The notes beneath the pieces are model-generated. The model was not told the origin of the DNA. It saw nothing but the letters and a program-made list of their open reading frames with translations, and did no database searches. DNA of 12,038 bases from the IMG/VR virus record IMGVR_UViG_2568526312_000023; one strand, given 5' to 3'. The stretch comes from a virus (Duplodnaviria > Heunggongvirae > Uroviricota > Caudoviricetes). The number at the start of each line of letters is the position of its first letter. Positions within the stretch are counted from its first letter, which is position 1. Made by a program: the position numbers and the translations under genes. This document shows, in pieces, positions 1 to 12,038 of the stretch.

Positions 1-14
1 GCCTGGAACCTCAT

Positions 15-1676
15 TCACACCCCGCTAAATTCTTCCAGTTTCTGGCGGTGGCTGTCGCTTATATCAAAAGCAAAATCCTCATGCTCTGCCTGGAATGTAC
101 CAAACGCCATCAGCGCCGCCACGCTCGGGTCTATCTTGTTCGGTGATTTTTTCTTGTTCGGCTTGATATTGGCGTTCGCGTCACTCTGCATCACGACGTT
201 ACTCATCGACCAGGACAACACCGGATCGCCACGATGCACAATCACCCTGCGGTTAACAAAAACTTCGAACGATTTCGCCGCCGGACTGAATCTGAGGTAG
301 GTTTGCGGGAACGGCTCCACCTCAAAACCTGCCCCCTGTAATTGCGTTCTGAGATGCGTGGCGTTCCACGTATCAAAGCCCACCAGCCTGATATTAAATT
401 TCTCCGCGTCCTGCATGATGTCATCTCTGATCCGGTCGTAATCAATGCAGTCGCCAGGTGTTGTGCGTATCCAGCCTGCTTTAGCCCACTGACGATAGAC
501 AGCGCGGTTTTTATTGGCGGGGTTCTGTAGCTGGAACTCCGGCAGATAATGACGGGAAACCAGCATAATGGTTTTACCTACCGGAAAGGCATAGCACACG
601 CTGGAAATATCGCTTGTGGATGATAAATCCAGCCCCGCGTAACACTCCTGGCCGTGTAAATCTTCCTCCGTGAACGTTCCGGCACACTCAGCCCATGCGC
701 CGTTACCCATCCACGGGGTAGTCCCCTGACACCAGATATTAAATCGCTTTGTCATCATCTCCACCCACTGCGACGGAATACCCCGCGCTTTCTGGATGGT
801 TGAGGCCAGTTTTTCACGATCCACGGAAACATCAATATTAGGGTTCGCCTTTATCCACATCGCCGGATCATCAACCTCGTTTTCGTCGTCCAGTTCGTAA
901 ATCAGTACAAAAATTGAATCGTTAACCTCTTCGCCGTCCAGGATCTGGCAGCAATAATCATAGTGCTGCTTACAGGCTGAAACGACGTTGCTGCCTGATG
1001 TGGTAATGGCAAATAACAGCCCTTCGGGACGTGCGCCCATCCCCAGCTCAAGCGCGGAATAAACGCCGTTATCGGGGTGCAAGTGGTATTCGTCCACGAT
1101 GGAAAGGCTGGGGTTTGTTCCCTCGATGGTTGCCGCTTTTGCTGCCAGCGGCTTTAACAGGCTGTTGCTTTTCGGGTGTATCACCTTATGCGCCTGAATA
1201 TTCACCCGCCTGCGTAACGGTCGGGATAAAAGGCACATCTGACGCGCATCATCAAAGACGATCCGCGCCTGGTCACGGCTCACCGCTGCGGTGTAGATAT
1301 CCTGCTGACCGTTCTCCATAATCAGAAACCAGTTAGCCAGAATCGCGGCGGTCGTGGATTTCGCATTTTTGCGCGGCACTTCGATAAAGGCGCTCGTATA
1401 TTTGCGCCGTCCGGTGGCCTTAACCTTAAAGCCGAGGATGCACGCAAAGGCGAACTGCTGCCACGGCTCCAGCTCAATGGGTCTGCCACGCATCGGTCCT
1501 TTTACGTGCGGGCACACCCTGGAAAAGGCAATAAACCGCTCCACAACCTCACGATCGAACGTGTAAAGGGGGCTTTTAAGGTCCGAAAAGTACCGTTTAA
1601 CAGCCTGTTTTAACCGTTTACAGGCCGGAATTTTGCCCGTTTTTACGTCTTCTGCGTACTTATTCCAGGCGGTCAA
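15..1676 (-). CDS. terL: Terminase large subunit (TerL), HK97-like
   Basis: 553-aa ORF. N-terminal region resembles TerL ATPase domains (FIEVPRKNAKST Walker-A-like P-loop). Probable TTG start at 1674-1676 preceded by AGAGGA Shine-Dalgarno, overlapping the terS 3' end by 17 nt. Stop TGA at 15-17. Confidence 0.88.
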   Translation of the reverse strand: MTAWNKYAEDVKTGKIPACKRLKQAVKRYFSDLKSPLYTFDREVVERFIAFSRVCPHVKGPMRGRPIELEPWQQFAFACILGFKVKATGRRKYTSAFIEVPRKNAKSTTAAILANWFLIMENGQQDIYTAAVSRDQARIVFDDARQMCLLSRPLRRRVNIQAHKVIHPKSNSLLKPLAAKAATIEGTNPSLSIVDEYHLHPDNGVYSALELGMGARPEGLLFAITTSGSNVVSACKQHYDYCCQILDGEEVNDSIFVLIYELDDENEVDDPAMWIKANPNIDVSVDREKLASTIQKARGIPSQWVEMMTKRFNIWCQGTTPWMGNGAWAECAGTFTEEDLHGQECYAGLDLSSTSDISSVCYAFPVGKTIMLVSRHYLPEFQLQNPANKNRAVYRQWAKAGWIRTTPGDCIDYDRIRDDIMQDAEKFNIRLVGFDTWNATHLRTQLQGAGFEVEPFPQTYLRFSPAAKSFEVFVNRRVIVHRGDPVLSWSMSNVVMQSDANANIKPNKKKSPNKIDPSVAALMAFGTFQAEHEDFAFDISDSHRQKLEEFSGV

Positions 1677-2016
1677 GCTCGTCCTCTTCTTCTGTTTCCG
1701 GTGGATTTTTACGGCGGCTTATCGGGTCAAAACCGAGCAAGGAGGCCATTTTTATCATCACTCTTTCCGCGTCGGATTTCGCGCTTAATGCGGGGTTTCT
1801 GCTCTCTCCGCCCTGACTGTTAACAATGCTGAACCCGCGCGCCGCAAGGTCTGCGACGGCTTTCCGGTATATCGAGTAATTGACGCAATACAGTTCCAGA
1901 TTACTCCAGTCGGCGGGAGTCAGGTCACCCCGTTCCGCAAGCTGCCGCGATTTTTCCCGCCACTGCTTCACGGCGATATCATCCAGGTAGGCGGGGGCTT
2001 TCGGTGGTCTTGCCAT
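1660..2016 (-). CDS. terS: Terminase small subunit, P27 family
   Basis: 118 aa. The motif LTPADWSNLELYCVNYSIYRKA...GESRNPALSAKSDAERVMIKMASLLGFDP matches the phage P27-type TerS pattern as I recall it. ATG at 2014-2016 with a weak SD. Overlaps the terL start. Confidence 0.8.
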   Translation of the reverse strand: MARPPKAPAYLDDIAVKQWREKSRQLAERGDLTPADWSNLELYCVNYSIYRKAVADLAARGFSIVNSQGGESRNPALSAKSDAERVMIKMASLLGFDPISRRKNPPETEEEDELDRLE

Positions 2017-2139
2017 GCTTATTTTTTCGCCAGATTATTTTTCAAAAAATTCCCGTGCATAAAAATTTGAGGAGGCGTTCGGTTCTGGGCGGGGTCGGGT
2101 TCGTCCTGAAAACTCCCCCCACCCCGTCCGGCTGCCTCA

Positions 2140-2313
2140 TCAGCGATTGCGGAAACATTCCATAACCTCGCGGTCACGGTCGTTTAATCGCGTCGCTGTG
2201 ATGCGTTCTGCGCGTCCTGATGCTTTATCTTTATGCCCTGCTTCCTGTGCCTTCCATGCGTCACGCTGCCTTATAAGTCCACGGATAAGGCGGTTTTGTT
2301 CCCGCTCATTCAT
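2140..2313 (-). CDS. Hypothetical small basic protein (57 aa) in the HNH-terS gap
   Basis: In-frame ATG at 2311-2313 (alternative ATG at 2320-2322) within the 138-aa track ORF. Translation MNEREQNRLIRGLIRQRDAWKAQEAGHKDKASGRAERITATRLNDRDREVMECFRNR is charged and helix-like. Weak RBS. Start overlaps the HNH 3' end. Confidence 0.25.
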   Translation of the reverse strand: MNEREQNRLIRGLIRQRDAWKAQEAGHKDKASGRAERITATRLNDRDREVMECFRNR

Positions 2314-2746
2314 CAGCGCCATACATCCAGTTATTGCGGTTAGCGCCCCGTTCTTCCTCCTCACGGAATCCACCCGCAGCACGCTTGTTTTTTGTGGACG
2401 GATCAAGCCATTTCGTTTTCTGGTTATGACACGCCTGGCACAATGGCTGATGATTCCACTCAGGCCAGAAGAGAACATCATTACCGCCATCGATTGGGAT
2501 AATGTGATCCACCACCACGGCGGGCGTGTATATTCCTTTTTCCAGGCAATGCGCACATAACGGGTTTTTACTCAGATACATGGCGCGGTATTTCTCCCAC
2601 TGCCTCGTATACCCTCGCTCCCTGCTGCTGCCTCTCCGGCTGTCCTGCTGCTGGCGTGCGCTGCGTCTGTGCTCCTCACACTTGCCGGACTTCACGCGCC
2701 TGTTGCAGCCTGGTTCTGTACATCGTCTTAATGGTTGCCACGGCAT
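2306..2746 (-). CDS. HNH endonuclease (packaging-associated)
   Basis: 146 aa. N-terminal Cys cluster (CTEPGCNRRVKSGKCEEH) plus HNH core (GYTRQWEKYRAMYLSKNPLCAHCLEKG...VDHIIP...WNHQPLCQACHN). Sits immediately upstream of terS/terL, as in HK97-like cos packaging systems. ATG at 2744-2746 overlaps the upstream stop (TGATG). Confidence 0.85.
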   Translation of the reverse strand: MPWQPLRRCTEPGCNRRVKSGKCEEHRRSARQQQDSRRGSSRERGYTRQWEKYRAMYLSKNPLCAHCLEKGIYTPAVVVDHIIPIDGGNDVLFWPEWNHQPLCQACHNQKTKWLDPSTKNKRAAGGFREEEERGANRNNWMYGADE

Positions 2747-3039
2747 CAGTACACCCCCACATCACGGTAAGCCGTCCAGAGTGCGCCAATCGTCATGGGT
2801 ACGTGTGTTTTTGCGTTATCCGCGACAATCTGGCGATTTTCATACAGGTGAGCGATAAACATCATGCAGCCAATCTTTATGGCTGGCGTGAACTCCAGCC
2901 CGTCATCAAAGCGCCTGCCTATGTGTATCTGGCACGCCTCAAGCGATGCGGCAATGTATCCGCTGATTAACTGGTCTTCATCGTCGCCATCGATGCGGCA
3001 ATGGAGTTTCACTTCTTCCAGGGTGATAAGTTCTGTCAT
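2746..3039 (-). CDS. Head-tail connector protein, gp6-like
   Basis: 97 aa. N-terminus ITLEEVKLHCRIDGDDEDQLISGYIAASLEACQIHIGRRF resembles the gp6-like head-tail connector family pattern. ATGA overlap with the upstream gene. Confidence 0.72.
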   Translation of the reverse strand: MTELITLEEVKLHCRIDGDDEDQLISGYIAASLEACQIHIGRRFDDGLEFTPAIKIGCMMFIAHLYENRQIVADNAKTHVPMTIGALWTAYRDVGVY

Positions 3040-3374
3040 TTTTCCGCGCCCTCACTACAAAGAATTTCAAGGCGTGTCCTGGCGGCATCTGGCAGCGGTT
3101 GCCCGATGATATTCAGTACACGCCCCGCCAGCGGCCCCGTATTGACCTTTATCCGACTGGTGGCGTTGATGTCCTTCCGGTAGCGTATCCATATCCTTAC
3201 AGTTCCAGTCGCCAGCTCTGCACCTGATGAAATGGCCTCCTTGCTGCTGATCATGTTCACGCTTGCCCAGAGTGTGTGACCGTCCACCCACGTTTCGAGT
3301 ATTTCGCCCGTCATGGCTCTGGTCTGTTTCAGGGTCTGAATCGTTACCCTGTCACGCAGTCGCCCTATGTTCAT
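3036..3374 (-). CDS. Head closure / head-tail joining protein
   Basis: RDRVTIQ...W..LWASV...IWIRYRKDI...RI pattern typical of HK97 gp9-type head-tail joining proteins. Preferred start is ATG at 3372-3374 (ATGA overlap with the portal stop, AGGGAG upstream). The track ORF extends to 3416 with an alternative ATG. Confidence 0.72.
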   Translation of the reverse strand: MNIGRLRDRVTIQTLKQTRAMTGEILETWVDGHTLWASVNMISSKEAISSGAELATGTVRIWIRYRKDINATSRIKVNTGPLAGRVLNIIGQPLPDAARTRLEILCSEGAEK

Positions 3375-4582
3375 TCCGGTTTTTCTCCCTCGCTGATTTT
3401 TACTTCCTGTTTCCATGCCTGGCTGAACTCATCACCACCATCACGCGGTGACAGTCCTTCACGTTCGCGGGCTTCGTTCGGACACATAACGCCGGATTTG
3501 ATGCCGCGCTCATAGGTGGCAAAGCGTTCGCCAGGTGTGGCCCGTAACAGGTCCGCGCTGTCAAACTCCACCTGATACCGGATACCAGGTACAGGCGAGG
3601 CCACCAGCAGGGCGTTTTTTATCTGCTGCTCAAAGTTCGCCAGCCACGGGCGCATCGTCATGGTGAGAAATGCGCGGCTTGCCTCGCTGAAATTGCTGTA
3701 GGTGCTGTTGCTGTATTCCTGCAAAAAAATCGGCGAGACGTTGAACATTCGGGCGATGTCTTCAATGGTGAAGCGACGGGAGGCCAGCCATTCAGCATCC
3801 TGATTACTCATGCCCAGCTGCTGATAGCTCATACCCCCTTCAAGGATGGGCGTTTTTCCGGCGTTTCTGGCCCCTTTGTAGCGTTCCAGTGCGGCTAATG
3901 CCTGTTTGCCCTTCACGCCGTCCAGCCATTCGCCTGACGTGATAACCCCTGCCGCCATCATGCCATCACGCATCACGCTCGCGCCGTGGCGTTGTTGGGC
4001 CAGCCCAAGCCCCAGCGATTCGCGGCAAATGGTTACAGGTGAGCGCCCCATAAAACCGTCATCCGTGGAGTAACGAAGGTGGAGAACCTCCCACGGTAAA
4101 TAGTTGCGGGTGTTTCCGGTGTAAGCGTCAGTGATGCAGTAGCGCCAGTTGTGTTCTCCTGTCTGCTCCACGTTCACCGACTGCGGCGGGTAAGGATGTA
4201 AAGCCGCCGGAAAACCATCACGCCCCCACTGAATCACCGCGTAAGCATTACCGTTTAACAGGCAGTGGCGGATCATCATTCGCTTAAACTGGTAGGGAGT
4301 CTGCCACGCGTTCGGGCGCTCGTTGAGGATGTGATCGACCGGATGAGAATCAAGCCACTCTCGGGCCTCCTTCCCCTTCTCATTGCGTACCAGGTACAGG
4401 TAACACGGCATGGTAGCCACCGCCTCAGAGATGACCGTGACGGCGTTCATGACGGCGGGCAGTGATTCCGCTGTCCCCGATGATACGTACTCACCCGCCC
4501 CCGTGTTCGATGTGCCAGCCAGCGCCATAAACTCATCAAGCGTCATGCTGCGCTGCTCTTTTTTTCTTCTGAAAGGCCACAT
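3371..4582 (-). CDS. Portal protein, HK97 family
   Basis: 403 aa. Contains ESLPAVMNAVTVISEAVATMPCYLY and RRFTIEDIARMFNVSPIFLQ, which I recognise as HK97-type portal signatures. ATG at 4580-4582 preceded by GGGGGTG SD. Confidence 0.88.
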   Translation of the reverse strand: MWPFRRKKEQRSMTLDEFMALAGTSNTGAGEYVSSGTAESLPAVMNAVTVISEAVATMPCYLYLVRNEKGKEAREWLDSHPVDHILNERPNAWQTPYQFKRMMIRHCLLNGNAYAVIQWGRDGFPAALHPYPPQSVNVEQTGEHNWRYCITDAYTGNTRNYLPWEVLHLRYSTDDGFMGRSPVTICRESLGLGLAQQRHGASVMRDGMMAAGVITSGEWLDGVKGKQALAALERYKGARNAGKTPILEGGMSYQQLGMSNQDAEWLASRRFTIEDIARMFNVSPIFLQEYSNSTYSNFSEASRAFLTMTMRPWLANFEQQIKNALLVASPVPGIRYQVEFDSADLLRATPGERFATYERGIKSGVMCPNEAREREGLSPRDGGDEFSQAWKQEVKISEGEKPE

Positions 4583-4583
4583 A

Positions 4584-5141
4584 TCACACCCCCGCTAAAT
4601 CCGCCCACCAGCGGCGATTATCCGCACGAGGCATTTTTTCAGGGTGCTGCTCATACAGGGAACGGCGGGCCAGCTCCACGCCGGAATCAGGGTAAGCCGG
4701 TACGGATGTCACGGTAATTTCGTACAGTTCCGCTATCAGTACAGTACGCACACATGGATCGACTGTCGTATCCCATACATCCTTACGGGAACGAAAGCCA
4801 AAGCTCATGCCCGAGATGTCACCACGTTTAACCAGTTCGATAACGTCCCGCCCTGTGCTGGTATCCGGTGGGATCAGTTCAAAACGTAACCCTGTGTCAT
4901 CCTCTTCCAGTCTCAGCGTACCGGAACGGGTGCGCCCCAGTAACATGCTGTGGTCATGCTCATACAGGCCGCGAACGTCATTACCCACCGCAAGCCATTC
5001 AGTAAACGCCCCCCGCTGGAATTTTTCGTAAAATTCGCCCCATAGCAGTTCTGAAAGGTTATCCCAGCGAACAACGTAGCCCGTAAGCGTGTTGCTGCCG
5101 CTGGTGGTGATTTCCGATGACCGGATTTCCATACTCATCAT
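4584..5141 (-). CDS. Prohead maturation protease, HK97 family
   Basis: 185 aa. GYVVRWDNLSE...GAFTEWL...GLYEHDHSMLLGRT...DTSTGRDVIELVKRGDISGMSFGF matches the HK97 prohead protease family pattern. ATG at 5139-5141 with AGGTGA SD. Confidence 0.88.
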   Translation of the reverse strand: MMSMEIRSSEITTSGSNTLTGYVVRWDNLSELLWGEFYEKFQRGAFTEWLAVGNDVRGLYEHDHSMLLGRTRSGTLRLEEDDTGLRFELIPPDTSTGRDVIELVKRGDISGMSFGFRSRKDVWDTTVDPCVRTVLIAELYEITVTSVPAYPDSGVELARRSLYEQHPEKMPRADNRRWWADLAGV

Positions 5142-5164
5142 AATTTTTTCACCTGTAAAACAGA

Positions 5165-5186
5165 GAAGGGGCTTTTTAGCCCCTTC
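5165..5186 (-). terminator. GC-rich hairpin between capsid and protease genes (possible partial terminator/attenuator)
   Basis: Perfect 8-bp stem GAAGGGGC/GCCCCTTC with a 6-nt loop, 9 nt after the capsid stop. On the minus strand it is followed by CUCUGUUUUA, a U-containing but imperfect tract. Confidence 0.35.
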
Positions 5187-5195
5187 GGTGTGCTG

Positions 5196-6353
5196 TTAAT
5201 CGTCGTCCTGCGGCAGTTCCAGAATCTTTATAGCGTTCGAATCCACCACGCCACCGCCTAAATATTTCTGCGTGAAAATTTTGATAAAGCCCGGCTCTGT
5301 GAGGTTGTCCGGTCTGGTGCGAACACCTGTTTCGTGATCAACAATGTAGTAACCGCGTTTGAAGTCACCCAGGGCAATAACGTTATCAGGCATAAACTCC
5401 AGATATTCGACCGGAAGGCCCAGCAACGTATCAGGATCACCCGCCTGTAAACGGTCGCGCCAGATGTAATCACCGTTCGCGTTCTTCACCTTCTGGAGTT
5501 TTGCCGCCGTCGTGGAGTTAACCACCCAGACCGCGTTTTTGCGGTATTTTTTACGTAATGCAAATTTCAGGTCGATCAGCGGGTCCGCAGATGTCCACGC
5601 CAGAGATTCGGAAGGTTTAATTACCTGCAACGTACCAAAATCACGCTCTTTGTCGTTCTTCTCTGCACGGGGTACGGATAAAAAACCTTTTGCTTTTTTG
5701 TCACCGTCGCCCACAACCAGATCGCTTTCTTCGGTTTCCGTGAAGGTGTCGCCAATCTCGCCCGTCAGCCATGAAAGGATGTCCACATCGGAAAAATCCA
5801 CGATTTCCTGCGTGGTGCGCGGGTACGCATAGACCGGATACAGCTTAATGCTCACCTCGTTAATCTGCGGGGTGCTGGTCTGTTCGCGTGCCTTACCCTC
5901 TTCACCGTGGTTAACGGTCGCACCGCCAGCGGAAACAAGCTGCTTAAACTCGTTGCTGCTGATTTTCTTCACGGTACAGATGCGGCGCATGGTGGATTCA
6001 TCCGTCAGCATTCGCATGATTTCGGTGTTCAGTTCGGGGATAACGGTATAACCACCATCAGCGGGAACGCCTGTACTCAATGCGCGGGTTTCACCTGTCA
6101 GAATGTAGTGACGTAGTTCGGCGGGGTCAGTGGTCTGGCTGTTTTTGCCTGGTTTACTGCGCTCTTCGTCAGCAACGGCCTCAAGGCGGGAGATGTCTTT
6201 ATCGAGGGATTCAGCTTTAGCGCGTAATTCGTCAAATTTTGCGCCCTCAGCATCGTTAAGGCTGCGGTTTTCTTTTTCCGCGTTCTCCAGCATGTCGCGC
6301 ATCTGATTTTTAATGGCGGTTTTCTGCTGGCGTAATTCGATTATTCTCGGCAT
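5196..6353 (-). CDS. Major capsid protein, HK97 fold, with N-terminal coiled-coil delta (scaffold) domain
   Basis: About 385 aa from ATG at 6351-6353 (MPRIIELRQQK...). The first ~70 residues are a charged coiled-coil typical of a delta domain; the rest has HK97-like capsid character. The track ORF extends to a GTG at 6401, but that start would place a terminator-like hairpin inside the coding sequence. Confidence 0.88.
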   Translation of the reverse strand: MPRIIELRQQKTAIKNQMRDMLENAEKENRSLNDAEGAKFDELRAKAESLDKDISRLEAVADEERSKPGKNSQTTDPAELRHYILTGETRALSTGVPADGGYTVIPELNTEIMRMLTDESTMRRICTVKKISSNEFKQLVSAGGATVNHGEEGKAREQTSTPQINEVSIKLYPVYAYPRTTQEIVDFSDVDILSWLTGEIGDTFTETEESDLVVGDGDKKAKGFLSVPRAEKNDKERDFGTLQVIKPSESLAWTSADPLIDLKFALRKKYRKNAVWVVNSTTAAKLQKVKNANGDYIWRDRLQAGDPDTLLGLPVEYLEFMPDNVIALGDFKRGYYIVDHETGVRTRPDNLTEPGFIKIFTQKYLGGGVVDSNAIKILELPQDDD

Positions 6354-6390
6354 AAAAAAAGTCCTGAAGTTAAGTAAGGAACTCCAGGAC
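6354..6390 (-). terminator. Intrinsic-terminator-like hairpin abutting the capsid start codon
   Basis: Minus-strand RNA reads GUCCUGGAGUU-CCUUACUU-AACUUCAGGAC followed by UUUUUUU then AUG. The 11-bp stem has one G-U pair and an 8-nt loop. The capsid SD (AGGAC) lies in the 3' arm of the stem. Confidence 0.5.
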
Positions 6391-6442
6391 GCGGCAAACA
6401 CTCAACCGTTTTTCATAAGGAAATCAGCAATCGCACCGATCG

Positions 6443-6492
6443 TTTTCCCGCCTGGTAATGAATATTGGCGAGCACATTAACAGGCGGGAAAG
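6443..6492 (-). promoter_or_regulatory. Long inverted repeat in the late leader (RNA stem-loop or dimeric-regulator site)
   Basis: Perfect 11-bp inverted repeat TTTCCCGCCTG (6444-6454) / CAGGCGGGAAA (6481-6491), extended by TAATG (6456-6460) / CATTA (6475-6479) after a single mismatch. Central loop about 14 nt. Confidence 0.4.
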
Positions 6493-6610
6493 TGGCCCCA
6501 GCGTCCTGGCACCACGGGCGAGAATAATCATGATTCAGTTCGGGTAAAATATGCCGATCCGGTCAGCGAACAACGTGGAACAACCACGAACAAATAATTT
6601 ACAAAACATG

Positions 6611-6633
6611 ACAAAAAGCCGGATTGCTCCGGC
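6611..6633 (-). terminator. Putative rho-independent terminator after the PerC-like gene
   Basis: Minus-strand GCCGGA-GCAA-UCCGGC hairpin (6-bp GC-rich stem) followed by UUUUUGU, beginning 8 nt after the TAA stop at 6641-6643. Confidence 0.45.
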
Positions 6634-6640
6634 TGTGTGA

Positions 6641-6913
6641 TTATCTGTCCTGGTAATTTCGCCATATTTCATCACCAGCACCATCCATACCCATTTCGGC
6701 ATAAGTGCGATCGACCGCCTTTTTCAGGTCTCCGTAATTATCCGGCGGCTCCGGTGGCCTCTGTGCCTTCCTGGAACATTCCAGCCGTCGCATCGTAACC
6801 TGATGCCGTTCCTTGTCTGTCTCCACCAGTTGCATGACTTCACCCCATCGCGCCGACGCTCTCCGGTAAAAGCCTTTCGCCTCCAGTTCTTCCGCTATGC
6901 GGTCATGTACCAT
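6641..6913 (-). CDS. PerC-family-like small transcriptional activator (putative late-gene activator)
   Basis: 90 aa from ATG at 6911-6913 (GGGGTGGGGA SD). N-terminal DRIAEELEAKGFYRRASARWGEVMQ resembles the PerC/Pch family motif (..LE.KG.WRRAA.RW..) as I recall it. Located directly upstream of the head operon leader. Confidence 0.55.
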   Translation of the reverse strand: MVHDRIAEELEAKGFYRRASARWGEVMQLVETDKERHQVTMRRLECSRKAQRPPEPPDNYGDLKKAVDRTYAEMGMDGAGDEIWRNYQDR

Positions 6914-6925
6914 CGTCCCCACCCC

Positions 6926-7336
6926 TCAGAACGGAATATCATCACCGTAAGGGTCATCGCCTCCCGCTGGTGGCTGATTACCCTGTGTGCCTGTGGTCTT
7001 GCGTCGGCTCCCACCAGGACGTGCCGCACGGGCACTGATTACGCTGTCTGCAATAACCTGATAACCCTGCCGCGTTTCCCCGTTCTGTCCGGTCCACTGG
7101 CTGACCTGCATCGTGCCGGATACGCTGGCAACGTCGCCTTTTTGATGTTTAGCCAGGAAGTCGGCCTGCTTACCAAATGCGATGACCGATAGCCATAACG
7201 TCGCCTGTCCATCCTGTGCCTGGCTGCATGGCAGCGATACCGCCATACGCGCCAGCGTCATCGGTGTACCCTTGCTGGTCTGTTTTACCTGCGGGTCGTC
7301 CACCAGCCGCCCGTAAGCTGCAATTTGTGCTGTCAT
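6926..7336 (-). CDS. ssb: Single-stranded DNA-binding protein (SSB-like)
   Basis: 136 aa. Gly/Pro-rich linker and an acidic C-terminal tip ending DDPYGDDIPF, matching the canonical SSB C-terminal D-D-D-I-P-F tail. N-terminal region compatible with an OB fold. ATG at 7334-7336 with GAGGTG SD. Confidence 0.75.
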   Translation of the reverse strand: MTAQIAAYGRLVDDPQVKQTSKGTPMTLARMAVSLPCSQAQDGQATLWLSVIAFGKQADFLAKHQKGDVASVSGTMQVSQWTGQNGETRQGYQVIADSVISARAARPGGSRRKTTGTQGNQPPAGGDDPYGDDIPF

Positions 7337-7345
7337 ATTGCCACC

Positions 7346-7651
7346 TCAGTGAAGCGATCCGGCGTTATTCTTTTTCATCTCTTCCATCATTTTTTCAGTG
7401 AGCATTACGCACTGAAAACCCATGTTTTTGATGTCTACGGGTTTCATGCCTTTGTCAGTGGATATCACAGGCAGAATATCCTGATACACATCGCGGTCAG
7501 GGTAACTAAGCACACAAAGCGCCCATGATGCCACGGGTGAGGATCCTTCGTCTGTTTCAACCCACCAGCCTGGTGTAGCTGCGCTTATTTGCTGAATCGT
7601 GATCCGTCCGTTGTGCTTGTAAAGTTTTTCACCAAATTTTGGTTCGCTCAT
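7346..7651 (-). CDS. Hypothetical protein (101 aa)
   Basis: ORF with ATG at 7649-7651 forming an ATGA overlap with the upstream gene stop, in operon context. No motif recognised. Confidence 0.5.
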   Translation of the reverse strand: MSEPKFGEKLYKHNGRITIQQISAATPGWWVETDEGSSPVASWALCVLSYPDRDVYQDILPVISTDKGMKPVDIKNMGFQCVMLTEKMMEEMKKNNAGSLH

Positions 7652-7899
7652 GATTTCAACTCTCCGGTTTTAACGTTGATGGTTGTTACCTGTTCCGCTT
7701 CGGCAATCTCCCGTTCTGTCAACGTGGCAAAGTTTGCCGCTGCTGTGGTCATGAATGCGCTTATCAGGTCGGGATGTTCCTTCGCGTATCCTTCCCCTAC
7801 GTGTCGGTCTATCGTTCTGATTGCCACCTTTAAGGCCAGCTCTGTTATATCTAACGCTTTATATTTCGGCTCTGTTCTGTCTCTGCGTGTTCTGGTCAT
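7648..7899 (-). CDS. Hypothetical protein (83 aa)
   Basis: Preferred ATG at 7897-7899 with a strong GAGGTG SD 6 nt upstream. The track ORF extends to 7932 into the AT-rich/iteron region. No motif recognised. Confidence 0.55.
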   Translation of the reverse strand: MTRTRRDRTEPKYKALDITELALKVAIRTIDRHVGEGYAKEHPDLISAFMTTAAANFATLTEREIAEAEQVTTINVKTGELKS

Positions 7900-7932
7900 T
7901 TGCCACCTCAATTTATATATATATAGAAACAT

Positions 7933-8250
7933 GTGCGGGTTATGCGGGTTATTGGGTTATCTTAGCGTGCTAACCATTTTTTACCCTTTTATATCAGCAT
8001 GTTGCAAAACACCCTGTTTATTATTTGCTCACCACGTAACCCGCAAAACGCTCAAAATAACCCGCAAACGGGGTTTTTTCTGCGGGTTACGCATGACTGT
8101 CCGGTGTTACTTCAGTTATTCGCCTGCGGGTTATAATCGTGCTTTTGCGGGTTATAAATGCCCTTTTGCGGGTTACGTGCGGGTTATTGATTTCCTTTAT
8201 ATTCATGCACTTAATACACTTATACACAGGATAACCCGCATAACCCGCAA
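7933..8250. repeat. Iteron array, putative replication origin
   Basis: At least 11 copies of the 9-10 bp unit TGCGGGTTA(T/C) in both orientations. Forward copies at 7934, 7943, 8081, 8125, 8146, 8167, 8178; reverse copies (ATAACCCGCA) at 8037, 8057, 8231, 8241. Some pairs are spaced about 10 or 20-21 bp. They flank AT-rich tracts (7960-8030, 8190-8230) immediately downstream of the primase gene. Confidence 0.7.
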
Positions 8251-8271
8251 TTTTTTTCCTCACACAGGGGA

Positions 8272-10404
8272 TTAATCTTCATCATCAGGCTGGAACATCA
8301 GCACGTAAAAAACATGCTGCTTACCCCCAATCTTGCCCAGCGCCTTTTTTTTGTATCGGCGATCGCTTCCCTTCTCCAGCATTCCGGCAGCATCCAGGGC
8401 ACGCGCAAAATGCGCCGGATTAAATCCCTTCGCTATCTCACTCTCAAACACGTGCGGGAACGTGTAATAGCGCATCTCGTCATCTTCGTTGCGAATGCTC
8501 CCTTTTCTGTATCCGGCAAGCTCTTTAATCGGTAAATCACGCTCATCTGTATTGGGGTACGGAAGGTAGCGGCTAAACCCAAACGACGACAAAAACGCCT
8601 CAGCCTGTTCAACCATCTGTTTAAATTCCCTGTTACCCGTGCCGAACTCCTTCACCCAGGCATTAAAGTTATGCTGTATCGCGTCGCGGCATTCCTGCAC
8701 GACCCAGCCAGTTACATGACCGGAAAGCACAAGCGCGGCCTCCAGTATGGCGAAACGTTCACCCACGCGGTGGACCTGCTCGCCGTAACTCTCCGGTATC
8801 AGGTTGCGCCACCGTTCGCGGCATTCCCTTACCGTGTCCTTTGCCTCCTGCTGGTGGCCTGCCAGCCATTTAACCCACTCACGACCCGCCGCCCCGTGAT
8901 TTGCTGTCCAGGCATCCTTTAACGCGTCAGCATGTTCCTTACCGTTGCTGTATTCGTGAAATTTCGTGGCTTTTTCCATCGGAACGTTAAGCAGTCGGAC
9001 AAGCTGCCCCGCCTTAACTTTTATCCCCTCACTTTTGAGGAATGTCTCAACGTCCATTTCTCCGGTGCTGATTGCCACCGTTCGCCAGTGTTTGATCTCC
9101 CTGTTGCCGCCATCCTTCGCCCCCTGCAATTTCCCTGAACCGTTAAACAGCGTATAAGCAGACGTTGACACTTCCCGCGCATTTCCGGCCTGGCCTATCT
9201 CATCCAGTGGTAAAAGCCCGTCATTATGGGCCTCGGCCTCATTGGCAATACCTAACGCCGTGCCGTACCAGGTCAGCCGCTGCGCGTCCGGCTCTCCCCA
9301 TAAACTTGATGCGATGTTCTGCGTGGTGGTCTTACCTGCCGATGACTGTTCGAAAAGATGCACCCCGAAGCCGTCAGCACCCACAAGGCCAATTAAAGGC
9401 GCTGCCAGTGACGTTGCCACACCCAGTATCATTGAGGCATTACCGCCAGCCAGCCGCGCCACGCTGTCGCGCCAGCCATCCGCCGTGCCCGCCACGGAAT
9501 AACCGTTAATCGCGGCGCTTTTTCCGGTAAACAGGATCGGTTTTTCAGATTCACCAATGATCGAACCGTCCGGCATGATGTACGCGCCAAAATGCCAGCC
9601 CGTTGTTGTGCTTAACTGCCATTCCTCATGGCTTCCGCTTAACTGCATCCAGTCCGCCAGGATTGCCCTGTATTTGCCGTTGGTTGTCACGTTCAGCCCG
9701 TGATCTTTAAGTAACCGCCAGCCGTCACGGTCGCCGATACCACCACACGGGATCGCCATTGTGATGACTTCATGGTTTGCGGTTTTTTTCCAGCGCATCA
9801 CGCGGTAATGCTCTTTACCGATCGTCCCCGTTCCCAGTAGTTCAAGCGGAGAACATAACCACGTCTCAGGCCGGATAATTTCGCCTGACTGCTTATCCAC
9901 TTTGGGCGTTACCCAGAAAACACCATCGGCGCGACTTTCAACGCGTGGCTTTAATTCGTCATCGCTATGGCTTCCGGTATCTTTTTTCTTTACCGGAAAC
10001 TCAATAACCAGACCATCAGAAAGATTCTGCCGCTCACGGGCCAGATATTCGCGCCAGTTCTCCACCTTCTGACCGTGCATACCCTCAGGATAAAAATTTG
10101 CATCCTGTACACCAGCCGCCGCCAGCTTTTGACCAATCGCCTTGATCATTACTGGTGCAAGATGTCCGGCCCTGAATATGCGCACGGATTTTCTGCCTTC
10201 CGGCACAATTTGCAGCTTATCCAGTTCTGATAACTGCTGCTCCCCAAGCCACACAGGAGGCACATTATCGCCGGATGCGGGGCCGTCCTGCTCCTGCCAC
10301 TGTTTTGCATGTGCCCACGCATCACTACCCGCGAAAATAATCACCTCTGTGTCTTTGTGTTTTATTCCGCGTGGCTGTTTTTTTACGTTCGGTGCCAGTT
10401 TCAT
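8272..10404 (-). CDS. Primase/helicase-type replication initiator (satellite/P4-like pri-rep)
   Basis: 710 aa. Central P-loop-like motif GVHLFEQSSAGKTTTQ. Large size and position directly upstream of the iteron origin. ATG at 10402-10404 with ATGA overlap to the upstream ORF. Confidence 0.75.
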   Translation of the reverse strand: MKLAPNVKKQPRGIKHKDTEVIIFAGSDAWAHAKQWQEQDGPASGDNVPPVWLGEQQLSELDKLQIVPEGRKSVRIFRAGHLAPVMIKAIGQKLAAAGVQDANFYPEGMHGQKVENWREYLARERQNLSDGLVIEFPVKKKDTGSHSDDELKPRVESRADGVFWVTPKVDKQSGEIIRPETWLCSPLELLGTGTIGKEHYRVMRWKKTANHEVITMAIPCGGIGDRDGWRLLKDHGLNVTTNGKYRAILADWMQLSGSHEEWQLSTTTGWHFGAYIMPDGSIIGESEKPILFTGKSAAINGYSVAGTADGWRDSVARLAGGNASMILGVATSLAAPLIGLVGADGFGVHLFEQSSAGKTTTQNIASSLWGEPDAQRLTWYGTALGIANEAEAHNDGLLPLDEIGQAGNAREVSTSAYTLFNGSGKLQGAKDGGNREIKHWRTVAISTGEMDVETFLKSEGIKVKAGQLVRLLNVPMEKATKFHEYSNGKEHADALKDAWTANHGAAGREWVKWLAGHQQEAKDTVRECRERWRNLIPESYGEQVHRVGERFAILEAALVLSGHVTGWVVQECRDAIQHNFNAWVKEFGTGNREFKQMVEQAEAFLSSFGFSRYLPYPNTDERDLPIKELAGYRKGSIRNEDDEMRYYTFPHVFESEIAKGFNPAHFARALDAAGMLEKGSDRRYKKKALGKIGGKQHVFYVLMFQPDDED

Positions 10405-10700
10405 TTTTTACCCCTGAATACGTTAAGCATCTTTTTTATTTCCTGAATATTGGCGCGTGCTTTCTCCCTGCTGGTTGGTTTACTGCGGGGCGCTGCCTGT
10501 ACCAGAGAAAAATCACGCCGGAACTGATAAACAGGCATCACGCAATCATATTCGTAGCCTTCACGATGGTAGGTTACGCGCCGTTCCTCCACGCCCTTAA
10601 TCATTACCGTGCCGCCGTACTTATCGCGGTAAATATCCCCGCACATGAATTTAGTGCGAGTTTTGCCGCTGGCAGTTAAGCCAGAATATTTAAGTTTCAT
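10401..10700 (-). CDS. Hypothetical protein (99 aa), translationally coupled to the primase gene
   Basis: ATG at 10698-10700 with GGAG upstream. Stop overlaps the primase ATG (ATGA). Basic C-terminus. No motif recognised. Confidence 0.55.
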   Translation of the reverse strand: MKLKYSGLTASGKTRTKFMCGDIYRDKYGGTVMIKGVEERRVTYHREGYEYDCVMPVYQFRRDFSLVQAAPRSKPTSREKARANIQEIKKMLNVFRGKK

Positions 10701-10705
10701 TATTT

Positions 10706-10966
10706 TTATTCTCCGATAGCGTGACCTGATAAGCCGTTAATCTTCTCTGATGTGCTCTCTATTTTGCTGGTTGAACTATCCAGTAATTCAGAAACGGCTA
10801 ATATTAATCTTGCGGTTGATTCATCGCGTTCATTATTCGCCAGCGACTGAAGCCACATGTTCATTACTTCGTTCGCTGCGTTGTTTAAAGATATTGCGCT
10901 GTTGGCAAGGCTTCTTAATTCACTGGTCGCCAGTTTGTTATTGTTCATAGCGTTTAAATCTCTCAT
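10706..10966 (-). CDS. Hypothetical Asn/Ser-rich small protein
   Basis: ORF in a visibly AT-rich patch. Starts at ATG 10964-10966 or ATG 10946-10948 (the latter overlaps the upstream stop). Composition is atypical for the rest of the element. Confidence 0.4.
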   Translation of the reverse strand: MRDLNAMNNNKLATSELRSLANSAISLNNAANEVMNMWLQSLANNERDESTARLILAVSELLDSSTSKIESTSEKINGLSGHAIGE

Positions 10967-11129
10967 CAATTAACCACAGCGCAACACTTCCAGAAAGTTT
11001 TGCCAGAAGGCCAGCTAATGCGGATATATCACCATCATTTAATTTATCAGGGTATACCTCAAGAAGGCGGCAAATAATTTCTGTCTGGTGCGCACGTTCA
11101 GCGGCTTCGTGTAATGTAATTTCCTTCAT
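10938..11129 (-). CDS. Hypothetical protein (63 aa)
   Basis: ATG at 11127-11129 overlapping the upstream stop by 1 nt (TAATG), indicating translational coupling. No motif recognised. Confidence 0.45.
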   Translation of the reverse strand: MKEITLHEAAERAHQTEIICRLLEVYPDKLNDGDISALAGLLAKLSGSVALWLIDERFKRYEQ

Positions 11130-11314
11130 TAATGCACCTCTTTTAATTCATACACTGCTGAAATAATGACTTGTGATAAGCCATATTCTGATGATTCGCT
11201 TCTCACCGCAGCAATAGCCGTCTGAACATTAACAGCCTTCACATTCTGAGCGATACCAATTGTGTGGCCTAGTGGGTTAACAGCGCTGGCAAATACACGG
11301 AAGGTTTTAAGCAT
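11129..11314 (-). CDS. Hypothetical protein (61 aa)
   Basis: ATG at 11312-11314 embedded in the upstream gene's 3' end (ATGCTTAA overlap). No motif recognised. Confidence 0.45.
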   Translation of the reverse strand: MLKTFRVFASAVNPLGHTIGIAQNVKAVNVQTAIAAVRSESSEYGLSQVIISAVYELKEVH

Positions 11315-11507
11315 GGCACACCCCCTGACGAATACGAGCGGCGAATACCATCACGCAGCCAGCCGGAGATTGCTGGCGCGCTTCCTGTTCGCTGGTGGCC
11401 TCGATGGTAATCACGCGCGGCTGTGCCGTGCTCAGGGCGATAAAACGCCAGATGTATTTATTCAGGTTGTGCGAGTCCCGCCCTTGCGGGTGTGTGGTAT
11501 GATTTCT
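11307..11507 (-). CDS. Icd-like protein (P4 Icd-type cell-division-inhibitor family)
   Basis: 66 aa from ATG at 11505-11507 (GAGGT SD). YIWRFIALSTAQPRVITIEATSEQEARQQSPAGCVMVFAARI matches the Icd-like pattern (FIW.F.A...P....I.A.SE.EAR.....FAARxP) as I recall it. First gene after the operator-bearing promoter. Confidence 0.55.
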   Translation of the reverse strand, partial: RNHTTHPQGRDSHNLNKYIWRFIALSTAQPRVITIEATSEQEARQQSPAGCVMVFAARIRQGVCHA

Positions 11508-11607
11508 CATAGCTACCTCGATACTTTCGCTATCGTTGGTTGTTAGACGCCCTGCATGTGTTGCGAGCACTGTAGGGCGTTGCTTAATTTGAGTGACAAA
11601 ACTCAAA

Positions 11608-11690
11608 CTGTGCGCACAGATTAAAATCATGTGTGCGCACATGTCAATACTTAACATCTCATTTTTTTTGCTGTATTGTGTGCGCCCATA
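11608..11690. promoter_or_regulatory. Divergent promoter region with three TGTGCGCACA-type operator palindromes
   Basis: Perfect 10-bp palindrome TGTGCGCACA at 11609-11618 and 11632-11641, and a degenerate copy TGTGCGCCCA at 11679-11688. Minus-strand promoter candidate: -35 TTGACA (11642-11647), 16-nt spacer containing the second palindrome, -10 TTTAAT (11620-11625) adjoining the first. The third copy lies 28 nt upstream of the ribbon-helix-helix gene start. Confidence 0.55.
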
Positions 11691-11715
11691 AAGTCCATTT
11701 AAGTGAGGTGCATCA

Positions 11716-11913
11716 ATGTCTAGCGGTAACACAAACAACAAATCAGCAAAGAAAAATATTCGATTCCCACATGAGCTTATAGATGGGATTGATGCCAGCG
11801 TTGAACAAGAAAAATTAACTAATCCTAGTGCTAATTTTTCCGCATGGGTCTTAGATGCCTGTGGACGCAAATTAAAATATGAACAGCGCCGCAAGGCCAA
11901 AGAGCAGGAATAG
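11716..11913 (+). CDS. Arc/Mnt-like ribbon-helix-helix DNA-binding protein (putative repressor)
   Basis: 65 aa. Strong SD GAGGTG 5 nt upstream of the ATG. KNIRFPHELIDGIDASVEQEKL...NFSAWVLDA fits the Arc motif N-[LI]-R-[WF]-P-x-E-[LV]. Divergent from the early operon. Confidence 0.7.
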   Translation: MSSGNTNNKSAKKNIRFPHELIDGIDASVEQEKLTNPSANFSAWVLDACGRKLKYEQRRKAKEQE

Positions 11914-12001
11914 TCCACCAGCAAGCCAGCACACTGAGCACATTGCCCACCAGACAGCAAATCGCTATGATGTTCTGGCTTATGTTTAGTGTTTTCCCAT
12001 T

Positions 12002-12030
12002 GGCGACCGCCACAGGTCGCCTTTGTTTTA
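12002..12030 (+). terminator. Putative rho-independent terminator downstream of the ribbon-helix-helix gene
   Basis: GGCGACC-GCCACA-GGTCGCC hairpin (7-bp stem) followed by TTTGTTTTA on the plus strand. Confidence 0.45.
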
Positions 12031-12038
12031 TGTGTCAT

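Follow-up and report, generated by a model that had tools for sequence, protein, structure and literature searches.

A mosaic Escherichia coli cf-PICI closely related to the prototype EcCIEDL933, located between rcnR and the thiM riboswitch

The closest described systems to the locus examined here are satellites whose architecture was published in 2022-2023, where the term cf-PICI (capsid-forming phage-inducible chromosomal island) was given (10.1101/2022.09.08.507074; 10.1101/2025.02.11.637232). Experiments with the prototype, EcCIEDL933, have demonstrated induction by a helper phage, formation of its own small capsids and exclusive packaging of its own DNA, with only the tails of the helper being needed; an attachment site never used by prophages is one of the criteria set for the group (10.1101/2022.09.08.507074; 10.1101/2025.02.11.637232). 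The cf-PICIs are among the most abundant phage satellites, and their spread across species is attributed to tail-less heads that accept the tails of different phages. Since RefSeq names their genes merely as generic phage proteins, recognising these elements matters for annotation.

The DNA analysed here (the window) is a single stretch of 12,038 bp, which an earlier note had read as a head and packaging module without tail genes, carried by an element that builds its own small capsid and borrows helper-phage tails. We conclude that the window is almost certainly part of a 15.7-kb E. coli cf-PICI, a mosaic close relative of EcCIEDL933 inserted between rcnR and the thiM riboswitch. The satellite has been described before and this copy of it is an ordinary one; its gene content, gene order and size agree with the published description of cf-PICIs. 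At the sequence level, the capsid-forming satellite reading is supported by the gene content, the presence of att, integrase and alpA in near-identical contigs, the lack of tail and lysis genes and the similarity to the prototype.

The genes of the packaging module are all full length and intact, lie on the minus strand and gave strong Pfam and PHROG matches. The operon (window 15-6353) runs in the order major capsid protein, S78 prohead protease, portal, head-closure protein, gp6-like connector, HNH endonuclease, a conserved 60-aa ORF (orf60), terS and terL. The eight named genes make nine when orf60 is counted, which is the number given for the module in 10.1101/2025.02.11.637232. The complete set of head genes claimed in the earlier note, from capsid to gp6-like connector, is present and intact, and the HMM searches it had proposed returned strong Pfam and PHROG family matches for each head protein. 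Its statement that HNH, terS and terL follow the head genes directly is correct as to the three genes, but orf60 intervenes between HNH and terS. The span of 15-6401 that it gave is likewise right in placement, but 6401 is an upstream GTG of the longest ORF and the capsid ATG lies at 6353, as annotated in relatives.

The 385-aa major capsid protein (5196-6353, minus strand) has the HK97 fold (PF05065, E 1.7e-61), with an N-terminal delta (scaffold) domain and cleavage near residue 93. It is identical at 381 of 385 positions to PDB 9GYI, named by its authors as the cryo-EM T=4 capsid of EcCIEDL933, and the capsid landmarks are all kept (STGVPAD at residue 93, D257, K290, D295, E319, R345 and the 227-248 loop). 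Also on the minus strand are the 185-aa HK97-family prohead serine protease S78 (4584-5141; PF04586, E 4.4e-46; phrog_80) and the 403-aa portal protein (3371-4582; PF04860, E 2.5e-90; phrog_12, E 4e-116). The 112-aa head-closure or stopper protein (3036-3374, minus strand) is SPP1 gp16-like (PF05521, E 5.6e-23; TIGR01563; phrog_25) and is likely the docking surface for helper tails; across 50,697 phage records, no protein is more than 54% identical to it. It is followed by the 97-aa gp6-like head-tail connector or adaptor (2746-3039, minus strand; PF05135, E 2.1e-12; TIGR01560, E 8e-27; phrog_40) and by the 146-aa HNH endonuclease, a terminase accessory factor (2306-2746, minus strand; PF01844, E 9.4e-8; phrog_144, E 7.6e-43). 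Next comes orf60 (2140-2322, minus strand; phrog_3173, E 5e-34), which is called in nearly all relatives. The 118-aa small terminase TerS is of the P27 or Terminase_4 type (1660-2016, minus strand; PF05119, E 1.3e-23; phrog_83), and the 553-aa large terminase TerL (15-1676, minus strand; PF03354 and PF20441; phrog_9, E 1.7e-179) is listed as an exact protein in 280 blocks of the assembly collection.

The replication module that the earlier note had described, composed of a primase/helicase, an iteron origin and an Icd-like protein, was also recovered. The 710-aa DUF927 primase/helicase initiator, pri-rep (8272-10404, minus strand; PF06048, E 1.4e-48; phrog_1139, E 8e-191), has the origin (7927-8256) directly downstream of its gene. 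The origin contains iterons in both orientations and an AT-rich tract at 7908-7932; TGCGGGTTA occurs there in 11 exact copies, where 0.10 would be expected (0 of 200 shuffles). Other minus-strand genes of the region encode a 90-aa PerC-family transcriptional activator (6641-6913; PF06069, E 9.4e-44), a 136-aa single-stranded DNA-binding protein, SSB (6926-7336; PF00436, E 4e-17; phrog_44), and two small proteins of unknown function (7346-7899), of 101 aa (7346-7651; phrog_27268) and 83 aa (7648-7899; phrog_1231). Beyond the initiator gene, 10401-11314 (minus strand) holds a DUF4222 gene (10401-10700; PF13973, E 5e-23) and three small conserved ORFs of 80, 63 and 61 aa, which match phrog_5796, phrog_1478 and phrog_3672, all of unknown function. 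Among the small and accessory ORFs, PADLOC returned no defence-system match except a marginal one to the HNH protein.

At the right end of the window, a 243-aa ORF (11307-12038, minus strand) is Icd-like in its C-terminal ~90 residues, with NF033153 matching at residues 195-238 (E 2.9e-18) and phrog_6196 covering residues 152-242. The Icd-like genes annotated in relatives encode 65-67 aa, and a divergent 65-aa DUF3950 ORF lies antisense (11716-11913, plus strand; PF13132, 28.3 bits against a cut-off of 25) and is called likewise in loci L005 and L006. The 243-aa ORF was therefore rejected as a full-length gene, and the real Icd-like gene is probably just its 3' part, at about 11307-11510. Islands that carry different cargo also have this 243-aa ORF and the same DUF927 primase.

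The window covers 12,038 bp of the ~15.7-kb unit, and the rest was located in related contigs. The contig of locus L017 matches window positions 1307-12038 at 99.99% identity (1 mismatch in 10,732 nt) and continues past the right end into alpA, a 257-aa ORF, a tyrosine integrase gene, an att repeat and host rcnR. All three features that the earlier note had proposed to look for by extending the contig (integrase, alpA and att) were found on this side. AlpA, the regulator expected in Gram-negative PICIs (74 aa; PF05930, E 3.4e-16), lies 10 bp past the window, and about 100 bp separate the integrase (406 aa; PF00589 and PF13356) from the 70-bp att repeat. The left junction was inferred from 98%-identical elements at the same site with the same att sequence, in which terL is followed by a 93-aa ORF (orf93), 0.8 kb of non-coding DNA, a second att copy and host thiM. 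A perfect 70-bp direct repeat brackets a unit of 15,656 bp in L001, L009, L010, L012 and L013, a length within the ~10-18 kb of cf-PICIs; of these, L010 is 98% identical and occupies the same site, between rcnR and the thiM TPP riboswitch. Related islands occupy several different chromosomal sites with identical internal boundaries, and related DNA is found in 1925 of 5426 complete E. coli genomes.

The absence of tail genes reported in the earlier note extends beyond the window. Pfam and PHROG family searches matched no window ORF to a tail or lysis family, and no such genes were found between the att repeats of L001 and L009-L013, in about 25 related loci or in relatives from three other genera; the 98%-identical relatives have no tail genes beyond terL. 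Shigella, Citrobacter, Erwinia and Gilliamella also hold tail-less loci with the same gene order.

In HNH-dependent HK97-like packaging systems, cos sits at the position equivalent to the 123-bp gap between orf60 and terS (2017-2139, minus strand), which is the candidate cos region here and holds a G-rich and then a C-rich tract. With 13.8% variable sites, the gap does not stand out from its flanks in conservation, and because it is as variable as the adjoining genes, the position of cos remains inferred. Packaged-genome ends were also sought in IMG/VR contigs, but nearly all matches were predicted proviruses trimmed out of isolate genomes, and their ends are arbitrary. Between PerC and the capsid gene, the leader or promoter region of the packaging operon (6354-6640, minus strand) is predicted to form structured RNA elements (fold z = -3.99): a hairpin resembling a terminator at 6634-6617, 3' of PerC; a 17-bp stem at 6491-6444; and a hairpin at 6390-6361 that is followed by U7 and abuts the capsid AUG. 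The position of this last stem-loop is kept across genera, and it has the U7 run and holds the only AGGA. Rfam gave no match within the window (E up to 0.1), and the sole match across the whole element in L010 was the host TPP riboswitch outside attR.

Compared with EcCIEDL933, as carried by O157:H7, the window is alike in gene content and order from DUF4222 through terL. Protein identity is 100% for TerS, 99.9% for pri-rep, 99.3% for the portal, 99.0% for the major capsid protein and 98.6% for TerL; it is 97.9% for the connector, 95.7% for the protease and 94.6% for the head-closure protein, and falls to 91.7% for orf60, 89.9% for PerC and 87.7% for HNH, the packaging protein that diverges most. 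The two elements are of the same size class (15.7 against 15.4 kb), share the same origin type and both lack tail and lysis genes. They differ in integrase and att site (rcnR/thiM here, phoQ/roxA in O157:H7), in the extra 101-aa ORF of the window element (7346-7651), which the O157:H7 copy lacks, and downstream of alpA, where the window has the 243-aa ORF with DUF3950, its Icd part being only 43% similar to EcCIEDL933. Mosaic recombination is all that sets the two copies apart. The window copy would share the induction, small capsids, exclusive self-packaging and helper-tail use of the prototype, as supported only by 88-100% protein identity and the kept capsid landmark residues.

By homology to EcCIEDL933, a helper siphophage of the HK106/HK446 type would lead to alpA expression, after which the island would be excised by its tyrosine integrase and replicated from the iteron origin by its DUF927 primase/helicase and SSB. 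The packaging operon would be expressed. The island capsid protein, its delta domain cut by the S78 protease, would form small T=4 procapsids (~47 nm) together with the portal, and the HNH-TerS-TerL complex of the island would cut concatemers at cos, probably in the orf60-terS gap, with one 15.7-kb unit packaged per head. The gp6-like adaptor and the head-closure protein would then seal the portal vertex, and the tail-less heads would not be infectious until preassembled tails from a co-resident phage had been attached.

The head and packaging proteins all belong to families of HK97-like phages, and decayed copies of such islands exist, with a frameshifted capsid gene and terL in L026 and a portal-terL deletion in Rosenbergiella L095. 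The window might on this basis be what is left of a defective HK97-like prophage after deletion of its tail, lysis and lysogeny genes, with a head and terminase block that has ceased to work as a unit. We consider this extremely improbable, given a constant 15.7-kb unit flanked by exact 70-bp att repeats, the same internal boundaries at several chromosomal sites, the intact ORFs and a gene order (capsid-protease-portal-closure-adaptor-HNH-terS-terL) that reverses the phage order terS-terL-portal-protease-capsid. Decayed pseudogenes, which the earlier note had named as a result that would count against its reading, were not found; the head proteins share 95-100% identity with their counterparts in EcCIEDL933, which has been characterised by experiment, and identical proteins occur in hundreds to thousands of assemblies. 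The element also carries PICI-type int, alpA and pri-rep genes, and host genes follow terL and orf93 in the relatives. No close relative exists among deposited phages, none of which has related DNA above 78% identity over 16% of the window. The 99%-identical prototype is functional by experiment.

The element is a mosaic: its right 8 kb match L001-type islands exactly, the block from the connector to terL shows 5-8% divergence, and for HNH the identity to either compared relative is no more than 87-88%. A cf-PICI by sequence could thus be functionally stranded, persisting only vertically, if its parts were mismatched (for example HNH/cos against terS/terL, or the connectors against the available tails) or if its host lacked an inducing phage or tail donor; in EDL933, the 17 resident prophages neither induce the prototype nor give it tails (10.1101/2022.09.08.507074; 10.1101/2025.02.11.637232). 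The collection, however, lists this exact HNH variant in 7,192 blocks and the exact connector in 9,147, and in every case the surrounding operon is the same and intact, which argues that the combination is common and under selection, and we regard a stranded copy as very improbable.

No new principle comes from this copy, which is a further mosaic member of the group; at most it could serve studies of tail or cos specificity, and of the swapping of integrase and att, as a natural variant. Given the divergence of HNH and the head-closure protein from the prototype, helper or tail specificity could differ. That these changes shift cos or tail-donor specificity, and that the capsid-start stem-loop gates the operon through antitermination or translational control, is a speculative proposal that we consider unlikely.

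Several known systems share parts of this organisation. The second-best PDB matches of the capsid protein are RcGTA proteins, and a GTA-like element was rejected on the presence of an integrase, a replication module and a terminase with terS and HNH, and on the absence of tail genes. Satellite P4 also integrates, encodes a primase/helicase initiator and an Icd-like protein, and yields small capsids. In P4, Sid remodels the P2 capsid protein and the cos site is that of the helper; P4 itself encodes no capsid, portal or terminase, unlike the window element. Family searches of the window found no homologues of Sid, Psu or Delta, and a P4-like satellite was rejected on this and on the element's own capsid and terminase. 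Siphoviruses of the HK97/HK106 type resemble the window in their HK97-fold major capsid protein with a cleaved delta domain, S78 protease, portal, gp6-/gp7-type connectors and HNH-TerS-TerL packaging machine (HNH-dependent cos packaging). Identity to these phages is low, however, and the window element has the reversed gene order, no tail, lysis or immunity genes and a genome one third the size; the prototype capsid is T=4 where theirs is T=7 (10.1101/2022.09.08.507074; 10.1101/2025.02.11.637232). The classical PICIs EcCICFT073 and EcCIED1a have the same int-alpA-replication backbone as the window element, and a helper phage likewise induces them through alpA. As far as their published description goes, classical PICIs have one or two genes for capsid redirection or packaging, Rpp being an example, and rely on the capsid proteins and terminase of the helper, whereas the window element encodes a complete capsid and terminase set of its own.

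The minus strand carries all long open reading frames (ORFs) of the window, and transcription runs from 12038 to 1 with the head and packaging genes filling the second half. Family matches were obtained for a major capsid protein (5196-6353; PF05065, E 1.7e-61), an S78 prohead protease (4584-5141), a portal (3371-4582; PF04860, E 2.5e-90), an SPP1-gp16-type head-closure protein (3036-3374; PF05521, TIGR01563), a gp6-like connector (2746-3039; PF05135, TIGR01560), an HNH endonuclease (2306-2746), the P27-type small terminase terS (1660-2016) and the large terminase terL (15-1676), all on the minus strand. The earlier note had listed and placed these genes correctly, except that the capsid start is the ATG at 6353 rather than the upstream GTG at 6401, and it had missed a conserved 60-aa ORF (orf60; 2140-2322, minus strand), which is small and brings the genes of the module to nine. 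A putative cos site was placed in the 123-bp gap between orf60 and terS because cos occupies this position in HNH-dependent systems; the gap does not stand out in the conservation analysis.

The leader of this operon (6354-6640, minus strand) has strong RNA secondary structure (fold z = -3.99). On the same strand, a terminator-like hairpin (6634-6617) follows the PerC gene, a 17-bp stem spans 6491-6444, and a hairpin followed by U7 (6390-6361) abuts the capsid AUG and holds the leader's only AGGA. E. coli and Shigella copies keep a stem-loop at this position immediately before the capsid AUG, and one of different sequence precedes the AUG in the relatives from Citrobacter, Erwinia and Rosenbergiella; the element may act in antitermination, in translation or in mRNA stability. 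The gap from capsid to protease gene holds a second terminator-like hairpin (5165-5186, minus strand; 9-bp stem with 6 G-C pairs and a T-rich tail), which may be an attenuator holding capsid mRNA above that of the downstream genes.

Upstream, a P4/PICI-style replication module was found as proposed, consisting of a 710-aa DUF927 primase/helicase (pri-rep; 8272-10404), an iteron origin, and an Icd-like domain at the 3' end of an ORF terminating at 11307. All 11 copies of TGCGGGTTA, in both orientations, fall inside 7934-8249 (0.10 expected; 0 of 200 shuffles), directly downstream of the initiator gene and adjoining an AT-rich tract. An SSB (6926-7336) and a PerC-family activator (6641-6913) were identified by family match, both on the minus strand like pri-rep, and a DUF4222 protein is also encoded in this half. 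Neither tRNA genes nor Rfam matches were found in the window. Just the last ~90 residues of the 243-aa ORF at 11307-12038 (minus strand) match Icd-like and phrog_6196 models, and Icd-like genes annotated in relatives encode 65-67 aa; the ORF has probably been over-extended by gene callers. Since a 65-aa DUF3950 ORF (11716-11913, plus strand) lies antisense within its 5' part, the two genes would form a divergent pair just downstream of alpA.

The window's DNA is from Escherichia coli. Of 5426 complete E. coli genomes, 1925 carry related sequence, almost always in the chromosome, and 106 cover at least 80% of the window; among 50,697 deposited phage genomes, the nearest reached 78% identity across 16% of it. 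A contig from GCA_025632125.1 matches 1307-12038 at all but one of 10,732 bases and extends past the right end into a 74-aa AlpA (PF05930), a 257-aa ORF, a 406-aa tyrosine integrase, a 70-bp sequence and the host rcnR gene, supplying the integrase, alpA and att sequence sought by extension. In five relatives ~98% identical to the window (L001, L009, L010, L012 and L013), the 70-bp sequence is a perfect direct repeat, with one copy adjoining int and the other ~0.8 kb past the 93-aa ORF (orf93) that follows terL, ~40 bp upstream of the host thiM TPP riboswitch. One repeat-to-repeat unit measures 15,656 bp and contains no tail, baseplate, tape-measure, holin or endolysin genes. The claim that no tail genes lie just beyond the head module thus held in these five relatives, and in ~25 further loci with an identical terL, primase, connector or HNH protein, which lack tail and lysis genes and sit at three further places in the chromosome: at phoQ/roxA in O157:H7, and close to mdtJI and to pntB. 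In L010, the orf93-attR interval (20688-21479, outside the window) is ~0.8 kb of non-coding DNA at the terL end of the island. It holds a 54-bp unit in three tandem copies and one dispersed copy, each with a CTAACCCATTGATT box and a short hairpin, and two copies of a 24-nt repeat (GATAACGC..TTGCGCTGGCTG); no Rfam family matches, and the DNA could serve as integrase arm sites or as packaging signals.

Taken together, the gene content indicates that the element is almost certainly a capsid-forming phage-inducible chromosomal island (cf-PICI), nearly identical to the prototype EcCIEDL933. Gene content, gene order and size agree with the published definition of a cf-PICI, and the satellite reading of the earlier note is supported by the island's own head set, the lack of tail genes, and PICI-type int, alpA and att in the near-identical contig. 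The capsid protein is identical at 381 of 385 residues to PDB 9GYI, which its authors describe as the EcCIEDL933 capsid model, and this links the window directly to the prototype; the four differences are exactly those between the window and the O157:H7 chromosomal copy. The window's protein also retains features that mutagenesis or structure has shown to be important in EcCIEDL933, namely the SxGxxAD maturation motif (residue 93), the "connector loop" (227-248), D257, K290, D295, E319 and R345. Identity to the O157:H7 copy is 100% for terS, 99.9% for pri-rep, 99.3% for the portal, 98.6% for terL, 97.9% for the connector, 95.7% for the protease, 94.6% for head closure and 87.7% for HNH.

A defective HK97-like prophage was excluded, as a constant att-bounded unit occurs at several sites, the gene order is reversed, the ORFs are intact with evident selection (the head genes are not decayed), the backbone is that of a PICI, and there are no close phage relatives. 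A GTA-like element was likewise excluded, as the element has an integrase, replication genes and terS/HNH and lacks tail genes. The possibility that this copy is a cf-PICI left stranded at present, with neither helper nor compatible tail donor, has a parallel in the prototype, which in its native host is likewise without either; we consider it very improbable.

For a functional cf-PICI, the DNA provides a self-contained head and packaging operon and a replication module with origin, with int, alpA and att in the near-identical contig. EcCIEDL933 is induced through alpA by helper phages HK106 and HK446, replicates, and forms T=4 capsids of ~47.5 nm from its own proteins, in which island DNA alone is packaged (10.1101/2022.09.08.507074; 10.1101/2025.02.11.637232). 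Its transfer is abolished by any packaging-gene mutation and by helper tail mutants but not by helper capsid mutants; heads without tails build up, tails of other phages can complete them, and the adaptor and connector proteins determine tail compatibility (10.1101/2022.09.08.507074; 10.1101/2025.02.11.637232). By homology, a helper would induce the window's element through alpA, leading to island replication; its own T=4 capsids would package island DNA alone and receive helper tails, with the adaptor and connector proteins deciding which tails fit.

Relatives in Citrobacter, Erwinia, Gilliamella and Rosenbergiella keep the operon order with proteins that are 52-82% identical; among them, head closure is the most variable component and terL is followed by host or cargo genes, not tail genes. 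In Erwinia psidii (L097/L083, 12992-13009), no head-closure gene is detectable in the portal-connector gap. One Rosenbergiella locus (L095, 5923-6926) is a decayed copy, as a deletion makes the portal sequence run, after residue 251, into the final 83 terL codons. Citrobacter amalonaticus (L096, 16418-17941) carries three cargo ORFs between terL and host mug/rpoD (162, 181 and 161 aa, the 181-aa product having an HTH_3 domain), in the variable region where immune systems are expected (10.1101/2025.02.11.637232). Islands at cspD/clpS (L014-L016, L018-L021) share an identical DUF927 primase or 243-aa ORF and carry quite different morphogenesis cargo, one type with a single 629-aa ClpP-protease/capsid fusion (PF00574 and Phage_capsid_4) and another with a Terminase_2 terS and a 307-aa capsid-like protein; both types lack portal and terL genes, which illustrates module shuffling among PICI types.

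Sequence comparison shows the element itself to be a mosaic produced by recombination. Across ~3500-11500 it hardly differs from L001-type islands, but from the connector through terL it is 5-8% divergent; near-identity to the O157:H7 copy is confined to the replication module and terS. The prototype has a different integrase and att site, and the region downstream of alpA differs, with an extra 101-aa ORF in the window. Exchange of modules, with adaptor and connector genes among those swapped, has already been described in the cf-PICI family (10.1101/2025.02.11.637232). The family to which the element belongs was described in 2022-2023; its structural characterisation followed in 2025.

Follow-up and report, generated by a model that had tools for sequence, protein, structure and literature searches.

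A predicted HNH-dependent cos site of the HK97/SfV type upstream of terS in a capsid-forming PICI of Escherichia coli

The interval between the HNH endonuclease gene and the small terminase gene (terS) of the window (the whole stretch of 12,038 nucleotides that was analysed) raises the question of whether it holds the cos site at which the DNA is cut for packaging, and at which bases the cut would fall. A preliminary description had proposed a cos region here, with nicking at symmetric G and C runs and an AT-rich stretch that could bind IHF, as in lambda and HK97. Our analysis agreed with the location of the region: the interval stands in register with mapped cos sites, the encoded TerL and HNH proteins have homologues in the phages concerned and a contig of a related element breaks at this place. 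We consider it very probable that 2033-2125 is the cos site of a capsid-forming PICI (cf-PICI) and that it is of the HK97/SfV type, which is HNH dependent and has 10-nt 3' cohesive ends. The cut was predicted from the homologous register to lie ~10-30 bases from where it had been placed.

To identify the element, gene content was assigned and the stretch 1900-2420 was compared with complete E. coli genomes. Every long ORF of the window is on the minus strand, and the order along that strand is replication genes, capsid, protease, portal, head closure, connector, HNH, a small ORF, terS and terL (Table 1). The stretch was present in 381 of 5426 genomes and was chromosomal in all of them. The best match was 99.6% identical and lies in an element of ~14.3 kb between roxA and phoQ; this copy has a tyrosine integrase at the element's end and tail and lysis genes are absent from it, and the window stops in or close to the integrase end of the element. 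The copy in O157:H7 genomes was 95.6% identical over 1900-2420. The published criteria for cf-PICIs, of which EcCIEDL933 is the prototype, are a size of 10-18 kb, no tail module and no lysis genes, and the Pfam content, the size and the missing tail and lysis genes of our element all agreed with them. Because the gene order and the tail-less, lysis-less element of ~14.3 kb match this definition, the window is an EcCIEDL933-like cf-PICI of E. coli, a phage satellite and not a phage. Helper induction and transfer via helper tails are experimental for EcCIEDL933 and KpCIDSM30104 only, and the HK97-like phages HK106 and HK446 are helpers of EcCIEDL933 (cf-PICI preprints; Alqurainy et al. 2022; He et al. 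2025).

The replication module of the element is mosaic. The window carries a 710-aa DUF927 primase-like protein in 7346-10404 (minus strand), and the otherwise near-identical element of strain FDAARGOS_1283, the closest relative, has a RepA-family helicase at 17791-19644 instead. The PerC-family activator gene is intact in the window, and an internal stop makes its orthologue in this closest relative a pseudogene. In pathogenic E. coli the LEE island is under the control of PerC/Pch proteins.

Table 1. Genes of the window and predicted elements of the cos region, in minus-strand order. Offsets count from the predicted first packaged base (+1); conservation is in bits per column over the cf-PICI stack described in the text.
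Feature	Coordinates	Strand	Offset	Evidence or conservation
DUF927 primase-like protein	8272-10404	-		replication/regulation module
DUF4222		-		replication/regulation module
SSB	6926-7336	-		replication/regulation module
PerC-family regulator	6641-6922	-		Pfam E = 1e-43
Major capsid protein	5196-6401	-		Pfam assignments
Prohead protease	4584-5141	-		Pfam assignments
Portal	3371-4582	-		Pfam assignments
Head closure protein	3036-3416	-		Pfam assignments
Head-tail connector	2746-3039	-		Pfam assignments
HNH endonuclease, packaging accessory nuclease	2306-2746	-		Pfam HNH PF01844 E = 9e-8; phrog_144 E = 8e-43
Small conserved gene, 60 aa	2140-2322	-		PGAP CDS WP_024166058 in 99.6%-identical DNA; phrog_3173 E = 5e-34
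Small-ORF stop to G-block				0.89
G-block GGGGTGGGGGGAG (C-run of the plus strand in the preliminary description)	2113-2125	-	-54..-42	1.80
Conserved TTTTCAGGAC, directly after the G-block	2103-2112	-	-41..-32	1.82
Variable 21-nt spacer with CCCGACCCCGCCC (G-run 2087-2099, minus strand)	2082-2102	-	-31..-11	1.25; 32 variants; lowest in the cos core
Predicted cosN, 10-nt 3' cohesive end 5'-CGAACGCCTC-3'	2081->2072	-		homologous register; 1.55
CTCAAATTTTTAT, predicted first packaged bases (virion DNA left end)	2059-2071	-	+1..+13	near-invariant
GCACGGGAATTTTTT, candidate TerS recognition site (cosB-equivalent)	2044-2058	-	+14..+28	1.84
GAAAAATAATC, conserved A-rich continuation	2033-2043	-	+29..+39	1.60
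Variable leader directly before the terS start codon	2017-2032	-		0.94; indels
terS, small terminase, P27 family	1660-2016	-		Pfam Terminase_4 E = 1e-23; TIGR01558 above cut-off
terL, large terminase (ATPase + nuclease)	15-1676	-		Pfam TerL_ATPase, TerL_nuclease; PF03354 + PF20441

The interval between HNH and terS had been described as a gap of 289 bp, but 60% of it is coding, and the true intergenic region is 2017-2139 (123 bp). The conserved 60-aa gene in this interval overlaps the end of HNH with its start and stops 14 nt before the G-block. About 76 of 80 relatives keep this frame open; in the divergent lineage related to the Klebsiella element Ant (described below) it encodes 50 aa with the C-terminal ERDRE..ECFRNR kept and the differences synonymous. 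In mid-gene the substitution pattern was close to neutral, and strong purifying selection was rejected as a description of it (non-synonymous:synonymous 52:16; 10, 9 and 12 variable sites by codon position). We called the ORF coding because it is maintained, its termini are conserved and it has a PHROG match. In HK97 and SfV no gene is annotated between HNH and cos. The small gene might be the 'hypothetical gene 1792' of EcCIEDL933, mutation of which severely lowers transfer.

To place the cut, the record ends of HK97, SfV, ST64B and D3 were joined and set beside the minus strand of the window and six other cf-PICIs. HK97 is cleaved at the start of its GenBank record with 10-nt 3' overhangs, and cleavage is stimulated by the HNH protein gp74 (PMC11331095). 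SfI and SfV have the same cos, and when the virion DNA of SfI was sequenced by run-off a gap of 10 nt remained, TGCCCGCCCC (PMC3636060); a gap and not an overlap means that the 5' ends are recessed and that the overhang is 3'. A 13-nt G-block, 31 nt and a decamer followed one another without gaps in HK97, SfV, ST64B, the window and the six other cf-PICIs. HK97 reads GCAGGGGGGGGGA, 31 nt and CGCCGCCAAA, which is the last 10 nt of the record, with GTTTGAATTTAACGCTAACCCGATTTTTTT after the cut; SfV reads GGGGAGGGGCGGG, 31 nt and TGCCCGCCCC, with ATCGTTTTTTTATACCCGCGAAAAATG after the cut; and D3 reads GGGGTGGGGCGGG, 31 nt and GCGCCCCCA, the last 9 nt of its record. The window reads GGGGTGGGGGGAG (2125->2113), 31 nt and CGAACGCCTC (2081->2072), with CTCAAATTTTTATGCACGGGAATTTTTTGAAAAATAATC after the cut, so that its decamer takes the same ungapped position as the SfI overhang, the last 10 nt of HK97 and the last 9 of D3. 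Variants of the decamer in cf-PICIs include CACCCGCCCC, CGCCCGCCCC and CGACCGCCTC, and the first two, found at this position in other cf-PICIs, are nearer still to SfI. The 13 bases that would follow the cut matched CTCGAATTTTTAT of ST64B at 12 of 13 positions.

The strength of the register was measured by dinucleotide shuffling, in which every shuffle was allowed the best of 39 offsets. In-register identity of the window was 45/99 with SfV, which 4 of 2000 shuffles reached, and 47/99 with ST64B, which 1 of 2000 reached, in alignments that were anchored on the G-block and so favour the register. HK97 alone gave 40/99, which was not significant (131 of 2000 shuffles reached it). At the protein level TerL was homologous over its full length to that of D3 (33% identity, E = 4e-91), SfV (31%, E = 2e-83) and HK97 (27%, E = 3e-47), and the HNH protein to that of HK97 (38%, E = 1e-18), SfV (37%, E = 2e-15) and D3 (40%, E = 1e-6). 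TerS was 36% identical to the TerS of SfV (E = 4e-21) and had no sequence similarity to HK97 gp1.

This register predicts nicks at 2072/2071 on the minus strand and at 2081/2082 on the plus strand, give or take a few nucleotides, and its basis is homology at 40-47% identity in a region that is short and biased in composition. We put an overhang of exactly 2072-2081 at somewhat better than an even chance. We infer the exact nick positions, the polarity of the overhang, the assignment of proteins to blocks and any role of the G-block from these comparisons. On the far side of the decamer from terS, the G-block would be a conserved upstream cos element in a cosQ-like position, with a putative function. 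On the terS side, 2044-2058 consists of a short GC element followed by an A/T tract and may be bound by TerS. The minimal TerS site of HK97 is at +15..+29, CTAACCCGATTTTTT (PMC11331095), and GCACGGGAATTTTTT at +14..+28 resembles both this site and ACCCGCGAAAAAT of SfV in position and form; since the TerS of the window is unrelated to gp1, the analogy with HK97 is limited to position and form.

Conservation was assessed in a gapless stack of 126 unique cf-PICI sequences. The G-block, TTTTCAGGAC and +1..+39 were conserved, the spacer and the leader were variable and the spacing was fixed, with a distance from G-block to +1 of exactly 54 nt in 109 of the 126 sequences. In Ant-like cf-PICIs the 21-nt spacer differs in sequence and keeps its length. 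Half of the loci had been retrieved with +1..+19 as the pattern and conservation there is therefore partly by construction; the same block was equally invariant in 60 unique sequences found by way of TerS and in the Ant-like loci, and within it +1..+13 was near-invariant in both. Some loci appeared to be mosaic. Four of them (L019, L030, L032 and L062) carry the small-ORF/spacer variant of one lineage next to a +1..terS variant from a different one, and L062 has a window-type spacer with an L047-type leader, which suggests recombination breakpoints at or near cos in some cf-PICIs.

A virion-derived contig provided independent, if indirect, evidence for the predicted ends. LR881103.1 ("vB_KppS-Ant") is a linear contig of 16.5 kb with cf-PICI gene order. 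Its source was lysates of K. pneumoniae DSM 30104, with whose genome it shares >99% identity, and the reads came from a Nextera XT library (PMC8006926). KpCIDSM30104, the cf-PICI of DSM 30104, is efficient at filling its own capsids with its DNA, and the virion DNA of cf-PICIs is joined into concatemers by cohesive ends. The contig ends in ...GGTTTTCAGGAC, the last base of the conserved TTTTCAGGAC block (window 2103), and restarts at +39, 22 nt before terS. Compared with integrated relatives 69 nt are missing, from -31 to +38, and the predicted decamer lies inside this hole. In libraries made by tagmentation the ends of linear molecules are poorly represented, and real ends at this place would leave such a hole around the predicted cut. 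The hole is asymmetric, with 21 nt and 38 nt of duplex missing, and may have another cause in the assembly. The record, named 'Escherichia phage vB_KppS-Ant', is the cf-PICI KpCIDSM30104 of K. pneumoniae DSM 30104; the Ant paper describes a filamentous ssDNA prophage, and one Ant gene is annotated as a tape measure protein. At least 120 IMG/VR loci contain the +1 motif and none of them has it at a contig end; most are prophage calls from isolate genomes, and the result carries no information on the cut.

Other readings of the same interval were weighed against this layout. The preliminary description took the symmetric G/C tract at 2087-2126 for cosN, with lambda-like nicks around ~2107 and an IHF-bent cosB in the AT-rich stretch, and the motifs it relied on are real. 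GGGCGGGGTCGGG lies at 2087-2099 and CCCCCCACCCCG at 2115-2126, CGGGGT (2090-2095) and ACCCCG (2121-2126) are a perfect inverted 6-mer, and the contrast in composition is as described (72.5% GC in 2087-2126 and 73% AT in 2017-2068, with 51.8% GC in the whole window). The inverted pair belongs to a 13-nt inverted repeat, 2087-2099 / 2117-2129, that is complementary at 11 of 13 positions, and the cosN of lambda has partial two-fold symmetry. The symmetry was nevertheless no more than expected by chance, as the 289 bp contain 10 inverted pairs of at least 6 nt, and the hairpin folded no better than shuffles (RNA fold z = -1.43; 16 of 200 shuffles folded equally well). A hairpin or terminator reading of the runs was rejected on the same fold and on the lack of a predicted terminator. 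The G-run arm at 2087-2099 falls in the least conserved segment and is missing from Ant-like cf-PICIs, unlike the C-run arm, which is strongly conserved; the 11/13 repeat was neither conserved nor better than shuffles, and a conserved two-fold symmetric nick site of the lambda type was not found. The mapped ends of SfI, HK97 and D3 lie 31 nt downstream of the G-block and do not adjoin it. The Ant contig does have its right end at 2103, inside the symmetric tract, but as it resumes only 69 nt later 2103 itself is not a mapped end. The IHF consensus WATCAANNNNTTR had no match with up to one mismatch in 2017-2139 (4 matches in the whole window against 9.5 expected), and Pfam identified no Nu1/gpA-type terminase in the window, where TerS is Terminase_4/P27 and TerL is PF03354 + PF20441. 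We therefore consider this lambda-like reading as a whole very unlikely. The homologous decamer is at 2072-2081, on the terS side of the non-conserved G-run, the C-run is not half of a nicking site but a conserved upstream element 32-44 nt before the predicted cut, and for the AT-rich stretch the terminase recognition side (+1..+39) is a better reading than an IHF site. The analogy with lambda finds no support, for want of both a Nu1/gpA terminase and an IHF consensus in the region.

The conserved blocks lie directly upstream of terS and could instead be expression signals for terS and terL, with cos elsewhere or with headful packaging that starts at a pac site within terS. An influence of the A/T-rich leader on translation is conceivable, and P27-family TerS proteins also occur in pac phages. 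A search of 1900-2450 gave neither a sigma-70-like promoter on the gene strand nor an intrinsic terminator, and the RNA fold was not significant. The sole promoter-like match was on the opposite strand and was rejected as a terS promoter. The same blocks occur at the mapped DNA ends of SfI, HK97 and D3. Headful packaging is disfavoured by the HNH/TerL type, by the cohesive ends of cf-PICI DNA and by the HNH gene adjoining terS, a hallmark of the HNH-type cos system, and we regard expression signals with or without headful packaging as highly improbable. A cos site at this location with a displaced cut, that is with nicks within CTCAAATTTTT or in the C-rich spacer CCCGACCCCGCCC, or with an overhang of 9-11 nt, deserves more weight and is quite plausible, though less likely than not. 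Overhang length does vary, as D3 has 9 nt and the two ends of PhiS63 repeat 11 nt, and CGAACGCCTC is less C-rich than the SfI decamer, which the C-rich run of the spacer resembles. Against a displaced cut, the spacing from the G-block and the T-run was gap-free across ten sequences and other cf-PICIs have CACCCGCCCC or CGCCCGCCCC exactly at the decamer position.

With the HNH-dependent layout and the cut at the decamer, a packaging mechanism can be proposed. The satellite's P27-family TerS would recognise the GC element and A/T tract at ~+14..+39 (2033-2058). TerL and HNH would introduce staggered nicks flanking the GC-rich decamer CGAACGCCTC and leave 3' overhangs, and packaging into the small capsid would proceed from +1 (2071) through terS and terL and around the roughly 14-kb element to the next cos. 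At termination the G-block, 32-44 bp inside the cut, may help in the manner of cosQ of lambda. Packaging of satellite and helper is reported to be mutually exclusive (cf-PICI preprint), and a decamer and +1 region unlike those of HK97 fit this report.

Set beside known systems, the site appears by gene context, homology and DNA register to be an ordinary HNH-dependent cos of the HK97/SfV class. SfI/SfV and ST64B share with the window the gene order HNH, cos, P27-family terS and terL, as well as the layout of G-block, 31 nt, GC-rich decamer, CTCRAATTTTTAT, GC element and A tract. Compared with SfI/SfV, the window has a decamer identical at 6 of 10 positions, an unrelated spacer sequence, TTTTCAGGAC instead of the TCAAATC that follows the other G-block, an additional small gene separating HNH from cos and a TerS of 118 aa without the roughly 45-aa N-terminal extension of the SfV protein, and it resides on a roughly 14-kb satellite. 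HK97 has homologous HNH and TerL proteins, the G-block, 31 nt and decamer at its record end and a GC element with A/T tract at +14..+30, where its TerS binds; it differs in its unrelated TerS and in the 319 nt between HNH and the record end. EcCIEDL933 and KpCIDSM30104 are the same type of element with the same gene order, and KpCIDSM30104 (Ant) has a TerS 83% identical to that of the window and the same cos blocks. The cos of lambda is arranged as cosQ-cosN-cosB with an IHF site, I1, and a 12-nt 5' overhang. The window follows lambda in its logic, with an upstream element, a GC-rich nick site and recognition DNA ahead of the small terminase gene, and differs in terminase family, in HNH dependence and in the missing IHF consensus; 10-nt 3' overhangs are expected here rather than lambda's 12-nt 5' overhangs. 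In the cf-PICI literature examined the cos is assumed and we found no published experimental map of it, which makes the base-level prediction new. The location is as expected for an HNH/terS/terL module, and the prediction is a useful annotation and not a surprise.

Six distant cos systems of the HNH type, in addition to the cf-PICIs, also have a G-block whose 3' edge lies ~41 nt (31 + 10) before the top-strand nick. These are HK97, SfV, ST64B, D3 (31 + 9), Clostridium PhiS63 (30 + 11) and S. thermophilus DT1 (GTGGGG, 31 + 10). TerL and HNH are homologous across these phages and TerS is not, and no description of the G-block was found in the literature examined on these systems. We tentatively raise the possibility, which remains rather doubtful, that a G-block ~41 bp (four helical turns) before the top-strand nick is a universal, undescribed element of HNH-dependent 3' cos sites, read by the conserved TerL/HNH/portal machinery and not by the variable TerS, and fixing the place of the cut as a ruler or as a termination signal equivalent to cosQ. 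If true, the cf-PICI version GGGGTGGGGGNNG-TTTTCAGGAC together with the element's own decamer and TerS site would explain the exclusivity of satellite and helper packaging. A G-block that recurs at a fixed distance from the nick in distant phages is the one observation here that may justify experiments on cut-site choice by HK97-type terminases.

The cf-PICIs are widespread satellites. Their own small capsids receive no DNA but theirs, and the tails are taken from phages, in some cases across genus boundaries. A cos site at base resolution would explain this specificity for their own DNA. With such a site any plasmid or cargo could be made transducible by cf-PICI particles, and virome reads could be assigned to satellites by their ends.

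Follow-up and report, generated by a model that had tools for sequence, protein, structure and literature searches.

The window analysed here, a stretch of 12,038 nucleotides from virus record IMGVR_UViG_2568526312_000023, carries a packaging operon on its minus strand, transcribed in the order capsid, protease, portal, Hc1, Ad1, HNH, orf60, terS and terL (Table 1). The eight packaging-module proteins all match Pfam families above the curated cut-off as well as PHROGs families, and these matches bear out the capsid, protease and portal identities given in a preliminary description of this DNA; the homology searches that it had named as a test, on whether a 401-aa protein is a capsid protein and a 403-aa protein a portal, upheld both. 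The capsid-protease-portal order and its contrast with HK97 had also been read correctly, and the boundaries 3371 and 6353 are exact: on the minus strand, the portal stop codon ends at 3371 and the capsid ATG begins at 6353. The synteny comparison suggested at the time, against HK97-like phages and capsid-forming satellites, places this order with the satellites, HK97 being portal-first. The word "inverted" holds in the sense that the order is permuted relative to HK97, but the DNA itself is not inverted: since every gene shares one strand with terS and terL, gene order alone is permuted.

Table 1. Features of the window, from the low to the high coordinate end.
Feature	Position	Strand	Evidence or remarks
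terL, large terminase (ATPase + nuclease), 553 aa	15..1676	-	TTG start; PF03354 + PF20441; phrog_9 E=1.7e-179
terS, small terminase, P27/Terminase_4 type	1660..2016	-	PF05119 E=1.3e-23; phrog_83
Putative cos region, non-coding	2017..2139	.	Conserved motif layout; vB_KppS-Ant record ends; HK97/YeP1 resemblance
cos-region A/T-rich tract	2035-2053		
cos-region motif CTCAAATTTTTATGC	2057-2071		
cos-region C-rich box	2087-2099		
cos-region G-run	2113-2125		
orf60, conserved 60-aa ORF, function not assigned	2140..2322	-	phrog_3173 E=5e-34
HNH endonuclease	2306..2746	-	PF01844; phrog_144 E=7.6e-43
Ad1, head-tail adaptor (HK97 gp6-like)	2746..3039	-	PF05135 E=2e-12; phrog_40
Hc1, head closure (HK97 gp7-like)	3036..3374	-	PF05521 E=5.6e-23; phrog_25
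Portal protein, 403 aa	3371..4582	-	PF04860 Phage_portal E=2.5e-90; phrog_12
Prohead serine protease (S78, HK97 gp4-like), 185 aa	4584..5141	-	PF04586 Peptidase_S78 E=4.4e-46; phrog_80
Post-capsid hairpin, terminator-like	5165..5186	-	GC-rich 9-bp stem GAAGGGGCU/AGCCCCUUC, then U-rich tract; top terminator-scan match
Major capsid protein, HK97 fold, probably 385 aa	5196..6353	-	PF05065 Phage_capsid E=2e-61; phrog_10
Leader hairpin and T-run, abutting capsid ATG	6354..6390	-	11-bp hairpin 6361-6390, seven-T run 6354-6360; terminator-like match
Terminator-like hairpin directly after perC	6617..6634	-	dG -14.4 kcal/mol, z = -3.55
perC, PerC-family transcriptional activator, directly upstream of packaging operon	6641..6913	-	PF06069 E=1e-43; annotated in locus L001
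Replication/regulation module	6926..12038	-	243-aa repressor-like protein (11307-12038), small ORFs, DUF4222, primase, SSB
SSB	6926-7336	-	Two small ORFs between primase and SSB
DUF927 primase	8272-10404	-	phrog_1139

The portal gene starts 1 nt past the protease stop, ATGA overlaps join portal to Hc1 and Hc1 to Ad1, and terL overlaps terS by 17 nt. The orf60 reading frame, which is called as a gene in relatives and was detected in about 57 loci, overlaps the end of HNH by 17 nt and is the final gene ahead of the putative cos. The terL stop abuts the ATG of a further small ORF, which begins at base 13 and continues beyond the low end of the window; in related locus L001, this gene downstream of terL is annotated at 93 aa and matches phrog_1561, and one small gene stands between terL and the att repeat and host DNA. 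Judging from the start/stop overlaps, the genes downstream of the capsid-protease gap appear to be translationally coupled, and the nine genes probably form one tightly coupled transcription unit, interrupted by only two non-coding gaps: a 54-nt gap between capsid and protease, which holds the post-capsid hairpin, and a 123-nt gap upstream of terS, which holds the putative cos.

The longest capsid ORF runs for 401 aa from a GTG at 6401, the length adopted in the preliminary description. While the capsid identity stands, the length probably does not, as the start is likely the ATG at 6353 (385 aa), matching PGAP and other gene callers, and close relatives have one additional T in the T-run ahead of this ATG (the T8 variant), which places the upstream GTG out of frame. 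The capsid protein has a charged N-terminal delta domain of 92 residues and, at residue 93, the maturation motif STGVPAD; this SxGxxAD cleavage motif has been reported for the EcCIEDL933 capsid protein (10.1101/2025.02.11.637232).

Hairpins lie on both sides of the capsid gene. The post-capsid hairpin has a folding energy of -19.5 kcal/mol (z = -4.5), and none of 200 shuffled sequences folded equally well. The leader hairpin before the capsid ATG (dG -16 kcal/mol, z = -4.8) contains, in its 3' arm, the sole Shine-Dalgarno-like AGGA, and stems of at least 7 bp beside the capsid ATG occur in 61 of 84 unique leaders, compared with 13.6 +/- 2.7 after shuffling and with 34 of 101 in a control region. 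No sigma-70 consensus promoter turned up when the coding strand ahead of the capsid gene was scanned. Since this hairpin and its seven-T run would sequester the likely ribosome-binding site, the leader fits poorly with a simple model in which a promoter close by drives high-level capsid expression. The third hairpin, after perC, divides the replication and regulation genes from the packaging operon. In sister lineages, the position upstream of the capsid gene is occupied by a leader of about 146 nt, made up of an invariant Box1, a strongly covarying hairpin and an invariant Box2. This element is carried by vB_KppS-Ant and S.Kent 1-2-1, is absent from the window, has no Rfam entry and was found in no true phage record.

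The gap between orf60 and terS looks like a cos site and is putatively assigned as one. The layout of its motifs is conserved among E. coli, Klebsiella-type and Pasteurella elements and agrees with the actual ends of the HK97 and YeP1 genomes. Moreover, the linear vB_KppS-Ant record begins at terS and ends past the small ORF; an integrated relative has 68 nt more, which fall exactly in the orf60-terS gap. HNH endonucleases are packaging accessories of HK97-type cos phages, and in the circular form of the element the HNH gene adjoins the putative cos, upstream of terS and terL. The placement of the terminase genes at the distal end, after HNH, is thus correct on the gene map of the window, but "distal" reflects integrated coordinates. 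Because HNH lies at the right end of the HK97 genome and terS at the left, HNH-gap-terS-terL is the canonical succession, and the segment from HNH through the putative cos to terS and terL retains the HK97 arrangement. Once packaged, the DNA would have terS and terL at its left end, as do HK97 and the linear vB_KppS-Ant record.

The window is 99.99% identical to an E. coli island of about 15.8 kb (locus L174), in which an integrase (PF00589, phrog_1), a 257-aa gene and AlpA (PF05930) precede the window genes, beside host rcnR. Locus L001 (97.9% identity to the window) has perfect 70-nt direct repeats 15,847 bp apart; the integrase lies just inside one of them, and beyond the pair come host genes, thiM at one end and rcnR at the other. 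Searches of all element ORFs against Pfam and PHROGs gave no match to tail or lysis families; several small ORFs have no assigned function. The packaging module is present in 548 of 5,426 complete E. coli genomes, and the copies in O157:H7 strains (other than EDL933) are 96-97% identical to the window. Outside this module the elements vary: past window position 11552, the regulatory end diverges from that of the copy in strain 10671, relatives with the same packaging module have a replication module of either the DUF927 or the AAA_25 type and occupy at least two chromosomal sites, and just 13 of the scored loci have perC ahead of the capsid gene. A protein identical to the 243-aa repressor-like protein occurs in classical E. 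coli PICIs.

The capsid-protease-portal order was found in all 159 satellite-clade loci in which the three genes were detectable, whereas in the nearest true-phage capsid type none of the 74 scorable loci has it, all of them running portal-protease-capsid, as does HK97. It is retained without exception down to 56% capsid identity and in three bacterial orders, and some 160 loci in Enterobacterales, Orbales and Pasteurellales share the compact layout of about 15-17 kb. Given that the scored satellite loci are related by descent, they probably represent one ancestral rearrangement that was kept, rather than many independent events. The nearest matches in phage databases form two groups, one satellite-type (59-66% capsid identity) and the other composed of true phages (at most 40%). 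Four satellite-type records share the capsid-first order, three of them no longer than 16.5 kb.

These observations indicate that the region very probably belongs to a capsid-forming phage-inducible chromosomal island (cf-PICI) of the EcCIEDL933 type and forms the head-morphogenesis half of its packaging operon; no observation speaks against this. The element is a discrete island within the range of about 10-18 kb, with att repeats, an integrase, AlpA, a primase and the eight-gene module in its conserved order, and it lacks tail genes, holin and endolysin, which are "forbidden" components in SatelliteFinder (PMC10085698). The packaging module has itself served as a search criterion for such elements (10.1101/2025.02.11.637232), and SatelliteFinder places proteobacterial cf-PICIs in about 13% of Enterobacteriaceae genomes. 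A complete HK97-like temperate phage is ruled out by the size of 15.85 kb, the lack of a tail or lysis module and an order other than terS-terL-portal-protease-capsid-Ad1-Hc1. Throughout the proteobacterial cf-PICI clade, the succession capsid, protease, portal, Hc1, Ad1 is fixed. Capsid-first order has already been stated to be conserved in Proteobacteria (Alqurainy et al., bioRxiv 10.1101/2022.09.08.507074) and is a published signature of these elements; the finding is therefore correct yet not new.

On this identification, the island of about 15.8 kb would comprise, in order, integrase, AlpA, primase and replication genes, PerC, capsid, protease, portal, Hc1, Ad1, HNH, orf60, cos, terS and terL. 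A helper phage would induce it through AlpA, its own proteins would build small capsids of 240 capsid-protein subunits, its own HNH, TerS and TerL would package island DNA from its own cos, and the filled heads would be completed with helper-phage tails. These steps are experimental for EcCIEDL933, the prototype from E. coli O157:H7: helper induction, self-made small capsids and tail hijacking have been demonstrated (10.1101/2022.09.08.507074; 10.1101/2025.02.11.637232), mutation of each packaging-module gene abolishes transfer (10.1101/2022.09.08.507074), and the capsid of 240 subunits and cohesive cos ends have been described (10.1101/2025.02.11.637232). For the window element, we infer helper induction, capsid formation and tail hijacking from its 96-97% identity to the O157:H7 copies.

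As to why the capsid gene comes first, we lean slightly towards a neutral frozen accident of the ancestral acquisition of head genes, with no consequence for expression. A single clade-wide arrangement is consistent with one ancestral event, and later rearrangement is unlikely where start and stop codons overlap. The order may have been conserved simply because genes that overlap are hard to rearrange, and not through selection. Other cf-PICI clades differ in order, and three independent origins have been inferred (10.1101/2022.09.08.507074). Against neutrality, the order has persisted in all three bacterial orders and at the most divergent capsids, and sequence alone cannot separate neutrality from selection.

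The preliminary description proposed a changed transcriptional and stoichiometric logic in which the capsid gene directly follows the promoter. It is possible, if rather unlikely, that the order is adaptive in this way, with the most abundant protein encoded first and followed by a partial terminator, giving a descending gradient of expression from capsid to protease, then portal and connectors, then terminase, that would match assembly stoichiometry (240 copies for capsid, 12 for portal, catalytic amounts for terminase). A short satellite operon might need such a gradient if it were not read by the helper's antiterminated polymerase. Consistent with this idea, gene order parallels falling copy number, all genes past the capsid-protease gap seem to be coupled, and a strong GC hairpin with a U-rich tract, conserved in the clade, occupies this gap, the sole one among the morphogenetic genes: a strict terminator-like motif follows capsid in 72 of 116 unique satellite gaps (62%), compared with 2.9 (about 2.5%) in shuffles, and a hairpin of some type, as judged by reading the folds, is present in about 100 of the 112 unique gaps, where six or more different stem sequences occur. 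However, the same hairpin follows capsid in the canonical-order phages YeP1 and VW-6S and in 33% of phage-clade loci, and a "putative terminator" is annotated after the HK97 capsid gene; it was therefore inherited, not created by the rearrangement. Conversely, some Xenorhabdus-type relatives keep the capsid-first order without the hairpin. In addition, Firmicutes cf-PICIs, in two clades, have operons that start with portal-protease-capsid or with HNH-terS-terL (10.1101/2022.09.08.507074), and thus the satellite lifestyle does not require capsid-first order.

A further proposal, suggested by the hairpins although we consider it doubtful, is that RNA structures on both sides of the capsid gene act as regulators, gating the capsid-first operon and grading its expression. 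The perC terminator and the two capsid-flanking hairpins recall the lambdoid PR'-6S-tR' layout, and by this analogy expression of the capsid operon could depend on an antiterminator from the helper or from a resident prophage. If the leader hairpin or the Box1/Box2 element were a helper-coupled capsid switch, it would constitute a new cis-regulatory mechanism for phage satellites.

Two further readings can be set aside. Derivation from a decayed HK97-like prophage that lost its tail and lysis genes and underwent rearrangements is highly improbable: all structural genes have phage homologues and a few E. coli copies carry IS insertions (H78, H93), but this reading is effectively refuted by the recurrence of the same compact layout across so many loci, by perfect att repeats and by int-alpA-primase modules of the PICI type, common to classical PICIs, and it is further contradicted by a capsid at most 40% identical to that of any true phage, by the recovery of relatives from induced lysates as 15-16.5 kb genomes and by the experimental mobility of the prototype (10.1101/2022.09.08.507074). 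A simple DNA inversion or an assembly artefact has a negligible probability and is excluded by the sequence itself, as the genes are co-directional with terS and terL where an inversion would have flipped strands and given Hc1-Ad1-capsid-protease-portal on the opposite strand, and the same arrangement is present in hundreds of independent complete genomes.

The cf-PICI identification yields a practical annotation rule: capsid, protease, portal, Hc1, Ad1, HNH, terS and terL on one strand, downstream of int, alpA and primase. This rule parted satellites from true phages without exception among the 159 and 74 loci scored, and the four GenBank "phage" records with capsid-first module order are apparently satellites of this type or contain one. 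The hairpins flanking the capsid gene and the putative cos gap also offer concrete sequence handles on operon activation and on the control of protein ratios.

Compared with known systems, the window shares with HK97, YeP1 and VW-6S an HK97-fold capsid with delta domain and SxGxxAD motif, an S78 protease, a portal, gp6/gp7-type connectors, a P27-type terS, terL and the succession HNH, cos (putative in the window), terS and terL. It differs in order, HK97 (NC_002167) running terS, terL, portal, protease, capsid, Ad1 and Hc1, with HNH last before the right genome end; Ad1 precedes Hc1 in all three phages and follows it in the window. In HK97-like phages, the portal module comes directly after terL, whereas in the circular or packaged form of the window element the integrase and replication modules intervene. 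These phages are about 40 kb long, against about 15.8 kb for the island, and carry tail, lysis and lysogeny-switch genes that the element lacks; the true phages, of which YeP1 and VW-6S were examined in detail, have at most 40% capsid identity and canonical order. EcCIEDL933 resembles the island in gene content and order, with int-alpA-primase, the eight-gene packaging module and no tail or lysis genes; its reported size is 15.4 kb (10.1101/2022.09.08.507074), compared with 15.85 kb between the att repeats in L001, and the window is a sequence variant at 96-98%, a similarity measured in O157:H7 strains other than EDL933. vB_KppS-Ant (LR881103) and Pasteurella phage Pmp8 (OR544139) have the same module and order, capsids at 59-66% identity and genomes of 15.3-16.5 kb, while the Salmonella S.Kent 1-2-1 record is a 3.8-kb fragment in which only capsid upstream of portal is visible. 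All three come from other hosts and have accessory genes other than those of the window element. Each was obtained from a lysate, and evidently they are cf-PICIs that were submitted as phages. Firmicutes cf-PICIs are alike in satellite lifestyle but differ in operon order. Finally, classical E. coli PICIs have the int/alpA/regulator module in common with the island. Classical PICIs such as EcCICFT073 remodel helper capsids, however, and have no portal, connector or terL genes.

We show that the capsid gene precedes the protease and portal genes throughout the satellite group to which the window belongs. A set of 160 loci with capsid identity of at least 56%, drawn from Enterobacterales, Orbales and Pasteurellales, was scored by tblastn with the window's proteins, together with nine satellite loci fetched earlier. 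Capsid > protease > portal was found in 159/159 loci where all three genes were detectable, with (Hc1) > Ad1 > HNH > (orf60) > terS > terL downstream (Hc1, head closure; Ad1, gp6-like adaptor; orf60, the conserved 60-aa ORF). The control set comprised 80 loci of the nearest true-phage capsid type; 74 could be scored, and every one had portal > protease > capsid. YeP1 and VW-6S, the two true phages examined in detail, also had the canonical order. The four best phage-database matches for capsid and portal (59-66% and 62-81% identity, respectively) were satellite-type records, three of at most 16.5 kb and one a 106.5-kb Klebsiella record with the module at one end; capsid lay upstream of portal in all four, and capsid identity in the remaining records was at most 40%. 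The order given in the preliminary description, capsid, protease, portal, was thus borne out. Since the scored loci are related, the pattern is most simply explained by a single ancestral rearrangement that has been kept since. The capsid-first order is already known as a published hallmark of the cf-PICI (capsid-forming phage-inducible chromosomal island) family, and phage and PICI packaging modules have been described as having "different genetic organisations" (10.1101/2022.09.08.507074).

Four GenBank "phage" records carry the satellite module (LR881103.1, OR544139.1, OR850982.1 and PQ569648.1). Two of them, vB_KppS-Ant (16.5 kb) and Pmp8 (15.3 kb), are apparently cf-PICIs that were entered as phages; the Ant record labels the gene after terL "tail length tape measure protein". 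A mis-join may explain why the module stands at one end of the 106.5-kb Klebsiella record.

The coordinates and identities first proposed for the capsid, protease and portal genes agree with both Pfam and PHROGs, which rule out that the 401-aa ORF encodes the portal and the 403-aa ORF encodes the capsid, a swap that would have given the canonical order. The capsid length of 401 aa holds for the longest ORF, from GTG 6401, but the likely start is ATG 6353, giving 385 aa; this is the start called in relatives, and an extra T in the run before the capsid ATG of close relatives puts the upstream GTG out of frame. The first 92 residues of the protein form a charged delta domain, followed at residue 93 by STGVPAD, which corresponds to the maturation motif SxGxxAD described in the capsid of EcCIEDL933 (10.1101/2025.02.11.637232).

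Genes and candidate signals of the window
Feature	Position	Strand	Basis
Repressor-like 243-aa protein	11307-12038	-	Pfam/PHROGs survey
Small ORFs and DUF4222	between 243-aa protein and primase	-	Pfam/PHROGs survey
DUF927 primase	8272-10404	-	Pfam/PHROGs survey
SSB	6926-7336	-	Pfam/PHROGs survey
PerC-family activator	6641-6913	-	Pfam/PHROGs survey
Terminator-like hairpin after perC	6634-6617	-	z = -3.55
Pre-ATG hairpin, 11 bp plus seven Ts	6390-6354	-	dG -16 kcal/mol, z = -4.8
Major capsid protein	5196-6353	-	PF05065, E=2e-61
Post-capsid hairpin, 9-bp GC stem plus U-rich tail	5186-5165	-	z = -4.5
S78 prohead protease	4584-5141	-	E=4e-46
Portal	3371-4582	-	E=2.5e-90
Head closure Hc1	3036-3374	-	PF05521
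gp6-like adaptor Ad1	2746-3039	-	PF05135
HNH endonuclease	2306-2746	-	Pfam/PHROGs
Conserved 60-aa ORF	2140-2322	-	phrog_3173
Putative cos gap	2017-2139		Record break, motif layout
P27-type terS	1660-2016	-	Pfam/PHROGs
terL	15-1676	-	Pfam/PHROGs

All long ORFs of the window lie on the minus strand. The order had been called "inverted", but it is not a DNA inversion, because every gene shares its strand with terS and terL; this single strand and the recurrence of the same layout in hundreds of complete genomes rule out both an inversion and an assembly artefact. A pure circular permutation accounts for the HNH-cos-terS-terL position, but not for capsid > protease > portal or Hc1 > Ad1.

It is likely that the cos site lies in the 123-nt gap before terS; the operon has only one other non-coding gap. 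The linear vB_KppS-Ant record, from an induced lysate, opens with terS and closes beyond HNH and the small ORF, and it is missing 68 nt of the small ORF-terS gap by comparison with an integrated relative. The gap contains a G-run, a C-rich box, CA(A/G)ATTTTTATGC (CTCAAATTTTTATGC in the window) and an A/T-rich tract, a layout conserved across E. coli, Klebsiella-type and Pasteurella elements and seen also where the genomes of HK97 and YeP1 actually end; the HK97 cos junction and the window gap share this motif layout but no significant nucleotide similarity. Cohesive ends have been reported for cf-PICIs in a study that did not map the cut site (10.1101/2025.02.11.637232). With a putative cos here, terS and terL would lie at the left end of packaged DNA, as in HK97. 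Their placement as distal, after HNH, is thus right in integrated coordinates but would not hold for the packaged molecule.

By all sequence-level criteria of the founding papers and of SatelliteFinder (PMC10085698), the element is a cf-PICI. A contig 99.99% identical to the window over 10.7 kb (L174) runs from host rcnR through an integrase, a 257-aa gene and AlpA into the window's genes. In a 97.9%-identical copy from E. coli strain 10671, perfect 70-nt direct repeats mark both edges, 15,847 bp apart, with the integrase just inside one repeat and host thiM and rcnR outside. None of the element's ORFs matched any family of tail or lysis proteins. Of 5,426 complete E. coli genomes, 548 have the packaging module, and copies in O157:H7 strains are 96-97% identical; the cf-PICI prototype, EcCIEDL933, comes from O157:H7 strain EDL933, and closeness to it is judged through other O157:H7 genomes. 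The satellite itself is known, and the element is a variant copy of it.

Three other islands, L173 (14775-16664), L172 and L175, have an identical 243-aa regulator and integrase/AlpA in the same positions, with other cargo: in one, only a 629-aa ClpP-type protease/capsid fusion without portal or terminase, and in others a Terminase_2 terS with a 307-aa capsid-like gene. These differences are an example of modules being exchanged between classical PICIs and cf-PICIs. In the strain 10671 copy (L001), the stretch from the gene after terL to the att repeat, outside the window, holds a 44-nt repeat five times (5167-5722), each with a small palindrome (CCTCAAATTGAGG); the repeats could be iterons or protein-binding sites.

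Genes of the packaging block follow one another closely: most junctions are ATGA or TGATG overlaps or have a 1-nt spacer, and HNH/orf60 and terS/terL overlap by 17 nt. The 60-aa ORF, which lies between HNH and the putative cos, turned up in about 57 related loci; the published eight-gene module list does not include it. On the upstream side the operon adjoins the PerC-family gene, found in only 13 of the scored loci.

Two hairpins flank the capsid gene. The pre-ATG hairpin ends exactly at the capsid ATG, and the sole Shine-Dalgarno-like AGGA upstream of the capsid lies in its 3' arm. Upstream of the capsid, the coding strand yielded no sigma-70 consensus promoter at the scan threshold and, by eye, only weak candidates. 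About 220 nt separate the pre-ATG hairpin from the one after perC, an arrangement that recalls lambdoid PR'-6S-tR' and may point to antitermination, or to gating of translation, in the capsid operon. In other lineages, 61/84 unique leaders carry 7-bp stems at this position that are unrelated in sequence, compared with 13.6 in shuffles, an enrichment that is real against shuffles but only suggestive, given that an upstream control region is rich in hairpins as well and that the sequences share descent.

The second hairpin fills the 54-nt capsid/protease gap. A strict terminator-like motif follows the capsid in 72/116 unique satellite sequences (2.9 expected from shuffles), and some hairpin, with at least six unrelated stem sequences, occurs in about 100/112 unique gaps (folds read by eye). 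Because canonical-order phages carry the same hairpin after the capsid (21/63 unique phage-clade sequences, plus YeP1 and VW-6S), it was inherited with the capsid gene, not made by the new order; HK97 likewise has an annotated "putative terminator" there.

These observations bear on what the capsid-first order means. The preliminary description read a different transcriptional and stoichiometric logic into it; that interpretation is supported in part, and the logic itself is a hypothesis. We lean towards a neutral frozen accident: Firmicutes cf-PICIs use other orders (10.1101/2022.09.08.507074), and the capsid-first order is therefore unnecessary for a satellite lifestyle. That the order is adaptive, setting up an expression gradient, seems doubtful; the post-capsid hairpin is compatible with attenuation after the first, most abundant product, but its presence in canonical-order phages, like the other orders in Firmicutes, argues against this explanation.

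What is new lies in the candidate regulatory structures on either side of the capsid gene and in a leader, conserved but uncatalogued, of sister lineages, not present in the window's own lineage. It occupies about 146 nt directly upstream of the capsid ATG in relatives (for example, loci L130, L124, L031, L096 and L166). All 58 distinct leaders have an invariant Box1 (GTGGCACTCAGACGTGAGCCGCCAC), a 9-12 bp hairpin and an invariant Box2 (GCTGGTTTCACGTCTyAAC...GTTACGGAAACCAC), with AGACGTGA of Box1 complementary to TCACGTCT of Box2. The hairpin covaries strongly, with 27 distinct stems among the 58 sequences and, at four stem positions, compensatory pairs unlike the commonest in 12-18 of them. 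Rfam returned no family at E <= 1 for the whole window and, at the gathering threshold, none for the leader in five related loci, the sole match being an int-alpA RNA (RF02996, 60 bits) elsewhere in L130 (1747-1814), whose counterpart region falls just beyond the window edge. That it is a regulatory signal shared with helpers finds no support in the phage database, where the leader occurs in three satellite-type records only and in no true phages. The leader is a candidate for cis regulation of capsid operons in cf-PICIs.

The relationship to HK97 is clearest in that phage's gene numbers (1 terS, 2 terL, 3 portal, 4 protease, 5 capsid, 6 Ad1, 7 Hc1, 74 HNH). HK97 runs terS, terL, portal, protease, capsid, Ad1, Hc1, with HNH last at the right end, whereas the satellite order is 5-4-3-7-6-74-x-1-2. 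The connector pair differs accordingly, Hc1 then Ad1 in the window and Ad1 then Hc1 in HK97, YeP1 and VW-6S, while the 74-cos-1-2 segment of the satellite, with cos as placed here, matches the canonical HK97 arrangement.

Follow-up and report, generated by a model that had tools for sequence, protein, structure and literature searches.

The minus-strand stretch 6354-6640 is a real control region, in which a promoter is followed by a folded leader of 205 bases that hides the ribosome site of the capsid gene. The 12,038 nucleotides of DNA in which it lies (the window) are those of an EcCIEDL933-like capsid-forming PICI (cf-PICI) of E. coli O157. On balance, we think it probable that 6354-6640 governs the packaging operon by combining an AlpA-linked promoter with a leader switch made of a first hairpin (P1), an alternative helix and a last hairpin (P3). 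What the analysis adds is a structured 5′ UTR that is conserved among related islands and has no counterpart in Rfam, and in which an OFF hairpin would compete with a likewise conserved alternative helix; the principles of a hairpin that sequesters the ribosome site, of attenuator logic and of an Xis-like protein with a dual use are already known. An earlier note on this DNA had proposed a structured leader on the capsid mRNA, a terminator-like hairpin before the capsid gene and a need for RNA remodelling, all of which remain reasonable; its promoter, its suggested effectors (PerC or a helper-phage factor) and antitermination as a conserved function are not supported.

Island context and the mapped transcription start

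The genes of the island are on the minus strand throughout. The annotation contains int, alpA, a primase and a full set of HK97-type genes for head and packaging (capsid, protease, portal, connectors, HNH, TerS and TerL), and neither tail nor lysis genes. Direct att repeats of 70 bp, spaced 15,530 bp apart, flank the island; cf-PICIs are defined as islands of about 15 kb with their own head module and att repeats (10.1101/2022.09.08.507074). Iteron-like repeats are located 3′ of the primase gene.

The first gene of the packaging operon is that of the major capsid protein (HK97 fold family; 5196-6353, minus strand; RefSeq WP_021500171.1), with its annotated start at ATG 6353-6351. Between the capsid stop codon and the protease gene is a terminator-like hairpin (5165-5186, minus strand; −17.1 kcal/mol, z −4.7). 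This predicted hairpin and the leader bracket the capsid cistron, and the former may set the ratio of capsid to downstream-gene products. On the other side of the leader, a PerC-family gene (6641-6913, minus strand; PF06069, 9e-44) serves here as context; the gap between it and the capsid gene is 287 nt (6640-6354), not the 238 bp given earlier. A clean terminator right behind PerC had also been overlooked. Directly 3′ of the PerC stop codon, an intrinsic-terminator-like hairpin, AGCCGGA-GCAA-UCCGGCU (6617-6634, minus strand; −12.6 kcal/mol, z −3.8), is followed by the U-run UUUUUGU (6616-6610). The type B leader L004 has a different sequence at this position, likewise a hairpin with a U-run, and in L002 the hairpin occurs in two copies that flank an inserted gene. 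Judging by its anatomy, the terminator at 6634-6617 would insulate the control region from the upstream module.

The start of the capsid transcript was transferred by alignment from EcCIEDL933, whose leader aligns ungapped with that of the window and differs by 7 substitutions and one extra U. The EcCIEDL933 start, seen by Cappable-seq at 1687918 (NZ_CP008957.1) in 7 of 8 uninduced conditions (PMC10469882, Table S5), corresponds to A6558 on the minus strand, at or near which transcription of the near-identical window operon would begin. Since the start maps to A6558, the 5′ UTR comprises 6558-6354, or 205 nt. The earlier note had named a start downstream of the hairpin as an outcome that would speak against its reading; A6558 lies 5′ of P1, P2 and P3 alike.

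The promoter proposed in that note consisted of TTGTTC (6573-6568) and TATTTT (6546-6551, minus strand) with a 16-nt spacer. These elements exist, but the EcCIEDL933 start falls between the two hexamers, which rules them out as the promoter that is active in uninduced cells. TATTTT is located at +8 to +13 of the mapped transcript and so is not the −10 of the mapped start; one may speculate that it serves as a −10-like sigma-70 pause element. The −10 that does belong to the mapped start is poor (TTCGCT in the window, TTCACT in EDL933). A conserved sigma-70-like sequence, TTTACC-N16-TATTCT (6521-6548, minus strand), is found within the UTR at +11 to +38 and ends 5 nt 5′ of P1, and across the repeat-array leader types TTTAC[A/T]-N16-TAT[C/G]TT holds a fixed position. 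It may work as an additional promoter that responds to induction, or else belong to the conserved leader RNA. As the main promoter, with a start at P1, it was dropped, as the published start-site table for uninduced EDL933 has no such start.

Three hairpins and their conservation

The hairpins and the run of seven U residues (U7) reported earlier are present, and each folds far better than shuffled sequence, as measured by the z-score of its folding energy against shuffles. The 16-bp interrupted inverted repeat at 6444-6491 (minus strand), here called P2, reads UUUCCCGCCUG-U-UAAUG, a 14-nt loop and CAUUA-C-CAGGCGGGAAA, and forms a stem of 11 + 5 bp flanking a single U/C mismatch; it gives −22.6 kcal/mol (z −5.6), a stability that none of 200 shuffles matches. 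P3 with its U-tract (6354-6390, minus strand; P3 6390-6361, U7 6360-6354) gives −16.0 kcal/mol (z −5.7). It consists of GUCCUGGAGUU, an 8-nt loop and AACUUCAGGAC, with 11 pairs of which one is G-U, and the capsid AUG (6353-6351) is directly 3′ of U7. This 11-bp stem, 8-nt loop and U7, occupying +169 to +205 of a transcript that starts 205 nt upstream, have the anatomy of an intrinsic terminator, as had been claimed. The claim that P3 sequesters the capsid Shine-Dalgarno is correct as a statement about the sequence, because the only Shine-Dalgarno-like element, AGGA (6365-6362), lies within the 3′ arm of P3. P1, the third of the conserved hairpins, had been overlooked. It has the sequence GUGGU-G-CCAG-GACG-CUGG-G-GCCAC (6492-6515, minus strand; −15.6 kcal/mol, z −3.4), and its GACG loop is invariant across the family.

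The 205-nt 5′ UTR would thus fold into P1, P2 and P3, and the complete leader folds with z = −5.2. P3 would bury the Shine-Dalgarno and, in the lineage of the window alone, should also terminate part of the transcripts before the AUG, because U7 follows it. A second mask on the translation initiation region is possible. In the minimum-energy fold, GAUUAUUCUCG (6519-6529, minus strand; +30 to +40 of the UTR), a perfect complement of capsid codons 2-5, pairs with CGAGAAUAAUC in those codons (6339-6349, minus strand); the EcCIEDL933 counterpart of 6519-6529 has one mismatch to capsid codons 2-5. Among late genes of phage T4, the translation of e, soc and 49 depends on which promoter made the transcript. 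As in those genes, a late structural gene here has its initiation region under a hairpin, and 6529-6519 complements the start of the coding sequence. The leader differs from them in that its mapped start takes in every masking element, so that transcripts from A6558 would not automatically be unmasked.

To place the window leader among its relatives, 48 distinct leader types were gathered via capsid homology, the leader itself not being used as query. Their common layout begins with a TTTGTAAAT box, followed by the promoter region and a 5′ UTR with P1, P2 and P3. The spacing from box to P1 is constant within 1 nt in 31 types, and the short-leader types, from which P1-P3 are absent, retain the box and the promoter region. 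An RNAalifold consensus comprises P1, the base of P2, and P3, and at least 23 distinct leader types share the P1-P3 structure and support it by compensatory changes. In the alignment, 96% of cells are paired, as compared with 35-48% when the partners are slid, and compensatory changes are found in 12 of 27 pairs (5 of 9 in P1 and 6 of 8 in P2); 0 of 500 shuffles attain the observed values. The count of 15 G-U cells versus 3 C-A cells favours a sense-strand RNA. P2 is the variable long hairpin of the family, and its arms are wholly different yet complementary in L004, L006, L007 and L008.

A hairpin occupies the P3 position in all 33 leader variants of types A and B, with U7 or U8 retained in type A, and the remaining types have a ribosome-site hairpin without a U-tract. 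Scored as a run of at least six T within 12 nt of the start codon, the U-tract occurs in 1 of the 48 leader types. The predicted hairpin that sequesters the ribosome site is, on this comparison, general, and the U-tract is confined to the lineage of the window. A search of Rfam 15 gave no match, with chance-level hits only in the window and eight related loci. A covariance model built from 19 leader types, with types A and B left out, scored type B at 65 bits. The window leader gave no match to this model at default filters, and with filters off P1 alone aligns, at 18.5 bits, which indicates that the 3′ half of the leader is a lineage-specific rebuild; the P2 of the window sits where the family has its P2, and P3 reuses the same 5′ segment in a rebuilt form.

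An alternative helix that would open P3

The apex of P1, its GACG loop and flank, may pair with the 5′ arm of P3 instead of remaining in its own hairpin. In the window the complement is 9 nt long: CCAGGACGC (6501-6509, minus strand), from the P1 5′ strand and loop, is complementary to GCGUCCUGG (6384-6392, minus strand). The latter overlaps 7 nt of the P3 5′ arm, so that the alternative helix and P3 are mutually exclusive. Such pairing could constitute a two-state switch that opens P3. The alternative helix would act as antiterminator or anti-sequestrator, and P1, the alternative helix and P3 would correspond to an anti-antiterminator, an antiterminator and a terminator (or sequestrator), respectively.

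The 8-bp core of the alternative helix pairs in essentially all 23 types. Five of its pairs are changed on both sides, which 0 of 500 shuffles reach, and three lineages show U-A, G-C or C-G at column pair 19-141, which covaries with the P1 partner, column 14. As in attenuators, a helix that excludes the terminator has been kept in evolution, its compensatory changes coming from three lineages only. Metagenome contigs yielded 77 matches, 7 of them unrelated, and the roughly 70 further members, nearly all of which have the commonest P1 and P3 sequence, contain no new compensatory change in the alternative helix; one metagenomic variant, L209, breaks its central pair. No sensing element of the attenuator kind was found, the leader ORF and its ATG being unconserved and no Rfam riboswitch or leader family matching.

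In the window, adopting the nested alternative state costs 13-14 kcal/mol relative to the state with P1 and P3. With thermodynamics on the side of the folded OFF state, full capsid expression would need either kinetic, co-transcriptional formation of the alternative helix or some factor. Of the "antitermination or RNA remodelling" to which the earlier note pointed, remodelling is a reasonable idea, because a conserved and covarying pairing would open P3. Antitermination, however, cannot be the conserved logic of the family, since the U-tract is absent in 47 of the 48 leader types.

Like attenuators and 5′ UTRs that sequester a ribosome site, the leader would have three mutually exclusive pairings, with the Shine-Dalgarno held in the last hairpin, and in the window lineage this hairpin is followed, attenuator-like, by a U-tract just before the AUG. 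Unlike classical attenuators, it offers neither a leader peptide that is conserved nor a ligand pocket or binding protein of a known kind. Its candidate antiterminator differs as well, in that the apical loop of an upstream hairpin is used across ~110 nt and the U-tract is lineage-specific.

The same structures could belong to a leader that does not switch but acts as a fixed tuning or stability device, with regulation at the promoter only. P1 and P2 would protect the 5′ end of the mRNA, P3 would set a constant, modest level of translation or termination, and the post-capsid hairpin would fix the stoichiometry. Such a device would account for the strong thermodynamic preference for the P1 and P3 state and for hairpins at both ends of the capsid cistron, and it agrees with the conservation of P2 as structure only and with the short-leader types, which do without P1-P3 and still keep the box and promoter region. 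It does not explain why P1 and the P3 5′ arm are nearly invariant in sequence while P2 drifts freely, and the complementarity between P1 and the P3 5′ arm, kept through three base-pair identities, is unpredicted by a pure stability element. We therefore regard a fixed device as unlikely, though deserving of serious attention, and prefer the switch.

A phased repeat array and the candidate regulators

The preferred switch is joined to a promoter that would be embedded in a helically phased array. Five phased TTGTnn repeats, a putative AlpA site (6568-6614, minus strand), span −56 to −10 of the mapped start: TTGTCA at 6614, TTGTAA at 6604, and TTGTTC at 6593, 6583 and 6573, with repeat starts at −56, −46, −35, −25 and −15, respectively. 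The family-wide box, TTTTGTAAATTAT in the window (6606-6594), lies inside the array and is present in 43 of the 48 leader types. An unbiased scan of 20.5 kb for phased 5-mers returned the capsid-leader array and the att-site arrays only. The TTGTnn array precedes int in all three islands examined and, in the two where att was located, adjoins att and tandem repeats that resemble Int-arm sites. In the window-type island, arrays are found at attL and attR beside tandem 12-mers; the M15 island, which has a different att, has this layout upstream of int and also has the array between int and alpA; and EcCIEDL933 has four TTGTnn repeats between −48 and −13 relative to the mapped int start. These are features of Xis/RDF-type arrays such as lambda X1-X1.5-X2 and those of Gifsy-1 Xis and P4 Vis, namely at least three phased imperfect direct repeats, a neighbourhood of Int sites in att and the presence of an AlpA-family gene, and Xis proteins are reported to bind tripartite direct repeats (PMC2603039).

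Because the same array is found upstream of int or next to att, we infer that it is bound by the Xis-like AlpA of the island (PF05930, 62-74 aa, 63-70% identity between islands). The binder could be Int rather than AlpA, given that the integrases of the two island types show a comparable 68% identity. The lambda sites P′1-P′3, too, are three phased repeats. AlpA is an activator required for induction (PMC6092414; 10.1101/2022.09.08.507074), and Pint of EcCICFT073 is not activated by it (PMC6092414). The start that maps to A6558 is seen without induction, so that its dependence on AlpA is conjectural. The full four-repeat array occurs in just 4 of the 48 leader types, most having at its position another sequence with a GC hairpin and a T-run. 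In islands of this "hairpin" architecture no second copy of the upstream motif was found near int, the only matches being chance 7-11-mers in coding regions.

AlpA bound at the array would tie transcription of the capsid operon to this master activator, in the way that Vis of satellite P4 serves both attP and the late promoters. Vis is, like the PICI AlpA, a small winged-helix protein of the same family (homology noted in PMC6092414), and its binding of attP for excision together with its regulation of late promoters (Polo 1996 and Cali 2004, as cited in PMC2603039) matches an array found both at att/int and at the capsid promoter. The late operons of P4, unlike that of the island, encode no capsid and have Delta and Ogr as main activators, and the island array (TTGTTC, 10-bp phase) is a putative site. 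P4 Vis, which is homologous to AlpA, is said to bind RNA transcripts in addition to DNA. AlpA itself might thus be the remodelling factor, loaded from the array or bound to P1 of the nascent RNA, an extension to which we give a small chance. If it held, AlpA would drive the pairing of the P1 apex with P3 or make RNA polymerase terminator-resistant, and would couple excision to read-through of P3-U7 and to exposure of the ribosome site of the capsid gene. A terminated leader RNA of ~205 nt would build up in uninduced cells, an Xis-family protein would be a new kind of antiterminator or riboregulator, and the helper-independent timing of capsid synthesis in capsid-forming PICIs would be explained.

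A role for promoter-loaded AlpA could also take the form of a module like lambda PR′-tR′, in which an always-on promoter makes the ~205-nt RNA, TATTTT is the sigma-70 pause site and AlpA confers the terminator resistance with which polymerase passes P3 and the post-capsid hairpin. Points of likeness to lambdoid PR′-qut-tR′ (and StxS) are a start in 7 of 8 uninduced conditions, a structured leader of ~200 nt ending 205 nt downstream in a hairpin with a U-run, head genes beyond it and a −10-like hexamer in the initially transcribed region; putative binding-site repeats inside the promoter and more terminator-like hairpins along a single-strand operon also speak for such a module. In contrast to lambdoid late control, the island annotation has no Q-family gene, the terminator-like P3-U7, instead of lying well upstream, coincides with the ribosome site of the first structural gene, and the relatives mostly lack the U-tract. 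The AlpA antiterminator of P. aeruginosa is about twice the size and is treated as unrelated to PF05930 AlpA. We consider such a module improbable. Identity of the PICI AlpA with the P. aeruginosa protein was rejected, as the latter has eight helices and DNA-contact residues up to 142, versus a length of 62-74 aa.

The earlier note had looked to PerC or a helper-phage protein to relieve a strong terminator and ribosome-site block formed by P3-U7. The anatomy of P3-U7 and the buried Shine-Dalgarno suit this model, and PerC is adjacent to the leader in the window island. However, a tblastn search with the window PerC as query finds a homologue within 1.5 kb upstream in 1 of the 48 leader types, so that regulator and leader do not co-occur as in a PerC regulon. 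Type B islands have a ProQ/FinO gene and an unrelated 82-aa gene at the PerC position, and EcCIEDL933 and L002 have a further gene, equipped with a terminator of its own, between PerC and the leader. According to a study cited in PMC11773190, LEE1 fusions did not respond to the PerC-like genes of EcCIEDL933 and EcCICFT073. As for a helper factor, tail-less, DNA-filled capsids are reported without helper induction (10.1101/2025.02.11.637232), and the required island gene is alpA. PerC or helper control is accordingly quite improbable.

It is very improbable that the leader is chiefly a stable trans-acting small RNA that ends at U7, with capsid control secondary. A constitutive start and a terminator would indeed give a discrete structured RNA of ~205 nt, and StxS from Stx-phage PR′ offers a precedent (PMC7547250), but most family members have no terminator at the leader end and the location of the conserved elements is precisely that of the capsid ribosome site. 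Hardly credible is a DNA-level or coding feature (cos, origin, operator palindrome or the 35-codon ORF 6531-6424): inverted repeats could be protein operators and the ATG-initiated ORF crosses P1-P2, yet the G-U versus C-A asymmetry points to sense RNA, the P2 arms change wholly while complementarity stays, a type A variant in L030 and L042 breaks the ORF with +1 and +4 nt insertions and keeps P2, the ATG is missing in many types, and iteron-like repeats lie elsewhere. Accordingly, the cos, origin and operator readings of the palindromes were judged unlikely, and a leader peptide from ATG 6531 was rejected, its ATG being often missing and preceded by no Shine-Dalgarno, and its frame shifted in the L030/L042 variant. 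Many relatives have a 10-codon ORF that terminates in P1.

Capsid-forming PICIs are recently recognised, widespread satellites that build DNA-filled capsids and steal only tails. In the two cf-PICI papers searched, the words promoter and terminator are absent, so that the switching-on of the capsid operon is undescribed there. The analysis supplies a testable map of this step, consisting of a start site, an array shared with att/int that points to AlpA as a direct regulator, and a structured 5′ UTR. It may help to explain why tail-less capsids are, as reported, produced spontaneously, and may provide a handle for engineering or blocking the spread of these satellites.

Hairpins of the capsid leader and their family

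The window shares 3 kb at 100% identity with four E. coli O157 chromosomes, and in the annotation of one of them, strain F8092B, all genes of the region lie on the window's minus strand. Their order is integrase, a hypothetical gene and a 74-aa helix-turn-helix protein; Icd-like and several small genes, then a DUF927 primase; two small ORFs, SSB and PerC; and a packaging block of major capsid, HK97 protease, portal, head closure, connector, HNH, TerS and TerL. A perfect 70-bp direct repeat bounds the island, its copies 15,530 bp apart. Capsid-forming PICIs, with EcCIEDL933 as the prototype, are organized in this way (10.1101/2022.09.08.507074). The capsid leader of EcCIEDL933 differs from that of the window at 7 positions and by one extra U.

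The 287-nt spacer between PerC and capsid (6640-6354, minus strand) holds both structures that an earlier note had proposed. The long interrupted inverted repeat is hairpin P2 (6491-6444, minus strand; 48 nt, 11 and 5 pairs flanking one mismatch, -22.6 kcal/mol, z -5.6). The stem before the capsid gene is hairpin P3 (6390-6361, minus strand; 11 pairs, -16 kcal/mol, z -5.7), with U7 and the annotated ATG (6353) on its 3' side. As the note had held, P3 blocks the ribosome site, the AGGA at 6365-6362 (minus strand) lying within its 3' arm. Two minus-strand elements had been overlooked, hairpin P1 (6515-6492, z -3.4) and a clean terminator directly 3' of PerC (6634-6617); the fold of the entire leader has a z of -5.2. 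Between the capsid stop codon and the protease gene is a strong terminator-like hairpin (5186-5165, minus strand; 9 bp, -17.1 kcal/mol), which probably fixes how much capsid is made relative to the products of the genes downstream.

Related loci were gathered by capsid homology without use of the leader, giving 48 distinct upstream regions, or leader types, with capsids 64-99% identical. The box TTTGTAAAT is found in 43 of these, and P1 (GUGGCACUCAGACGUGAGCCGCCAC) is conserved in 31, its spacing from the box being constant to within 1 nt. P2 comes 3' of P1, its arms wholly different in sequence among types with complementarity kept, and P3 comes 3' of P2, ending a few bases short of the ATG. 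Run on 23 distinct sequences, RNAalifold predicts P1, P3 and the base of P2. In this alignment 96% of cells are paired, as compared to 35-48% with partners slid; compensatory changes occur at 12 of 27 pairs, and the observed values are reached by none of 500 shuffles. The excess of G-U cells (15) over C-A cells (3) points to the sense-strand RNA.

Rfam contains no family match for the window leader or eight relatives. A covariance model was built from 19 types, leaving out the window's own (type A) and a related one carried by the strain M15 island (type B). It scores type B at 65 bits and in the window aligns P1 only (18.5 bits, filters off), which indicates that the window leader is a divergent family member. 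Its 5' half is homologous to the family, about 50 extra nt lie 3' of P2, and P3 is rebuilt on the same 5' segment. A T-run adjoining the start codon occurs in one of the 48 types, and U7 or U8 is kept in all type A variants. The terminator is lineage-specific, and the family-wide constant is not a terminator but a hairpin that holds the ribosome-binding region. One recombinant (IMG/VR contig 2681813004_000015) has a leader that is intact as far as the first half of P1 and then runs into the interior of a PerC-like coding sequence.

A helix that competes with P3

The P1 apex and the 5' arm of P3 are complementary. The pairing strands are AGACGUGA and UCACGUCU in most types, GACGGGA and UCCCGUC in the types L144 and L159, and, for the window, CCAGGACGC (6509-6501) and GCGUCCUGG (6392-6384). 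The 3' strand of the window helix covers 7 nt of the P3 5' arm, and therefore the alternative helix and P3 are mutually exclusive. Its 8-bp core is paired in essentially all 23 aligned sequences, and at one column pair the three lineages carry U-A, G-C or C-G, every change being matched by its P1 partner. Metagenome contigs, when scanned, yielded about 70 more members, nearly all of which carry the P1 and P3 sequence that is commonest in the family; no further compensatory event was among them, and one variant disrupts a pair of the alternative helix. The P1 plus P3 state is favoured by 13-14 kcal/mol over a nested form of the alternative state. In some leaders without P1 (L119, L121), the 3' arm of the ribosome-site hairpin was also seen by eye to recur as a copy on the 5' side. 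As judged from the pairing patterns, P1, the alternative helix and P3 follow the logic of an anti-antiterminator, an antiterminator and a terminator or sequestrator.

Separately, leader positions 6519-6529 (+30 to +40) are an 11-nt perfect complement of capsid codons 2-5 (6339-6349, minus strand), and in the minimum-energy fold the whole leader is closed by this pairing. One mismatch interrupts it in EcCIEDL933; a rough estimate puts its expectation by chance at a few in 10,000.

The capsid promoter and its candidate activators

Cappable-seq of uninduced EDL933 (Table S5) assigns the capsid gene of EcCIEDL933 a single gene-specific start, 1687918, seen in seven of eight conditions (PMC10469882). 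Gap-free alignment places it at A6558 of the window, which is 5' of all three hairpins and 205 nt ahead of the ATG. The promoter hexamers earlier proposed, TTGTTC and TATTTT, straddle this start, with TATTTT at +8 to +13, and that assignment was wrong. A sigma-70-like TTTACC-N16-TATTCT (6548-6521), inside the transcript, is better conserved than those hexamers; Table S5 reports no start at this motif in uninduced EDL933 (PMC10469882).

Upstream of the capsid start, TTGTnn repeats begin at -56, -46, -35, -25 and -15. An unbiased scan of 20.5 kb around the island for 5-mers in three copies at 10-11 bp spacing returned this array and two others only, which lie within the attL and attR repeats beside a tandem 12-mer. 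The M15 island, whose att site is different, likewise has the array in three places: upstream of int next to a tandem 12-mer, between int and alpA, and at the capsid leader. EcCIEDL933 has four TTGTnn repeats at -48 to -13 of its mapped int start. Each island encodes a PF05930 AlpA (63-70% identity between islands), the activator required for PICI induction (PMC6092414; 10.1101/2022.09.08.507074). Xis-type proteins bind tripartite direct repeats, and Vis, the AlpA homologue of satellite phage P4, acts both at attP and at late promoters (PMC2603039). From the array shared with the att/int region, the AlpA in each island and this literature, we infer that AlpA binds the array at the capsid promoter. 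Int could be the binder instead, as the integrases are likewise conserved between islands (68% identity), and the finding that Pint of EcCICFT073 is not activated by AlpA (PMC6092414) counts against the AlpA reading. The full array is present in only 4 of the 48 types, most having other sequence, a GC hairpin and a T-run in its place. An additional degenerate TTGTTC array, 74 bp outside the left att repeat of L160 (a window-type island extending beyond the window; 3055-3098), may be a remnant of an earlier integration.

Neither effector suggested before, PerC or a helper-phage factor, finds support. One of the 48 leader types has a PerC homologue in the 1.5 kb upstream, and type B islands have a ProQ/FinO gene at that position. 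DNA-filled, tail-less capsids of capsid-forming PICIs are reported to form without helper induction, in experiments where EcCIEDL933 was driven by alpA over-expression (10.1101/2025.02.11.637232), and capsid synthesis therefore needs no helper factor. In type B islands the ProQ/FinO-family RNA chaperone gene (L161 12848-13378 in the M15 island) is two genes upstream of the structured capsid leader, its product being a candidate RNA-binding partner. EcCIEDL933 and relatives (L002 1520-1900; L180 7480-7840) carry between PerC and leader a moron-like insertion, a 75-aa ORF bracketed by two terminators that are near-identical copies of the post-PerC terminator.

Other elements of the island and overall reading

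Several further elements were observed. Iteron-like direct repeats (…AUAACCCGCA and CGTAACCCGCAAAA) in the gap 3' of the primase gene (7943-8198; L160 9393-9648) are probably the replication origin of the island. The Icd-like operon and the divergent YlcI/YnfO gene are separated by a region (~11628-11680; L160 ~5910-5965) where two TGTGCGCACA palindromes overlap the -35-like hexamer TTGACA, which looks like an operator for the early promoter of the island. Past the left end of the window, a 54-nt repeat occurs four times, three in tandem, between the last island gene and attR (L160 18121-18432). Just past the right end, alpA is preceded by a near-copy of the capsid-gene cassette (L160 5285-5320), CGUCCUCG-loop-CGAGGACG followed by U7 and AUG, with two GTGATATCAC palindromes 21 bp apart upstream of it. 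If the gene of the master activator has such a terminator and ribosome-site hairpin, this could be relevant to the way helper phages switch on alpA.

Of the regulation first envisaged, the structured leader stands, with a last hairpin that blocks the ribosome-binding site and in this lineage is terminator-like, and remodelling is plausible; the promoter was wrong, and the effectors are unsupported. The mechanism is most likely one in which an AlpA-linked promoter feeds into a 5' UTR with two states. This arrangement is so far undescribed, builds on kinds of regulation that are already known, and is relevant to researchers of phage satellites.

Follow-up and report, generated by a model that had tools for sequence, protein, structure and literature searches.

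The stretch of DNA analysed here – the window, 12,038 bp in length – is 96–99% identical to the element annotated 'prophage Sp7; untypable' in E. coli O157:H7 Sakai. The supplement to Fillol-Salom et al. 2018 (PMC6092414) lists the Sp7 coordinates as the same element as that of EDL933, and EcCIEDL933 is the prototype capsid-forming PICI (cf-PICI), an island that replicates upon helper-phage induction (bioRxiv 10.1101/2022.09.08.507074). All genes of the window lie on the minus strand. They run from a DUF4222 gene through the gene for a 710-aa protein, the repeat array that is the subject of this work, two small ORFs, and genes for SSB and a PerC homologue, to those for an HK97-type capsid protein, protease, portal, head-closure and connector proteins, HNH, TerS and TerL. 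Pfam matches and annotation (window, L001 and L029) describe an island of ~15 kb that has int, an alpA-type regulator and rep, carries its own capsid, protease, portal, connectors, HNH, TerS and TerL, and is without tail or lysis genes. Judged by identity and gene content, the window is a cf-PICI of the EcCIEDL933 / Sakai Sp7 type. Most of the array is present in ~140 of 5,426 complete E. coli genomes.

The satellite also carries a homologue of a virulence regulator: a PerC-family gene at 6641–6922 (minus strand; Pfam 1.1e-43), annotated pchE in Sakai Sp7 and situated four genes downstream of the putative origin. The 101-aa ORF at 7346–7651 (minus strand; phrog_27268) is absent from Sakai Sp7, the alignment jumping from window position 7347 to 7648. 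Between the genes for HNH (2306–2746) and TerS (1660–2016) is a gap of ~290 bp (2017–2305) that holds no convincing gene; this is where cos usually lies in HNH-dependent phages, and where the island's own cos would be expected.

The repeat array

The array fills an intergenic region of 372 bp, bounded by the stop codon (8272–8274) of the 710-aa ORF and by the next annotated gene (7648–7899, minus strand). A search of the entire 12,038-bp window for TGCGGGTTAY, allowing up to one mismatch, returned 11 matches, all of them exact and all within 7934–8249, with zero copies elsewhere in the 12 kb; in 200 dinucleotide-preserving shuffles the pattern matched 1.45 times on average and at most 6 times, and none of the 200 reached 11. 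Seven copies are on the plus strand (starting at 7934, 7943, 8081, 8125, 8146, 8167 and 8178) and four on the minus strand (8036, 8057, 8231 and 8240). A twelfth iteron is degenerate, reading TTGGGTTAT at 7952–7960; in related E. coli islands this copy is a full GCGGGTTAT. From start to start, neighbouring copies are 9, 9, 21, 21, 21, 11 and 9 bp apart, that is, approximately one or two helical turns. The original prediction had been of at least eleven repeat copies in both orientations, some at helical-turn spacing, and on these points it is borne out. It had also placed AT-rich tracts within the array, among them a TATATATATATA run at 7914–7925: two AT-rich spacers do lie within, and the run is where it was said to be, but outside the array.

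The iterons resolve into two modules. Module 1 (8125–8249) is the nearer to rep, the gene for the 710-aa protein (8272–10404, minus strand). Its rep-proximal arm (8231–8249) consists of overlapping minus-strand iterons at 8231–8240 and 8240–8249, a step of 9 bp, and its distal arm (8125–8187) of plus-strand iterons beginning at 8125, 8146, 8167 and 8178, with steps of 21, 21 and 11 bp; both arms point toward a 43-bp spacer (8188–8230). This spacer is 70% AT, compared with 48% for the window overall, and has low duplex stability: indeed, when stability was scanned by nearest-neighbour values, no 41-bp duplex in the entire window was less stable than 8184–8224 (z = 3.6). It is thus a candidate DNA-unwinding element. 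Module 2 (7934–8066) is an inverted copy, likewise with converging arms. The inner arm (8036–8066) has minus-strand iterons at 8036–8045 and 8057–8066, 21 bp apart; the outer arm (7934–7960) has the exact plus-strand iterons at 7934 and 7943 plus the degenerate copy, in 9-bp steps. The spacer that they enclose (7961–8035) is moderately AT-rich (64% over 7962–8035), with a duplex stability below the window mean, yet its AT content is lower and its stability higher than those of the module 1 spacer. A lone plus-strand iteron (8081–8090) stands between the modules, and a homologous lone copy is found in two-module loci. In the Sakai Sp7 array all 11 iterons are identical to those of the window, the differences being one TA unit and two substitutions in spacers.

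Several smaller features accompany the array. The (TA)6 run that flanks it (7914–7925) lies beside the ribosome-binding site of the next gene and is length-polymorphic – one unit shorter in Sakai Sp7 – and is kept beside an orphan module in another PICI (L025; see below). Between the rep stop codon and the first iteron lies a short motif (8257–8271), which reads CCCCTGTGTGAGG on the strand of rep, and a CAYRTGYGAG-like motif is found at the equivalent position in most related loci, regardless of iteron word. The 11-bp filler between 21-bp-spaced iterons is A-rich, then has a G+C core of 5–6 nt, then a T-tract; this pattern of composition is constant across iteron classes (window 8125–8187; 21-bp units of L002, L004, L006 and L011) and suggests phased bending or a second contact. 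The module 1 spacer includes a DnaA-box-like TTATACACA (8220–8228, plus strand), a possible host-factor site that occurs only in E. coli loci of the GCGGGTTA class: because it is not conserved across iteron classes we dropped it as evidence. No IHF consensus was found in the window. An Rfam scan of 7500–8600 (E ≤ 1) returned no structured RNA, the sole match being a chance CRISPR-DR inside a coding region.

The array sits within a unidirectional operon and precedes the morphogenesis genes; it could in principle be an operator by which Rep or another island protein controls the downstream operon (ssb, perC and the capsid genes) rather than replication; initiator sites in iteron plasmids often double as autoregulatory sites. 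We nevertheless regard an operator as improbable. Between 7600 and 8500 neither strand has a sigma-70-like promoter, and the gene strand has no terminator (two terminator-like hairpins are antisense, at chance frequency), and the array follows the rep stop codon instead of preceding a promoter. Moreover, the genes downstream differ among loci while the array remains with Rep, and twelve sites arranged around melt-prone spacers suit an origin better.

The 710-aa Rep protein

Residues 171–438 of the 710-aa protein match Pfam DUF927 (1.4e-48). Compared with the sequences of the PDB, the protein matches 8tch, the SaPIbov1 initiator-helicase (2.5e-12), and 5dgk, the Cch protein of SCCmec (2.5e-3); a Foldseek search with its AF2 model, a poor one (pLDDT 57), gave these same two entries as the only significant matches (5dgk, 8.9e-8; 8tch, 8e-5). 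Neither Pfam nor NCBIfam places a primase or D5 family in Rep, and 'DNA primase' appears only in the names of PHROG families. From these matches, and with no primase family, the protein is by homology a Rep of the SaPI/Cch helicase-initiator type, for which a hexamer and helicase activity are predicted. The array had been described as directly 3′ of a primase/helicase gene. The adjacency is real, the first iteron beginning 22 nt past the rep stop codon, and the helicase attribution agrees with DUF927; the primase attribution finds no counterpart among the Pfam and NCBIfam families.

The last ~100 codons of rep (8275–8580, minus strand) probably encode the part of the protein that specifies the iteron, since their identity tracks the iteron word (see below). 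What fold this tail adopts is hinted at by three observations: the C-terminus has a weak match, below threshold, to Pfam HTH_56, the HTH of Cch (23.9 bits against a cut-off of 26.2); the last 60 residues form a helix-helix-beta-hairpin in a low-confidence AF2 model; and the protein as a whole is homologous to Cch and SaPI Rep. Together these hint at a winged-helix-like tail. The AF2 models are of low confidence both for full-length Rep (pLDDT 57) and for the C-terminal 176 aa (pLDDT 53) and are therefore too poor for a domain-level fold search, and a profile of the C-terminal 150 aa found no significant match among PDB sequences.

At its other end, the N-terminal ~140 aa of Rep (window 9985–10404, minus strand) share 82% identity with the corresponding end of the EcCICFT073 Pri-Rep (L026 2242–2660), and on this identity we regard the segment as a shared, swappable module of E. 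coli PICI Reps. Residues 1–140 appear in the AF2 model as a confident domain of alternating strands and helices, for which Foldseek gave only a non-significant hint, to the DnaG primase of Aquifex (E 0.63).

Comparison with known replicons

Origins of SaPIs lie directly 3′ of rep and comprise 6–12 opposed iterons around an AT-rich centre, with specificity assigned to a C-terminal winged helix of Rep (PMC9371898). The SaPI replicons (SaPIbov1, SaPI1 and SaPI5, each a Rep or Pri-Rep with its ori) share with the window a homologous Rep, an ori 3′ of rep and opposed iterons around an AT-rich centre. They differ in the length of the iteron (5–6 bp in SaPI, 9–10 bp in the window), and the window, whose host is Gram-negative, has two inverted six-site modules with their own spacers and a Rep with an extra N-terminal domain of ~140 aa. 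No separate pri gene was identified in the window.

For Gram-negative PICIs, too, Fillol-Salom et al. 2018 report an origin directly 3′ of rep in which an AT-rich region is flanked by two sets of iterons, an arrangement that they proved for EcCICFT073 (PMC6092414). EcCICFT073 is an island of the same type and context (DUF4222 gene, rep, ori, small ORF, ssb, perC), its ori follows the rep stop codon, and inverted tandem iterons with a 9-bp step stand at both outer ends. Its Rep, however, is of 584 aa, the remaining 440 aa being unrelated to the window Rep ('DNA primase family' as against DUF927), and its iteron is TRTCTACC as against TGCGGGTTAY. With both Rep core and iteron different we rejected EcCICFT073 as the same replicon, and the experimental proof obtained with it is therefore not directly transferable to the window origin. 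As in the published PICI class, the array is directly 3′ of rep, and in both modules opposed iteron sets flank an AT-rich region: the window origin belongs to that class, of which EcCICFT073 – the only Gram-negative PICI replicon tested – is the tested example. A third Rep core, that of a RepA-family helicase, occurs in EcCIO42, where the repeats read CYCCTCACTT. Among E. coli PICIs that share the gene context (DUF4222 gene upstream, ssb and perC downstream) there are at least three Rep cores unrelated to one another – DUF927, 'DNA primase family' and 'RepA helicase' (loci compared: L026 2242–3996, L028 5925–7325 and window 8272–10404) – each followed by its own word.

Cch and Cch2 of SCCmec belong, like the window Rep, to the DUF927 / MCM-like helicase family and have a C-terminal HTH (5dgk), to which the tail of the window Rep may correspond. 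The relation of Cch in sequence is distant (E 2.5e-3), and for SCCmec we came across no description of an iteron origin of this kind.

The original prediction drew on P4 as well as on PICI-type satellites. In P4 a single protein with several functions recognizes octamer repeats at two sites in cis, of which the crr cluster is required in cis; like the window, P4 is a satellite replicon with repeated short sites in two clusters. Yet its alpha protein combines a primase with an SF3 helicase of another family, whereas the window Rep is a DUF927 protein in which a primase domain was not detected, and ori and crr are kilobases apart, whereas the window modules fall within 320 bp. An initiator of the alpha type, with primase and D5-like SF3 helicase, is thus not what the window encodes. 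The comparison with PICIs and SaPIs stands; P4 is only a loose analogue because its initiator belongs to a different family.

Iteron plasmids (pPS10, RK2, F, P1 and R6K) have direct initiator repeats spaced by about two turns (21–22 bp) beside an AT-rich unwinding element. Their WH1-WH2 Rep recruits host DnaB and usually needs DnaA boxes, and extra iterons can control copy number. The window has 21-bp iteron steps next to an AT-rich spacer, but its initiator is itself a helicase rather than a Rep of the RepA/Pi/TrfA type, and its lone DnaA-like box, confined to one iteron class, is not conserved across classes.

Conservation of the array among Rep relatives

A scan of one genome per species recovered 20 loci with relatives of Rep across the Enterobacterales. 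One (L020) is cut by a contig end; the 19 that are complete downstream of rep, plus three from other E. coli islands, make up the comparison set of 22. In all 22, an 8–9 nt word is repeated in 5–14 copies, beginning 23–30 nt past the rep stop codon. The layout is shared: in the direction of rep, two to three tandem copies (9-bp step) are followed by a spacer and then by three to four oppositely oriented copies, which are 11, 21 and 21 bp apart. Spacers homologous to that of module 1 measure 43–57 bp and are 65–86% AT (23 loci). The six sites of a module converge on the spacer, and most loci add an inverted second module, usually for a total of 12 sites.

What is constant beside the array is Rep. 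We checked across the relatives whether a small protein encoded downstream might be the binding partner: the downstream 83-aa and 101-aa genes are missing from most of them, leaving Rep as the sole constant neighbour. In one locus, from Apirhabdus apintestini (L021 4228–4677), the rep frame is disrupted – an in-frame stop interrupts the part encoding the C-terminal region, and the sequence ahead of it is garbled – and the full 12-iteron array is kept.

Two other E. coli islands, L022 and L023, are classical PICIs that have the same replicon and different capsid genes. Compared with each of these, iteron positions of the window are 97% identical and other intergenic positions 72% (Fisher p = 8e-10), a pattern of purifying selection on the iterons.

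Do both modules initiate replication? A possible but less favoured reading is that module 1 (8125–8249) is the sole origin, with module 2 and the copy at 8081 forming a cis control element at which no second helicase is loaded: either an enhancer, as is crr in P4, or a site for copy-number control or handcuffing, as are the extra iterons of P1 and F. In keeping with this, module 2 is absent from seven relatives whose rep is intact and which have module 1 alone (L002, L009, L010, L013, L015, L019 and L024), its spacer is the less AT-rich and more stable of the two, and the number of copies in its outer arm varies among E. coli islands (two plus one degenerate in the window, three in L022, five in L023). 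In addition, L005, a locus from a metagenome-assembled Enterobacteriaceae genome, tolerates ~150 extra bp between the modules (~4340–4500), so that close spacing of the modules is not required. Against it, module 2 faithfully mirrors module 1 – converging arms, spacer, usually six sites – as would be predicted of a second loading pad.

Co-variation of the repeat word and the Rep tail

The repeated word differs among the relatives. It is GCGGGTTA in the window and E. coli, GTGGGTTA in Winslowiella and Tenebrionibacter, GTGGTTCA in Cedecea, TTGGTTCA in 12 loci, CSGGTTCA in Rahnella woolbedingensis, and TTRTCCCA in E. albertii, Serratia oryzae and Pantoea rodasii.

When the C-terminal 150 residues of the Reps are aligned, the last ~100 columns group the proteins by word. 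Over these last ~100 residues, pairs of Reps with the same word are 77% identical (minimum 63%) and pairs with different words 46%; the highest identity between tails with different words, 69%, belongs to two words that are one base apart. For the ATPase core the corresponding values are 82% and 77%. The observed contrast was reached in none of 5000 label permutations. What co-varies with the iteron word is therefore the tail of Rep, its last ~100 residues; the ATPase core does not. One caveat is that the tail adjoins the array, so that linkage within a recombination block could give part of the co-variation.

The association is clearest in a mosaic Rep, that of E. albertii (L002): it shares 94% identity with the window Rep over the core and 34% over the tail, and its word differs. 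The adjacent tail and origin are thus exchanged as one cassette, although a mosaic of this kind (94% and 34%) – tail and array moving together – is expected with or without linkage.

An orphan module in another PICI

A module of the window type also occurs apart from its Rep. In E. coli BH100 (NZ_CP024650.2), L025 3010–3175 (equivalent to L027 ~20010–20175) has three exact GCGGGTTA iterons on each side of an AT-rich spacer, together with a TATATATATA run, and is ~80% identical to window 7914–8069. It lies at the clpS end of a ~10-kb PICI in which there is no DUF927 gene; this PICI has its own rep, of the 'DNA primase family', followed by TRTCTACC iterons. Partial matches of the orphan type are found in roughly 60–70 E. 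coli genomes, a figure estimated from evenly spaced match rows, and are mostly the only match of their genome. The BH100 module may be no more than a relic, but it may also serve a foreign Rep as a secondary origin or act as a decoy.

Packaging sites often sit at the far end of a PICI, where the orphan module is found, and the array might on this account be read as a packaging signal, a cos or pac site for the TerS, TerL and HNH of the island. We consider this very improbable, more so than an operator. The word co-varies with Rep and the array always adjoins rep; the array is conserved in L022 and L023 despite their quite different packaging genes; and the window has a separate non-coding gap of ~290 bp (2017–2305), between HNH and terS.

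Discussion

We conclude, with a probability of roughly four in five, that the array at 7934–8249 is the vegetative replication origin of the EcCIEDL933 / Sakai Sp7-type cf-PICI. An iteron origin directly 3′ of a satellite replication gene, as originally predicted, is strongly supported by the layout found in 22 loci, by the co-variation of word and tail, by the conservation of the iterons and by the meltable AT-rich spacers. The biology follows the established SaPI/PICI pattern, and the origin is one of a published class. We found neither an iteron nor a map described in the searchable literature for the EcCIEDL933 / Sp7 origin, the cf-PICI papers being silent on ori and iterons, and a literature search for the iteron word returned only primers and unrelated matches.

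How might such an origin work? The repeats, layout, tail co-variation, iteron selection, low duplex stability and Rep homology were computed here; from these we infer, by analogy, that Rep binds, melts and loads at the array and replicates the island. For the Rep of SaPIs, biochemistry has established that the C-terminal domain binds the iterons, that melting proceeds without ATP, and that the protein loads itself as a 3′–5′ helicase (PMC9371898). Along these lines, the 710-aa Rep would be made upon helper-phage induction, and its winged-helix-like C-terminal tail would recognize the 9–10 bp word TGCGGGTTAY. Rep subunits would gather on the converging iteron arms that flank the AT-rich spacer, the six sites of a module answering to one hexamer; binding would melt the spacer, and the DUF927 (MCM/SF3-like) ring would load itself as the replicative helicase, with host primase and polymerase presumably taking over afterwards.

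Module 1 (8125–8249) would be the core origin, because some relatives have it alone. Module 2 (7934–8066), which is inverted, may be a second loading site of opposite orientation, or else a cis enhancer or copy-control site. It is tempting to picture the two inverted modules as accommodating a head-to-head pair of hexamers, but this is speculative. A stronger version – each six-iteron module a docking pad for one hexamer, the inverted pair giving rise to a head-to-head double hexamer, and the module a portable cassette – is a long shot, less likely than module 1 acting as the sole origin.

The immediate outcome is a set of base-pair coordinates and a likely Rep recognition word for the origin of EcCIEDL933 / Sp7, a satellite under active study. 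Beyond this island, the data show that within the DUF927 Rep lineage there are at least six repeat words, each a likely recognition word, across the Enterobacterales, with specificity tail and origin swapped together; exchange of this tail–origin cassette predicts which co-resident satellites are compatible. Were modules indeed portable, the Rep of one satellite could replicate or titrate another, leading to cross-replication or incompatibility.

Follow-up and report, generated by a model that had tools for sequence, protein, structure and literature searches.

Sequence comparison places an exchangeable small-gene cassette and an rgdR ortholog in the predicted early operon of a capsid-forming PICI

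The closest described system is the island known as Sakai Sp7, O-island 51 (OI-51), CP-933C or, as a capsid-forming PICI, EcCIEDL933. Experiments have shown that it is induced by a helper phage via AlpA and that it takes only tails from the helper (bioRxiv 10.1101/2022.09.08.507074). The published regulator RgdR (ECs1581) binds DNA with low specificity, activates LEE1 and type III secretion, and represses motility (Flockhart et al. 2012, PMC3378721; function also in PMC10877973). In uninduced cultures, deletion of rgdR reduces both adherence and type III secretion; deletion of OI-51 reduces the colonization of sheep (PMC3378721). RgdR is encoded by all analyzed E. coli PICIs (PMC6092414), and homologs are also carried by E. 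coli without LEE (PMC3378721).

The window analyzed here, a stretch of 12,038 nucleotides, matches this island closely. Between positions 7648 and 11348, the DNA identity to Sp7/OI-51/EcCIEDL933 is 99.2% and the gene layout is identical to ECs_1577-1582, with the same four genes arranged alike and flanked by an Icd-like gene and a DUF927 primase gene. The four small ORFs of the window (ORF1-4, Table 1) are therefore assigned to ECs1578-ECs1581. ORF1 is identical to the Sakai copy in both DNA (100%) and protein, and the protein identities of ORF2, ORF3, and ORF4 are 95, 96, and 96%, respectively. The region is largely known already, ORF4 being a published regulator and the locus being almost base-for-base ECs1578-ECs1581 of the best-studied capsid-forming PICI. 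No Sp7 alignment continues past 11348, and the Icd-like gene with all that lies upstream of about this position is a different allele.

The closest full-length relative is a 15-kb island of E. coli 10671, which is 97.9% identical to the whole window and adjoins thiM, not the OI-51 site. It carries integrase, HTH regulator, primase, SSB, PerC, capsid, protease, portal, connector, HNH, and TerS/TerL genes. Int and alpA lie outside the window, and the integrase and the HTH regulator (in the alpA position) are taken from this relative. The ORFs and domain matches of the window, with PICI regulation/replication genes next to its own capsid and packaging genes in an element of about 15 kb, indicate that the element is a capsid-forming PICI like EcCIEDL933 (OI-51, Sakai Sp7). 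The original prediction, which assigned the cluster to a satellite and placed it between the primase and an Icd-like gene, is supported in this respect. A PerC/PchE homolog is also present on the island.

Table 1. Features of the region in window coordinates, from the replication end to the divergent gene.
Feature	Positions	Strand	Product	Assignment and best matches
Iteron field	7931..8251			just downstream of primase gene; GC 0.42
Primase/replication initiator	8272..10404	-	710 aa	last of coupled chain; Pfam DUF927 E 1.4e-48; phrog_1139 DNA primase E 8e-191
ORF4	10401-10700	-	99 aa	RgdR ortholog (DUF4222)
ORF3	10706-10948	-	80 aa, RefSeq start	cassette family E; ortholog of ECs1580/Z1841; phrog_5796 E 1.5e-52; weaker phrog_2196 E 1.3e-10
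ORF2	10938-11129	-	63 aa	cassette family B; ortholog of ECs1579; phrog_1478 E 4e-34; pI 5.2, acidic
ORF1	11129-11314	-	61 aa	cassette family A; ortholog of ECs1578/Z1840; phrog_3672 E 9e-46
Icd-like gene	11307..11510	-	67 aa	first operon gene; NCBIfam phage_ICD_like E 1.4e-19; phrog_6196 E 1.2e-46
Promoter/operator, probable	11605..11689			three palindrome copies TGTGCGCACA (repeat families D1, I3, I10); putative function
YlcI/YnfO-family (DUF3950) gene	11716..11913	+		divergent; NCBIfam YlcI_YnfO_N E 3.5e-16; Pfam DUF3950 E 1.6e-6

All four predicted minus-strand ORFs are present with the expected limits; for ORF3, alternative starts at 10966 (ATG) and 10969 (TTG) would give 86 and 87 aa, respectively. 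The gene order is Icd-like, ORF1, ORF2, ORF3, RgdR, and then primase/Rep. The Icd-like gene and ORF1 overlap by 8 nt (ATGCTTAA), ORF1 and ORF2 by 1 nt (TAATG), and ORF2 and ORF3 by 11 nt, or by 29 nt with the longer ORF3 start, while the ORF4 stop overlaps the primase start in ATGA. A chain of overlapping starts and stops, as initially proposed, is thus found at four of the five junctions but not between ORF3 and ORF4, where 5 nt intervene and the ATG of ORF4 is preceded by GGAG. Since the genes overlap or lie 5 nt apart, translation from one mRNA is possible. A consensus scan found no promoter and no terminator-like site on the minus strand of 10400-11510, and the sole strong candidate for a promoter/operator precedes the Icd-like gene. 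Judged from this spacing, the region would be the promoter-proximal part of a cotranscribed PICI early regulation/replication operon. RefSeq has these ORFs annotated at nearly identical loci, and the dN/dS values against diverged orthologs are 0.16-0.42 for all four ORFs (0.19-0.27 for ORF1, ∼0.34 for ORF2, and 0.16-0.26 for ORF3). All four genes are real and under purifying selection.

The palindrome TGTGCGCACA of the probable promoter/operator is found at 11609-18, 11632-41, and 11679-88, the last copy with one mismatch. The minus strand of this segment reads TTGACA, 16 nt, TTTAAT (hexamers read from the sequence), a site missed by the consensus scan because TTTAAT has no A at position 2. 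The divergent YlcI/YnfO-family gene, a candidate regulator of the operon, occupies this position in all six PICI loci that were extended at their flanks and also in L012-L014, L037, and CFT073. At the other end, the iteron field contains about eight direct and four inverted copies of the 9-mer TGCGGGTTA and, by analogy with the PICI layout in PMC6092414, is the probable replication origin.

RefSeq annotates an equivalent of the Icd-like gene in a related locus (L001), and a 243-aa ORF at 11307-12038 was discarded as a read-through artifact of this gene. The immI operon of phage P1 consists of the c4 RNA, icd, and ant, and its downstream genes are translationally coupled to icd. The window resembles it in layout only, in that an Icd-like gene opens an operon with translationally coupled downstream genes. 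It differs in that the Rfam search upstream of the Icd-like gene gave no RNA element at the gathering score and no c4-like RNA below E 0.3, the matches being at chance level (E ≥0.3). Pfam, PHROG, and NCBIfam profiles detected no Ant/antirepressor domain in ORF1-4. A P1-type c4/icd/ant immunity operon was therefore rejected, the Icd-like domain being the only one of its elements found.

The base composition sets ORF1-3 apart. Positions 10706-11314 are the lowest-GC 609-nt stretch of the window, with a GC content of 0.419 versus 0.523 for the rest (z 5.2), so that the AT-rich patch noticed in the original prediction is borne out for these three ORFs, as is the Asn/Ser-rich member of the cluster, which is ORF3 (30% Asn+Ser). 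GC3 is 0.30-0.44 in ORF1-3 and 0.51 in ORF4, whereas the primase, SSB, PerC, and packaging genes have values of 0.55-0.66; intermediate values (0.49-0.51) are seen in two small hypothetical genes at 7346-7651 and 7648-7899. We infer that the low GC of ORF1-3 reflects separate acquisition by recombination.

The interval between the Icd-like and DUF4222 genes was compared in 16 related E. coli loci (13 chromosomes sampled from a DNA search, the near-identical strain 10671, Sakai Sp7, and CFT073). One to four small ORFs are found there, mostly with acidic products. They belong to no fewer than six unrelated families, which follow the fixed order A, B, C, F, D, E, and the content of the interval is independent of the Rep type that comes next. 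The classical E. coli PICI EcCICFT073 has the same frame of Icd-like gene, cassette, DUF4222 gene (c1493 = rgdR), and primase, with equally tight coupling. Its cassette comprises four genes, B-C-D-E3. Families B (52% identity to ORF2) and E are shared with the window; of the two elements, only EcCICFT073 has families C and D, and only the window has family A (ORF1). Relatives of ORF3 with 25-30% identity occupy the same position in this and other PICIs. Among 5426 complete genomes, rgdR-like DNA is present in 1242 and the ORF1-3 combination of the window in 146 (≥80% query coverage); the D+E3 cassette of EcCICFT073, found in 787, is ∼5 times commoner. These comparisons indicate that ORF1-3 are one allele of an exchangeable small-gene cassette between constant Icd-like and rgdR genes. 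The notion of a variable islet thus holds for ORF1-3 but not for ORF4, which was expected to be a variable, anonymous gene and is instead the constant gene of a published regulator (PMC3378721). As in a housekeeping cluster, the ORFs are conserved in related elements; their composition, however, is abnormal, and no housekeeping role is known for ORF1-3. Family E immediately precedes rgdR in 15 of the 16 loci and so may be a core partner, not an accessory gene.

In database searches, ORF1-3 prove to be conserved hypothetical proteins with few relatives outside Escherichia/Shigella. No profile in Pfam, NCBIfam, PADLOC, or PDB matches them, and sequence and profile searches of the PDB with all four families gave nothing below E 0.4. 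Relatives of ORF1 form 11 clusters among 5.8 billion proteins and six representatives among 1.84 billion, the named ones all being from E. coli; the six, from an exhaustive HMMER search of the 1.84 billion, are close relatives save one 247-aa protein with an ORF1-like C-terminus. ORF2 has relatives in 43 clusters (Escherichia, Shigella, E. albertii), and ORF3 in 22, the named ones all from Escherichia. A tblastn search of deposited phage genomes matched ORF2 in Klebsiella phages only and RgdR in three lambdoid phages, and gave nothing for ORF1 or ORF3. The Klebsiella homolog is 52% identical to ORF2 and belongs to an operon beside the repressor gene of temperate phages; in KPP5665-2, for example, it is gp35, in a run of small overlapping ORFs. 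A common origin of the small proteins was rejected (hhalign of family B against family E, probability 0.35%, E 0.17). AlphaFold models of ORF1 (7-sequence alignment, mean pLDDT 57.6) and of RgdR as a single sequence (pLDDT 51.6) are unreliable and too poor for fold comparison.

A literature search with the locus tags of ORF1-3 gave one comparative-hybridization table and one RNA-seq table only. In the latter, Z1840, mapped to ORF1 through PMC1890555, has no reads in 8 of 11 conditions and nine reads (logFC 5.6) in LB with antibiotics, a condition in which prophages, CP-933C included, account for 70% of the highly up-regulated genes (PMC4048457).

The best explanation, which we hold with moderate confidence, is an early-operon cassette of accessory ORF1-3 followed by RgdR as a replication-module factor. 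ORF1-3 would be dispensable accessory early proteins and would probably bind host, or possibly phage or defense, proteins at island induction or new injection. In this they would be comparable to the small early genes that temperate phages carry, which include an ORF2 homolog.

A narrower reading is that ORF1-3 are counter-defense or host-takeover genes that neutralize restriction, other immunity, or host factors, the cassette being a swap hotspot. The variable, mosaic cassette with constant flanks would fit this, as would its promoter-proximal position behind a gene resembling a cell-division inhibitor, the acidic character of families B-F (pI 4.2-5.3; 4.8 for ORF3), the ORF2 homolog among the small genes beside the Klebsiella phage repressor, and the low GC that suggests separate acquisition. 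However, ORF1 is not acidic (pI 8.2), the Pfam and PDB searches gave no likeness to known anti-defense proteins or solved structures, and the fixed family order with a near-constant family E agrees poorly with a free-for-all hotspot. We consider this reading unlikely. With ORF1-4 and their neighbors, PADLOC gave no family match at E ≤0.1; it covers defense systems, not counter-defense, and its silence is uninformative on the latter.

The toxin-antitoxin function suggested at the outset is not supported, and neither is a known defense role, as no PADLOC or Pfam match connects any of the ORFs with such systems. A toxin-antitoxin or similar addiction pair would consist of ORF3 and RgdR, an acidic small gene lying 5 nt upstream of a basic one in a pairing with family E that recurs. 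Against it, toxin and antitoxin families are not matched in Pfam, NCBIfam, or PADLOC, ETEC4090 (L004) carries rgdR without any family E gene, lambdoid phages have a lone 59-aa DUF4222 gene ahead of their O-like genes, and over-expression of RgdR from a plasmid was reported without toxicity (PMC3378721). The pair is thus extremely improbable, and a type II system was rejected for want of both the domains and obligate co-occurrence.

Interference with the helper phage, acting on late genes, packaging, or capsid assembly in the manner of Ppi, Rpp, Sid, and Psu, had also been put forward. Satellites are known to carry small interference genes (bioRxiv 10.1101/2022.09.08.507074), and the variability of the cassette could track different helper phages. 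Nevertheless, EcCIEDL933, whose ORF1-3 are 97.7-100% identical to those of the window, leaves the titers of its helpers HK106 and HK446 unreduced (bioRxiv 10.1101/2022.09.08.507074). Moreover, the known interference genes of E. coli PICIs belong to the packaging module and not to the region upstream of rep, and the deposited phages, P4 expected among them, gave only the Klebsiella matches to ORF2. Such a role is not supported and appears very improbable.

Turning to ORF4, the statement that no ORF carries a recognizable motif fails here, as residues 18-68 match Pfam DUF4222 (PF13973) with E 5e-23 and 80.8 bits (cut-off 27). ORF4 is 96% identical over 99 aa to the translation of Sakai ECs_1581, beyond the >77% over 99 aa used to define RgdR orthologs (PMC3378721), and a 98%-identical locus (H24) carries the RefSeq label "rgdR: prophage regulator RgdR". 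Like the published protein, it has 99 aa with a conserved core at residues 20-68, is basic (pI 10.05), and is encoded directly upstream of the primase. By these comparisons, ORF4 is assigned as an RgdR ortholog.

Four residues differ from Sakai ECs1581, including C20 for R20, so that residues 20-22 read C20-G21-D22 in place of the RGD tripeptide. RgdR copies from E. coli have R, C, N, or P as residue 20. The RGD motif is not conserved across the family, so that CGD bears on activity, not on homology. CGD is the state of the ED1a variant, which failed to activate type III secretion, whereas R20C in ECs1581 itself did not abolish activity (PMC3378721); the activity of the window copy is therefore not predictable. 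K35 of the window is the EHEC state.

The ATGA overlap between rgdR and the initiator gene is present in every PICI examined, and a similar arrangement is seen beyond PICIs. At 20 further Enterobacterales loci, a large ORF follows the DUF4222 ORF, in most cases with an overlap or a gap of ≤9 nt, and belongs to replication-initiation PHROGs in 16 cases and to primases in two. DUF4222 is thus directly upstream of an initiator gene at 18 of the 20 loci, most of them outside Escherichia and Shigella. In phage vB_EcoS-733R5, the DUF4222 ORF overlaps the O-like gene by 11 nt. The phage DUF4222 proteins are shorter (54-78 aa), and the basic C-terminal tail seen in RgdR is missing from them. This coupling of DUF4222 to initiators, new here, points to a role of RgdR in the replication module, a role suggested purely by synteny in satellites and lambdoid prophages. 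RgdR would be a DNA-binding accessory factor of the replication/early module, made in step with the initiator, and its effect on host virulence genes would be secondary, a consequence of promiscuous DNA binding.

Alternatively, all four genes could be lysogenic-conversion regulators ("morons") that tune host virulence and motility genes while the island is integrated and have no role in the satellite life cycle. The rgdR and OI-51 deletion phenotypes (PMC3378721) and the PerC/PchE homolog on the same island would be in line with this. The constant junction with the initiator in PICIs and at the 18 other loci argues against it, as do the silence of the ORF1 ortholog in most conditions (PMC4048457) and the RgdR homologs in strains without LEE (PMC3378721), and we regard it as improbable. 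A bolder version of the favored cassette and replication-module explanation, which seems quite doubtful, is that enterobacterial PICIs have an unrecognized exchange hotspot for small early proteins in the interval from the Icd-like gene to rgdR, that ORF1-3 are three new, unrelated inhibitors of host immunity or host factors, and that RgdR/DUF4222 is a general initiator-coupled replication factor in satellites and temperate phages and not a virulence regulator.

With the E. coli PICI frame of Icd-like gene, cassette, RgdR, and Rep fixed and the cassette alone swapped, some six small families become available to test for satellite accessory functions. Likewise, the control of type III secretion by RgdR may be a by-product of a DNA-binding protein of the replication module, which would change the reading of the EHEC phenotype.

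The published RgdR phenotypes concern host gene expression in uninduced cells and imply basal expression outside the induced cycle; a lysogenic-conversion regulator would fit them equally well.

All four small ORFs between the Icd-like gene and the DUF927 primase (ORF1–ORF4) can be read on the minus strand, and together they span the predicted 10401–11314 exactly. They are genuine genes, because the same four ORFs are annotated by RefSeq in near-identical loci and all four have dN/dS values of 0.16–0.42 (Nei–Gojobori, against diverged orthologues). As read from the sequence, the Icd-like gene and ORF1 overlap by 8 nt (ATGCTTAA), ORF1 and ORF2 by 1 nt (TAATG), and ORF2 and ORF3 by 11 nt. ORF3 and ORF4 are separated by a gap of 5 nt, with GGAG located 10 nt ahead of the ORF4 ATG, and ORF4 meets the primase gene in an ATGA. 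Purine-rich, Shine-Dalgarno-like runs precede the starts of ORF1, ORF2, ORF4, and the primase. The original prediction of a chain of coupled ORFs is accurate overall, missing the ORF3/ORF4 gap and the identity of ORF4. Its AT-rich patch is also real, the GC content being 0.419 in 10706–11314 versus 0.523 in the remaining window (z 5.2), which makes this the lowest-GC 609-nt stretch of the 12 kb. GC3 is 0.30–0.44 in ORF1–ORF3, 0.51 in ORF4, and 0.55–0.66 in the primase, SSB, PerC, and packaging genes, with intermediate values (0.49–0.51) in two small hypothetical genes at 7346–7651 and 7648–7899. Asn and Ser together make up 30% of the ORF3 residues.

Features of the early region and its surroundings (window coordinates)
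Feature	Coordinates	Strand	Length	Remark
Promoter-like and palindrome region	11605–11689	minus (TTGACA/TTTAAT)		upstream of Icd-like gene
ORF1	11129–11314	minus	61 aa	family A
ORF2	10938–11129	minus	63 aa	family B
ORF3	10706–10948	minus	80 aa	RefSeq start of relatives; 86 aa from ATG at 10966; family E
ORF4	10401–10700	minus	99 aa	RgdR
DUF927 primase	8272–10404	minus	710 aa
Iteron field	7931–8251			GC 0.42 patch
PerC/PchE-family gene	6641–6913	minus		between SSB and capsid genes

The locus is essentially already known, namely as ECs1578–ECs1581 of OI-51/EcCIEDL933, with ORF4 being RgdR. From the Icd-like gene onwards, all genes lie on the minus strand, in the order Icd-like, ORF1–ORF4, primase, two small ORFs, SSB, and PerC, followed by the major capsid, prohead protease, portal, head closure, head–tail connector, HNH, TerS, and TerL genes. 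Over 11.5 kb, the window shares 97.9% identity with an island of E. coli 10671 that additionally encodes an integrase and an HTH regulator, and its bases 7648–11348 share 99.2% with Sakai Sp7. Sp7 is O-island 51, or CP-933C (PMC3378721), and the EDL933 element is the prototype capsid-forming PICI, EcCIEDL933 (bioRxiv 10.1101/2022.09.08.507074). The Sakai layout from ECs_1577 to ECs_1582 matches that of the window, so that, judged by sequence, ORF1–ORF4 are ECs1578, ECs1579, ECs1580, and ECs1581, respectively. The DNA of ECs1578 is identical to that of ORF1, and the proteins of the other three are 95, 96, and 96% identical to ORF2, ORF3, and ORF4. A mosaic breakpoint lies at ~11348, inside the Icd-like gene; 11349–12038 has no Sp7 alignment, the N-terminal two thirds of the Sakai Icd-like protein differ, and the packaging half is only 94–96% identical to Sp7.

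Comparison of related loci shows that the cassette at this position is modular, ORF1–ORF3 being one of its alleles. In a megablast search across 5426 complete E. coli genomes, matches to the query are widespread at its two ends, over the Icd-like gene on one side and over rgdR and the beginning of the primase gene on the other, whereas the middle is often unmatched. Clustering of the small proteins from 16 related loci (13 from the DNA search, Sakai Sp7 and EcCICFT073, both retrieved by accession, and strain 10671) shows that the slot bounded by the Icd-like gene and rgdR holds 1–4 ORFs belonging to at least six families. These always follow the order A (ORF1 type, 61 aa), B (ORF2 type, 63–76 aa), C (73–85 aa), F (121 aa), D (73–77 aa), and E (ORF3 type, 73–80 aa), and neighbouring genes either overlap or are separated by 1–6 nt throughout. 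Family E is found immediately upstream of rgdR in all of the loci but ETEC4090, and ORF3 of the window is only 25–30% identical to the common E subtype. The Rep type does not track the cassette, as DUF927 primase, D5-type primase, and RepA helicase each occur with various cassettes. While rgdR-like DNA is present in 1242 of the genomes, ORF1–ORF3 are found at ≥80% query coverage in 146, ORF1 and ORF2 alone in roughly 130 more, and the D+E3 pair of EcCICFT073 at ≥80% coverage in 787. That E. coli PICIs have a fixed frame with a swappable cassette is a new, if modest, result, and the variable islet originally proposed is confirmed for ORF1–ORF3, flanked by constant genes; it does not extend to ORF4, which is RgdR. 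Signs of cassette decay and fusion are seen in strain 61_150228, where the ORF1 homologue runs into a truncated ORF2 (1089–1316 of the retrieved locus, no ORF2 annotated), and in strain E2863, where families B and C are fused in one 145-aa ORF (2050–2487).

None of ORF1–ORF3 matches Pfam, NCBIfam, or PADLOC, and all three have PHROG matches to families without an assigned function. PDB profile searches for the four ORFs gave no match, nor did Rfam for the stretch upstream of the Icd-like gene, and families B and E have no detectable relationship. In a collection of 5.8 billion proteins, relatives of ORF1, ORF2, and ORF3 occur in 11, 43, and 22 clusters, the named ones being all from Escherichia, Shigella, or E. 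albertii, and for ORF1 only six matches came from 1.84 billion representatives scanned exhaustively with HMMER. The AlphaFold model of ORF1 is poor (pLDDT 57.6). Only one ORF1 relative was found away from a PICI context, a 247-aa protein (P0079) that resembles hexapeptide-repeat acetyltransferases in its N-terminal part and is 50% identical to ORF1 over residues 187–242; it reflects either a fusion of genes or a read-through in the gene call. A 52% identical ORF2 homologue is found in Klebsiella temperate phages, in a series of short ORFs that overlap one another next to the repressor gene.

ORF4 matches Pfam DUF4222 (E 5e-23), and a 98%-identical locus in one RefSeq genome carries the annotation rgdR. 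All E. coli PICIs analysed by Fillol-Salom et al. encode RgdR (PMC6092414). Its Sakai counterpart ECs1581, characterised by Flockhart et al. (99 aa, pI about 10), is a Ler-independent activator of LEE1 and a repressor of motility; its binding to DNA is weak and non-specific, and its deletion reduces type III secretion and adherence (PMC3378721). The window protein is strongly basic, and its AlphaFold model, likewise poor (pLDDT 51.6), suggests only tentatively four strands at 23–54 and a C-terminal helix at 77–96. The protein is named after the RGD at residues 20–22 (PMC3378721); the window copy has C20-G21-D22 and K35, and residue 20 is R, C, N, or P in the aligned E. coli copies. From its sequence, the LEE activity of the window RgdR cannot be predicted, because the ED1a variant with C20 neither activates secretion nor binds DNA, yet an engineered R20C in ECs1581 does not abolish activity (PMC3378721).

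A pattern scan for DUF4222, with one genome per species, gave 20 loci from Escherichia, Shigella, Atlantibacter, Citrobacter, Serratia, Providencia, Symbiopectobacterium, and others. A large ORF follows the DUF4222 gene, in most cases with an overlap or a gap of ≤9 nt; it matches replication-initiation PHROGs in 16 of the 20 loci and is a primase in two. Phage vB_EcoS-733R5 has a 59-aa DUF4222 ORF with an 11-nt overlap with an O-like gene, and the ATGA junction of rgdR and primase is invariant in PICIs. This consistent coupling to replication initiators, again a modest new result, argues for an ancestral role of DUF4222 in the replication or early module. In vB_EcoS-733R5 the DUF4222 ORF (3480–3659, plus strand), overlapping the replication-protein gene, is unannotated; there (3438–3725) and in Klebsiella phage ST101-KPC2phi6.3, a hypothetical CDS is deposited on the opposite strand, probably a strand mis-call.

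The genes from the Icd-like gene to the primase are predicted to form one operon, and no minus-strand terminator-like site was seen in 10400–11510. Upstream, a minus-strand TTGACA and TTTAAT, 16 nt apart, are overlapped by three TGTGCGCACA palindromes and face a divergent YlcI/YnfO-family (DUF3950) gene. This region looks like an operator-controlled switch, additional to the AlpA control known for PICIs. A 243-aa ORF starting exactly at the window end (11307–12038) is an artefact that extends across the promoter/operator region and runs antisense to the YlcI/YnfO gene, the real Icd-like gene being its last 67 codons (11307–11510). In EDL933, the ORF1 orthologue ECs1578 is designated Z1840 (mapped in PMC1890555); it has 0 reads in 8 of 11 conditions and 9 reads (logFC 5.6) in LB with antibiotics, where prophages, CP-933C included, are the source of 70% of the highly up-regulated genes (PMC4048457). 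These small counts are compatible with expression during induction. Directly downstream of the primase gene, a dense iteron field, with TGCGGGTTA about 8 times in direct and TAACCCGCA 4 times in inverted orientation, is probably the replication origin of the island and an obvious candidate for the RgdR target.

On the favoured reading, RgdR would act as an initiator-coupled, DNA-binding accessory factor of the early operon, and ORF1–ORF3 would be dispensable accessory early proteins. We place high confidence in the operon architecture and low to moderate confidence in this functional account. None of the specific functions originally suggested finds support. Helper interference is disfavoured, since EcCIEDL933 carries the same genes (97.7–100% identical) and does not lower the titres of HK106 and HK446 (bioRxiv 10.1101/2022.09.08.507074). 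A toxin–antitoxin role is likewise disfavoured, given the lack of domain matches, the occurrence of rgdR without a family E partner, and the fact that no toxicity is reported for over-expressed RgdR (PMC3378721); nor do the ORFs match any known defence system in PADLOC. Counter-defence or host takeover by ORF1–ORF3 is compatible with their variability, promoter-proximal position, and acidity (pI 4.2–5.3 in families B–F, with ORF1 near neutral at 8.2) and with the phage homologue of ORF2, although nothing positive supports it.

Downstream of the putative origin, two overlapping small ORFs (7346–7651 and 7648–7932; phrog_27268 and phrog_1231), of unassigned function, likewise have a lower GC content (0.46–0.48) than the neighbouring genes, and the Sakai record has no annotation for the 101-aa ORF of the pair. 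The PerC/PchE-family gene (Pfam PerC, E 1e-43) belongs to a family whose PchE-type copies do not activate LEE1 according to the literature; with it, the island therefore holds homologues of two LEE-regulator families, RgdR and PerC.

Follow-up and report, generated by a model that had tools for sequence, protein, structure and literature searches.

A YlcI/YnfO-family protein as the probable operator-binding repressor of the early promoter in a capsid-forming satellite island, and a candidate antisense RNA opposite its early leader

Analyzing an E. coli phage-satellite island in a viral sequence of 12,038 nucleotides (the window, by which we mean this whole stretch), we found that its one divergently transcribed gene encodes a 65-aa protein of the YlcI/YnfO family that most probably represses the early promoter by binding operators within it, and we put the probability of this reading, which is built on comparative sequence analysis, at about 80%. 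Three repeated sites stand in register with the elements of two divergent promoters, their central bases covary with two residues of the protein, and the predicted fold is ribbon-helix-helix (RHH)-like. Opposite the early leader, the plus strand encodes a candidate RNA, conserved and structured, with a promoter-like sequence and a terminator.

Judged by its gene set, the window is a capsid-forming PICI (cf-PICI)-type satellite. Such satellites are islands of ~10-20 kb that have int, alpA, a primase or helicase, and their own terminase, HK97-type capsid, protease, portal, and connectors, and that lack tail and lysis genes. It carries genes for TerL, TerS, HNH, connector, head completion protein, portal, protease, capsid, SSB, and DUF927 helicase, and no tail genes are found in its 12 kb. 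All long ORFs lie on the minus strand, where the early operon continues 3' of an Icd-like gene through small ORFs, DUF4222, the DUF927 helicase, SSB, and PerC to the capsid and packaging genes. A 208-bp intergenic region holding the operator sites separates this leftward operon from the ylcI-like gene. The genes and the terminator flanking this region are as follows:

Minus strand: structural and packaging genes for TerL, TerS, HNH, head-tail connector, head completion protein, portal, S78 protease, and HK97-type capsid
Minus strand: other genes, for a PerC-like protein, SSB, DUF927 helicase, DUF4222, and three small ORFs
11307..11510, minus strand: Icd-like gene, 67 aa, first of the early operon (NF033153, E 1.4e-19; ATG at 11510)
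11716..11913, plus strand: ylcI-like gene, 65 aa, the only plus-strand gene of the window, divergent from the early operon
12002..12031, plus strand: intrinsic terminator 3' of ylcI, GGCGACC...GGTCGCC then TTTGTTTTAT (terminator scan)

Islands of E. coli O157:H7 (EcCIEDL933-type) and other strains match the island body of the window at 97-98% identity. In related E. coli loci, int, a gene for a hypothetical protein, and an AlpA-type excisionase/regulator gene run leftward in that order and are followed by the rightward ylcI and then by icd and the remaining genes, again leftward; in these loci, int and the AlpA-type gene fall just past the point matching the right end of the window, and ylcI is transcribed convergently with alpA. 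According to published work, AlpA is required by Gram-negative PICIs, the cf-PICI prototype among them, and the helper phage triggers alpA expression. Two other genes of the operon deserve mention. The labels of the Icd-like gene clash, being "host cell division inhibitor Icd-like" in NCBIfam and "transcriptional repressor" in PHROGs (phrog_6196 and phrog_1743), and a PerC-family protein is encoded at 6641-6922 (E 1e-43), between the replication and capsid modules; a PerC homolog of an E. coli PICI represses LEE virulence genes (PMC11773190).

The intergenic region contains the following control elements:

11608..11619: operator O1, CTGTGCGCACAG, a perfect 12-bp palindrome overlapping the last 2 nt of the early -10 and the predicted start
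11631..11642: operator O2, GTGTGCGCACAT, filling the spacer of the early promoter, its last base being the last base of the -35 hexamer
11678..11689: operator O3, GTGTGCGCCCAT, with one mismatch to O2, overlapping the last 2 nt of the ylcI -10
11642..11647, minus strand: early (leftward) promoter -35, TTGACA, perfect and abutting the second palindrome
11618..11623, minus strand: early promoter -10, TAATCT, with an 18-nt spacer; 3/6 consensus, register conserved across loci
11651..11679, plus strand: ylcI promoter, TTAACA-17-TATTGT (promoter scan), its -10 (11674-11679) ending on the third copy

A pattern search of the window finds TGTGCGCACA exactly at 11609-11618 and 11632-11641 only. The expectation by chance is 0.03 exact copies per window, and two or more copies arose in 0/200 dinucleotide-preserving shuffles. 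Within the 12 kb, only TGTGCGCCCA at 11679-11688 comes as close as one mismatch, and two-mismatch copies are at chance level (12 observed versus 7.5 expected). Hence the sites described in the sequence-only reading, two perfect palindromes in the spacer and at the -10/start region of a promoter plus a third, degenerate copy 5' of the divergent gene, are all present and correctly placed. Two further candidates were rejected as operators: a GTG...CAC within an inverted repeat at 11547-11580, whose core is out of step with the operator class, and an 80%-identical direct repeat of O1 and its flank inside ylcI (11859-11878), which agrees at only 7/12 operator positions and was put down to chance.

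That reading had also called the promoter near-consensus. Its perfect TTGACA -35 reading into the early operon is indeed there (minus strand, 11647..11642), but the -10 is weak (TAATCT, 3/6) and the spacer is 18 nt, and a simple promoter scan of the window did not report the early leftward promoter. Because of the weak -10 and the 18-nt spacer, the early promoter appears intrinsically modest, and an activator such as AlpA may also be required. An alternative -10, TTTAAT with a 16-nt spacer, lacks the key A at position 2 and was rejected, since its register is not conserved in other loci, whereas the 18-nt register is.

Using an alignment of 36 YlcI homologs, we collected 45 reference-genome loci and 55 loci on IMG/VR contigs, the latter mostly 10-20 kb long. 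The hosts of these ~100 loci belong to Enterobacterales, Orbales (Gilliamella, Orbus), and, in one genome, Pasteurellales, and where flanks are comparable, one flank has int and an AlpA-like gene and the opposite flank Icd-like genes together with a primase or DUF927 helicase. The three-site arrangement 5' of ylcI is constant among them. O2 is a 12-mer of the form GTGnnn-nnnCAC that abuts GTCAA (TTGAC on the minus strand) in 97/100, the centers of O1 and O2 are exactly 23 bp apart, and O3 overlaps a TATnGT hexamer ~30-38 nt before the ylcI start codon; the O3 equivalent is a perfect copy in three loci (L008, L009, and L063). The promoter elements are kept as well: TTGAC[GA] as the early -35 in 65/71 non-redundant loci, a count partly built into the choice of anchor; T1, A2, and T6 of the early -10, in the 18-nt register, in 57/60, 60/60, and 60/60 loci, the final two bases of this hexamer falling inside O1; and TATnGT as the ylcI -10 in 56-58/59 loci, with its final two bases inside O3. 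The same layout, in fixed register with TTGAC(A/G) and TAnnnT across ~100 loci, argues for the earlier view of the palindromes as operators within the early promoter, and the autoregulation that had been raised as a possibility is supported by the third site, which in almost every locus overlies the -10 of the ylcI promoter.

A search for the palindrome elsewhere had likewise been suggested. Among 2.9 million viral contigs, the TGTGCGCACA pair at the spacing of the window occurs only beside a YlcI homolog with Lys12, and ten pairs at other spacings are unrelated. With regard to helper phages, the same scan found no pair at that spacing away from YlcI homologs.

Two observations on this region extend beyond the three sites. 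TTTAAA-class loci (L011, L017, L021, L022, L027, L037, and others) have an extra fourth operator across the -35 hexamer, about -76 from the ylcI start. Directly 3' of the predicted early start, the window has an inverted repeat, TTTGAGT-GACAAA-ACTCAAA (11589-11608), a potential 5' stem-loop on the early mRNA, and other loci carry different small inverted repeats at this early-leader position.

The geometry bears on how YlcI might act. Binding within an over-long 18-nt spacer could in principle realign the -35 and -10 in a MerR-type manner and activate the early promoter, as the conserved spacer length, the weak -10, and the dyad operator in the spacer might suggest. We hold this to be highly improbable, since the second site lies on the -10 end and start and the third on the ylcI -10, positions typical of repression. 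RHH regulators with such operator geometry, namely, Arc, Mnt, CopG, and omega, are repressors, and ylcI, divergent from the operon and convergent with alpA, is placed like an immunity gene. It is scarcely credible that the palindromes work instead as nucleic-acid hairpins, for example, as a weak terminator for alpA read-through: many operator classes have non-palindromic cores (GTGTGAACCCAC, TGGTATTCAC) that allow no hairpin, at the same three positions, and the third copy is on the far side of the divergent promoters, even though the terminator scan did flag 11643..11628 on the minus strand (CATGTGCGCACACATG then ATTTTAAT).

The candidate repressor itself is a clear member of the YlcI/YnfO family (NF041551, 59 bits versus a cut-off of 30, E 3.5e-16), matching also Pfam DUF3950 (PF13132, 28.3 bits, cut-off 25) and PHROGs phrog_949 (E 9e-28), which PHROGs labels "unknown function". 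In the literature searched, nothing was found on a function of YlcI, YnfO, or DUF3950, or on RHH repressors of PICIs. Among phages, 153 records contain homologs, most of them from lambda-like and Stx phages. In phage lambda (J02459), a 64-aa homolog (MSTKNRTRRTTTRNIRFPNQ...NFSAWVIEAC) that is unannotated in the record lies at 48109-48303 on the minus strand (1110-1304 of our extracted locus, L104) and adjoins the right cos end; it is 43% identical and contains NIRFP and NFSAWV.

An AlphaFold2 monomer predicted with the family alignment (mean pLDDT 77) has an unstructured N-terminus followed by helices at residues 19-35 and 41-64. The part expected to read DNA is the following:

YlcI residues ~12-17, K-K-N-I-R-F: predicted DNA-reading strand

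The predicted fold agrees with the strand-helix-helix topology, in a domain of ~45 residues, of the RHH (Arc/MetJ/CopG) superfamily, and the model has the appearance of an RHH monomer before dimerization. In RHH proteins, alternate strand residues read bases. Here, indirectly, the same pattern is seen: residues 12 and 14 covary with the operator core, R16 is invariant while the outer GTG/CAC is conserved, and I15 and F17, on the opposite face of the strand, are conserved hydrophobic residues. RHH proteins are obligate dimers whose strands pair into the DNA-binding sheet and which bind repeated sites cooperatively; the three copies, most of them palindromic, would fit this.

Profile links to known RHH families are not significant. 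The family HMM had no match at E≤10 among PDB sequences, Foldseek with the YlcI model gave no useful match, and the sole weak Pfam match is to a HicB antitoxin family (HicB_lk_antitox, E 0.22). By hhalign, YlcI matches Mnt with E 0.14 and Arc with E 0.013 (probability 3%), the latter alignment placing YlcI 10-27 on Arc 7-24 in the expected register with no statistical weight. In that register, K12, N14, and R16 of YlcI fall on Q9, N11, and R13, the three base-contacting residues of Arc, and we therefore regard the fold and recognition register as supported, whereas membership in an RHH sequence family is unproven. Of the earlier label "Arc-like", then, the fold and recognition register stand, but a detectable sequence-family relationship does not.

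The Icd-like neighbor invites the thought that YlcI is an antitoxin or neutralizer of the Icd-like cell division inhibitor, with the palindromes serving only conditional autoregulation of the pair. A type II antitoxin would have a co-transcribed toxin gene next to it on the same strand. In the window, ylcI is the only plus-strand gene and is followed by a terminator with no downstream partner, and all related loci are alike in this; moreover, ylcI and the Icd-like gene are divergent, the operator-bearing promoter drives the entire replication and packaging operon, and YlcI has only a short charged tail in place of an extra C-terminal toxin-binding domain. Membership of the first early gene in the Icd-like family is the point in favor of this alternative, which we consider very unlikely.

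A further link between YlcI and the sites is their covariation. The outer GTG/CAC of the operators is conserved while the six central bases vary between loci, with cores such as TGCGCA, TTTAAA, CACAAA/CATATA, TGAACC, TGTAGA, TCCGTA, and CGGCCA, and O1 and O2 differ on average at 2.4/12 positions within a locus versus 4.8 between loci. In the homolog alignment, K13, I15, R16, F17, and P18 of the YlcI motif S-A-K-K-N-I-R-F-P are invariant or nearly so, and the operator core tracks the two variable positions of this motif, residues 12 and 14, as follows:

Residues 12/14 KxN: core TGCGCA
Residues 12/14 Y/FxG: core TTTAAA
Residues 12/14 TxG: core CA(C/T)A(A/T)A
Residues 12/14 KxH: core TG(A/C)ACC
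Residues 12/14 RxD: core TCCG(C/T)A

In partial Mantel tests, the operator correlates with residues 12/14 once the remaining protein sequence is controlled for (r = 0.57, p≤2e-4), versus r = 0.06 (p = 0.08) for the rest of the protein given residues 12/14. Among proteins whose remaining sequence is near-identical (distance <0.15), the operator distance is 1.0 with no differences at 12/14 and 4.4 with two. Thus, the proposal in the sequence-only reading that the divergent small protein binds the palindromes gains support from a covariation that goes beyond the rest of the protein and the neighboring genes, together with the RHH-like predicted fold, while part of this covariation could reflect co-inheritance of linked cassettes.

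If instead another factor bound the palindromes and YlcI were a mere neighbor, the AlpA-like HTH protein to the right, the Icd-like product, or a host protein would be the candidates. A fixed host factor is excluded because cores differ between loci within one host clade. The Icd-like product has in its favor the PHROGs label of phrog_6196, "transcriptional repressor"; given residues 12/14, however, the first early gene retains a weak, nominally significant partial correlation with the operator (r = 0.12, p = 0.0003), and three loci (L017, L033, and L035) have the first early gene in common but differ in sheet residues and operators. As for AlpA, which published work describes as needed for the induction of Gram-negative PICIs, loci with the operator of the window have AlpA-like genes that are at most 34% identical or undetectable. 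We therefore consider a binder other than YlcI quite unlikely. Two YlcI cassettes of different operator classes coexist in the genome of Serratia sp. Ag1 (L003/L006) and likewise in that of Xenorhabdus kozodoii (L028/L033). In these two genomes only, the differing classes are consistent with mutual orthogonality of co-resident satellites.

From the sites and their covariation with YlcI, we infer that the protein binds, that it represses, in what stoichiometry it does so, and, as the sequence-only reading had proposed, a link to induction, here by a helper phage; together these suggest the following switch. YlcI dimers would place a sheet of two N-terminal strands (K12-K13-N14-I15-R16-F17) in the major groove of each 12-bp operator, the invariant Arg16 reading the outer GTG/CAC and the variable residues 12 and 14 the variable core. 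With O2 and O1 occupied, RNA polymerase would be kept from the leftward promoter, which drives the operon from the Icd-like gene through replication to capsid and packaging genes, and occupation of O3 over the ylcI -10 would lead to negative autoregulation. How YlcI is removed on induction is a matter of speculation: alpA might be transcribed convergently through ylcI, or the helper might encode an antirepressor. A terminator scan found no minus-strand terminator between alpA and ylcI.

A second layer may act on transcripts that escape repression. The structured plus-strand RNA is best read as a cis-antisense RNA of ~80 nt that would oppose translation of the Icd-like gene, probably by pairing with the Shine-Dalgarno region of this first early gene. 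This candidate lies within the region that the sequence-only reading described (~11510-11592) and went unnoticed there. Its parts are as follows:

11510..11592, plus strand: candidate cis-antisense RNA, ~80 nt, with two hairpins, the second forming a terminator with its tail
11498..11503, plus strand: candidate antisense RNA -10, TATGAT, preceded by TG at 11495-6; TAnnnT conserved
11510-11545, plus strand: hairpin A, with anti-Shine-Dalgarno CCTC at 11516-11519
11546-11581, plus strand: hairpin B with a T-rich tail, forming the terminator; GC-rich inverted repeat at 11547-11580

The TAnnnT of this -10 is invariant or nearly so (alignment A2), though it lies inside several unrelated coding N-termini. 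The inverted repeat at 11547-11580 is kept in all loci with compensatory changes, and the substitutions point to the plus strand as the folded one, with 190 G-U versus 7 A-C pairs and 96.3% of cells paired versus 83.5% on the other strand. RNAalifold on 65 loci gives 22 pairs, 17 of them with compensatory changes; 0/500 shuffles were as good on all five measures of the pair-count control, and sliding the pairing partner by 1-3 columns gave 35-44% pairing. In the window, the plus strand folds at -32.4 kcal/mol (z -4.3) versus -22.2 (z -2.6) for the other strand, and the plus-strand hairpin is followed by a T-rich tail, TTGCTTAATTT, which in most loci reads TTATTTTT. A role of the hairpin at 11547-11580 as stabilizer or attenuator of the early mRNA was considered and rejected: on the early-mRNA strand, this repeat has many A-C mismatches, while the G-U pairs and T-rich tail of the plus strand make it a terminator.

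The first hairpin fits the proposed target. In most loci, the anti-Shine-Dalgarno sequence forms its loop, and the 5' arm contains bases complementary to the start codon. The window differs in that its anti-Shine-Dalgarno, CCTC (11516-11519), belongs to the 5' arm, and the bases complementary to the start codon (11508-11510) fall at the predicted 5' end of the RNA. An Rfam scan of the whole window at E≤1 returned no matches, C4 included, and the leader hairpins are therefore not a known RNA family such as C4. The literature searched yielded nothing on antisense RNAs associated with icd in satellites. EcCIEDL933-type islands, which have no ylcI, also contain this RNA element.

Comparison among strains shows where these elements have been recombined. 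In strains 10671, MB41-1, and Al Ain, 97.9% identity to the island body of the window extends only up to 11552, a breakpoint inside the terminator hairpin (versus L102, 1100-1660). Beyond it, these strains have a 101-aa YlcI allele with Q-L-N-A-R-F-P, and the cassette of this allele has three non-palindromic TGGTATTCAC copies in the same layout. The cassette of the window, in turn, recurs in O157:H7 F6321 (99.6% identity), where the island attached to it differs in its primase and has a smaller structural region, and this cassette is present with at least 80% coverage in 41/5426 complete E. coli genomes. EcCIEDL933-type islands lack ylcI. The differing combinations of bodies and cassettes across strains thus indicate that the switch is an exchangeable cassette, and since the EcCIEDL933 prototype works without ylcI, the switch is not essential to the satellite lifestyle. 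In one island of the latter type (L103, O157:H7 ATCC 35150, positions 1276-1420), the two-hairpin/terminator RNA is kept 5' of icd without ylcI, and just past this RNA, two GGTGACCAC repeats 34 bp apart lie inside an annotated 247-aa hypothetical gene; these repeats may be operators of another regulator.

In its logic, the switch resembles two known systems without being a member of either family. The immI region of phage P22 combines the RHH repressors Arc and Mnt with the divergent promoters Pant and Pmnt and the sar antisense RNA. Shared features, as proposed for YlcI, are a small RHH repressor that is autoregulated, operators inside divergent promoters, three alternating sheet residues (K12, N14, and R16 in YlcI; Q9, N11, and R13 in Arc), and, as with sar, a short antisense RNA directed at the ribosome-binding site of one of the repressed genes. 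In contrast, Arc has no significant sequence similarity to YlcI, a single 21-bp operator takes the place of a 12-bp unit repeated three times with 23-bp spacing, the regulated gene in P22 is an antirepressor gene instead of a satellite replication/packaging operon, and there are two repressor genes instead of one.

The Stl/Str region of SaPIs is similar in that the repressor gene is divergent from the early operon, lies between the integrase and the replication/packaging sides, and presumably silences the island as long as no helper phage has arrived. Stl proteins of SaPIs, large repressors of the HTH type, are inactivated by specific helper proteins, whereas YlcI is a 65-aa predicted RHH protein that is not homologous to Stl, and, unlike SaPIs, these Gram-negative islands also carry alpA, an inducing activator according to published work.

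Two further comparisons concern the Icd-like gene and the phage homologs. The immI operon of P1/P7, a looser parallel than sar of P22, has the order c4 antisense RNA, icd, and ant, with c4 made from the same strand and acting on upstream target sites. Common to both is an Icd-family gene, first in the operon, whose translation is, here probably, opposed by a small structured RNA from the same region; the RNA described here differs from c4 in being a true cis-antisense candidate and in having no Rfam C4 match. YlcI (DLP12) and YnfO (Qin) of E. coli K-12 and the homologs of lambda and Stx phages belong to the same family, NF041551, but the phage ylcI copies adjoin cos and terminase genes and are not in a divergent early control region.

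Relative to the literature searched, the sequence comparisons would add a proposed function for YlcI/YnfO, an operator match by two residues in at least 10 classes, and a repressor layer with an antisense RNA in Gram-negative PICIs. A more general view, which we offer tentatively as possible rather than probable, is that YlcI-type proteins serve as master repressors in a large share of the Gram-negative PICIs and cf-PICIs, falling into at least 10 mutually orthogonal immunity classes set by a two-residue code at positions 12/14, with cassettes exchanged by recombination and each paired with a cis-antisense RNA in a two-layer bistable switch. If this is true, induction would need helper-specific removal of YlcI, and the lambda and Stx homologs near cos could cross-talk with satellite operators. 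The widespread DUF3950, which includes ylcI, ynfO, and the lambda ORF, gains a testable proposed function, sequence-specific RHH repression, and the covariation table, relating two sheet residues to operator bases, could serve in the design of orthogonal repressor-operator pairs. The specificity classes suggest that co-resident satellites avoid cross-repression. Many Gram-negative PICIs, including the cf-PICIs that move between species, would carry a repressor layer where current models invoke only AlpA.
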